Below, piece after piece: positions 1 through 12,686 of a stretch of DNA of 12,686 nt. Positions within the stretch are counted from its first letter, which is position 1; each line of letters opens with the position of its first letter. Source of the DNA: a virus; UHGV virus genome UHGV-0143361. The stretch is one strand, 5' to 3'. The translations under genes were made by a program, and so were the position numbers. Under the pieces are notes generated by a model. That model saw only the letters and a program-made list of their open reading frames with translations. It was not told where the DNA came from and ran no database searches.

Positions 1-53
1 CCGGGGTCCGGCAGAATGTAGGTTGCGCTGGTCTGCGCCTGACGAATTTTCAT
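1..53 (-). CDS. Partial CDS, 5' end of the next phage head-morphogenesis gene (runs off the window)
   Basis: ATG at 51-53 on the minus strand overlaps the connector stop (ATGA coupling); frame reads MKIRQAQTSATYILPDP and stays open to the window edge. Function is inferred only from HK97-like gene order. Confidence 0.3.
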   Translation of the reverse strand, partial: MKIRQAQTSATYILPDP

Positions 54-373
54 AGTGGTATAAGGCGATAAGGAACAACCAACCAGTTAAAACTCATTGG
101 CAACTCCATTTTCTCAACGTCTGTAACCGTTGAGCGGTTTTCGTAGAAATGGCTGACAAGTAGCAGAAGCGCCAGCTTCACATCATCAGATATCACAAGC
201 CCATCAGGATCATCCGCAGGCCTGTCATCTGCGGTTGCATACAACTTACGGTTAAGGAAGTTTTCCGTACGACTCTGAGCGGCCTTACCAAGCAGTTCAA
301 GCAACTCATCTTCATCAGAGAAATCATCATCCAGACGGAGCTGAAGCTTAATCTCTTCCATTTTTAACAGCAT
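50..373 (-). CDS. Head-tail connector / DNA-packaging protein (HK97 gp6-like)
   Basis: ORF 50..418 trimmed to the ATG at 371-373, which has an AGGAGG Shine-Dalgarno 4 nt upstream. Product starts MLLKMEEIKLQLRLDDDFSDEDELLELL, acidic and about 108 aa, placed right after the major capsid gene as in HK97-type heads. Confidence 0.75.
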   Translation of the reverse strand: MLLKMEEIKLQLRLDDDFSDEDELLELLGKAAQSRTENFLNRKLYATADDRPADDPDGLVISDDVKLALLLLVSHFYENRSTVTDVEKMELPMSFNWLVVPYRLIPL

Positions 374-383
374 AAAACCTCCT

Positions 384-425
384 GTGCCCGCCAGAACGCG
401 GGCACAAAAAAACCGCATTACGCGG
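384..425 (-). promoter_or_regulatory. Structured intergenic region between capsid and connector genes: weak hairpin plus U7, then a perfect 8-bp hairpin
   Basis: Plus-strand GTGCCCGC-cagaac-GCGGGCAC at 384-405 is a perfect 8-bp stem with a 6-nt loop. On the minus-strand RNA a 4-bp CCGC/GCGG hairpin (413-425) is followed by seven U (406-412), then the strong hairpin, then the SD. Likely attenuator or mRNA-processing site after the highly expressed capsid gene. Confidence 0.4.
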
Positions 426-451
426 CGTGCTGTATTACGTAAAAAGACTAA

Positions 452-1681
452 TCAACCACCAACGCTACCTTTCCCCACCAGCGCTTTAATGGCAGAGGTG
501 TCTTCCAGGATACAGTCAAAACGATGGAAGGCCAGAAAACCGGTCTGATCATATTCCGCGTAACGCTCAACCAGACGTTTAAGAATCATGTATCGCACAC
601 GACGGATAATGAAGCGATCAAAGTCACCACAGAACATGAATTTTTTACCCGCCCCGATATCATCAATTTCCTGATCAATGACATACGGTACATTCAACAC
701 TGAAGCAGGTGCCACACCAACAATATCCGGCAACCATAAAGGGCGTCCCTGACCGTCTTCCATCTCACTGATCAGTTTCAGCGTATTATCGTTAAACGCC
801 AGGCGGAATTTCGGCCCGCGACGATATGCAGGATCAATGCTGTGTTTCAGAGCCAGAATTTCCTGCCACTTCACCGTATTTGCCGCGGCAGTCTGTGTTG
901 TGCCGGTCACAGATGCGACCAGCCCTTTGGGTTGTTTAGGCGTACCAGCACCAGTTCCCTGAATCAGATAACGGGCTTCACCACGACCAATACGTTCAGC
1001 AATACGACGGGCAAGATAAGCTTCCATATCGATCGCGCTGTCCTGCAGCAACTCATTAGACACACGAATGATTTTCGATGTCATTTTGAGCGCCCCAAGA
1101 CTTCCCATACCGAAATCGGTGTCTTCTTCACCGGCTTCTTCATTTTCGCCCAGCAGAACACCAACTTCGGAAGTACCATCAGCTGTTGCCCACTCCATAG
1201 TGCGACCGTCAGAAGTGGTAAGAATCTGCGCCACACTGGCGATGCCACCGTAGGACTTCATCTTCTCAACAACTTTCGCCAGGAATGTTTCTGGTACGGT
1301 ATATCCGCCCTTTTCATCCTGAGCTACGCCCTGGGCACGAAGTTCACGCAACGCCTTTCGTTCTTCTGATGTCAGCTCACTGGCACCGTGACGCATCCAC
1401 TTATCAAAAACCTGAGCTCGTTTCTCATCCTGTTGCGGATTGTTTTCCGGATCAAGATTCTGACGCTGCTCTTCCTCATTGCTTTCAATGTACGCCTGAT
1501 CCTGACGACGCAGTTCTTCTTCGCGTGCAATTCGTTCATCAAGCGCTTCCAGTTCGGATTTTGCTTTGTTCCACTCAGTGCGCTGCTCTTCCGTCCATGC
1601 GTTATCACCAATTTTTTCATTCAGGGCACGCATGTCAGTTGCGATAGTATTACGTTTCTGTTTCAGTTCATGCAGTTTCAT
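452..1681 (-). CDS. Major capsid protein, HK97 family, with N-terminal delta (scaffold) domain
   Basis: 409 aa; N-terminal 100+ residues are a charged coiled-coil (EELRRQDQAYIESNEEEQRQ...) followed by a capsid-like body. ATG at 1679-1681 has an AGGAAA SD. Sits directly after the prohead protease with no separate scaffold gene, the HK97 arrangement. Confidence 0.92.
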   Translation of the reverse strand: MKLHELKQKRNTIATDMRALNEKIGDNAWTEEQRTEWNKAKSELEALDERIAREEELRRQDQAYIESNEEEQRQNLDPENNPQQDEKRAQVFDKWMRHGASELTSEERKALRELRAQGVAQDEKGGYTVPETFLAKVVEKMKSYGGIASVAQILTTSDGRTMEWATADGTSEVGVLLGENEEAGEEDTDFGMGSLGALKMTSKIIRVSNELLQDSAIDMEAYLARRIAERIGRGEARYLIQGTGAGTPKQPKGLVASVTGTTQTAAANTVKWQEILALKHSIDPAYRRGPKFRLAFNDNTLKLISEMEDGQGRPLWLPDIVGVAPASVLNVPYVIDQEIDDIGAGKKFMFCGDFDRFIIRRVRYMILKRLVERYAEYDQTGFLAFHRFDCILEDTSAIKALVGKGSVGG

Positions 1682-1691
1682 GATGTTTCCT

Positions 1692-2294
1692 TTACGCGTT
1701 AAGAAGGGTCAGGACGCGCTCACGCGCCATACGTTGATTAATGGCTTTCTGTAGCGCGCCGCTGTTGCGCGCCTCCTGCCATGCTTTCATGGAGCGAACA
1801 GCCGAGTCAGCCTCCTGATAGGCAGGATATGTCACAGGACTGACATCCAGCAGACGGGAAAAGCGGGTTATCTCGCGAATAACAACCCCGTCCTCATCCT
1901 GATACCACTCCTCGCCGTCACGGGCGACACGGAAAGCAAAAGATGACTGGTTAATATCTCCACGTTGCATCGGGGCCAGCACCAGATCACGAATGGTCTG
2001 TGTCTCCGGAGCCTGGATGTCATAGCGCAATCCGCGCTCATCAACTGAAAGATTCAGCGTGCCTGCTGCACTACGCCCAAGAATAAAATTAGGATCGTGG
2101 TTAAACAGTGCGCGTACATCATCACCAAGCACATCGTCAAAAGCGCCGGGCCGGATGATTTCGCGGAATGAACCAAATATCAGCTCAGAACGACAGTCAA
2201 ACACCGATCCATAACCGATAATGTGCGCAGGGTTATCGTCATGCCGCTCAGCACGCACCTCACCGCTGTAACAACGGATTTCACGGTCATTCAT
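1692..2294 (-). CDS. Prohead maturation protease, HK97 family (S78 peptidase)
   Basis: ORF 1692..2351 trimmed to the ATG at 2292-2294 (MNDREIRCY...), which has a GAGGGA SD 7 nt upstream and overlaps the portal stop. Alternative starts exist at 2309 and 2351. Position between portal and capsid, about 200 aa, with protease-like HIIGYGSVFD and SSFAF segments. Confidence 0.85.
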   Translation of the reverse strand: MNDREIRCYSGEVRAERHDDNPAHIIGYGSVFDCRSELIFGSFREIIRPGAFDDVLGDDVRALFNHDPNFILGRSAAGTLNLSVDERGLRYDIQAPETQTIRDLVLAPMQRGDINQSSFAFRVARDGEEWYQDEDGVVIREITRFSRLLDVSPVTYPAYQEADSAVRSMKAWQEARNSGALQKAINQRMARERVLTLLNA

Positions 2295-3513
2295 TGGTTT
2301 TTCCCTCATCTTTTTTTGGGGGCTTAAAATCTCCTGCCGGGTTAGCAGCATTCACGCTTACCAGCATCTCATCCAGCCCTTCAACCGGATTCATATCCTC
2401 GAATGCGCGGGCCTCATTACGGCTCATCCATCCATCGGTAATAGCGAAGTGATAGAATTGCGCGCGCTCCTGCGGAGTTCCGCGTAAAAGCCCCGTCAGA
2501 TTGAACCTGACGTAATACCCGGCGGCTAACTCAGCGCGGGTAAACAAGCGACGGTTAAGCTCCTGCTCCCAGTTCGTCACCCACGGCATCATCGTGTAGC
2601 GGACAAACTGAATCGCCTGCGCAGAAATATTGGAGAAGGTGGCTTTTTCGAGGTCATTAATCATGTGCGCAGGAATATTGAAAATACCGGCAATCATTGA
2701 ACGGTTCAGTTTCATCATGTCAATGATCTGAGCGTCAACTGGCGACACAGTCAGTGCCTTGTAATCCAGATCGGCTGGCAGCAGCATGGTTTTGTTTTCC
2801 TGGCTGCGTAACGCCTGCGATGCCTTCTGCCACTGATCTTTAAGCCAGCCCCAGCTGTCCTTATTGAGTCCGCTTTTAACGGATACTATCCCCGCCGGAC
2901 GGGCATTACCGCTGAAGAAGCTTTCTGTGTATTTCTGACCGCTCATCCCCATGCCTATTGTTTCGGCATGTTGCATAATCGGACTCAGCCCCATCTTCTG
3001 ATTATTACCCAGCGCACGGATGTGGATCATATCGTCGGGGCTGATCGCAAACGCCCCATATTCGTTGTACAAACCGTAGGTGTATCGGCCACCAGTATTC
3101 ATCAGCGTCGTTTCCCACGGCATACAGCAATCCAGGGATATGACTTCACCGCGACGATTACGTTTCACCCAGGTATACCCATTCCCCCAGCCAAGGATGT
3201 GACGTTGCTTCAGTTCGCGCCATTTGTAACTGGTTTGCCAGGTATTGGGCTCATCATGAACCAGATAAAACGCCGGATGATCGCGTGCGGGCTCAACCTT
3301 CCCATTGTGCCTGCGCATAACATGCAACGGCATCTGGGCAAGGCTGGAAGACAGGACATAGATACAGGAATACACCGCAGCCAGTTTCATCGCAGTTTCA
3401 GGACTGACATAAACGTCTGCCCGGAACAGCCCATCAGTATCAACGGCATCCCCGGTTATCGGGGTGGAAGGATTCTCCAGTGATTTACTTCTGAACAGAG
3501 CATCAAGCAGCAC
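2287..3513 (-). CDS. Portal protein, HK97 family
   Basis: 408 aa between terminase large subunit and protease. The start as given in the ORF track is a GTG at 3511-3513; the exact start is uncertain. Confidence 0.9.
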   Translation of the reverse strand: MLLDALFRSKSLENPSTPITGDAVDTDGLFRADVYVSPETAMKLAAVYSCIYVLSSSLAQMPLHVMRRHNGKVEPARDHPAFYLVHDEPNTWQTSYKWRELKQRHILGWGNGYTWVKRNRRGEVISLDCCMPWETTLMNTGGRYTYGLYNEYGAFAISPDDMIHIRALGNNQKMGLSPIMQHAETIGMGMSGQKYTESFFSGNARPAGIVSVKSGLNKDSWGWLKDQWQKASQALRSQENKTMLLPADLDYKALTVSPVDAQIIDMMKLNRSMIAGIFNIPAHMINDLEKATFSNISAQAIQFVRYTMMPWVTNWEQELNRRLFTRAELAAGYYVRFNLTGLLRGTPQERAQFYHFAITDGWMSRNEARAFEDMNPVEGLDEMLVSVNAANPAGDFKPPKKDEGKTNE

Positions 3514-3664
3514 GCGTCCCCCTTCTGGCCATAGCCAGTGCGCCCACCAGCAGTAAACCGCCGGACAGCATCAGAGCCGGAGCCATACCAAACTGCAGGT
3601 AAAACCCGCACGTAAGCAGGCCAAAACCAGCCAACCCGATAACATCAGCAATTAGTGATTTCAT
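3503..3664 (-). CDS. Small hydrophobic ORF (53 aa), putative membrane peptide between terL and portal
   Basis: My own translation: [53 protein letters not shown]. Its ATG (3662-3664) overlaps the terL stop (3661-3663) as ATGA, and its 3' end overlaps the portal GTG start. It is missing from the ORF track only because it is under 60 aa. Confidence 0.3.
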
Positions 3665-5394
3665 AGAATTAAGAGAACATCGTCCGGATCAAGAGATGAG
3701 AGGAAATCGTCGGGTTCTTTGAGCATTGCCCGACCGATCGCCATAATCAGTGCAACCGCACCATCGATTTTGTTTTCCGCCTGCTCCTTGACAGGCTTCA
3801 CCACATCATCGTTACCCGGAATGGTTTTGCCGACCACGTTGCCGATACACCAGGTCATGATGGGATTGCCATCATGATGAAAGCGCCCCGATTCAATTGC
3901 CGCTTCCAGCTCTTTCATCGGGTCGGACATGTTGGTGTAGTTCTGAATGATGGTGATGGGGTTCAGGTCTTCATCAGCAAGGTCATGCGACAGCCCGGTC
4001 GCCCCGAAGGGGTCGATGGGTGACTCACTGACCGGGCTGATTTTGTTCGCCGCTTTGGCCTCCTCGAGGATGTAGCGATAATCCACCTCCGCACCAGCGG
4101 TAACAGTCAGAACGCCCATTTCCACCCATTTCTGAAAGCGTTCGGCTGTCCGGCGATCTTCATTTTTCTCGACGCTGTACACCGTGTCATACGGTACCCA
4201 GAAACGCGGGGCCACACTGTAGTAATGCGTTTTACCGTCAATCTCGCGGGTATAAAGTCGCGCCATGCTGTTCATATCCAGCTTACGCGCCAGGTCAAAG
4301 GCCAGAATGCACGGCTGCCCCTCGAACTGCTCAAGGGTCAGTGATTTATCCTCGCAGCTCTGCCAGCTCACCAGGTTGAAATACGCCGAACGCGCCGACA
4401 CCCAGATATTGAGGTGTTTTGTTTTAAAGACGTTTGCCAGACGGGCGTTATTTTTCGCACGCTGTTGCTGACTTAACAAAAACTCACGGTAAACCGACAC
4501 CCCGATATTCGGGTTGGCTTTTTCCAGCACCTGTGGGTTGGTCCAGTCGTCACCTTCGTCAACGGTATAGATGATCCCGAACAGTTCATCGTTGGGTACC
4601 GAACCGTTGAGCATCTCGATAACTTCCCGCCGCTTGTCGTAGCACGGCCCCTCAATGTTGTACCCGGCGGTGGTGATGGCCCACATCAGTGGCTGACGTC
4701 GCGCCCCCATCCCGGTAAGCATCGTGGTATAAAGCGCATCGGTGGCGTGCTCGTGATATTCATCCACCACCGCACAGTGGGGTGATGATCCATCACCGGG
4801 GTTACCGATCAGCGGTTCAAACCGCGCGCCATCCTCCGGACGGTTCATGTTTGAGGCGTTAACCTCAATCCCGAACGCTTCCGTCAGCATGGGTGTGCGT
4901 TTACACATCAGTCGCGCCGGGCGAAAGACTTCCCACGCCTGTTTCTCTGTCGTGGCACCGGAATACACTTCCGCGCCAAACTCGTTATCACAGGCAAAAC
5001 AATACAGGGCGACACCGGCAGAGATTGCCGATTTGCCGTTCTTACGGGGGATTTCGGTATACACCTCCCGGAAGCGGCGCAGCCGGGTACCTTTATTGAC
5101 CCAGCCAAACGCACAGCAGATCACAAAGAGCTGCCACGGCTCCAGCGTGATGGGCATCCGTTTGAATGCCCACTCACCCTTGGTATGCGGCAACAGCTGA
5201 ATAAATTTGGCGGCCCGTTCAGCCAGGTCCTTGTCGAAGCGGTAACGAAACGACTTACTTTTTTCCGCCATCAGGTCATCAAGATGGCGCTGGCAGGCCT
5301 GAATCACAAACTGGCAGGCCACAATCTTTCCCCGCACGACATCACGGGCATACTGATTGGCAGCATTTACGTTGGGGTAAGATTTCCGGCTCAT
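3661..5394 (-). CDS. terL: Terminase large subunit
   Basis: 577 aa with ATG at 5392-5394, lying between terS and portal. Family recognised from the overall sequence (ATPase-like N-terminal half, nuclease-like C-terminal half). Confidence 0.93.
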
Positions 5395-5407
5395 GATTCG
5401 ATGATTT

Positions 5408-5893
5408 TCAGATTGTCAGAAACGGGTTAGTGGCTTTCTTCTTCCCCGCCAGGCCAATCAGACGCTGGCGGCTGCTGGGGTCGAGTCCGAGCATTGCCCC
5501 CGTGCTGCTCATCTCGGACTCCTGTTCTTTTTTGGCGGTCAGCTCCGGATTTTTGACCATGCCGCCCATTGCACCGGTGATGGTGTTGCCCTGTCTGGCA
5601 ATATTTTTCACGGCACGTCGCCAGAATTCATAGGCCACACACCACCGCTCAAGTACCGCCAGGTCAGTCACGCACAGCAGGCCCTGACCGCAGAGTTCTT
5701 TGGTTGTCAGTTGCCACATGATCGTGGCGAGAGGGAGATCTTCTTCTGCGAACCACTCCGGTGGCTCAACACCTTTGATGGGCGTAAAAACAGGTTCATC
5801 TTTATTCAGGGCTCGCTTGCCGGGGTTTCCGGCCAGCGCCTTGCGCGCCGTTGGCTTGGGGCGACGCCCGGAACGCCCCGCCGTTCCAGCCAT
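5408..5893 (-). CDS. terS: Terminase small subunit, P27 family
   Basis: ORF 5408..5902 trimmed to the ATG at 5891-5893 ([14 protein letters not shown]...), with AGGAG 8 nt upstream; the track's GTG start overlaps that SD. Carries the GNPGKR motif typical of P27-family small terminases and sits immediately upstream of terL. Confidence 0.85.
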
Positions 5894-5902
5894 ATGCGGC
5901 AC

Positions 5903-6018
5903 TCCTGGTTAAATTTCATTTTTCGCGGGTATAAAAAAACGATGGGGCGGGCAGTCCGGAAGACGTCAGGTCACAGGGATTTGACCCGCCCCTCCCCTCA
6001 GACAGTTGAGAATTATTA
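5903..6018 (-). other. Candidate cos / packaging-recognition region with terminator-like structure
   Basis: A 116-bp non-coding gap between HNH and terS. GGGGCGGG (5944-5951) and CCCGCCCC (5986-5993) form an 8-bp GC inverted repeat, with a nested GGTCA/TGACC pair and the palindromes GACGTC and TCCGGA inside, followed on the minus strand by seven U (5933-5939). In HK97-like phages cos lies between the HNH gene and terS. Confidence 0.35.
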
Positions 6019-6369
6019 TCACTTTAACCGTTCACGGGCCGTCTTCGCCTTATGACACGGCCAGCACAGACTCTGCAGATTACTGTCGGCATCAGTGCCG
6101 CCATGCGCTTTAGGAACGATGTGGTCAACGGTTTTCGCCTCACGCACCACACCAGCATGCAGACATGACTGACATAAACCTTTGTCACGCTTCAGGACGC
6201 GCTCGCGGATACCGTCCCACTTCGAACCATAACCGCGCTGATGACGGGACTGGCCCGGCTTGTATTGCTTCCAGCCTTCGCCTTTGTGGCTTTCGCAATA
6301 GCCTGACGGGTCTGTGGTTGTAGAGCGGCAGCCGCGAACACGGCAGGCTTTTGGGATTCGTGGTGGCAT
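6019..6369 (-). CDS. HNH endonuclease, packaging-associated
   Basis: ORF 6019..6432 trimmed to the ATG at 6367-6369 (MPPRIPKACRVRGC...), with an AAGAGGA SD upstream. Has CxxC and CxxH zinc-binding pairs and a DHIVPKAHGG...N...LCWPCH HNH motif. Location directly upstream of cos-terS matches the HK97-type HNH that assists terminase. Confidence 0.85.
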   Translation of the reverse strand: MPPRIPKACRVRGCRSTTTDPSGYCESHKGEGWKQYKPGQSRHQRGYGSKWDGIRERVLKRDKGLCQSCLHAGVVREAKTVDHIVPKAHGGTDADSNLQSLCWPCHKAKTARERLK

Positions 6370-6519
6370 TGCATAATCCTCTTGGATGGTTCGCGTGCGA
6401 TACGTGGCATCCTTCTCAGAATCGAATCGCACTCCACTCCGGTTTTGCCATAAACGATCTTTTATGCTTCGCTGGATGTAGTTGATAGTTGTTGAAACTC
6501 AATGAACAGGAGTTCACAA

Positions 6520-6855
6520 ATGAATAGTTATGAATGGGAATGGCTTTTAAACAAAGATGACACCCTATGCTTTTTCCCCGTAGGCCATTCTGTAGAAGGT
6601 AATTACAAAATTCACTTTGAGTTGAGCGGTAGTTGTAACCTTAGAGTCTCAGATGCTGAATGGCATGGTAAACCTGTACTGCTGTTCGAATACTTCGATG
6701 AAGATGATGACCGCCCTGCAATAATCGAAATATTAGAAACAACTACTACAACTGTGGAGGCGATGATCGGGCATCTGAATAGTATCGATAGTATTTACCA
6801 TGAACCGATTTACAAAGCGGTTTACGAGTGGGCCGTAAAGTTTTTCTATCGATGA
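6520..6855 (+). CDS. Hypothetical protein, about 111 aa, acidic (cargo gene 1)
   Basis: ORF 6502..6855 trimmed to the ATG at 6520, which has AGGAG 7 nt upstream. Plus strand, opposite to the phage operons, and visibly AT-rich. Contains an acidic stretch (EYFDEDDDRP) and a TTTT run. No family recognised by eye. Confidence 0.55.
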   Translation: MNSYEWEWLLNKDDTLCFFPVGHSVEGNYKIHFELSGSCNLRVSDAEWHGKPVLLFEYFDEDDDRPAIIEILETTTTTVEAMIGHLNSIDSIYHEPIYKAVYEWAVKFFYR

Positions 6856-6955
6856 TACTTCGTTATCTTGCTGGCATTCACAATACCTTTACATACTAAT
6901 GACATGCCAGCACAATACTGTCACTTACAACCGTTCGGATTACCTAGAGAAAAGT

Positions 6956-7525
6956 ATGATTCAGGATTTACTGATCGAAGCAATTAGTCACGATAGGATG
7001 CATAAAAAGTTAAATGAACTGAATTGCTACTTCTACAATCGCAAACATGAAACTCAAATACGTGATGAGTTAGTTGTTATTCTCAATCAAATCAGCACAC
7101 TAACTGCTTTAAGTGAGCATCCAAAACTCGGTATCGGCGCTGTTGACATATCACTTTATAACCAGTCGATATTAACGTCTGAACATAATGGCAATGTTGC
7201 AACCATCGAGATCAAACACCATTACCCAAAGGATTTACTTTATCGGCAAGTTCAAGAAGACATCATTTCCGATATTTCAAGAGTAATAGTTTCACCAACT
7301 ACACATTTTATCCATATAATCCAGCAAAGAACTATGATTAATACTCCTTCTTTTGGCCAAGTGAAATTCCTTGAACGTGATGCAAGTGATATCAGCACTT
7401 ATGTGCAATGCCTTGAAGAGCTAAGTTCCTTCCCCAGTATCTTTCATAAAAAAAGTATATGTATTGAGGTACTTGGTGAAATTATGTCGACATATACCTT
7501 TAACGTATATTCATTTGACAACTGA
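6956..7525 (+). CDS. Hypothetical protein, about 189 aa, weak PD-(D/E)xK-like pattern (cargo gene 2)
   Basis: ORF 6899..7525; start is either the ATG at 6899 (no SD) or the ATG at 6956 (A/G-rich leader), so the 5' end is uncertain. Co-directional with cargo gene 1 and AT-rich. The pair GAVDIS ... ATIEIKHH gives a D...E-x-K spacing compatible with a PD-(D/E)xK nuclease core; this is inference only. Confidence 0.5.
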   Translation: MIQDLLIEAISHDRMHKKLNELNCYFYNRKHETQIRDELVVILNQISTLTALSEHPKLGIGAVDISLYNQSILTSEHNGNVATIEIKHHYPKDLLYRQVQEDIISDISRVIVSPTTHFIHIIQQRTMINTPSFGQVKFLERDASDISTYVQCLEELSSFPSIFHKKSICIEVLGEIMSTYTFNVYSFDN

Positions 7526-7546
7526 TTAATTTGACAATTTTATTGC

Positions 7547-7804
7547 TTAATGGTTAGTTCTCTCTGCATCTATTTTACGAATATCAGCTTTATCCCGATT
7601 GCAGTTAGCCAGTGCAGACAACAGACTCACATTCAGCTCCAGGCTGGCACCATAAGTCAGAGGATTTGGTATGAACGGTACAGGTGTTTCAGAAGTCAGA
7701 CTAGTCGGTAATGTTGTAGCCGGAGTGCTCACGTAAACTGTCCGCGTACTTCCGCAACCGCTCAGCAGCGGCAGCAGGCACAAGGCGTGCAGCACAACCA
7801 TCAT
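7547..7804 (-). CDS. Rz1: o-spanin (Rz1-like outer-membrane lipoprotein)
   Basis: ORF 7547..7870 trimmed to the MM start at 7804. Signal peptide with lipobox LLSGC followed by a Pro/Thr-rich mature region (PATTLPTSLTSETPVPFIPNPL). Starts in an alternate frame inside Rz and extends 154 nt past the Rz stop. Confidence 0.7.
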   Translation of the reverse strand: MMVVLHALCLLPLLSGCGSTRTVYVSTPATTLPTSLTSETPVPFIPNPLTYGASLELNVSLLSALANCNRDKADIRKIDAERTNH

Positions 7805-8081
7805 CCGCAACAGCCACTTTGATATCTTTCTGGGTTCTCTGTGACTCCAGTGCGATCTGCTGTTTTGCATGCTGGTTAACCTCTATAACTGTATTGACGA
7901 TTTGCAGTGATTGCAGGACGTTACGGGTAATGGCTGTTGCAGATTCAGCATTTTGTACAGCCTCATCAGCACGTTTCTTTTCGTGCTGATATTTGCTGTA
8001 GTAGTGGTTGGCAGACCAGATGAAAGAACCGATGACAGTAAAGAAGAATGCAGCGATAACCAGCTTATAGCTCAACTTCAT
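7701..8081 (-). CDS. Rz: i-spanin (Rz-like)
   Basis: 126 aa with an N-terminal TM anchor (LVIAAFFFTVIGSFIW) and a charged helical periplasmic domain. Its ATG (8079-8081) overlaps the endolysin 3' end, the usual lysis-cassette position. Confidence 0.8.
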   Translation of the reverse strand: MKLSYKLVIAAFFFTVIGSFIWSANHYYSKYQHEKKRADEAVQNAESATAITRNVLQSLQIVNTVIEVNQHAKQQIALESQRTQKDIKVAVADDGCAARLVPAAAAERLRKYADSLREHSGYNITD

Positions 8082-8541
8082 TTACCACCCCACCAGCCTC
8101 TTTAAATCGGGCAATCAGGTCACCGATTTTATGTTCATACTGACCGTAACCTGCACCAGGTAACGACGCCCAGATATTGCTGCAACGGTCGATAGCCTGA
8201 CGAATATCACCGCGATCAATCATCGGTAAAGCGCCACGCTCTTTAATCTGCTGCAATGCCACTGCGTCCTGGCTTTTGGGGGAGAAGTCTTTCAAACCAA
8301 GCTGTTTACGGTAAGCATCCCACCAGCGTGAAAGAAGCTGATAACGCCCGGCGGCTGTTGATTTGAGTTTTGGGTTTAGCGTGACAAGTTTGCGAGGGTG
8401 ATCGGAGTAATCAGTGAAGAGTTCACCACCGACAATAACGTCATAACCGTGGTTACGTGTCGGTTGTCGTCCGTTATCCGTTCCTTCTGACCAAGCCACC
8501 ATATCAAGGAAAGCTTTACGCTGGGAATTTAGTACCTGCAT
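8065..8541 (-). CDS. R: Endolysin, lambda R-like lytic transglycosylase
   Basis: 158 aa. From memory it is near-identical over most of its length to phage lambda R (RKAFLDM.AWSEGTDNGRQ.TRNHGYDVIVGGELFTDYSDHPRKLVTLNPKLKST.AGRYQLLSRWWDAYRKQLGLKDFSPKSQDAVALQQIKERGALPMIDRGDIRQAIDRCSNIWASLPGAGYGQ). GGAG SD 7 nt upstream of the ATG at 8539-8541. Confidence 0.95.
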   Translation of the reverse strand: MQVLNSQRKAFLDMVAWSEGTDNGRQPTRNHGYDVIVGGELFTDYSDHPRKLVTLNPKLKSTAAGRYQLLSRWWDAYRKQLGLKDFSPKSQDAVALQQIKERGALPMIDRGDIRQAIDRCSNIWASLPGAGYGQYEHKIGDLIARFKEAGGVVNEVEL

Positions 8542-8544
8542 AAA

Positions 8545-8871
8545 TTACTCCTTAGAGCCACCAAATTTGTTACCGATTACTCGCATTGCAGCCCCACGAA
8601 TAGCATCGACACCGATCAACCCAACACCACCACCAATGGCAACAGAAAGCGATTTAGGCCATCCGACATACTCAAGAGCGGATGCAAAAGTCAGCGTCAG
8701 AGCGCCACAGAGTAGAATTTCGAGCGTTTTTCGCTTCCAGCCACCACCACCGCCAAAATAGGCGATGCGCAAACCAGCCATAACGATCGACATAATCACT
8801 GCACCCAGCGGTGTGTCTCCACGCCACCAGCTCTGGACCAAGTCCAGCCAGGTATTTGGGTTATGAGGCAT
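8545..8871 (-). CDS. Holin (three predicted hydrophobic segments)
   Basis: ORF 8545..8967 trimmed to the ATG at 8869-8871 (MPHNPNTWLD...). The track's GTG start lies inside the upstream terminator hairpin and overlaps the methyltransferase gene. Three hydrophobic stretches and a charged C-terminus, placed immediately upstream of the endolysin. Confidence 0.7.
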   Translation of the reverse strand: MPHNPNTWLDLVQSWWRGDTPLGAVIMSIVMAGLRIAYFGGGGGWKRKTLEILLCGALTLTFASALEYVGWPKSLSVAIGGGVGLIGVDAIRGAAMRVIGNKFGGSKE

Positions 8872-8914
8872 TTCGTCATCTCTCACCTCGCGATATTTGC
8901 GGGTGCTGTGTTGG

Positions 8915-8940
8915 AAATAAAAAGGCCACGCAACGTGGCC
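8915..8940 (-). terminator. Intrinsic terminator between the methyltransferase and holin genes (tR'-like position)
   Basis: Perfect 7-bp stem GGCCACG/CGTGGCC with a 3-nt loop (8924-8940), followed on the minus strand by UUUUUAUUU (8915-8923). Lies between the MTase stop (8948) and the holin ATG (8871). Confidence 0.6.
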
Positions 8941-8947
8941 ACCAGAA

Positions 8948-10000
8948 TTATTTCCCCACCAGTTCACTTACCTCTTTCACCGTCTGATTAAACCGCTCTG
9001 ACTCAAGTTCAACACCTAACGCCCGACGTCCCAGCGCCATTGCTGCTTTTATTGTGGAACCGGATCCCATAAAAAAATCAGCAACCAGATCACCTGGTCG
9101 ACTACTGGCATTGATTATTTGCCGGAGCATATCCGCAGGCTTCTCACACGGATGTTTACCCGGGTAGAACTGAACGGGTTTATGCGTCCAGACGTCGGTA
9201 TAAGGCACGGAAACTGATACGGAGAAATAGCGCCGGAGAGTTTTAAACTCATCCAGCAATTCAGAATATTTGCGATTCAGTGAATCATAAGATGCCACCA
9301 GCTGGTGGTGTGGTTGTTCCAGTTGTTGTTCCTGAAACTTCTCTGCCGCTATACGGGAAAACAGTGCCTGTAACTTCCGATAGTCAGCCTCATTCGGCAA
9401 CTGCCACTGACTGGCACCAAACCAGTGGGAAACCATATTTTTCTTACCTGTGGCTTCGGCAATTTGTTTTGCCGTTATACCCAGTTCGGCACGAGCATCC
9501 CTGAAATACGATATCAGCGGTGCCATTATGTGCTGTTTGAGTTCCCTTTCTTTTGCCGCATAGCCGTCACTTTTGCCGCGATATGGCCCCTGGTAATGTT
9601 CAGCAAACAGAACGCGCTCTGTGGCAGGAAAATATGCGCGCAGACTTTCTTTATTACACCCATTCCAACGTCCGGACGGCTTCGCCCAGATGATATTGTT
9701 AAGCACGTTGAAACGTTCACGCATCATGATCTCAATATCAGATGCCAGGCGATGCCCACAGAACAGGTAAAGGCTTCCGGCAGGTTTCAACACCCGCCAG
9801 AACTGGGCCAGACAGTGGTCCAGCCACTTAAGGTAATCTTCGTCCCCTTTCCACTGATTGTCCCAACCGTTGGGTTTCACCTTGAAGTAAGGCGGATCGG
9901 TAACAATCAGGTCAATGGAATCATCAGGCAGGGACTGAATAAAATGCAGGCAATCAGCGTTGATTAAATCAACACTGTTTATTTTTACAGTATTTTTCAT
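8948..10000 (-). CDS. DNA methyltransferase, beta-class amino-MTase (N6-adenine or N4-cytosine), apparently orphan
   Basis: 350 aa. Motif IV DPPY near the N-terminus (IVTDPPYF) and motif I FxGxG near the C-terminus (DFFMGSGST), the permuted order that defines beta-class amino-methyltransferases. No restriction endonuclease gene is adjacent. Confidence 0.9.
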   Translation of the reverse strand: MKNTVKINSVDLINADCLHFIQSLPDDSIDLIVTDPPYFKVKPNGWDNQWKGDEDYLKWLDHCLAQFWRVLKPAGSLYLFCGHRLASDIEIMMRERFNVLNNIIWAKPSGRWNGCNKESLRAYFPATERVLFAEHYQGPYRGKSDGYAAKERELKQHIMAPLISYFRDARAELGITAKQIAEATGKKNMVSHWFGASQWQLPNEADYRKLQALFSRIAAEKFQEQQLEQPHHQLVASYDSLNRKYSELLDEFKTLRRYFSVSVSVPYTDVWTHKPVQFYPGKHPCEKPADMLRQIINASSRPGDLVADFFMGSGSTIKAAMALGRRALGVELESERFNQTVKEVSELVGK

Positions 10001-10150
10001 GGATCAGTAAGCGTAACTCTGGTAGGCTCACTCTGCTTTTGCGCTAAAGCAGTGGGCCGTGGTTCGCTTGTGACCAGTAGGCATGAGCGAATGGCTGGCA
10101 GGTGCTACCAACACCCACCAGCCGCCCATTTTCACAGCAGGAAACCGCCA

Positions 10151-10354
10151 TTACTGGCAGCGTCTGAATTTATTCCCGTACCCGCCGTTATCCTTCGCCA
10201 GACCCGCCAGAACTAACTGAGTCAGTATTAACTGGCACCGGGCTTCGCTTACTCCGGTAGTTCTCGTCATCATGCGTGGCGTTACCCACTTGTCAGCAGG
10301 TAAGAAATGAAGGACTGCGGCGGCGGTTTCTGTCATATCTTGCTGTTTTAGCAT
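10151..10354 (-). CDS. Small putative winged-helix DNA-binding protein (67-75 aa)
   Basis: ORF 10151..10378; I favour the ATG at 10352-10354, which has an AAGGGA SD, over the track start. Size and the AAVLHFL...TGVSEARCQLILTQLVLAGLA pattern resemble small PapI/FaeA-like wHTH regulators. Family assignment is a recollection, not a search result. Confidence 0.45.
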   Translation of the reverse strand: MLKQQDMTETAAAVLHFLPADKWVTPRMMTRTTGVSEARCQLILTQLVLAGLAKDNGGYGNKFRRCQ

Positions 10355-10476
10355 GTCTTTTTCCCTTCTGGTTAACATGACATACCAATAACTCTTGTCT
10401 AAAAAGCCAGCAAGATAAAAAGTCAGTATTCACGACCACCAGCGTGTTTACTGTGCTGCACCAAGTTTACAGGTAC

Positions 10477-10501
10477 AAAAAAACCGCTCAGCGGCGGGTT
10501 T
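10477..10501. promoter_or_regulatory. Weak hairpin flanked by an A7 run and a T-run in a divergent intergenic region
   Basis: AAAAAAA-CCGC-tca-GCGG-CGGGTTT: a 4-bp GC stem with A7 on one side and T3 on the other. On the minus strand it reads hairpin plus U7, so it could be a weak terminator or attenuator. It sits in the 295-bp gap between the wHTH gene and the 339-aa gene. Confidence 0.25.
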
Positions 10502-10673
10502 AAGTTGTGTGGCGAAGTAACCACTCTTAACACAGTAATCTAGAAAATGCGGACCGCGTTAGTGATTTTTATCTGTTTTTCCATTATTTTTTTGCCACAC
10601 AGCTTAAAACGAAAAATAAAGCAGGCGTTGCCAAACCTCACGGTGACAGTTGGCTTAGAATGAGGACATATTT

Positions 10674-11693
10674 TTGGATAAGTTTGATGAGATTCATGTA
10701 GACATTGAATCTGAGCAGCAAGCCTTCGATTTGCTTGAAAGCTATCTTGATGGTTATGGTTTACCTGACAGTTTAAGTTTCAACGGATGGCCAAACCTTA
10801 CCATCAGATTAACCGGTGAAAAATTCAACAGATCGCTAACACCTTCAGTTATGAAGGGATTTGTTGAAATGCAAGCTCAAATCAACAAATCATATGCCCT
10901 TGCCAAGTACGGTGTCCCTGACGTCCGCAAACTGACCAAAGAAGAACTTGATGCCCTAGAAATAGAAGTTACGGTAGAACAGGGTTCTTCAATAGTAGAA
11001 ATCAACATTGATGGCTTTTTAACCAAACTCACACAGGAACTTGTTGGTAAAATGAACGCAACTGAGATCATGTTTACTGTTCTCGGCGCAGCAGTCATCT
11101 GGGGCGGAGTAACAGTATTTAAACGGTTCTTGGACAACCGTAAAGATATTCGCCTTGCAGAAATTGCTAAGGATGGAGAGAAAGAACATCTCCGGACTAT
11201 GCAGATCATGAGCGAGCAAGAAACTAAACGCCTGCGGGTTATTTCAGAAATGATTGCGGAAAAACCACTTCTCGATAACATGGACCGTATGTCGTATGAC
11301 GCTAAAACCCAAATGGTCAAATCCTTTGTGCGTTCAGATAACGCTCAAATTGATGGCGTTACTATTGATTCTGAAATGGCGAAAGAGTTGGTTACGAATG
11401 CTCGTAGACGTTCATCAGAAATGAGGATTGATGGTATTTACCGAATTGAAGAAGTCAATAATACTGACCCAGAGAGTTTCAAAGTTAAGGTCCGACGCGT
11501 AGATACCGACCAACGTCTAACCTGCGTAGTTCAGGATGTTTTCCTTGATGAATCCGGAAACAAAGAAGCATTGCAGCGAGCTGAGTGGGAAAGAAAGCCT
11601 GTACATTTGAGCATTAACGCAAAACACGTCGATGGTGACATTAAGTCAGCAGTAATTCTCTATGTTCGAGATGTGGAACAAAAGCCCGAGTAA
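10674..11693 (+). CDS. Hypothetical single-pass membrane protein, 339 aa (cargo gene, TTG start)
   Basis: Only in-frame start after the upstream stop is TTG at 10674, with GAGGA 7 nt upstream. One clear TM helix (IMFTVLGAAVIWGGVTVF, about residues 133-150) followed by KRFLDNRKDIR, and a charged, helix-rich C-terminal domain of about 190 aa. Plus strand, AT-rich, convergent with Q. No family recognised. Confidence 0.6.
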   Translation: MDKFDEIHVDIESEQQAFDLLESYLDGYGLPDSLSFNGWPNLTIRLTGEKFNRSLTPSVMKGFVEMQAQINKSYALAKYGVPDVRKLTKEELDALEIEVTVEQGSSIVEINIDGFLTKLTQELVGKMNATEIMFTVLGAAVIWGGVTVFKRFLDNRKDIRLAEIAKDGEKEHLRTMQIMSEQETKRLRVISEMIAEKPLLDNMDRMSYDAKTQMVKSFVRSDNAQIDGVTIDSEMAKELVTNARRRSSEMRIDGIYRIEEVNNTDPESFKVKVRRVDTDQRLTCVVQDVFLDESGNKEALQRAEWERKPVHLSINAKHVDGDIKSAVILYVRDVEQKPE

Positions 11694-11699
11694 TCGGGC
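11677..11699 (-). terminator. Intrinsic terminator downstream of Q, possibly bidirectional (shared with the convergent 339-aa gene)
   Basis: 6-bp stem GCCCGA/TCGGGC with a 4-nt loop (11684-11699); the TAA stop of the 339-aa gene lies in the loop. On the minus strand the hairpin is followed by UUUUGUU (11677-11683); on the plus strand it is followed by a U-rich UUCAAUAAUC. Confidence 0.5.
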
Positions 11700-11707
11700 T
11701 TCAATAA

Positions 11708-12085
11708 TCAATCTTTAATTTCGGGGTCCATCTCTAGACTAATTTCCAGCATCGATAGGCAGCCATCAATAAACCCCTCAGCCATCTGTATCTCAATGCG
11801 TATTAGTTTCTCATCCTTTTTACGAGCCTTGGCGAGCTTTCTTTTAGAGATACCGTATAGGTAATGGGCAACAAGAAGCGAATGTTCGTCCGGCCTTTTT
11901 TGCCTTAGACGAGCAAGACAACCTTCAATAATTAATGCATCACTATCTGAACATGCCTGACGTGTTTTGCTTGTATAGGGAAGAAGCCCTTTAAACCCAG
12001 CAGCTATAGGAGAATAGTCTACTCCTGAACTATCACTCGCCGCCCATGCTCCCCAACGATCCAGAACCATTTGAATATCACGCAT
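11708..12085 (-). CDS. Q: Late-gene antiterminator Q (Phage_antitermQ family, QuuQ/QuuD-like)
   Basis: ORF 11708..12100 trimmed to the ATG at 12083-12085 (MRDIQMVLDRWGAWAA...), with a GGAGA SD 7 nt upstream. The N-terminus MRDIQMVL.RWGAWAA...IAAGFKGL matches my recollection of E. coli prophage Q homologues; about 125 aa. Confidence 0.85.
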   Translation of the reverse strand: MRDIQMVLDRWGAWAASDSSGVDYSPIAAGFKGLLPYTSKTRQACSDSDALIIEGCLARLRQKRPDEHSLLVAHYLYGISKRKLAKARKKDEKLIRIEIQMAEGFIDGCLSMLEISLEMDPEIKD

Positions 12086-12102
12086 CAACTTTCTCCACAA
12101 AA

Positions 12103-12230
12103 TCAGGCCAGCACGCCAATTGCCAGCGCACGATCGATAAAACGAAATATCAGCTCCAGCTGAGAGCCATACTTTTCTTCAAATACCACGGTATCCGCAT
12201 GCAGCTCGTCGTGATGCTTTCTGCACAAAG
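12103..12230 (-). pseudogene. 3' fragment of a phage gene upstream of Q, truncated at the junction
   Basis: A minus-strand frame ends ...TVVFEEKYGSQLELIFRFIDRALAIGVLA* at 12103-12105, 17 nt before the Q start, in operon-like spacing with E. coli-like codons (CTG, CGT, GCG). It has no start because the sequence upstream of about 12230 is antisense to rimO. Confidence 0.3.
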
Positions 12231-12231
12231 G

Positions 12232-12636
12232 CAGCACGAAGAGGTCATGCGCTTTGTAGATGAGATGGAGTTCGAGCGTCTTGGCGTATTTACCTACTCA
12301 GCAGAGGAAGATACTCCGGCGGCAGATTTCCCGGATCAGATCCCGGAGGAGGTGAAGGAGGAGCGCCGCGACGAGATCATGGAGCTCCAGCAGGAAATTG
12401 CCTTTGAAAAGTCCGAATCCATGGTAGGACGAGTTCTGGATGTTATGATCGAGGGCAAGGTGGCTGACGAAGCTGCTTATGTGGGAAGAACCTACATGGA
12501 TGCCCCGAATGTAGATGGATATATCTTTGTTAACAGTGGTGAACTCTTTATGTCCGGTGATTTTGTCCGGGTGAAGGTCACTGGTTCCAATGACTATGAT
12601 CTGATCGGGGAGGTATACGATGAATCTGCCGAATAA
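12232..12636 (+). pseudogene. rimO: rimO (ribosomal protein S12 methylthiotransferase) 3' fragment with TRAM domain, 5'-truncated
   Basis: The C-terminal part of ORF 12046..12636 reads ...FERLGVFTYSAEEDTPAADFPDQIPEEVKEERRDEIMELQQEIAFEK...GRTYMDAPNVDGYIFVN...VRVKVTG..YDLIGEV, matching the RimO/MiaB C-terminus. The conserved GFPGET radical-SAM segment expected just upstream is absent in all frames. Codons (GAG, AAG, ATC, CTC) differ from the phage genes. Confidence 0.7.
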
Positions 12637-12686
12637 ACTGACCGTGCTGCGGGTGATCATGATCCCGTTTTTTGTAGCTGCACTTC
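12620..12686 (+). CDS. pgsA: CDP-diacylglycerol--glycerol-3-phosphate 3-phosphatidyltransferase (PgsA), 5' partial, runs off the window
   Basis: ATG at 12620 with a strong GGGGAGG SD 6 nt upstream, overlapping the rimO stop. Reads MNLPNKLTVLRVIMIPFFVAAL, a PgsA-like N-terminus. The rimO-pgsA adjacency is typical of Firmicutes. Confidence 0.6.
   Translation, partial: MNLPNKLTVLRVIMIPFFVAAL

Follow-up and report, generated by a model that had tools for sequence, protein, structure and literature searches.

A conserved small hydrophobic gene coupled between the terminase and portal genes of an SfV-like Escherichia coli prophage

Introduction

In phage HK97 the terminase gene terL is coupled directly to the portal gene with no small hydrophobic ORF between the two, whereas in a number of other phages and prophages this slot is occupied. 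Lambda W is a small gene between terL and the portal gene, and its product, gpW, is a soluble head-completion protein. Phage Sfi21 carries orf59 (DUF1056, PF06341; phrog_1142), which specifies a 59 aa protein of two hydrophobic helices and lies between terL and an HK97-type portal gene. Similarly, the 60 aa YmfR of the E. coli K-12 prophage e14 is encoded between terminase (aaaE) and portal (beeE) remnants, and other strains carry ymfR between intact terL and portal genes. Small ORFs are also found in the terL–portal slot of SPP1 (ORFs 3, 4 and 5), where they are dispensable and of unknown role (PMC6316719). Our literature search turned up no functional work on YmfR, DUF1056 or any equivalent; YmfR appears only in gene lists, among them one in which its RNA increases (log2 4.5) along with that of the other e14 genes upon treatment with an SOS-inducing drug (PMC10012262).

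With regard to role rather than position, the system that bears most closely on our proposal is that of T4, whose membrane portal-assembly factor we take to be gp40. For T4 assembly to begin, a membrane protein interacting with the connector is needed, whilst for other phages an association with the membrane is yet to be demonstrated (PMC3185693). Herein we describe a 53-codon ORF (the micro-ORF, specifying the micro-protein) that lies between terL and the portal gene of an SfV-like E. coli prophage. We put the probability that it is a real gene, with the family, coupling anatomy and portal start described below, at about 0.85.

Results

Location and coupling of the micro-ORF

The window, by which we mean the whole 12 686 nt stretch of viral DNA analysed (UHGV-0143361), contains the following features at the terminase–portal junction.

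3661..5394, minus strand: terL, 577 aa, with TerL_ATPase and TerL_nuclease matches; upstream coupling partner
3661..3664, minus strand: ATGA overlap of the micro-ORF ATG with the terL TGA, a termination–reinitiation junction; sequence ...aattctATGAaa
3503..3664, minus strand: micro-ORF, 53 codons plus TGA; predicted two-helix hairpin protein of the phrog_7105/YmfR-like family
3517..3526, minus strand: portal Shine–Dalgarno (SD) sequence AGAAGGGGGA, encoded by micro-ORF codons Arg47-Arg48-Gly49
3503..3513, minus strand: 11 nt overlap of the micro-ORF end with the portal start (GTG at 3511..3513)
2287..3513, minus strand: portal gene of the HK97 family, 408 aa, GTG start; Phage_portal (2.9e-98) and TIGR01537 portal_HK97 matches; downstream coupling partner

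The micro-ORF is thus a gene of the late head operon of this SfV-like prophage. Its coordinates, strand and length of 53 aa are as the sequence-only reading had given them, as are the placement of its ATG on the terL stop codon and of its end over the portal GTG; the latter overlap is of 11 nt, at position 3513. No SD sequence precedes the micro-ORF (duplex dG 0.0 kcal/mol, with 20 nt upstream scored), which, together with the ATGA shared with the terL stop, supports the translational coupling that had been suggested for it. An ATGA-type 4 nt overlap with the upstream gene is also found in distant members of the family. With no ribosome-binding site ahead of it, an ATG set in the terL stop codon, and the portal SD and GTG held in its last codons, the micro-ORF would be expected to receive ribosomes from terL and pass them on to the portal gene, such that the protein would be made late and at roughly the levels of terL and portal.

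The GC content of the micro-ORF is 55.6 %, compared with 54.5 and 51.5 % in the neighbouring genes; the low-GC inserts of the window are located elsewhere, on the opposite strand. The nearest promoter-like site on the same strand lies ∼500 nt upstream of the micro-ORF, within terL, and the micro-ORF itself contains one weak terminator-like hairpin, of a frequency expected by chance for the region. RNA folding yielded z-scores of −0.44 at the portal start and +1.09 at the micro-ORF start, and therefore no sign of regulatory RNA structure or SD masking, whilst an Rfam scan of the whole window matched no family. A programmed frameshift that would fuse the micro-protein to the portal protein was also considered, as the arrangement AGGGGG...GCU UGA resembles the prfB site. 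This was rejected because the SD-to-stop spacing is wrong, and because the offset between the micro-ORF and portal frames varies, being 1 in the window and in relatives L086 and L088, and 2 in L084, L085 and L091.

Frame conservation and selection

The window contains 83 ORFs of ≥ 40 aa, and ORFs of the length of the micro-ORF arise in it by chance. Hydrophobicity was likewise set aside as evidence of coding, as the micro-protein has a GRAVY of 1.13 and several non-coding frames of the window equal this, with values of up to 1.18. As neither the presence of the ORF nor its composition is above chance, the reality of the gene is established by conservation. The 53-codon frame is intact in 83 of 83 related loci, representing 34 nucleotide haplotypes; these are loci with a closely related portal gene, 80 of them having been retrieved by portal (portal identity 89–100 %). 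Over codons 1–50, a range that leaves out the portal overlap but includes the SD-encoding codons 47–49, dN/dS is 0.26 in the micro-ORF frame, compared with 1.04 and 2.30 in the other two. The check called for by the sequence-only reading, that of an intact frame with synonymous rather than nonsynonymous variation, therefore came out in favour of a gene, with purifying selection in this frame only. For matched haplotypes, dN/dS is 0.28 in the micro-ORF, 0.11 at the terL 3′ end and 0.06 at the portal 5′ end. The value for the micro-ORF is thus three to five times that of the neighbouring genes, as would be expected of an accessory function.

The portal start

The SD sequence ahead of the portal GTG pairs with the 16S 3′ end at −10.8 kcal/mol, and its encoding leaves a visible mark on the micro-ORF. 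Codon 47 is AGA in 33 of 34 haplotypes and codon 48 is AGG in 32 of 34, whilst AGA or AGG account for only three of the 60 Arg codons in terL and portal. As such, part of the conservation at the C-terminus of the micro-protein is a nucleotide constraint imposed by the SD, and not a protein one.

It had been proposed that the 5′ end of the portal gene was mis-called and that translation might begin further downstream. This is contradicted by the strong SD before the GTG at 3513, and by a portal N-terminus (MLLDALF..LENP) that is conserved from residue 2, including in homologues with an ATG at the same place. Furthermore, the phrog_12 alignment begins at portal residue 2, and the next in-frame ATG is residue 42. 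A locus of 99.7 % identity is annotated in RefSeq with the same portal start, and no portal homologues reading upstream through the micro-ORF were found. One longer portal annotation does exist, SfV orf3, which starts at a GTG 48 nt too far upstream; as this GTG arose through a GGC>GGT substitution that is synonymous in the micro-ORF frame, we consider it a longest-ORF artefact. The annotated portal start (GTG, 3513) is correct.

Annotation status and prevalence

The description of the micro-ORF as unannotated did not hold. The exact protein is present in NCBI and UniRef as a 'hypothetical protein', on at least 1000 contigs, and RefSeq PGAP calls the gene (e.g. WP_000838374.1) in hundreds of E. 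coli genomes, at the same position and with the same overlaps. As an object the gene is therefore already known, both as a hypothetical-protein annotation and as a PHROG family, and it is missing only from certain phage records that are older or automatically generated, e.g. that of SfV. The micro-ORF plus portal junction is present in 893 of 5426 complete E. coli genomes; among 30 records listed, a 'hypothetical protein' underlies the junction match in all but one, the exception being a match that covers the portal only. The corresponding ymfR/portal junction is found in 1343 of the 5426 genomes. Added together, the two junctions would account for at most some 40 % of these genomes, this being a sum of both counts in which the overlap between them is uncounted.

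Relationship to YmfR and DUF1056

The micro-protein matches the phrog_7105 HMM at E=9.2e-22, with residues 1–52 aligned to profile positions 1–52 of 52. This is its own family, from which it differs in nothing, and for which PHROG gives the function as unknown; all 58 of the diverse relatives collected match it as well. A profile search of 1.84 billion representatives returned 120 clusters (50 % identity), nearly all of 48–60 aa and aligned end to end, and none of these 120 hits was a Rosetta-stone fusion to portal or terL. D7, G13, G20, G26 and G35 are conserved across the family, with the glycines in register: G13 and G20 are ≥ 90 % conserved among members that are 29–74 % identical to the window protein, and G35 is invariant among the 58 sequences. 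No match to the 53 aa protein was found in NCBIfam or PADLOC (E ≤ 0.01), nor in any Pfam family at E ≤ 1, including DUF1056. A literature search found no experiment on any family member.

Comparison of the micro-protein and YmfR families by hhalign gave a probability of 94.8 % (E=5.4e-8, 52 columns). YmfR itself matches phrog_502 at 7e-28 and phrog_7105 at 0.007; conversely, phrog_502 is matched by 34 of the 58 relatives (best E=9e-12) and weakly by the window protein (E=1e-4). On the strength of these profile comparisons, and bearing in mind the compositional bias of transmembrane (TM) sequences, the micro-protein is homologous to YmfR of E. coli K-12 e14 at the superfamily level, rather than a member of phrog_502 proper. 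Both proteins form a two-helix hairpin in prediction and share the motif G-x-x-G-x6-G-x-[YW]-L in register, and in both genes the C-terminal codons encode the portal SD, the invariant GG of YmfR being specified by GGTGGAGGT. They differ in that their pairwise identity is about 28 %, and in that ymfR has its own SD and an 11 nt gap after terL where the micro-ORF has an ATGA overlap. The turn in YmfR is YPP, its C-terminal tail is longer, and its paired portal is 29 % identical to that of the window.

The resemblance to Sfi21 orf59 is of another kind. DUF1056 was hit by none of the 58 relatives, and phrog_1142 was touched by six of them (best E=8.6e-6). An hhalign comparison with the Sfi21-type (DUF1056) alignment gave a probability of 0.5 %, although this alignment is of little diversity (Neff 1.2) and makes for a weak test. 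As this result is not significant, homology to DUF1056 is not claimed, and orf59 is therefore regarded as analogous in its position and architecture; in Sfi21 the gene is preceded by an SD and set apart by short gaps, whereas the micro-ORF overlaps both neighbours. Lambda gpW is not a hydrophobic hairpin, and showed no similarity to the micro-protein in Pfam and PHROG searches.

Distribution beside the portal gene

Among HK97-type portal genes, a subset is immediately preceded by a family member, and this holds even when terL is further away with other genes in between. In portal-anchored retrievals, a hairpin ORF was found upstream of portal in 85 of 86, 84 of 85 and 81 of 81 loci, the last set being Sfi21-type, with an IS100 insertion and HK97 itself as the two exceptions. 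Each of the four distant members inspected is followed directly by a Phage_portal gene, which it overlaps by 4–17 nt, and the portal-adjacent position, with stop and start codons overlapping, is held in members as low as 35 % identical. At one locus, L085, six genes lie between terL and the micro-ORF, which nevertheless still adjoins portal. The gene thus travels with the portal, being directly 5′ of it in every relative examined.

Portal-anchored scans cover the closest 80 loci, and prevalence in distant phages was therefore taken from a hand sample (n=14), where the ORF is present in four (Synechococcus, Ralstonia, Vibrio and Burkholderia phages) and absent from ten. A genome scan with a family alignment returned 10 loci, all from Enterobacterales, and thus poorly covers the taxonomic breadth of the distant members. 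HK97 lacks the gene, as do many HK97-type modules that are more distant, and the micro-ORF is thus accessory rather than core. The premise of the sequence-only reading, that terL and portal are normally adjacent, applies to HK97 itself but not to this large clade, to e14-type modules (ymfR) or to Sfi21 (orf59).

Nucleotides 1–1673 of terL are 97.3 % identical to an e14-type terL, and the similarity ends ∼20 codons before the stop codon; relative to the e14-type module as a whole, terL is 97 % identical, the micro-protein 28 % and portal 29 %. As judged from these alignments, the micro-ORF has been swapped together with portal and the last 20 TerL residues in E. coli prophage mosaics.

Predicted fold and topology

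AlphaFold2, run with a 45-sequence alignment, predicted a helical hairpin (helices 2–25 and 27–47) with a mean pLDDT of 88, and of above 90 for helix 1 (2–25). In the window the predicted helices lie as follows.

3590..3655, minus strand: predicted helix 1, codons 4–25, glycine-rich, with conserved D7, G10, G13, G20 and Y22
3527..3586, minus strand: predicted helix 2, codons 27–46, with conserved G35

On the scale of Hessa et al. (2005), helix 1 is marginally hydrophobic (summed dG +2.7 kcal/mol), whilst a 17-residue window of helix 2 (residues 30–46) has a dG of −0.3 kcal/mol. After residue 46, family members have a mean of 2.3 K+R compared with 0.24 D+E. The suggestion of one or two TM helices with a basic C-terminus thus resolves into two AlphaFold2 helices and a K/R-rich C-terminus, with membrane insertion a matter of prediction. 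A small membrane protein, one of the two outcomes the sequence-only reading had offered, is likewise supported within the limits of sequence analysis by in-frame selection, intact frames, glycines in register and a confidently modelled hairpin, its insertion again being predicted. We infer that the hairpin is inserted in the inner membrane such that the basic C-terminus faces the cytoplasm, and that it probably acts within the membrane via a conserved glycine face (G10, G13, G20 and G35).

A Foldseek search of the model against the PDB returned no match at E ≤ 0.001, as expected of a bare hairpin. A possible lipoprotein signal at LLTC was rejected, since relatives have S, A or G in place of Cys19 and position −1 is non-canonical.

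Discussion

Our best guess as to function, offered tentatively and with the odds somewhat against it, is that the micro-protein might be an accessory, embedded in the inner membrane, that positions portal/prohead assembly there or nucleates it. The hairpin would contact the portal, or would co-translationally tether the head-operon mRNA to the membrane. The model for this is the membrane-bound portal chaperone of T4, a phage inner-membrane protein, which is linked to the portal and to the point of prohead nucleation; the T4 factor is, however, not encoded directly upstream of its portal gene, and is likened to the micro-protein by role alone. What connects the micro-protein to the portal is genetic linkage, which could simply reflect physical position, with independent evidence coming from the single locus L085. 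With all but about 15 residues predicted to be within the membrane, there is little surface to offer a soluble portal. Also against a role in portal assembly, heads are built by HK97 and by many HK97-type phages that lack such a gene, SPP1 can dispense with the short ORFs of its terL–portal slot (PMC6316719), and the micro-ORF has a dN/dS three to five times that of its neighbours.

The protein could instead be directed at the host, as a moron-type membrane protein acting in superinfection exclusion, in the block of a membrane defence effector or in late membrane energetics, with its proximity to portal being historical; we regard this as a genuine possibility, albeit not a probable one. Many small inner-membrane proteins of prophages are exclusion factors (e.g. 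T4 Imm and HK97 gp15), and PHROG places the related phrog_502 in the category 'moron, auxiliary metabolic gene and host takeover: membrane protein'. Moreover, a protein predicted to be almost entirely membrane-embedded would most plausibly have intramembrane partners, the gene is accessory (absent from HK97 and from 10 of the 14 sampled phages) and its dN/dS is above that of its structural neighbours. Yet the hallmarks of a moron are missing: there is no SD, the promoter-like site is ∼500 nt away in terL and the hairpin inside the ORF is weak and at chance level. GC content matches that of the neighbours, the real low-GC inserts of the window being elsewhere and on the other strand, and there is no PADLOC hit. 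The position is fixed within portal clades, with overlapping codons and members down to 35 % identity, and a coupled late gene would be silent in the lysogen, where exclusion normally acts. It is unlikely, by comparison, that the ORF serves mainly as a translational-coupling leader, handing ribosomes from terL to portal and setting portal stoichiometry, with the peptide a tolerated, membrane-soluble by-product. Such a role would account for the absence of an SD, for the overlaps at both ends in the phrog_7105 members examined, for a portal SD lying inside the micro-ORF with its codons fixed at the nucleotide level, and for the invariant C-terminal GG of YmfR that doubles as the portal SD. It does not account for purifying selection in frame across codons 1–50 (dN/dS 0.26 vs 1.0 and 2.3), nor for a glycine/Asp pattern kept in members down to 29 % identity and into YmfR. 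HK97 couples terL to portal without a leader, folding gives no stable mRNA structure that would mask the portal start (z=−0.44), and the Sfi21 and e14 ORFs carry their own SD.

Less likely still is a role in lysis, be it as a holin, pinholin, antiholin-like protein or lysis-timing factor encoded outside the lysis cassette. Two predicted TM helices, small size and a charged C-terminus would suit such a protein, and three of 58 family members weakly hit Phage_holin_3_6, the best at E=0.003, below any curated cut-off. The micro-protein itself, however, has no significant match to a holin family in Pfam or PHROGs, the family is tied to portal genes and not to endolysins, and a complete cassette is already present in the window (7547..8967), about 4–5 kb away:

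8545..8967: holin (Phage_holin_3_1, Pfam scan)
8065..8541: probable endolysin ORF, read from its translation
7547..8081: probable Rz/Rz1 ORFs, read from their translations

Finally, that the micro-ORF is a chance ORF in a non-coding spacer, with the portal start mis-called, is very improbable. Chance does produce ORFs of similar length in the window, some of equal hydrophobicity, and the SfV reference lacks the gene and starts portal further upstream. All of the conservation evidence is nevertheless opposed to this explanation, as are the portal N-terminus conserved from residue 2 and the strong SD before the GTG, the SfV start being an artefact.

The proposal might be taken further, to a point that we consider doubtful. 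YmfR and phrog_7105 hairpins might serve as membrane anchors or nucleators for the portal, with the glycine face oligomerizing hairpins under the dodecameric portal, and a large group of Proteobacteria HK97-type phages, the prophages of at most some 40 % of complete E. coli genomes among them, may in this way start prohead assembly or packaging at the inner membrane.

Several consequences follow from the locus as described. The portal start is settled, and with it the status of the SfV reference annotation, which lacks the gene and begins portal 48 nt too far upstream. As the last codons of the micro-ORF double as the portal ribosome-binding site, knockouts or tags need to be designed around it. 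The phrog_7105-type genes and ymfR together form a very common class of small proteins tied to portal genes (893 and 1343 of 5426 genomes). Inducible SfV-like and e14-type E. coli prophages would make the membrane-link hypothesis easy to test and, if true, a link between portal or prohead and membrane would extend to HK97-type phages a paradigm so far confined to T4.

Position of the micro-ORF and evidence for a real gene

Judging from the translated ORFs, and from family scans of some of them, the window can be read as an SfV-like prophage, in which a 53-codon frame (the micro-ORF) separates terL from the portal gene. Its coordinates and the overlaps at both ends were as the sequence-only reading had given them, but on the minus strand: the micro-ORF ATG and the terL TGA together form ATGA, and its final 11 nt overlap the portal GTG at 3513.

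Micro-ORF and flanking genes
3503..3664, minus strand, micro-ORF, ATG start, 53 aa
3661..5394, minus strand, terL, with TerL_ATPase and TerL_nuclease
GTG at 3513, minus strand, portal gene, 408 aa, matching Phage_portal (2.9e-98) and TIGR01537 portal_HK97

The gene order on the minus strand is probable HNH endonuclease, probable small terminase, terL, micro-ORF, portal, probable prohead protease and probable major capsid, with a lysis cassette and the antiterminator Q gene further along the window. Among these head, lysis and Q genes, family-library scans covered only terL, portal, holin and Q; the remaining names were taken from RefSeq for a 99.7 % identical E. coli locus.

Taken by itself, the micro-ORF is not beyond chance, because the window contains 83 ORFs of ≥ 40 aa and several non-coding frames equal its hydrophobicity (GRAVY 1.13, with values up to 1.18 elsewhere in the window). 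Its GC content is similar to that of the adjoining genes. The closest 80 viral contigs were fetched via the portal protein rather than via the micro-ORF and, together with three annotated records, all carried the 53-codon frame unbroken, in 34 distinct nucleotide sequences. Over codons 1–50, all of them outside the portal-gene overlap, pooled Nei–Gojobori dN/dS was 0.26 in the micro-ORF frame; the two alternative frames gave 1.04 and 2.30. When all three genes were compared over the same 62 haplotypes, the micro-ORF gave 0.28, the final 150 terL codons 0.11 and codons 5–154 of the portal gene 0.06. Purifying selection thus acts on the peptide, though more laxly than on its essential neighbours. 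With the frame intact throughout and dN/dS low only in that frame, the comparison of synonymous and nonsynonymous variation suggested by the sequence-only reading came out in favour of the ORF, and the micro-ORF is a real gene.

Family and annotation status

When 1.84 billion representative proteins were searched with a profile, 120 clusters matched at E ≤ 1e-3, nearly all of them 48–60 aa long and aligned over their full length. Among 58 diverse aligned members, which share 29–74 % identity with the window protein, G35 never varies, conservation of G13, G20 and G26 is ≥ 90 %, and D7, G10 and Y22-L23 recur often. All 58 matched phrog_7105, 34 matched phrog_502 (best E = 9e-12), 22 phrog_4810 and six phrog_1142. 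YmfR of E. coli K-12 belongs to phrog_502 (E = 7e-28). Profile–profile alignment of the micro-ORF and YmfR families spanned 52 columns and kept the glycines in register (94.8 % probability, E = 5.4e-8). In K-12 the 60 aa ymfR of prophage e14 sits between what remains of the terminase and portal genes, and other strains have it between intact copies of terL and portal; in K-12 EMG2 (2101–3838) ymfR itself is intact and the flanking genes are truncated pseudogenes. Pfam DUF1056 (phrog_1142) includes Sfi21 orf59, with 59 aa and two hydrophobic helices in the same slot; hhalign against the DUF1056 (Sfi21-type) alignment, which is low in diversity (Neff 1.2), was not significant, and we treat DUF1056 as an analogue of the micro-protein in position and architecture rather than a demonstrated homologue. 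The Symbiopectobacterium purcellii genome NZ_CP189882.1 has the micro-ORF at five separate chromosomal sites, which suggests multiple related prophages.

The description of the micro-ORF as unannotated proved mistaken. An identical protein stands in NCBI and UniRef ('hypothetical protein' or 'uncharacterized protein') from at least 1000 contigs, RefSeq PGAP calls it with identical coordinates and overlaps in E. coli MINF_9A (WP_000838374.1), and it is also called in the Edwardsiella phage EPP-1 record. The micro-ORF and portal junction was found in 893 of 5426 complete E. coli genomes; a 'hypothetical protein' lies under the match in 29 of the 30 listed records, the match in the remaining one covering the portal only. 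The micro-protein matched phrog_7105, listed as 'unknown function', over its full length (E = 9.2e-22), and searches of Pfam, NCBIfam and PADLOC gave no match. The gene is not new as an object, and belongs to known, uncharacterised families (phrog_7105, within a superfamily that includes YmfR). In the SfV reference (NC_003444) it is omitted at 2289–2450, though intact and 94 % identical; the annotated start of the SfV portal gene orf3 (2392) is 48 nt too far upstream, and this GTG arose when codon 35 of the micro-ORF changed synonymously (GGC>GGT).

Portal start and dual coding at the 3′ end

It had also been proposed that the portal 5′ end was mis-called and the true start lay downstream. Within the 20 nt preceding GTG 3513 is AGAAGGGGGA, with a pairing energy of −10.8 kcal/mol against the 16S 3′ end; the 20 nt preceding the micro-ORF ATG gave 0.0, and thus no Shine–Dalgarno (SD) sequence. 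Portal N-termini of relatives (VFLDAMF, MIFDKLF, VIFDALS, MLNRLF and, in the e14 type, VFFSGLF), some of which have an ATG start, align from their first residues with that of the window (MLLDALF..LENP), and the phrog_12 alignment begins at portal residue 2. The next in-frame ATG is residue 42, and a start there would drop the conserved N-terminal segment. Together, these findings ruled out a downstream start; the annotated GTG is right, as the alignment suggested with that proposal itself supports. No portal homologue was found to read upstream through the micro-ORF.

Three codons of the micro-ORF, Arg47-Arg48-Gly49 (AGA AGG GGG), double as the portal SD. Codon 47 is AGA in 33 of 34 haplotypes and codon 48 AGG in 32 of 34; AGA and AGG account for only 3 of the 60 Arg codons of terL and portal. 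The YmfR family behaves likewise: its tail is variable apart from an invariant terminal GG, and the sequence encoding this GG, GGTGGAGGT, serves as SD for the family's portal gene. Because C-terminal codons encode the SD, the 'basic C-terminus' is constrained in part at the nucleotide level. After residue 46 family members average 2.3 K+R versus 0.24 D+E, a charge bias that fits the positive-inside rule. Neither the terL/micro-ORF nor the micro-ORF/portal junction showed significant mRNA structure, and Rfam gave no match. Frameshift fusion of the micro-protein to the portal was rejected, as the relative reading frame of the two genes is not conserved.

Linkage to the portal gene

The micro-ORF adjoins the portal gene in every relative examined. 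In four of four distant members (35–52 % identical to the window protein) it lies directly 5′ of a Phage_portal gene, with overlaps of 4 nt upstream and 4–17 nt downstream. In a metagenomic relative (L085) six genes separate terL from the micro-ORF, which still overlaps the portal start; the inserted genes (927–5004; 99, 472, 458, 119, 70 and 104 aa) had no Pfam matches. Portal-anchored retrieval of the closest loci in three clades placed an ORF for a predicted two-helix fold (hairpin) upstream of the portal in 85/86, 84/85 and 81/81 loci, the two exceptions being an IS100 insertion and HK97 itself. The former, in E. coli Res13-Lact-PEB21-38-A (618–2419), has IS100 (istA/istB) exactly between micro-ORF and portal gene; as this cuts the portal off from its upstream coupling partner, the prophage is probably defective.

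The window terL is 97.3 % identical to that of e14-type modules in E. coli over nt 1–1673, where similarity ends. From there on divergence is complete, taking in the final ∼20 residues of TerL, the micro-protein (28 % identical) and the portal (29 %); the mosaic breakpoint falls within terL, at window 3661–3720, versus 3180–3240 in an e14-type locus (L091). Since identity collapses through all three, they are swapped as a single block.

In contrast, terL and portal of HK97 overlap directly without a micro-ORF. Across the portal-identity range, four of 14 sampled phages carried a hairpin gene (Synechococcus phage Yong-L1-251, Ralstonia YO137_1, Vibrio K341 and Burkholderia vB_PR2b) and ten did not; the gene is not universal among HK97-type phages. 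In vB_PR2b it is an unannotated 61 aa two-helix ORF (403–588) in the 186 nt terL/portal 'gap', beginning 4 nt before the terL end and stopping 5 nt before the portal start.

Predicted structure and expression

AlphaFold2 predicted helices at residues 2–25 and 27–47 (mean pLDDT 88), and Foldseek found no match to this model in the PDB. Helix 2 is clearly hydrophobic, and helix 1 is glycine-rich and marginal. A lipoprotein signal was rejected, as Cys19 is not conserved. The closest same-strand promoter-like site lies ∼500 nt upstream, within terL; the single terminator-like hairpin within the micro-ORF is at a frequency with no above-chance signal. The only expression datum found concerns the homologue ymfR rather than the micro-ORF: exposure to an SOS-inducing compound raised its RNA by log2 4.5, along with that of the other e14 genes (PMC10012262).

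Other regions of the window

Matches to 11900–12686 end at 12258, and 12259–12686 is unmatched in the 5426 complete E. coli genomes. An ORF at 12046–12636 (plus strand), with a TRAM_2 domain like the RimO C-terminus, directly adjoins the prophage antiterminator Q gene (11708–12100, minus strand); the right end has the look of a junction that is foreign or chimeric. A low-GC island (6502–7525; 37–40 % versus ∼52 % in its flanks), with two ORFs on the opposite strand, separates the HNH/terminase genes from the lysis cassette.

ORFs of the low-GC island
6502–6855, plus strand
6899–7525, plus strand

Neither matched Pfam or PADLOC, and the insert looks like the kind that resembles moron or defence cargo. 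A second low-GC region (10674–11693; 41–43 %) holds a plus-strand ORF of 339 aa, whose one family match was a sub-threshold FNIII-A_GpJ; PADLOC gave no match.

Possible role of the micro-protein

The micro-ORF is a conserved late-operon gene, without an SD of its own, that overlaps the terL stop and contains the initiation signals of the portal gene. Of the small membrane protein that the sequence-only reading proposed, the conserved gene and a two-helix prediction stand; membrane location is what we infer from these, and the micro-protein would be an inner-membrane hairpin with a cytoplasmic C-terminus, working via its conserved glycine face. By analogy with T4, where assembly initiation requires a connector-interacting membrane protein (PMC3185693), we tentatively prefer an accessory that would bring portal or prohead assembly to the membrane (probability roughly 0.3). 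The micro-protein might contact the portal there directly or, alternatively, tether the head-operon mRNA co-translationally. For phages other than T4, according to a review, membrane association has yet to be shown (PMC3185693). Against this role, the modelled surface outside the membrane appears very small, HK97 lacks the gene, and the same-slot short ORFs of SPP1 are dispensable (PMC6316719).

A membrane accessory directed at the host, for instance one for exclusion or anti-defence, would suit both the predicted helices and the laxer selection; the fixed position beside the portal gene speaks against it, and we consider it slightly less probable than the assembly role. A coupling leader whose peptide is incidental would account for the embedded portal SD, and is improbable given selection on the peptide. 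A lysis-related factor, which the hydrophobic helices might allow, is quite improbable for a gene in this slot, and a chance ORF is scarcely credible beside the conserved frame. The remaining interest lies in the tie to the portal gene, in a gene class very common in E. coli prophages and in the dual-coding 3′ end.

Follow-up and report, generated by a model that had tools for sequence, protein, structure and literature searches.

Many single-gene defences built on the PD-(D/E)xK fold have been validated in E. coli (PMC13092281). Shedu (SduA, DUF4263), a family of defence nucleases with this fold, consists of a single protein, and domain-minimal DUF4263 proteins, including the 'type I' minimal Shedu in which the N-terminal regulatory or sensor domain is missing, are reported to protect E. 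coli (bioRxiv 10.1101/2025.09.13.674623). KELShedu, an E. coli system presented in the same work, joins a PD-(D/E)xK nuclease, the 361-aa KELB with its KELA-binding N-terminal domain, to KELA, a DNA-binding WYL-like protein of ~110 aa encoded 3 bp 5′ of it. Type II restriction endonucleases include an EcoRV-like branch (R.SwaI, 5tgq; BglI; EcoRV; NlaIV; MspI), whose members have 226–299 aa. Two further precedents concern gene position: bor of phage lambda and iss are AT-rich genes lying opposite to the late operon between the lysis and packaging genes and encoding lipoproteins with a signal peptide, and the defence gene Tai of phage phi80, whose action is to block the assembly of tails, lies within the Q-dependent late operon of its lambdoid prophage, runs against it and has a counter-defence partner there (PMC11364771). 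Here we compare with these systems a pair of small genes occupying the lysis-to-packaging interval of an E. coli prophage.

The window analysed is a stretch of 12,686 nt from the virus genome UHGV-0143361. It is an E. coli prophage of the lambdoid/HK97-like type, and its positions 3739–12258 share 99.4% identity with a prophage found in strain ECONIH1. Its minus strand carries a terS gene of the P27 family (5408..5902), an HNH endonuclease gene of the packaging module (6019..6369/6432; PF01844, E 4e-15), a LysC/Rz1-like spanin gene (7547..7870; PF23793, E 2e-17) and an Rz-like DUF2570 gene (7701..8081) in which the LysC/Rz1 gene is nested, the last three being annotated in RefSeq as well. The HNH gene forms the left and the LysC/Rz1 gene the right border of a slot containing two ORFs on the plus strand, g1 (6520..6855, 111 aa) and g2 (6956..7525, 189 aa), both oriented against the late operon; only 21 nt separate the end of g2 from the converging LysC/Rz1 gene. 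Alternative starts exist for both (6502/6520..6855 and 6899/6956..7525); those at 6520 and 6956 fit the full lengths of PHROG 14397 (111 positions) and PHROG 12494 (189 positions), respectively, and are used in the RefSeq annotation of E. coli ECONIH1, and an AGGAG lies 9 nt 5′ of the g1 ATG at 6520. The GC content of the cassette (6433–7546) is 37.3% vs 51.6% in the backbone, and GC3 is lowered too (0.39 in g1 and 0.33 in g2, against 0.44–0.65 in the flanking phage genes). The initial annotation, which had described two AT-rich, co-directional plus-strand genes running against minus-strand flanks, the first of them acidic, is borne out in all these respects by the ORFs, the annotation of the flanks (HNH, terS, LysC/Rz1, Rz), the composition and the charge of g1 (pI 4.56, 20 D/E vs 8 K/R). 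The homologues from other genera are equally AT-rich and differ from the window's genes chiefly at synonymous sites: in comparisons with homologues 60–73% identical to g1 or g2, dN was ~0.2, dS was saturated, and omega, where computable, was 0.055–0.14 (0.055 for g1, from the single pair with a computable dS). Both g1 and g2 are therefore real genes under purifying selection.

That neither protein could be placed in a known family was also correctly noted at the outset. Searches of Pfam, NCBIfam and PADLOC gave no match to g1 or g2, those against PDB sequences, with single sequences and with profiles, returned nothing meaningful, only families of unknown function were matched in PHROGs, and 50,697 sequenced phage records contained no match at the DNA or the protein level. 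Every source labels the two proteins hypothetical; their RefSeq accessions are not mentioned in papers, and no match was present among the DefensePredictor rows listed. A 111-aa protein to which DefensePredictor gives a score of 6.55, WP_201133691.1, is a candidate for identity with g1. Homology to Bor-like proteins or to others of known function was not found either: besides the lack of Pfam matches, the N-termini of g1 (MNSYEWEWLLNKDD) and g2 (MIQDLLIEAISHDR) contain no hydrophobic signal sequence and no lipobox cysteine. Both families are undescribed, while the kind of locus, an AT-rich prophage moron with a small restriction-fold nuclease, is a familiar one.

The interval between the lysis and packaging genes is a general cargo site. 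The HNH–terS module is found in 1231 of the 5426 E. coli genomes. Homology among the prophages stops at 6369/6370, which is the annotated HNH start codon, and on the right side homology with prophages bearing other cargo restarts at ~7581–7589. Five sampled prophages each carry different cargo in the slot: one a GrlR-family gene, one a 74-aa ORF, one a DUF2441 gene, one iss and one a 124-aa ORF on the plus strand. The iss gene, a bor homologue on the opposite strand, lies in exactly the same slot of an O157:H7 prophage with the same HNH–terS module. Given iss, the GrlR-family and DUF2441 genes and the other small ORFs, the earlier description of the locus as the bor, or accessory-gene (moron), slot is therefore correct. 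g1 and g2 share with bor and iss the slot, the AT-richness and the orientation opposite to the late operon but, in contrast to these lipoprotein genes, encode neither a signal sequence nor a lipobox and show no sequence relationship to them. They are likewise embedded in a late operon and directed against it, as is Tai; this likeness is one of arrangement, the comparison being made by description, and no counter-defence partner is evident for g1 or g2.

The left end of the cargo preserves a trace of its arrival. In the loci that carry g1 without g2 a conserved sequence, CCCAGTCCGGTTTTGCCAT, is found directly 5′ of g1, and the same sequence precedes g2 in three of the four aligned loci that carry g2 alone (Citrobacter, Enterobacter and Pectobacterium). 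Read on the complementary strand, it forms the beginning of a Terminase_2-type terS gene (MAKPDW) in these solo loci. The window has a copy at 6433..6451 with two mismatches (0.01 matches expected by chance), which reads on the minus strand ATG GCA AAA CCG GAG TGG, i.e. MAKPEW, and meets a stop after 11 codons. The window's own terS belongs to the P27 family, unlike this Terminase_2-type remnant. The remnant is a scar left when the cargo recombined into the slot, and it marks the junction on the left side. One alignment hints at another, degenerate remnant of a terS start 5′ of g2, which is too diverged to be claimed. Cargo would enter the slot via recombination at the conserved flanks, and serial events of this kind would account for the tandem arrangement of the unrelated g1 and g2.

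The g2 product is best described as a minimal protein of the PD-(D/E)xK (restriction-endonuclease) fold. Its AF2 model (pLDDT 84, pTM 0.85) contains a helix at residues 29–46, strands at 50–53, 65–68 and 80–89, a helix at 91–107 and a strand at 117–127, and this alpha-beta-beta-beta-alpha-beta order is that of the PD-(D/E)xK superfamily core. Across 33 relatives, down to ~20% identity, only five residues are invariant, K30, E32, D64, E85 and K87; in the model K30 and E32 belong to helix 1, D64 opens strand 2, and E85 and K87 form an E-x-K motif on strand 3. From the model and the alignment, these residues constitute the putative active site of g2, in the canonical PD-(D/E)xK form. The GAVD...IEIK spacing that the initial annotation had judged compatible with a PD-(D/E)xK core thus turns out to be a motif invariant in the family. 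Distant relatives of g2 give sub-threshold matches almost only to PD-(D/E)xK families (HSDR_N at 1.4e-4, PDDEXK_4, PDDEXK_9, DpnII-MboI and Tox-REase-7); two other relatives match REase_II models, and residues 22–90 of one distant relative, P0052, exactly the catalytic region, match the SduA/DUF4263 core at 1e-5. Taken together, the predicted structure and the conserved residues make it probable that g2 has the PD-(D/E)xK nuclease fold. The family is narrow, with 26 clusters in a set of 5.8 billion proteins and 42 representatives at E ≤ 1e-3 when the g2 profile was run over 1.84 billion proteins, each of them scored. The genes beside two of the distant g2 relatives were considered as possible g2 paralogues and are not paralogues.

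Among the described nucleases the type II enzymes of the EcoRV-like branch, which give the best structural matches to the g2 model, are one of the closest kinds. They have no sequence similarity to g2, Foldseek misses the likeness (no significant match of the model in PDB or BFVD), and at 189 aa g2 is smaller than these enzymes and, unlike type II restriction-modification systems, has no prophage-linked methyltransferase. With Shedu g2 shares the single-protein PD-(D/E)xK organisation and, through P0052, the match to the SduA core; however, g2 itself matches no SduA/DUF4263 model (none at E ≤ 1 in Pfam and PADLOC) and has no N-terminal sensor domain, its architecture being a catalytic core from about residue 29 followed by a short C-terminal beta-hairpin region.

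The g1 protein belongs to PHROG 14397 (unknown function; E 3e-78), and its family comprises 38 clusters, from Enterobacterales in every case with a named organism. Its AF2 model (pLDDT 55; six strands followed by two helices) is of too low quality for a fold search; five of the 22 relatives examined give weak matches to P22_AR_C (best E 0.007), which serve as a lead only. Nuclease character was absent by every test applied to g1.

The two genes are distributed independently. In a tblastn survey covering every fetched locus outside E. coli, ten loci contained g2 without g1 (L002–L009, L024–25, L029/L032), 14 contained g1 without g2 (L010–L023), and none contained both. Most of these solo loci occupy the same terS-proximal slot. 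The two species-representative genomes with g2, of Yersinia frederiksenii and a Citrobacter sp., have it without g1 in the lysis-to-terS slot; the Pectobacterium copies of g2, likewise without g1, lie in degraded, non-phage surroundings. The solo g1 homologues, 68–73% identical, are terS-adjacent in 13 loci from several prophage types, with one more in a Pectobacterium remnant. The 75-aa gene that precedes g2 in six Enterobacter prophages was considered as a counterpart of g1 and rejected, being unrelated to it; the other slot neighbours of g2 in solo loci have no Pfam domain and are unrelated to g1 as well. The g1–g2 pair is confined to a single E. coli lineage, with 95–100% identity (79 of 5426 complete genomes carry g1, and 80 carry g2). 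Even there one strain, GF60, has a 151-aa minus-strand gene in place of g1 and an intact g2 with all catalytic residues. Its homology with the window restarts at 6830, 26 nt before the g1 stop codon, which indicates that g1 was deleted there. The same prophage family has, in GF60, a KwaB-like gene in the neighbouring opposite-strand slot.

The 100-nt region between the genes (6856..6955, plus strand), retained with g2 in GF60, shows no overlap or few-bp spacing of the sort seen in coupled operon genes. It contains an imperfect hairpin (inverted repeat 6864–6877/6904–6917), whose fold lacks significance (z −1.64), and, at 6888–6916, a weak promoter-like site (score 9/12); promoter and terminator scans of the region found no more than in shuffled sequence, and an Rfam scan of 6300–7700 gave no match. 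The promoter evidence is weak, and the assumption that the genes are expressed in the lysogen derives only from their orientation and composition.

The nuclease-like character of g2 and the moron slot thus stand from the overall claim of the initial annotation, while its two-gene system, variously a nuclease/partner, toxin/immunity or anti-phage module, is contradicted by the separate distribution. Such a pair, in which g2 would be a nuclease effector or toxin and g1 its acidic inhibitor, immunity protein or sensor, is suggested by the adjacency and common orientation of the genes, by their co-inheritance in 79 E. coli genomes, by the resemblance of a small acidic protein beside a nuclease to inhibitor/nuclease pairs, and by the E. 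coli precedent of KELShedu with its similar layout. We nevertheless consider it very improbable, since the survey of co-occurrence found the genes together only in the one E. coli lineage, the neighbours of g2 elsewhere are unrelated to g1, and the loss of g1 from GF60 with g2 left intact implies that g1 is not an immunity or antitoxin partner, such a partner being not dispensable. The analogy with KELShedu was rejected because protein sizes, gene spacing and the kind of partner differ: the genes of KELAB are 3 bp apart and those of our locus 100 nt, KELB has a KELA-binding domain that g2 lacks, and g1 is acidic and not conserved with g2, whereas KELA binds DNA. A type II restriction-modification system, with g2 as the endonuclease and either the Dam-like enzyme of the prophage or its 350-aa N6_N4 methylase (8948..10000; PF01555) as the partner, would agree with the best structural matches of g2, with the distance of only 1.4 kb between g2 and the N6_N4 methylase gene, and with the presence of the latter in the Citrobacter locus L003 too. 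This methylase gene belongs to the late operon, on the strand opposite g2, and its expression would therefore not coincide with that of a nuclease made in the lysogen. GF60, moreover, keeps g2 intact although it lacks the N6_N4 methylase entirely, with no methylase gene in the Q–holin slot, and has a frameshifted Dam-like gene; in the six Enterobacter loci no methylase lies within 5 kb of g2, and the Pectobacterium and Yersinia loci have no Pfam-annotated methylase beside it. On the strength of GF60 and the Enterobacter loci restriction-modification with a nearby methylase was rejected, and we regard a classical system with a prophage-linked methylase as barely credible.

It is also conceivable that g2 is a free-standing homing endonuclease, a selfish gene that cuts phage genomes lacking g2 close to where terS begins and enters them, along with flanking sequence, through repair. 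The predicted nuclease fold, the consistent position of g2 next to the beginning of terS across unrelated phage backbones, the foreign terS 5′ remnant at the junction and the patchy presence in the slot would all suit such an element. We find it improbable all the same, because g1, which is not a nuclease, and other cargo share the junction and the placement, so that ordinary recombination at conserved flanks suffices; g2 is, in addition, present in degraded non-phage contexts and in 0 of 50,697 sequenced phage records, i.e. no copy was found in a phage known to propagate actively. Somewhat more weight, though still that of an unlikely explanation, may be given to a function outside defence, with g2 being either a phage-serving nuclease (degradation of host or competitor DNA after induction, recombination, repair) or a protein that binds DNA or RNA, has diverged catalytically and acts in lysogenic conversion. 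No defence model of PADLOC matches g2, and genes with no defence function, iss/bor among them, also travel as cargo in the slot. The full catalytic constellation, on the other hand, is invariant under strong purifying selection, g2 is oriented against the late operon, RusA and HNH are already present in the prophage, and only ~6% of the prophages with this backbone have g2, which shows that it is dispensable for the phage.

The explanation that we tentatively prefer, giving it slightly less than an even chance, is that g1 and g2 are two stacked autonomous single-gene morons, g2 being a minimal stand-alone nuclease with a probable anti-phage role. According to this explanation g2 would act on its own, with no obligatory partner and no prophage-linked methyltransferase, would be expressed from the prophage and would cleave the DNA of superinfecting phages, thus providing a one-gene defence or exclusion. 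As no methylase is linked to it, self-DNA would need to be spared in another way: g2 might require a DNA modification specific to phages (type IV-like), might depend on ends or structures of DNA (Shedu-like), or might become active during infection. The defence role is proposed by analogy with the single-gene PD-(D/E)xK defences (PMC13092281) and minimal Shedu; what counts against it is that a solitary nuclease with neither a sensor domain nor a methylase has no evident mechanism of self/non-self discrimination. The g1 gene is a separate, autonomous single-gene moron encoding a small acidic protein, which is probably another independent accessory factor and not a regulator of g2. A more far-reaching version appears rather doubtful to us: the g2 family would comprise sensor-less, methylase-less mini-nucleases that protect lysogens by sensing modified bases, free ends or replication structures of phage DNA, g1 would be a second, independent defence or anti-defence protein, and the terS 5′ end would be a 'landing pad' on which such genes are stacked.

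As matters stand, g1 and g2 are an ordinary pair of morons whose putative role is plausible. The lesson of the locus is that adjacency in a prophage hotspot is not proof of a system, as unrelated genes such as g1 and g2 may be stacked there by recombination at a conserved flank. If g2 does protect its host against phages, it would be among the smallest stand-alone nuclease defences, with no sensor domain or linked methylase, and may offer a simple model for how a bare PD-(D/E)xK core tells phage DNA from that of the host.

Because positions 1..3738 of the window, the head-module end that encodes capsid, protease and portal, have no counterpart in the prophage of E. coli strain ECONIH1 apart from 160 bases at 81% identity, the window has a mosaic structure when compared with the genome that matches it best. 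At the opposite end, synteny with the ECONIH1 prophage stops at position 12258, within the DUF968 gene. In the last 428 bases (12259..12686) a RimO-like methylthiotransferase is encoded by its C-terminal part (TIGR01125, E 8e-40, ORF 12046..12636), which suggests that this stretch was joined on artificially or is an assembly chimera.

A second opposite-strand, AT-rich gene of the window (10674..11693, plus strand) is flanked by the Q antiterminator on one side and the methylase/holin genes on the other. It encodes 339 aa at 42% GC and is assigned to PHROG 6191, whose function is unknown. Table S10 of DefensePredictor (PMC13092281) includes the corresponding RefSeq protein, WP_000357056.1, among the predicted novel defence genes, with a mean log-odds of 6.55. 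In the prophage of E. coli GF60 the slot of this gene is occupied instead by a two-gene KwaB-like cassette. The same supplementary table lists the E. coli hypothetical protein WP_201133691.1 as a predicted novel defence gene (log-odds 6.55), and its length is exactly that of g1, the acidic-protein gene of the lysis-to-packaging slot (336 nt, 111 aa); on size it is a candidate for g1 itself (PMC13092281).

Between Q and the holin, the late operon contains a minus-strand gene (8948..10000) for an N6_N4 DNA methyltransferase of 350 aa (PF01555, E 5e-42), which lacks a partner endonuclease. O157:H7 FRIK2069 has a truncated copy of the methyltransferase, and GF60 has none. The holin ORF (8545..8967, minus strand) spans 140 aa from a GTG start, whereas the RefSeq annotation of ECONIH1 gives a lambda-family holin of 108 aa (327 nt); the different lengths may reflect alternative starts.

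Other genes accompany the homologues and relatives of g2, the PD-(D/E)xK-like gene downstream of g1. All six Enterobacter hormaechei loci (L004-L009) carry a plus-strand acidic ORF of 72-75 aa at about 4683..4910, between terS and the g2 homologue, which a profile comparison found to be unrelated to g1. At locus L033, a gene for a 230-aa PDDEXK_4 protein (795..1487, plus strand) lies 64 nt downstream of P0052, the distant g2 relative that matches the Shedu core, so that two restriction-fold proteins are encoded in tandem, with no detectable relatedness between them. The g2 homologue of Yersinia frederiksenii (L002), located in the same slot, is flanked by ORFs of 240 aa (7080..7802, minus strand) and 206 aa (8602..9222, plus strand); no Pfam domain was found in either, and the two are further uncharacterised cargo.

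Follow-up and report, generated by a model that had tools for sequence, protein, structure and literature searches.

In the E. coli prophage of UHGV virus genome UHGV-0143361, the stop codon of the antiterminator gene Q lies 2.84 kb from the start of the holin gene, which raises the question of where the late promoter pR' is located and how Q could control the lysis genes from there. We analyzed the whole 12,686-nt stretch of this DNA (referred to here as the window). An earlier note on it had listed Q, a hairpin behind Q, an antisense cargo gene, a winged-helix gene, a methyltransferase gene, and a terminator before the holin; all of these are real and lie at or near the positions that it assigned to them (Table 1). 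The reading that we favor, with a probability of roughly 0.8, is that the prophage carries a standard Q-dependent late switch of the QuuD/Q933 type, in which the insertion of a low-GC cassette of 1.14 kb has separated the last codons of Q from pR'.

Table 1. Predicted features of the late-control region, in window coordinates
Feature	Position	Strand	Basis and remarks
Lambda-family holin, first lysis gene of the late operon	8545-8871 (ATG 8871)	minus	PF05106, E 4.5e-25
Second intrinsic terminator	8915-8940 (stem 8940-8924, U-run to 8915)	minus	Terminator scan
DNA methyltransferase, N6/N4 beta class (SfV orf48 homologue)	8948-10000	minus	PF01555, phrog_67
Structured spacer, 150 nt	10001-10150	minus	Conserved; between winged-helix gene and methyltransferase
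Small putative winged-helix gene (SfV orf47 homologue)	10151-10378	minus	phrog_331
tR'	10477-10501 (+25 to +49)	minus	Terminator scan; short GC stem and U7
Invariant initial transcribed block AGTGGTTACTTCGCCACACA	10506-10525 (+1 to +20)	minus	Conservation
Putative late promoter pR'	about 10565-10525	minus	Homology; -10 hexamer TACTGT at 10537-10532
Palindrome GCGGTCCGC	10549-10557 (-32 to -24)	minus	Candidate Q-binding element (QBE/qut)
Inserted cargo cassette	10584-11726	plus	1143 bp, GC about 0.42, one gene
Cargo ORF	10674-11693	plus	339 aa, phrog_6191
Hairpin and U-run after Q	stem 11702-11681, UUUUGUU to 11675	minus	Folding, 9 bp
Antiterminator Q gene	11708-12088 (ORF reaches 12100)	minus	PF06530, E 2e-52

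Q is a member of the QuuD/Q933 family. Its product comprises 126 amino acids from the ATG, carries the RefSeq label "antiterminator Q family protein," and is 71 to 90% identical to the Q proteins of Stx2a phages and phage cdtI. A Q21-type Q was also considered and rejected: the match to the solved Q21 structure (6P18, 6JNX) is distant (E value of 7e-4 over 79 residues), and the conserved element described below contains no direct repeat. Among Q genes of the same subtype, homology ends 17 nt upstream of the stop codon, and the homology to Q of phage cdtI is over at 11727, ahead of the stop, so that nothing is conserved at the end of Q. The final ∼6 codons and the stop codon derive from the inserted cassette.

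This cassette, which looks foreign, extends from the last original codon of Q on one side to position -59 of pR' on the other, and its GC content of 0.42 compares with about 0.50 in the flanks. L076 contains an empty site, where homology ends at 11727 and restarts at 10583, the cassette replacing 4 bp. The same 1150-nt gap between Q and the pR' motif is found in 11 IMG/VR contigs. Of the traits expected of a moron (foreign composition, absence from close relatives, and a terminator and a promoter of its own), the cassette has low GC, the empty site in L076, and a hairpin that travels with the gene; a convincing promoter of its own was not found by a consensus scan of the plus strand upstream of the ribosome-binding site, and the sole plus-strand match near the cargo gene (10643 to 10672) would start transcription past the start codon. 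The cargo ORF gave no Pfam or PADLOC match; in Salmonella, a homologue is located after cI, in a rexAB-like position. The cassette, with its cargo gene and hairpin, lies upstream of pR', behind the last codons of Q, so that the late transcript does not include the cargo gene, which the lysogen probably expresses independently.

The hairpin adjoining Q likewise belongs to the cargo cassette. It begins 5 nt past the Q stop codon, overlaps the cargo stop codon, and is stable (dG of -13.8 kcal/mol, z score of -4.1, with 0 of 200 shuffles equally stable). The same stem forms on the plus strand, but just two U residues follow it there. In Enterobacter prophages, the same hairpin is present 3' of the cargo gene, with the U-run on the cargo-sense side. 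Five other examples of cassettes were folded, and in three of them a hairpin also adjoins Q. Q would be made from the early rightward transcript, and such Q-sense transcripts would stop at the hairpin and U-run of the cassette (11702 to 11675).

By homology, pR' can be placed at about 10565 to 10525, with transcription predicted to start near 10525. The region from 10380 to 10583 is homologous to the DNA right after the Q stop codon in cargo-free phages with the same Q subtype; over 10380 to 10579, it matches the DNA behind Q of Stx2a phages 1720a-02, Stx2_14040, and ASU11 and of PhiR5_1, whose Q proteins are 71 to 72% identical to that of the prophage, at 77 to 80%. The pR' leader of 933W/Sp5 is homologous to positions -4 to +50 at 82%, first hairpin included. 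In Sp5/933W, the start site of pR' was mapped by dRNA-seq, and the promoter was shown experimentally to be constitutive; the start lies 258 nt upstream of the 3' end of tR', and an RNase E site (GU|AUU) is located at +173 (PMC7547250). Two checks, the 258-nt distance and the RNase E site at +173 (PMC7547250), fix the 933W start at L012:3701, and BLAST pairs this position, nucleotide 1 of StxS-L, with window position 10525. On the homologous block, the 933W record marks pR' (with TATCAT as the -10), qut (+8 to +15), and a terminator. The predicted start site in the prophage is the A at 10525, separated from the -10 hexamer by a 6-nt discriminator.

Judged by consensus rules, this pR' is poor: the -10 matches at three of six positions, neither a good -35 nor a TGn is present, and an A-rich tract lies upstream. 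A consensus sigma-70 scan of the minus strand returned nothing at 10500 to 10600 or in the 3' end of Q, in agreement with the earlier note, whose author had seen no convincing promoter by eye. Across the window, promoter-like sites were not enriched (11 found versus 16.1 ± 3.3 expected), and terminator-like sites were (21 versus 12.4 ± 3.3). Of the two places suggested for a displaced late promoter, 10379 to 10673 is borne out by the homology to pR', and with pR' there the methyltransferase falls within the late transcript; 10001 to 10150 is instead a folded spacer in which the consensus scan found no promoter-like match.

The promoter motif occurs in 120 IMG/VR contigs, which are redundant, so that this and all other contig counts do not represent independent events; a Q gene of this subtype is found upstream wherever the upstream DNA suffices. 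The gap from the Q stop codon to the motif is 1 to 18 nt in about 80 of the 120 contigs and 0.9 to 1.6 kb in 35, and every long gap contains low-GC antisense genes. In the prophage, the pR' block is located 1.15 kb from the Q stop codon, not directly downstream of Q, because the cassette at 10584 to 11726 intervenes. Positions A2 and T6 of the -10, which the search pattern left unconstrained, are invariant in nine different hexamers.

The GCGGTCCGC palindrome is present in all 120 pattern matches, and the Q subtype agrees wherever the upstream DNA suffices for the comparison. Promoter type is linked to Q subtype: the dyad class follows the Q cluster (17 clusters, six dyad classes, and no conflicts), and Sodalis, an independent case, agrees with this pairing. 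Going by this correlation, the palindrome is a likely candidate for the binding site of this Q subtype. All six dyad classes, as well as 933W, DLP12, Enterobacter, and Sodalis, retain the block that begins at the start site, AGTGGTTACTTCGCCACACA, and its first part (+1 to +13) is common to all dyad classes. This block presumably provides the sigma-dependent pause at which Q loads; within +1 to +20, no hexamer could be clearly recognized as the -10-like element of the pause.

The SfV and Ayreon records both mark a terminator at the position of tR'. The tR' hairpin has a dG of -6.3 kcal/mol in the prophage, in comparison to -11.7 to -16.5 kcal/mol in most relatives, and is weak because one G was lost; the stems of the relatives differ in sequence and retain pairing. 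This third and weaker minus-strand terminator had been missed earlier and lies inside what had been described as a divergent intergenic region. The second terminator has a 7-bp GC stem, UUUUUAUUU (dG of -12.5 kcal/mol, z score of -2.4), and is located 45 nt upstream of the start of the holin gene (327 nt; "phage holin, lambda family" in RefSeq). A terminator is annotated at its place in the SfV and Ayreon records as well. This strong terminator guards the lysis and structural genes, and neither its stability nor that of the hairpin behind Q, both of which the earlier note wanted checked, is negligible.

The leader region of the late operon includes the winged-helix gene and the methyltransferase gene. 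The RefSeq start of the former, at 10354, yields a protein of 67 amino acids. Its AlphaFold2 model (pLDDT of 84) has an H1-H2-H3-beta-wing topology, Foldseek matched it to the winged-helix domains of Zalpha, IclR, TrmB, and DprA (TM scores of 0.6 to 0.77, with E values of just 2e-3 to 4e-2), and some homologues are named TrmB family or contain PF17782. On the strength of the model, the product is predicted to be a winged helix-turn-helix protein. The spacer behind this gene folds strongly (dG of -63.9 kcal/mol, z score of -2.8), and in relatives its long hairpin retains pairing because the changes affect one side only and give wobble pairs. The methyltransferase matches PF01555 over its full length (profile positions 1 to 220 of 221, E value of 4.8e-42) and the PADLOC profile MTase_II with an E value of 3e-151.

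For the working of the switch, we infer that pR' is active in the prophage, that Q binds to the palindrome, and that tR' leaks. RNA polymerase from pR' would pause in the +1 to +20 block, and Q would load there. Without Q, transcripts from pR' would end at the weak tR', and those leaking through would end at 8940 to 8915, leaving the lysis and head genes silent. With Q, the polymerase would read past both terminators into the genes for holin, endolysin, and Rz and the structural genes.

How much tR' contributes to this control may be debated. With pR' at 10565 to 10525, tR' might be too weak to matter, in which case the winged-helix protein and the methyltransferase would be constitutive in the lysogen and 8940 to 8915 would be the sole real Q gate. 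The low stability of the prophage hairpin relative to its counterparts points in this direction, as do the strength and conservation of the second terminator and the 258-nt RNA of lysogenic Sp5/933W, which passes a far stronger homologous first hairpin (PMC7547250). However, the stem is followed by a perfect U7, and even a short stem can cause termination; the stems of relatives vary in sequence yet pair, so that the hairpin is apparently selected; and the published RNA-seq would have missed very short leader RNAs. We regard a negligible tR' as possible, with odds well short of even.

A separate, Q-independent promoter for the methyltransferase, in the spacer or inside the winged-helix gene, is improbable. 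For a junction within an operon, the spacer is long, and one 9/12 promoter-like match lies inside the winged-helix gene (10296 to 10269), but this match is at chance level (11 sites found in the window against 16 expected), the spacer has a conserved, strong RNA fold and no promoter-like site, and the small gene and the methyltransferase gene always occur together behind pR'/tR'. Less probable still, and very unlikely in our view, is the proposal of the earlier note that pR' is contained in the 3' end of Q or follows it immediately, so that Q-modified polymerase would read through the hairpin and the antisense cargo gene and then 10379 to 10673 to reach the late genes. It would bring the prophage into line with lambda and the cargo-free relatives, in which pR' directly follows Q, and a hairpin with a U-run right behind Q is what is expected of tR'. 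Against it, the pR' block that is conserved with this Q subtype lies 1.15 kb away, at 10565 to 10506; the homology breaks 17 nt before the Q stop codon (at 11727 for cdtI); the minus strand at 11700 to 11800 contains no promoter-like site; and the terminator after Q is stable and, in other genera, travels with the cargo gene.

The overall plan of the region is common to SfV, cdtI, mEp460, Stx2a phages, and K-12 DLP12, and the layout is therefore not the unusual one that it had been taken for. SfV (NC_003444), with 92.6% DNA identity from 10500 to the lysis genes, has the same Q-to-holin order (Q, terminator, orf47, orf48 methyltransferase, terminator, S) with both terminators annotated at the same places, but its Q, of 250 amino acids, is unrelated, a promoter region of its own precedes the shared tR', and no cargo lies between Q and the promoter. 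The same order is seen in cdtI, mEp460, Ayreon, and Stx2a phages. Phages cdtI (NC_009514) and mEp460_4F5 carry the same Q subtype (90% identical in cdtI and, more distantly, 58% in 4F5), followed by an antisense cassette, the same pR' block, the winged-helix gene, the methyltransferase, and the holin; their cassettes are different ones, that of cdtI having two genes and that of 4F5 a single unrelated gene. K-12 DLP12 also has antisense cargo between Q and pR' (quuD, antisense nmpC [porin], pR' core/tR', and essD [holin]), with the pR' core and tR' just upstream of the holin. Its cargo is different and broken by IS5, its palindrome is ACGTACGT, and neither a winged-helix gene nor a methyltransferase separates tR' from the holin.

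The pR'-tR' leader of 933W and Sakai Sp5, the source of StxS, goes with the same Q family (PF06530), but its palindrome, ACGATCGT, is paired with a different Q subtype, and tRNAs and stx take the place of the winged-helix gene and the methyltransferase. StxS derives from the 258-nt pR'-tR' transcript, the 3' 74 nt of which are an Hfq-binding small RNA (PMC7547250); the presence of StxS in the window was rejected, since only nucleotides 1 to 54 of StxS-L match (10525 to 10472) and the 3' part is missing. With lambda and Q21, the prophage shares the plan of a constitutive promoter, promoter-proximal Q loading, a terminator, and late genes. The lambda Q site is located between -35 and -10 (PMC6266700), as is the candidate site of the prophage; the lambda Q is unrelated in sequence, and the 1.15 kb between Q and pR' sets the prophage apart. 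The Q21 site consists of two 8-bp subsites in direct repeat, in contrast to the 9-bp palindrome that is the candidate here. Phages with an SfV-type Q share the DNA of the window just from 10500 downstream, indicating that Q and pR' move together as one module, and in Enterobacter prophages the same unit of Q, cargo, and pR' is joined to different terminators and holins.

The window covers the late region of a lambdoid prophage from E. coli that is of the SfV/P27/cdtI kind and encodes its late genes on the minus strand. The features that the earlier note had listed from the sequence alone, namely, the antiterminator gene Q (QuuD/Q933 family), the hairpins, the antisense cargo gene, a winged-helix gene, a methyltransferase gene, and a gap of 2.8 kb between Q and the holin gene (2.84 kb from the Q stop codon to the holin ATG), were all found. 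The layout was regarded there as unusual, but it is a common arrangement that has already been sequenced and partly annotated (SfV, Ayreon, cdtI, mEp460, and DLP12). In a megablast search against phage records, the module of terminator, small gene, methyltransferase gene, terminator, and holin gene recurred in SfV, mEp460, Ayreon, cdtI, vB_EcoM-720R4, and others, and both terminators are annotated in the SfV and Ayreon records. The segment from 10400 to 12250 is 99.9 to 100% identical in the records listed, and 80 of 5,426 complete E. coli genomes match at least 80% of it. The small gene encodes a winged-helix protein (H1-H2-H3 and a beta wing in the AlphaFold2 model, pLDDT 84), with Foldseek matches to Zalpha, IclR, TrmB, and DprA winged-helix domains (TM 0.6 to 0.77); some of its homologues are named TrmB family or have PF17782. 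At the right end of the window, the match to E. coli ECONIH1 ends at 12255, and 12256-12686 is foreign: the DUF968 gene is expected to run about 850 nt farther, and a plus-strand ORF with TRAM_2 (RimO-like C terminus) starts instead. Apparently, the assembly has a chimeric join here, or the window was spliced.

Features of the late region in order of late transcription
Feature	Position	Strand	Remarks
DUF968 gene, end portion			first in transcription order, ahead of Q
Q	11708-12088	minus	PF06530, E 2e-52
Hairpin behind Q	stem 11702-11681, then UUUUGUU	minus	dG -13.8 kcal/mol, z -4.1
Cargo ORF	10674-11693	plus	339 aa
Palindrome	10549-10557		-32 to -24 of pR'; homologous position in L012 (933W), L254 (DLP12), L321, and many IMG/VR loci
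Predicted pR' -10 hexamer, TACTGT	10537-10532	minus	followed by 6-nt discriminator
Predicted pR' start site	~10525	minus	terminator at +25 to +49
Third terminator-like site (tR')	10501-10477	minus	terminator scan
Winged-helix gene	10151-10354/10378	minus	67-75 aa
DNA methyltransferase gene	8948-10000	minus	PF01555
Second terminator	stem 8940-8924, then UUUUUAUUU	minus	dG -12.5 kcal/mol, z -2.4
Lambda-family holin gene	8545-8871	minus	endolysin, Rz/Rz1 next
Second low-GC island	6502-7525	plus	past Rz/Rz1; then HNH, terminase, portal, protease, and capsid genes

The extent of homology to known phages differs with the Q type. In phages with an SfV-type Q of 250 amino acids, it reaches from the lysis genes to position 10500 and no farther, whereas in cdtI and mEp460_4F5, which have the same small Q as the window, it extends to about 10570, indicating that about 70 bp upstream of the tR' hairpin travel with the Q type. 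A sensitive search with 10380-10673 showed that about 200 bp, starting within the last codons of Q, are shared with the Stx2a phages 1720a-02, Stx2_14040, and ASU11 and with PhiR5_1 (Q 71 to 72% identical). In the three Stx2a phages, Q is followed by 182 nt, the small gene, the methyltransferase gene, and then, where intact, tRNA genes and stx2; PhiR5_1 has Q and the small gene and lacks the methyltransferase gene. Read downstream, the aligned block has an A-rich tract and CGCGGTCCGCA, then some 10 variable bases and a hexamer TAnnnT, and last GT, TAAGAGTGGTTACTTCGCCACACA, and a GC hairpin with a U7 run. The same core, from TAAGAG through the hairpin, is present in 933W, where the record annotates it as pR' (-35 TTTACG, -10 TATCAT) with a "qut" site and a terminator. 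The Sp5/933W pR' start has been mapped by dRNA-seq to a position 258 nt before the 3' end of tR' (Sy et al., PMC7547250), and the transcript contains an RNase E site (GU|AUU) at +173 (PMC7547250). Both measures agree on the A of TAAG-A-G (L012:3701) as the 933W start, which aligns in BLAST with window position 10525, in an alignment that runs to 10472 with 82% identity.

The earlier note had placed the late promoter either within the 3' end of Q or in a displaced position, at 10379-10673 or 10001-10150; the homology to the 933W pR' supports displacement to 10379-10673, and the note's interpretation was half right. The two terminators that it named are present and are predicted to be stable on folding, and it missed the third minus-strand site. 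Its failure to see a sigma-70 promoter was shared by our sigma-70 consensus scan, which did not flag pR' and found no enrichment of promoter-like sites; the reason is that pR' has neither a good -35 element nor a TGn motif. The scan is usable against rival promoter positions and not as confirmation of pR'. Across 45 sequence variants, the pR' hexamer takes nine forms (CAGTAT, TACTGT, TAATCT, TAACGT, TATTAT, TATCAT, TAACTT, TAACCT, and TAGCTT), all with A as the second and T as the sixth base, two bases that the search pattern left free. A literature search on the SfV late promoter gave no useful description. Homology to StxS was rejected, as only the first 54 nt are common to the window.

Scanning IMG/VR with the promoter motif yielded 120 contigs, in which the nearest upstream Q, wherever upstream DNA sufficed, was of the window subtype, with no case of an SfV- or 933W-type Q. 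The Q stop codon and the motif were 1, 12, or 18 nt apart in about 80 contigs and 902, 1,150, 1,485 to 1,489, or 1,598 to 1,642 nt apart in 35, with the 1,150-nt gap (11 contigs) defining the window class and the 1,485- to 1,489-nt gap the cdtI class; 3 of the 5 contigs without a Q match carry cassette genes upstream. All long gaps have a GC content of 0.34 to 0.43 and genes on the strand opposite Q. Comparison with the empty site of a cargo-free relative (L076; Q 93% identical) defines the cassette as window 11726-10584, with 4 bp replaced; at 10583, part of the former Q end (TGG-TAA) is left. Thus, the last six codons of Q, its stop codon, and the adjacent hairpin are cassette DNA. This hairpin is also present behind a homologous cargo gene in Enterobacter prophages, where the Q-cargo-pR' unit is joined to other terminators and holins, and three of five other cassette examples that were folded end in a hairpin adjoining Q. 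In DLP12 of K-12, the pR' core (TTTACGTACGTAAAAAATTGGTTATGCTGTTAAGAGTGGTTAC, then the hairpin) is located between nmpC and essD, so that antisense cargo separates quuD from its promoter there, too. Altogether, about 30% of the contigs sampled have a low-GC cassette at the Q-pR' junction (loci L017-L131, L254 [DLP12], and L259-L261). These cassettes, of at least six unrelated kinds, are all antisense to Q; examples are the cargo gene of the window, nmpC in DLP12, two genes in cdtI, and multigene cassettes in L036 and L054.

For the promoter itself, the shared core served for a second scan, whose matches were combined with those of the first and with the window, 933W, DLP12, and mEp460_4F5. The resulting set comprised 189 loci, and their 86 distinct Q proteins formed 17 clusters at an identity of 80%. 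Six classes of the element at -32 to -24 can be distinguished: GCGGTCCGC; ACG(A/T)(T/A)CGT; GCG(T/C)ACGC; TCGTTACGA; TGTCATGACA; and TGGAATTCCA / TGTAATTACA. Each Q cluster has at most one palindrome class, with no conflict among the 17, and clusters of one class have the same sequence in the predicted recognition region. A scan of genome contigs with the 14-mer TAAGAGTGGTTACT gave almost exclusively chance matches in unrelated phyla, the only real one being in Sodalis; the Q of the Sodalis prophage, 56% identical to that of 1720a-02, has a TTCGTTACGAA element and shares the SEGxIRQ motif with the E. coli cluster having the same element. The block from +1 to +13 is common to all six classes. 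This pattern fits a Q-specific site between -35 and -10, followed by a common element that may interact with polymerase; the qut site of Stx phages likewise lies between -35 and -10, as in lambda (PMC6266700). The palindrome classes are therefore a candidate recognition code for QuuD/Q933-type Q proteins. The winged-helix protein was rejected as a binder of the palindrome, since 933W, DLP12, and Enterobacter prophages have the palindrome and no such gene downstream.

Follow-up is most worthwhile for the possible insertion hot spot and for the palindrome classes. We assign a probability of roughly 0.4 to the reading that the junction is a dedicated insertion hot spot of the QuuD/Q933 type and that the palindrome is a code pairing Q subtype with promoter. 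If so, the lysogen could express junction cargo that stays out of the late transcript, and the recurrent site would be a potential handle for finding lysogen-expressed cargo genes. The code would imply dimeric, symmetric binding of Q to a 9- to 10-bp palindrome, unlike Q21, which has a direct-repeat site and to which the window Q is only distantly related, and exchange of GCGGTCCGC for ACGATCGT should shift the response from the window Q to Q933. The classes could also predict Q/late-operon pairing, e.g., cross-activation of coresident Stx and non-Stx prophages.

How the region might work depends in part on tR'. In the window, its hairpin has lost one G and has a folding energy of -6.3 kcal/mol, versus -11.7 to -16.5 kcal/mol in most relatives. 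The homologous first hairpin of Sp5/933W is much stronger and is contained in the 258-nt lysogenic RNA, so polymerase gets past it at least sometimes. The weak window hairpin and this read-through speak for a leaky tR', in which case the lysogen would produce some winged-helix protein and methyltransferase and the second terminator would be the real gate, an explanation that we consider possible but on balance improbable. In the mechanism that we propose, with tR' as the stop, Q would be translated from the early rightward transcript, which the cassette hairpin would end behind Q. pR' would fire, presumably constitutively as in Sp5 (PMC7547250), and Q would bind near the promoter and load onto polymerase that has paused within the invariant block from +1 to +20. 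Without Q, transcription would stop at tR' and leaked transcripts at the strong terminator at 8940-8915; with Q, polymerase would read past both into the lysis and structural genes. We infer pR' activity in the window prophage, the pause, and Q binding from sequence comparison. Most likely, the late-operon leader consists of the structured spacer and the two genes that flank it, for the winged-helix protein and the methyltransferase, as these genes form the leader in SfV and Stx2a phages, and the cargo gene lies outside the late transcript, which corrects the reading of the region. The precise position of pR' is thereby predicted for this Q subtype, which numerous E. coli prophages have, high-toxin Stx2a phages among them.

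Homologues of the cargo protein, all unnamed, occur in Enterobacterales, Pseudomonas, Acinetobacter, and Burkholderiales. The protein and those of the cdtI and 4F5 cassettes had no Pfam or PADLOC match, and in PHROGs they matched unknown-function families only. In the AlphaFold2 model (pLDDT 83), an N-terminal alpha/beta part is followed by long helices in the center, one of them hydrophobic, and by a C-terminal beta barrel; as the barrel had only weak, OB-fold-like matches, no function was assigned. In Salmonella (L255-L258, gene at 4001-4999), a homologue with 62% identity lies directly behind cI on the same strand, in the position that rexAB occupies in lambda. This location points to expression in the lysogen and hints at a role in exclusion or defense, as a lead only. 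The second low-GC island (GC 0.36 to 0.39) is also antisense within the late operon, where it separates Rz/Rz1 from the HNH gene, and has two plus-strand ORFs, phrog_14397 and phrog_12494, of unknown function.

The 150-nt spacer between the winged-helix and methyltransferase genes (10001-10150, minus strand) folds with a dG of -63.9 kcal/mol (z -2.8) and contains a hairpin of 12 to 14 bp (GGCUGGUGGGUG / CACCxxCCAGCC) that remains paired in relatives, where U-A pairs have become U-G and G-C pairs G-U. The late leader may have a structured RNA element here. An Rfam search of 8400-12686 at a permissive threshold found no known RNA family over the leader or spacer; its sole match, fstAT on the second terminator, was at chance level (E 0.8). 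A terminator-like hairpin with a U7 run at 9082-9100 (minus strand; dG -11.2, z -3.0), inside the methyltransferase coding region, is probably coincidental, as its U run codes for the two Phe residues of the conserved motif DFFMGSGS. At 11675-11702, the hairpin stem is followed by only two U residues on the plus (cargo-sense) strand, and in Enterobacter the U run is on the cargo-sense side. Speculatively, cargo transcripts could continue antisense into Q, akin to the paQ antisense RNA of lambda.

What the first reader, a model, noticed from the sequence alone, without database searches (positions are those of the whole stretch)
10379..11707. Self-contained cargo gene between Q and the late genes: 339-aa single-pass membrane protein with TTG start
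The plus-strand gene 10674..11693 is convergent with Q and antisense to the direction of late transcription. It has its own upstream intergenic region, starts at a TTG with a good GAGGA SD, and ends in a hairpin shared with Q. It is AT-rich by eye. The protein has a soluble N-terminal domain of about 130 aa, one TM helix and a charged helical C-terminal domain of about 190 aa, with no motif I recognise. The Q-to-S interval is the classic lambdoid slot for Stx and similar cargo, and membrane-anchored single-gene cargo there is often superinfection exclusion or abortive infection. It also physically separates Q from the lysis genes.
Basis: partly seen in the sequence, partly recalled or inferred. 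Interest (0 to 1): 0.7.

Follow-up and report, generated by a model that had tools for sequence, protein, structure and literature searches.

The report
Uncharacterised prophage cargo gene beside Q
This is a real, strongly conserved, self-contained accessory gene of an E. coli lambdoid prophage, encoding a probable membrane-anchored protein of unknown function whose relatives usually sit where phages keep their anti-phage exclusion genes, so it is a good but untested candidate for a new defence family.

Summary
The ORF 10674-11693 (+) is real: TTG is the only possible start, GAGGA lies 7 nt upstream, and a 8-9 bp hairpin is shared with the convergent Q gene. GC is 42% against 53% for the structural genes. 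Comparison with an 'empty-site' Stx2a phage shows a 1.15-kb cassette (about 10580-11725) inserted between Q and the Q-specific late promoter region (10499-10585) with its terminator (10483-10495). The gene is therefore upstream of pR', not inside the late transcript and not in the Stx slot. Related phages carry other reverse-oriented cargo in this slot, including a TIR-domain protein. The protein belongs to a large unnamed family (PHROG 6191; 1,515 clusters at 50% identity) under strong purifying selection. All 11 sampled family members lie in temperate phages or prophages: at the Q junction, directly downstream of cI (the lambda rexAB position), between tail genes I and J, or in a Mu-like phage. 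AlphaFold gives an acidic N-domain with no fold match, a central hydrophobic helix, a helical linker and a C-terminal OB-fold. Best reading: a lysogen-expressed phage-exclusion protein, loosely analogous to AbiP/PdpSau. Function is inferred, not shown.

The parts
10580..11725 (.). Inserted cargo cassette: 94-bp upstream region, gene, hairpin and a replacement for the last ~6 codons of Q
   Evidence: In Stx2a phage EH2201, window 10000-10579 and 11726-12255 match sequences only 11 nt apart. The same backbone occurs with other cargo (NJS001) or with none (EC09, which has a different Q type).
10674..11693 (+). CDS, 339 aa, TTG start; PHROG 6191, unknown function
   Evidence: Purifying selection: pN 0.06-0.26 against saturated pS of about 0.8.
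10662..10666 (+). Shine-Dalgarno GAGGA, 7 nt before the TTG; lies within the conserved TTAGAATGAGG motif
10674..11057 (+). N-terminal acidic alpha/beta domain (aa 1-128); its residues 46-106 are the best-conserved segment of the family; no known fold
11064..11120 (+). Hydrophobic helix aa 131-149 (IMFTVLGAAVIWGGVTVF), predicted transmembrane, followed by the K/R-rich KRFLDNRKDIR
11403..11678 (+). C-terminal OB-fold domain (aa ~244-335)
11682..11701 (.). Hairpin shared by the convergent cargo and Q genes. The cargo stop codon lies in its loop. On the minus strand it is followed by UUUUGUU.
   Evidence: An analogous bidirectional terminator is annotated in mEp390.
11708..12088 (-). Antiterminator Q, Q21/Q933W family (PF06530); core intact, with a cassette-specific C-terminal tail PEIKD after LEMD
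   Evidence: family assignment from 10.1101/651190.
10499..10585 (-). Q-type-specific conserved element, inferred to be pR' with its Q-binding and pause elements: GCGGTCCGCA, 16 variable bp, then TGTTAAGAGTGGTTACTTCGCCAC
   Evidence: Shared with the cdtI, mEp390 and Stx2a phages, which have this Q type, and also with the Enterobacter and Klebsiella copies. Not shared with Ayreon, which has another Q type. It abuts Q in the empty-site phage.
10476..10495 (-). Intrinsic terminator of the late leader (hairpin plus T7 run)
   Evidence: annotated as a terminator in phage Ayreon; conserved.
10151..10378 (-). First late-operon gene (75 aa, phrog_331). It is backbone, not part of the cassette.

Best explanation
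The interval holds a moron: a 1.15-kb single-gene cassette inserted between the Q gene and the Q-dependent late promoter of an E. coli lambdoid prophage, reading away from pR' and converging on Q (shown). With pR repressed in a lysogen, nothing should transcribe against it, so it is probably expressed from its own upstream region at a low level through its TTG start (inferred). The product probably anchors in the inner membrane through a single central helix. It would carry an acidic N-terminal domain of unknown fold on one side and a helical linker plus OB-fold domain on the other, probably cytoplasmic, side (predicted). I think it most likely protects the lysogen against other phages at the membrane. 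It would either block genome entry (superinfection exclusion) or sense an infection product through the OB or N-domain and collapse the membrane through oligomerisation of the glycine-rich helix (abortive infection, as described for AbiP and PdpSau). On induction, read-through from the early operon past Q would run antisense into the gene and could damp it, as reported for Tai in phi80 (inferred).
For: Cassette and geometry. Own terminator and atypical GC in every host. Real, selected gene: (1,515 clusters at 50% identity). All 11 sampled family members are in temperate phages or prophages, each as a single-gene unit. E. coli, Enterobacter, Klebsiella and Serratia copies are at the Q junction. 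Salmonella, Yersinia, Morganella and Moraxella copies are directly downstream of cI. Acinetobacter copies are one or two genes further from cI. Pseudomonas copies are between tail genes I and J. One copy is in a Mu-like phage. The cI-N interval is the documented hotspot for the Abi systems rexAB and bstA and is highly transcribed in lysogens (PMC8585504). The Q-junction slot holds a TIR-domain protein in mEp390. Reverse-oriented, lysogen-expressed defence genes within Q-controlled regions have experimental precedent (Tai in phi80, PMC11364771). The combination of a membrane helix and an OB-fold recalls AbiP and PdpSau, which cause abortive infection with membrane depolarisation (PMC10127798, PMC13064643).
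Against: There are no functional data for any family member. There was no hit to any PADLOC defence model at E<=1, no Pfam family, and no name in any source. The OB domain is near-neutral (pI 6.2 here; family mean 6.9), unlike the positively charged nucleic-acid-binding domains of AbiP and PdpSau. The best OB matches are secreted metal- or glycan-binding OB-folds. The membrane helix is only moderately hydrophobic, and an N-out topology would require export of a 128-aa domain with no signal peptide. No convincing sigma-70 promoter was found upstream of the gene. Genomic position is only circumstantial evidence for defence.
Confidence: 0.5

Rival explanations
1. It is a lysogenic-conversion factor unrelated to phage defence: a membrane protein that alters host envelope physiology, stress tolerance or host interaction, as bor, iss and lom do.
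For: It is a moron with a membrane anchor. E. coli copies occur in APEC, UPEC and commensal strains, and iss lies in the same APEC O78 prophage. The OB-fold most resembles periplasmic or secreted ligand-binding OB domains such as CusF/SilF and AB5 B subunits. The OB domain is not basic.
Against: The family spans hosts with very different lifestyles (Acinetobacter, Moraxella, Pseudomonas, Burkholderiales, Enterobacterales). That fits a phage-directed function better than a host-niche one. There is no signal peptide or lipobox. The positions beside cI and beside a slot that holds a TIR protein point to defence.
Confidence: 0.2
2. It serves the phage's own life cycle, for example by modulating the lysis-lysogeny decision or induction, genome entry on infection, or lysis timing at the membrane.
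For: It is adjacent to master regulators (cI in many phages, Q here). Purifying selection is strong. It is found only in temperate phages.
Against: It is absent from closely related, apparently complete phages with the same backbone and from all but three records of the phage collection, so it is dispensable. It occupies unrelated slots, including tail genes and a Mu-like phage, which does not fit a position-dependent regulatory role.
Confidence: 0.12
3. It is a selfish addiction or toxin-like module that stabilises the prophage and gives the host no benefit.
For: It is a single membrane protein with weak (TTG or GTG) starts in most copies, suggesting that tight low-level expression matters. 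Its helix is glycine-rich, as in pore formers.
Against: No partner antitoxin gene travels with it: its neighbours differ in every context. It is too large and too multi-domain for known membrane toxins.
Confidence: 0.06

Closest known systems
AbiP / AbiC (Lactococcus) and PdpSau (S. aureus prophages)
   Same: These are single-protein systems that combine a membrane helix with an OB-fold-like domain. PdpSau is prophage-borne, sits next to the lysis module and causes abortive infection with membrane depolarisation (PMC10127798, PMC13064643).
   Different: Their helix is N-terminal, whereas here it is central, behind a 128-aa acidic domain of unknown fold. Their OB-like domain is positively charged and binds nucleic acid, whereas this one is near-neutral. 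No sequence similarity was detected. The hosts are Gram-positive.
Lambda RexAB and Salmonella BTP1 BstA (Abi systems in the cI-N interval)
   Same: Yersinia, Salmonella, Morganella and Moraxella homologues sit in the same position, directly downstream of and co-oriented with cI. RexB acts at the membrane.
   Different: There is no homology. Rex has two proteins, including a four-helix channel. BstA is a soluble DNA-associated protein. The window copy is at the Q junction, not beside cI.
Tai/Ati of phage phi80
   Same: Tai is a reverse-oriented defence gene embedded in the Q-controlled region of a lambdoid prophage. It is expressed in lysogens and damped when Q drives late transcription (PMC11364771).
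   Different: [quoted passage not shown] This 38-kDa protein lies upstream of pR'. tblastn found no phi80 match, and no cognate anti-defence gene is evident.
Morons as defined for HK97 and lambdoid phages (for example HK97 gp15, bor, lom, stx)
   Same: It is an independent unit with its own terminator and atypical composition, inserted between genes that are adjacent in relatives. HK97 gp15 is a membrane superinfection-exclusion moron within tail genes, like the Pseudomonas copies here (the gp15 comparison is from my own knowledge).
   Different: The promoter is not identified. Unlike stx, it is not downstream of pR' and would not be Q-dependent.

Membership tests
Moron (independent accessory transcription unit in a temperate phage) | Inserted between genes or elements that are adjacent in related phages | tested here: met
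   In the empty-site Stx2a phage, Q and the pR' element are 11 nt apart; here they are 1,146 bp apart.
Moron (independent accessory transcription unit in a temperate phage) | Own transcription terminator | tested here: met
   Hairpin at 11682-11701. A hairpin follows the stop codon in all ten other copies examined, most with a T-run.
Moron (independent accessory transcription unit in a temperate phage) | Own promoter | tested here: inconclusive
   Only a 9/12 match that overlaps the SD. The upstream region is conserved but has no well-spaced -35/-10 pair. A TSS needs to be mapped.
Moron (independent accessory transcription unit in a temperate phage) | Base composition differs from the neighbouring genes | tested here: met
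   GC 0.42 against 0.47-0.53 here, and lower than the flanks in all hosts examined.
AbiC/AbiP/PdpSau-type membrane-anchored OB-fold Abi proteins | Detectable sequence or profile homology | tested here: inconclusive
   No PADLOC family at E<=1 and no Pfam family.
AbiC/AbiP/PdpSau-type membrane-anchored OB-fold Abi proteins | N-terminal transmembrane anchor with the rest of the protein cytoplasmic | tested here: not met
   The hydrophobic helix is at aa 131-149, after a 128-aa domain.
AbiC/AbiP/PdpSau-type membrane-anchored OB-fold Abi proteins | OB-fold-like domain | tested here: met
AbiC/AbiP/PdpSau-type membrane-anchored OB-fold Abi proteins | Positively charged domain that binds nucleic acid | tested here: not met
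   OB domain pI is 6.2 here, with a family mean of 6.9. Binding itself is not testable with these tools.
AbiC/AbiP/PdpSau-type membrane-anchored OB-fold Abi proteins | Abortive-infection phenotype with membrane depolarisation | not testable with these tools
   Requires infection assays.
Lambda RexA/RexB | Homology to RexA or RexB; a two-gene system with a multi-pass channel | tested here: not met
   No Pfam or PADLOC hit. It is a single gene with one hydrophobic helix.
Q-dependent late-operon cargo (Stx-type) | Located downstream of pR'/tR', co-oriented with the late genes, and therefore dependent on Q | tested here: not met
   The cassette lies between Q and the pR' element on the opposite strand. 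The stx position is shown.
Tai (tail assembly inhibition) | Homology to the phi80 orf63 family | tested here: not met
   tblastn against 50,697 phage records gave only Mcat17, Pmp14 and phi458, with no phi80 match. I did not confirm that phi80 is in the collection. Size also differs: 38 kDa against 26 kDa (PMC11364771).

The most novel reading that the evidence does not exclude
The protein founds a new, very widespread family of single-gene, prophage-borne anti-phage systems (over 1,500 clusters at 50% identity across Gamma- and Betaproteobacteria). It would have a previously undescribed architecture: an exported acidic sensor domain of novel fold, coupled through a glycine-rich transmembrane helix to a cytoplasmic OB-fold. 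That would allow detection of an incoming phage at the envelope and a response on the cytoplasmic side. It would also mark the Q/pR' junction as a defence hotspot distinct from the Stx slot.
Probability: 0.35. Interest if true: 0.7.

Novelty: new variant of a known kind. Interest (0 to 1): 0.5.

Why it matters
If the exclusion function is real, this would be a new and abundant defence family found in clinically relevant hosts: E. coli, Salmonella, Klebsiella, Enterobacter, Yersinia, P. aeruginosa and Acinetobacter. That bears on phage therapy host range. The domain arrangement is not found in catalogued systems. The mapping also shows that in Q21-type lambdoid phages the junction between Q and pR' is a recurrent insertion point for reverse-oriented cargo. 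Besides this gene it holds a TIR protein, a DUF6731 pair and others. It is separate from the Stx position, which helps when reading Stx-phage and prophage architecture and when mining for defence genes.

Tried and rejected
- **PADLOC.** No hits.
- **PDB sequence profile search.** Only noise, E>=0.14.
- **Rfam.** Nothing in the window.
- **AFDB Foldseek.** The library was unavailable.
- **BFVD.** Only uncharacterised proteins and generic OB domains.
- **Literature.** A search for the RefSeq accession found no papers. No source names any family member.
- **Promoter hunt upstream of the gene.** No convincing -35/-10 pair. The conserved TAGAAT/TATAAT abuts the SD and lacks a properly spaced -35.
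- **pR' anatomy.** I could not assign -35, -10, QBE and SDPE within 10499-10585, because the Q21 paper gives those sequences only in figures.
- **Tai homology of the second insert.** tblastn of the window's 208-aa ORF against the phage collection found no match.
- **AB5-toxin B-subunit reading of the OB-fold.** Rejected: there is no signal peptide, the domain is at the C-terminus of a probable membrane protein, and OB-fold similarity is generic.

Full report
**The observation**

The window is the late region of an E. coli lambdoid prophage, read on the minus strand. In order it carries head, portal and terminase genes, HNH, lysis genes, a DNA methylase, a 75-aa gene and then Q. Window 1-12258 is 97.7% identical to chromosomal prophages of E. 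coli strains YZB902 and HE302. The interval 10379-11707 is 100% identical in many genomes, where the gene is annotated 'hypothetical protein'. The full-length interval occurs in 87 of 5,426 complete E. coli genomes.

The ORF 10674-11693 (+) is present as described.
- An in-frame TAG sits at 10656-10658, and there is no ATG or GTG before codon 60.
- Homologue conservation begins at about residue 8. TTG at 10674 is therefore the only usable start, and RefSeq calls the same start.
- GAGGA lies 7 nt upstream of the TTG.
- The gene converges on Q (PF06530, E=2e-52), and the two stop codons are 14 nt apart.
- An 8-9 bp hairpin at 11682-11701 folds at about -14 kcal/mol on both strands, z about -2.8. 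On the Q strand it is followed by UUUUGUU.
- GC is 0.420, against 0.527 for the structural genes, 0.479 for the methylase and 0.438 for Q.

**Where the gene sits relative to late transcription**

Relatives with the same Q type give a precise map.
- In Stx2a phage EH2201, sequences matching window 10000-10579 and 11726-12255 lie 11 nt apart. Window ~10580-11725 is therefore an insertion of about 1.15 kb. It brings 94 bp of upstream sequence, the gene, the hairpin and a new tail for Q. The Q core is intact, and only the residues after 'LEMD' differ between phages.
- An ~87-bp element at 10499-10585 is shared with phages cdtI, mEp390 and Stx2a, which all have this Q type. The Enterobacter and Klebsiella prophages that carry the gene have it as well.
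- Phage Ayreon has a different Q and shares only 10000-10500.
- In the empty-site phage the element abuts Q. It contains invariant blocks (GCGGTCCGCA, 16 variable bp, TGTTAAGAGTGGTTACTTCGCCAC) and is followed by the hairpin and T7 run at 10483-10495 that Ayreon's authors annotated as a terminator.

The canonical Q cassette is Q, then pR', a pause element, a terminator and the late genes (10.1101/651190). On that basis I infer that this element is pR' with its Q-loading site. I could not assign the individual hexamers.

Three consequences follow.
- The cargo lies between Q and pR', so late transcripts start beyond it and do not cross it.
- Only read-through from the early operon past Q would be antisense to it.
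- It is not in the Stx position, which lies downstream of pR', the small gene, the methylase and the tRNAs.

**The slot is a hotspot**

The same junction holds other genes, all reading towards Q.

| Phage or strain | Cargo at the Q/pR' junction |
|---|---|
| cdtI; E. coli NJS001 (same backbone as the window) | DUF6731 protein plus a 147-aa protein |
| mEp390 | 272-aa TIR-domain protein (PF13676, at the gathering threshold), with an annotated bidirectional terminator shared with Q |
| SfIV | Two genes plus IS1 |
| Klebsiella | An extra 269-aa gene stacked beside the homologue |
| E. coli EC09 (same backbone, different Q type) | No cargo |

**The family**

The protein matches PHROG 6191 (unknown function, E=1.6e-152). 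It has no Pfam family above threshold and no PADLOC model at E<=1. About 100 clusters at 90% identity were found, nearly all 330-345 aa, from Enterobacterales, Pseudomonas, Acinetobacter and Burkholderiales. A profile search found 1,515 representatives at 50% identity. No source names any member.

Between the E. coli copy and the Enterobacter, Klebsiella, Serratia, Salmonella and Yersinia copies, non-synonymous divergence is 0.06-0.26 while synonymous sites are saturated at about 0.8. None of the copies has a stop codon or frameshift. This is a real gene under strong purifying selection.

**Genomic contexts**

All 11 family members whose context I sampled lie in temperate phages or prophages, each as a single-gene unit.

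| Slot | Hosts |
|---|---|
| Q junction, convergent with a PF06530 Q | E. coli, Enterobacter, Klebsiella, Serratia (two backbones) |
| Directly downstream of and co-oriented with cI | Salmonella (hundreds of contigs), Yersinia (two backbones; in one, cI, the gene, then N), Morganella, Moraxella phage Mcat17 |
| One or two genes beyond cI | Acinetobacter |
| Between tail genes I and J | P. aeruginosa |
| Mu-like phage | Metagenome contigs |

Every copy has its own downstream hairpin and is more AT-rich than its flanks, for example 0.46 against 0.63 in Pseudomonas. Most use a weak start codon: TTG in five genera and GTG in Pseudomonas. No neighbour travels with the gene. The cI-N interval is the documented hotspot for the abortive-infection systems rexAB and bstA and is strongly transcribed in lysogens (PMC8585504).

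**Structure**

AlphaFold2 with a 49-sequence alignment gave pLDDT 85 and pTM 0.73.
- **Residues 131-149.** A hydrophobic helix (Kyte-Doolittle 1.77) with a conserved LGxAxIWGG motif, followed by a K/R-rich stretch. More K/R on the C-terminal flank is seen in 35 of 49 members. That gives moderate support for an N-out, C-in topology, which would require export of a 128-aa N-terminal domain with no signal peptide. The membrane assignment and topology therefore remain predictions.
- **Residues 150-218.** Helical linker.
- **Residues 223-240.** A short beta element.

**Interpretation**

Shown:
- a selected, mobile, single-gene cassette with its own terminator and foreign composition;
- restriction to temperate phages in every context sampled;
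- recurrent placement in lysogeny-expressed or accessory slots.

Inferred: the product is a lysogen-expressed protein acting at the inner membrane to exclude other phages. The nearest functional analogues are AbiP/AbiC and PdpSau. These combine a membrane helix with an OB-like domain and cause abortive infection with membrane depolarisation (PMC10127798, PMC13064643). Tai of phi80 shows that reverse-oriented defence genes near Q are expressed in lysogens and damped by late transcription (PMC11364771).

It is not a member of any of these families.
- The helix is central, not N-terminal.
- The OB domain is not basic.
- No sequence similarity was found.
- It is much larger than Tai.

I put about 0.5 on the exclusion or abortive-infection reading, with no basis yet for choosing between the two modes. 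I put about 0.2 on a non-defence lysogenic-conversion role, about 0.12 on a phage-intrinsic role and about 0.06 on an addiction module.

**Verdict**

The transcriptional geometry and the domain description need correcting. The finding is a well-delimited candidate for a new, abundant prophage defence family and a newly defined insertion hotspot, but it is still a 'hypothetical moron' without functional evidence. I score interest at 0.5 and novelty as a new variant of a known kind.

Noticed in passing
window 12259-12686: The right end is not part of the prophage. Every E. coli match to the window stops at 12258. The sequence beyond encodes a RimO-type TRAM domain (PF18693, E=3e-22) followed by a PgsA-like start, which resembles a Firmicute rimO-pgsA locus. 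It is probably a chimeric assembly join.
   Followed up: partly
window 6433-7546: A second reverse-oriented, AT-rich insert (GC 0.37) carries two plus-strand ORFs, 6502-6855 (117 aa) and 6899-7525 (208 aa), between HNH/terminase and Rz. It is absent from the same backbone in E. coli EC09. There were no Pfam, PADLOC or phage tblastn hits. Its position matches that of the Tai defence gene in phi80, upstream of the packaging module and opposite to the late operon (PMC11364771).
   Followed up: partly
window 10499-10585 (minus strand): A conserved element specific to Q21-type phages: GCGGTCCGCA, 16 variable bp, TGTTAAGAGTGGTTACTTCGCCAC, CTTAAA, then a hairpin and T7 run. The variable 16 bp contains an 8-bp-spaced direct repeat in the Stx2a phage (AGTATG..AGTATG). 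It could be the two-subsite Q-binding element, but I made no assignment.
   Followed up: partly
L016 1629-2447 (phage mEp390 gene 047): The cargo in the same Q/pR' slot of mEp390 is a 272-aa protein with an N-terminal TIR domain (PF13676, 28.7 bits against a cutoff of 28). It is annotated only as hypothetical and is a likely defence gene.
   Followed up: no
window 11708-11725; Q C-termini in L003, L016, L017, L018, L027: Each cargo cassette supplies a different C-terminal tail to Q after the conserved 'LEMD': PEIKD here, DWLLKK in Stx2a, C in mEp390 and none in SfIV. The Q21 paper reports that the six C-terminal residues of Q engage RNA polymerase (10.1101/651190), so these tails could affect Q activity.
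   Followed up: no
L013 5308-9193 and L035 4050-7200 (Acinetobacter prophages): In Acinetobacter the homologue sits in a small island downstream of cI, together with a conserved 100-aa gene and a GGDEF-domain protein. L013 also has an HSDR_N-domain protein there. This suggests a multi-gene accessory or defence island.
   Followed up: no
L024 and L026 965-3234 (Klebsiella prophages): A Cas1-domain protein and an AcrVA2-like protein are encoded between the methylase region and the holins of the Klebsiella prophages that carry the homologue.
   Followed up: no
H73, Escherichia phage phi458 9339-9725: tblastn found a 27%-identical match covering only the N-domain plus helix (aa 28-154) in phage phi458. 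The N-terminal module may occur with a different C-terminal partner.
   Followed up: no

Follow-up and report, generated by a model that had tools for sequence, protein, structure and literature searches.

The virus genome UHGV-0143361, analyzed here as a single stretch of 12,686 nucleotides (the window), consists mostly of phage DNA and ends in parts of two bacterial genes, rimO and pgsA. RimO is the ribosomal protein S12 methylthiotransferase, and PgsA is the CDP-diacylglycerol-glycerol-3-phosphate 3-phosphatidyltransferase. The question raised by this arrangement is whether phage and bacterial genes were joined in a living cell or were brought together in some other way. The initial annotation of the window had named three options, a chimeric assembly, a contamination join, and an engineered concatenation, and had favored these over natural integration.

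The Escherichia coli prophage and the first change of parent

The left side of the window is an ordinary E. coli prophage. Positions 1-12258 were collinear in one piece with the prophages of E. coli YZB902/HE302 (97.7% identity), and in a megablast search of 5,426 complete E. coli genomes positions 11000 to ~12258 were 99.9% identical to many strains. No match continued past ~12258 in any of these complete genomes, and nothing to the right of ~12259 matched them even in a sensitive blastn search with positions 12200-12686. In a base-by-base alignment with E. coli ECONIH1, identity continued without a gap to 12255 and then collapsed. The junction is therefore as abrupt as the initial annotation had described it, with 99.9% E. 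coli identity to 12255 and nothing beyond ~12259.

The junction interrupts the prophage midway. Past the breakpoint, intact E. coli prophages continue through DUF968, KilA-N, RusA, methylase, replication genes, and repressor/immunity genes before they reach the integrase, which in the YZB902 prophage is ~9 kb beyond the breakpoint. Because the prophage extends ~9 kb to the integrase in E. coli, the junction is not an att site. It had been suggested that the phage side, next to the antiterminator gene Q, was also cut inside a gene. This was confirmed, with the specification that the cut gene is a DUF968 gene and that Q itself is intact (Table 1). The native DUF968 gene is 990 nt long and is complete in an E. 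coli locus (L001, positions 4104-5093). The lysis cassette of the phage was annotated as containing an Rz1-like LysC lipoprotein gene and a DUF2570 gene. Such genes imply a host with an outer membrane.

Table 1. Positions of the parental segments, common words, and genes in the window
Feature	Position	Strand	Description
E. coli prophage segment (parent 1)	1..12255		head, terminase, lysis, methyltransferase, Q, 3' end of DUF968 gene
Phage antiterminator Q, intact	11708..12088	-	Pfam Phage_antitermQ 2e-52; E. coli annotation 'antiterminator Q family protein'
DUF968 gene 3' fragment, last 51 of 329 codons	12103..12255	-	Pfam DUF968 2.8e-21, profile positions 125-171 of 171
Junction 1, exact 21-mer CACGAAGAGGTCATGCGCTTT	12235..12255	.	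native to E. coli prophage and to Lachnospiraceae rimO
rimO 3' part, residues ~317-449 and stop, parent A	12235..12636	+	TRAM domain only; radical-SAM part missing
Shine-Dalgarno sequence GGGGAGG of pgsA	12607..12613	+	read directly from the sequence
pgsA 5' start, 22 codons	12620..12686	+	first 19 codons common with parent A; end is parent B
Junction 2, exact 25-mer GTGATCATGATCCCGTTTTTTGTAG	12653..12677	.	common to parents A and B, homologous place in pgsA
First 9 parent B-specific bases	12678..12686	+	parent B runs on for 3.7 kb in the source contig

The change of parent falls inside a single word, the 21-mer CACGAAGAGGTCATGCGCTTT. Identity to E. coli extends rightward to 12255, and identity to two Lachnospiraceae loci (L002 and L003) extends leftward to 12235; the two tracts thus overlap by exactly 21 bases. 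Mismatches lie directly outside the 21-mer on both sides, and the word is found once in the window; the opposite end of the prophage is outside both the window and the source contig. The genes that meet in it are nonhomologous, with the DUF968 gene in antisense and rimO in sense. No word of the junction zone with a length of at least 11 nt recurs in the window, and the annotation that no integrase or att-like element is present at this edge was correct.

The join appears to be unique to one contig. A 48-mer spanning the junction had no matches in IMG/VR or in JGI metagenome contigs, and thus the junction has no independent occurrence in these collections. Reading through the junction from the ATG at 12199 gives a chimeric open reading frame of 145 amino acids, MQLVVMLSAQRQ followed directly by HEEVMRF…, in which the first 12 residues come from the E. 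coli DUF968 gene read in antisense. This reading frame was recorded on one contig only, and the longest chimeric reading frame (196 amino acids from the ATG at 12046) was not on record in a protein look-up. Other members of the 145-aa protein cluster were considered as possible recurrences of the junction and were rejected, because their N termini are those of native RimO. Two of them, P0002 and P0007, have the native upstream sequence MISGFPGETQED in front of HEEVMRF, and P0007 represents the same rimO allele as the window, with its native upstream sequence, on another contig.

The Lachnospiraceae genes and the second change of parent

When the 126-residue RimO fragment was searched against one genome per bacterial species, it was 99% identical in protein sequence to the RimO of two Lachnospiraceae-type genomes, L003 (Clostridium sp. 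AF27-2AA) and L002. Identity to L003 at the DNA level was 424 of 431 positions over 12256-12686 and 99.8% over 12235-12677 (443 nt), reaching leftward without gaps as far as 12235. Separate taxonomic searches of the two sides, which had been proposed along with the initial annotation, therefore gave E. coli on the left and Lachnospiraceae on the right.

The bacterial genes on the right side of the window come from a conserved and unremarkable Lachnospiraceae locus, the RimO-PgsA gene pair. In native contigs the gene order is guanylate kinase (gmk), rpoZ, rimO, pgsA, and cinA, and rimO is intact in L003, L098, and L099. The C-terminal, TRAM-containing part of RimO had been recognized from the sequence, and this assignment was upheld by a Pfam TRAM_2 match on 12232-12633(+) (3.1e-22; 79 bits versus a cut-off of 27). 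The start that had been assigned to it, 12232, was not; Lachnospiraceae DNA begins at 12235 and is unambiguous from 12256. In L003, rimO is a complete gene of 449 amino acids (positions 2032-3381), from which it follows that the window has residues ~317-449 and lacks the 316 N-terminal residues, in accordance with the earlier view that rimO is cut in the middle of its reading frame. With the cut at residue ~317, the rimO reading frame of the window lacks the N-terminal UPF0004 domain and the radical-SAM domain; both domains would be expected in the native 449-aa L003 gene. A rimO without them is a gene fragment, and thus the window has no functional rimO.

The overlapping pgsA start with a GGGGAGG Shine-Dalgarno sequence was likewise found as annotated. 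The ATG at 12620 follows the Shine-Dalgarno sequence after a 6-nt spacer, and the reading frame overlaps the rimO stop codon at 12634-12636. The 22 N-terminal PgsA residues match positions 1-22 of CDP-OH_P_transf (9e-5; 23.3 bits versus a cut-off of 22). The native pgsA of L003 encodes 180 amino acids and overlaps rimO by 17 nt; the window preserves both this overlap and the Shine-Dalgarno sequence. The source contig from which the window derives, described below, has a complete 180-aa pgsA that carries PF01066. Unlike the native gene pair, the window is limited to 133 codons at the 3' end of rimO and 22 codons at the 5' end of pgsA, and its pgsA start is a hybrid of two species.

Base composition contributed little to the distinction between the two sides. 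The codon usage contrast that had been pointed out has the stated direction, with AAG at 4/4 versus 29%, ATC at 5/6 versus 42%, and GAG at 60% versus 48% on the bacterial and phage sides, respectively, but not the stated strength, since 126 codons are too few. There was no GC contrast, with 0.51 on both sides.

The hybrid nature of pgsA results from a second change of parent, which falls inside the 25-mer GTGATCATGATCCCGTTTTTTGTAG, 443 bases after the first. The last nine bases of the window disagree with L003. When the source contig was followed rightward, identity to parent A was 100% to 12677 and 35-85% thereafter, and the best match past the switch was a different member of the Lachnospiraceae, L064 (Clostridium sp. 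AM30-24), at 88%. A scan of metagenomes with the string just right of the switch recovered 14 contigs, half of which (L084-L087, L090, L095, and L096) were 100% identical from 12653 to at least 13100. One of these, L090 (OOCY01000111.1; 87.5 kb), was 100% identical over the window-equivalent positions 12653-16369, a tract of 3,717 nt that runs to the end of the contig. Over 12256-12652 the same seven contigs were just 70-75% identical. The native parent A contigs (L003 and L098-L101) had the mirror-image pattern and were identical to 12677. With the second switch at 12653-12677, the last nine window bases come from a third genome.

Two simpler readings of the second switch were rejected. The sequence around it is not native parent B sequence, because identity to the seven parent B contigs drops to 70-75% in the 443-nt piece. 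Nor do the last nine bases represent an error at a contig tip or strain variation, because they open a 3.7-kb tract that is 100% identical to a different species. The contig is therefore a three-part mosaic, composed of the E. coli prophage, 443 nt of Lachnospiraceae species A, and 3.7 kb of Lachnospiraceae species B.

The switch from A to B at 12677/12678 recurred in L089 and in L094, two further contigs of low coverage (1.17x for L094). Because of this recurrence, the second junction could in principle be a natural recombinant allele; a recurrent artefact is the likelier of the two possibilities. The recurrence leaves the first junction unaffected.

Neither the exact 21-nt word at the first switch nor the second parent switch at 12653-12677 had been part of the initial annotation.

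The source contig and the proposed origin of the joins

The window agreed with contig NODE_1135_length_16371_cov_5.751471 of ENA ERZ505402 without a mismatch in the 10,488 bases that could be compared, with window position 1 corresponding to contig position 3. The contig has 16,371 nt and a k-mer coverage of 5.75, and its name follows the SPAdes naming convention. The record of the contig includes the entry 'samples_with_this_contig: 2', which might reflect a duplicate deposition or a second sample. If there were two independent samples, then the join was made twice, an outcome to be expected where the same organisms occur together and the assembler is deterministic.

The lengths of the common words are informative with respect to the assembler. 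metaSPAdes employs k values of 21, 33, and 55, and the smallest k of MEGAHIT is also 21 (PMC8611953). Chimeric contigs arise from graphs that are linked by common k-mers, together with low abundance (PMC7299287). Both words at which the parent changes (21 and 25 nt) have a length of at least 21 and less than 33, which fits the 21/33/55 ladder of metaSPAdes, the assembler to which the contig name points.

Words of this length can be common to unrelated genomes. In a comparison of a 36-kb E. coli prophage with 480 kb of Lachnospiraceae loci, common k-mers were ~2-3 times as frequent as the uniform expectation (22 observed versus 8 expected at k=16 and 5 versus 2 at k=17), in a count that left out the ascertained 21-mer itself. 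Extrapolated to whole genomes, with assumed sizes of 5 Mb and 3.5 Mb, these numbers correspond to roughly 10-25 common 21-mers per genome pair, and by the same extrapolation an entire community would contain far more words common by chance than any one pair. Chance sharing of such words is to be expected.

Judged from these sequence comparisons, the junction is almost certainly an artefact that arose in silico, when a de Bruijn-graph assembler misassembled a gut metagenome at low coverage. A change of source genome within a word that is common to both genomes indicates that the junction is not a biological one. In this misassembly, three unrelated genomes of the sample, those of the E. coli prophage, species A (near Clostridium sp. 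AF27-2AA), and species B (near Clostridium sp. AM30-24), would have been threaded together because each neighboring pair has an exact word in common whose length equals or exceeds the smallest k of the assembly. By chance, E. coli and species A have 21 nt in common, and species A and B have 25 nt in common in the conserved N terminus of pgsA. At k=21, each common word would collapse into a single node of the graph, entered by two paths and left by two. At ~6x coverage, gaps would be likely to interrupt the true continuations, which are the rest of the DUF968 gene on one side and the upstream part of rimO on the other, and the interrupted continuations might then have been deleted as tips or low-coverage edges. 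The unbranched path that remained would have been output as a contig. This contig could have been retained when k was raised to 33 and then to 55, uncontradicted by reads, with reads spanning the junction presumably absent.

The contig has the features of the chimeras that multi-k de Bruijn assemblers such as metaSPAdes and MEGAHIT generate. Its parents belong to different taxa and are represented at ~100% identity, the switch is inside an exact common word whose length equals or exceeds the smallest k, coverage is low, the name is in SPAdes style, and one switch is between species in a conserved gene. Most of the chimeras that have been discussed join close strains or species, as the second junction does. 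The first junction is of a rarer, cross-phylum type, in that it joins two phyla by a purely chance 21-mer in nonhomologous genes.

Among the three options in the initial annotation, the evidence supports chimeric assembly. The preference expressed there for chimeric assembly over natural integration was well founded; at 99-100% nucleotide identity, the two sides have their best matches in different phyla, the junction interrupts a prophage midway, and the bacterial piece measures 443 nt before the contig changes to another species. Biologically, the window offers neither a new element nor an integration site nor a gene fusion.

Alternative explanations and practical consequences

One alternative is that hybrid DNA was formed in vitro, by PCR template switching or ligation during library preparation, and that the hybrid fragment was then faithfully assembled. 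At a coverage of 5.75x one chimeric read pair could bridge two contigs. Furthermore, template switching prefers common sequence, and a 21-nt identity could prime it. However, an in vitro chimera does not predict two switches within 443 nt, each in an exact common word of 21-32 nt. This pattern is a requirement of a k=21 graph, unlike the pattern of random library chimeras, which usually have little or no microhomology. For any given pair of fragments, a 21-nt chance identity at which template switching could occur would also be very rare; in a graph, by contrast, all such words are merged automatically. In addition, the switch from A to B recurs in other assemblies. A library chimera is therefore very improbable as the source of the join.

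Concatenation after assembly, whether through scaffolding, contig merging, an error in database processing, or the construction of a synthetic test sequence, is more doubtful still and merits hardly any credence. It was among the options of the initial annotation, and the start of the window at contig position 3 indicates that some trimming occurred. However, the contig as deposited at ENA contains the complete junction, and it has a native SPAdes NODE name with a stated length that agrees. Concatenation end to end would not place the switch inside words that are native to both parents, and there are no Ns and no linker at the join. The picture does not look like either end-to-end contamination or an engineered concatenation.

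It is also exceedingly unlikely that the join between the E. coli prophage and Lachnospiraceae DNA is a real interphylum hybrid that was produced by microhomology-mediated recombination at the 21-mer. Such a hybrid might arise, for example, if a Lachnospiraceae cell took up E. coli phage DNA, or through extracellular or transduced DNA. Microhomology-mediated joining does exist, and both organisms dwell in the gut. However, natural illegitimate recombination or horizontal transfer, as an account of hybrid DNA present in the gut, would need genomes to be joined twice in succession within 443 nt, each time at a word that equals or exceeds the assembler k in length. It would truncate three genes (DUF968, rimO, and the hybrid pgsA) and yield no selectable product, and just one contig, at ~6x coverage, would bear witness to it. 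The parental sequences are 99.8-100% identical to intact genomes, and thus they have not diverged since the time at which the hybrid would have formed. Illegitimate recombination or transfer as such has practically no chance of being the explanation.

Genuine site-specific integration, with the 21-mer as the att core and the phage in rimO of a Lachnospiraceae host, is scarcely conceivable. The layout formally resembles an attL or attR junction of a prophage, in that phage DNA and an incomplete bacterial gene meet at a short word that is identical in both. Unlike the boundary at such a site, the boundary here is within the coding sequence of a phage gene, DUF968, distant from the integrase, and it joins a phage and a 'host' of different phyla. 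The same phage DNA is present at 99.9% identity as prophages, integrated elsewhere, in thousands of E. coli genomes, and the LysC and DUF2570 genes point to an outer membrane in the host. The supposed host flank is a mere 443-nt fragment of species A followed by species B, the edge has neither an integrase nor a repeat, and the junction was absent from all other collections searched. For practical purposes, the second switch and the mid-prophage position refute site-specific integration.

Misassembly of this kind has consequences for the use of public data. The contig provides a clean, base-resolved example of a public metagenome contig in which an E. coli prophage is fused to Firmicutes genes. 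Pipelines for host prediction, for the detection of horizontal transfer, or for the identification of phage 'auxiliary genes' would read it as a phage with rimO and pgsA or as a Lachnospiraceae prophage, and the chimeric 145-aa reading frame is already present in protein catalogues. P0014, L089, and L094 suggest that contigs of this class are not uncommon. A simple screen for such cases would be to search low-coverage SPAdes contigs for exact words of 21-32 nt within which the best-hit taxon switches.

Recurrence of the pgsA switch and other chimeric joins

The change within pgsA from parent A (a Lachnospiraceae species near Clostridium sp. AF27-2AA) to parent B (a relative of Clostridium sp. 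AM30-24) was also found in two other contigs, OLJA01012002.1 and UESP01015091.1. In both, compared over the equivalent of window positions 12554-12942, sequence of the parent A type gave way to sequence of the parent B type at 12677/12678, as in the source contig. UESP01015091.1, which is NODE_15091 with a coverage of 1.17, has an additional switch near 12595. Either assemblies of low-coverage gut metagenomes make this join repeatedly, or the pgsA allele in these contigs is a natural recombinant.

A further protein of the RimO cluster (P0014) is encoded by an ORF outside the window, on a 4,666-nt ENA contig. Its N terminus is PurT/ATP-grasp-like (…HHPDIIVPEIEAI) and is joined to RimO at …IEAIRTEEKVCHYLD. 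This protein is the product of another chimeric ORF. The case speaks against k-mer chimeras being rare in these public assemblies.

Three plus-strand ORFs in the phage region

A low-GC island spans window positions 6400-7600, where the GC fraction is 0.34-0.41, versus 0.50-0.58 in the flanks. Its two ORFs, oriented opposite to the neighboring phage genes, have the HNH/terminase genes on one side and the lysis cassette on the other. Searches of both ORFs against Pfam and with PADLOC returned no match, and their E. coli counterparts are annotated as hypothetical. Together, the two ORFs resemble an accessory ("moron") cassette that the phage has acquired.

The third ORF, between Q and the late genes and on the opposite strand, has a GC fraction of ca. 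0.41 and is 99.9% conserved across many E. coli prophages. Its best Pfam score was below threshold (FNIII-A_GpJ, 18.6 bits versus a cutoff of 27), and a PADLOC search with it gave no match.

The three plus-strand ORFs of the phage region and their PHROG assignments
Window position	Strand	Length (aa)	PHROG
6502-6855	plus	117	phrog_14397
6899-7525	plus	208	phrog_12494
10674-11693	plus	339	phrog_6191 (unknown function)

Source contig, taxon labels, and CinA forms

The source contig is 16,371 nt long. Its position 3 corresponds to window position 1, and 3.7 kb of it lie beyond the window end. The window is thus a sub-range of the contig rather than the whole record.

Two records from the species-representative genome set, CAVIRL010000148.1 (L004, labeled Prevotella sp. 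P5-108) and L005 (labeled uncultured Selenomonadales), encode RimO C termini that are 96 to 98% identical to the Lachnospiraceae-type fragment. Their labels name phyla or orders other than that of Lachnospiraceae, and they are probably mis-binned contigs or come from mislabeled bins.

The CinA homologue of parent B (locus L083, 10964-11698) has 244 aa and only the CinA_KH and CinA domains; that of parent A (native contig L098, 4899-6146) is the 415-aa form with an N-terminal MoCF_biosynth domain.
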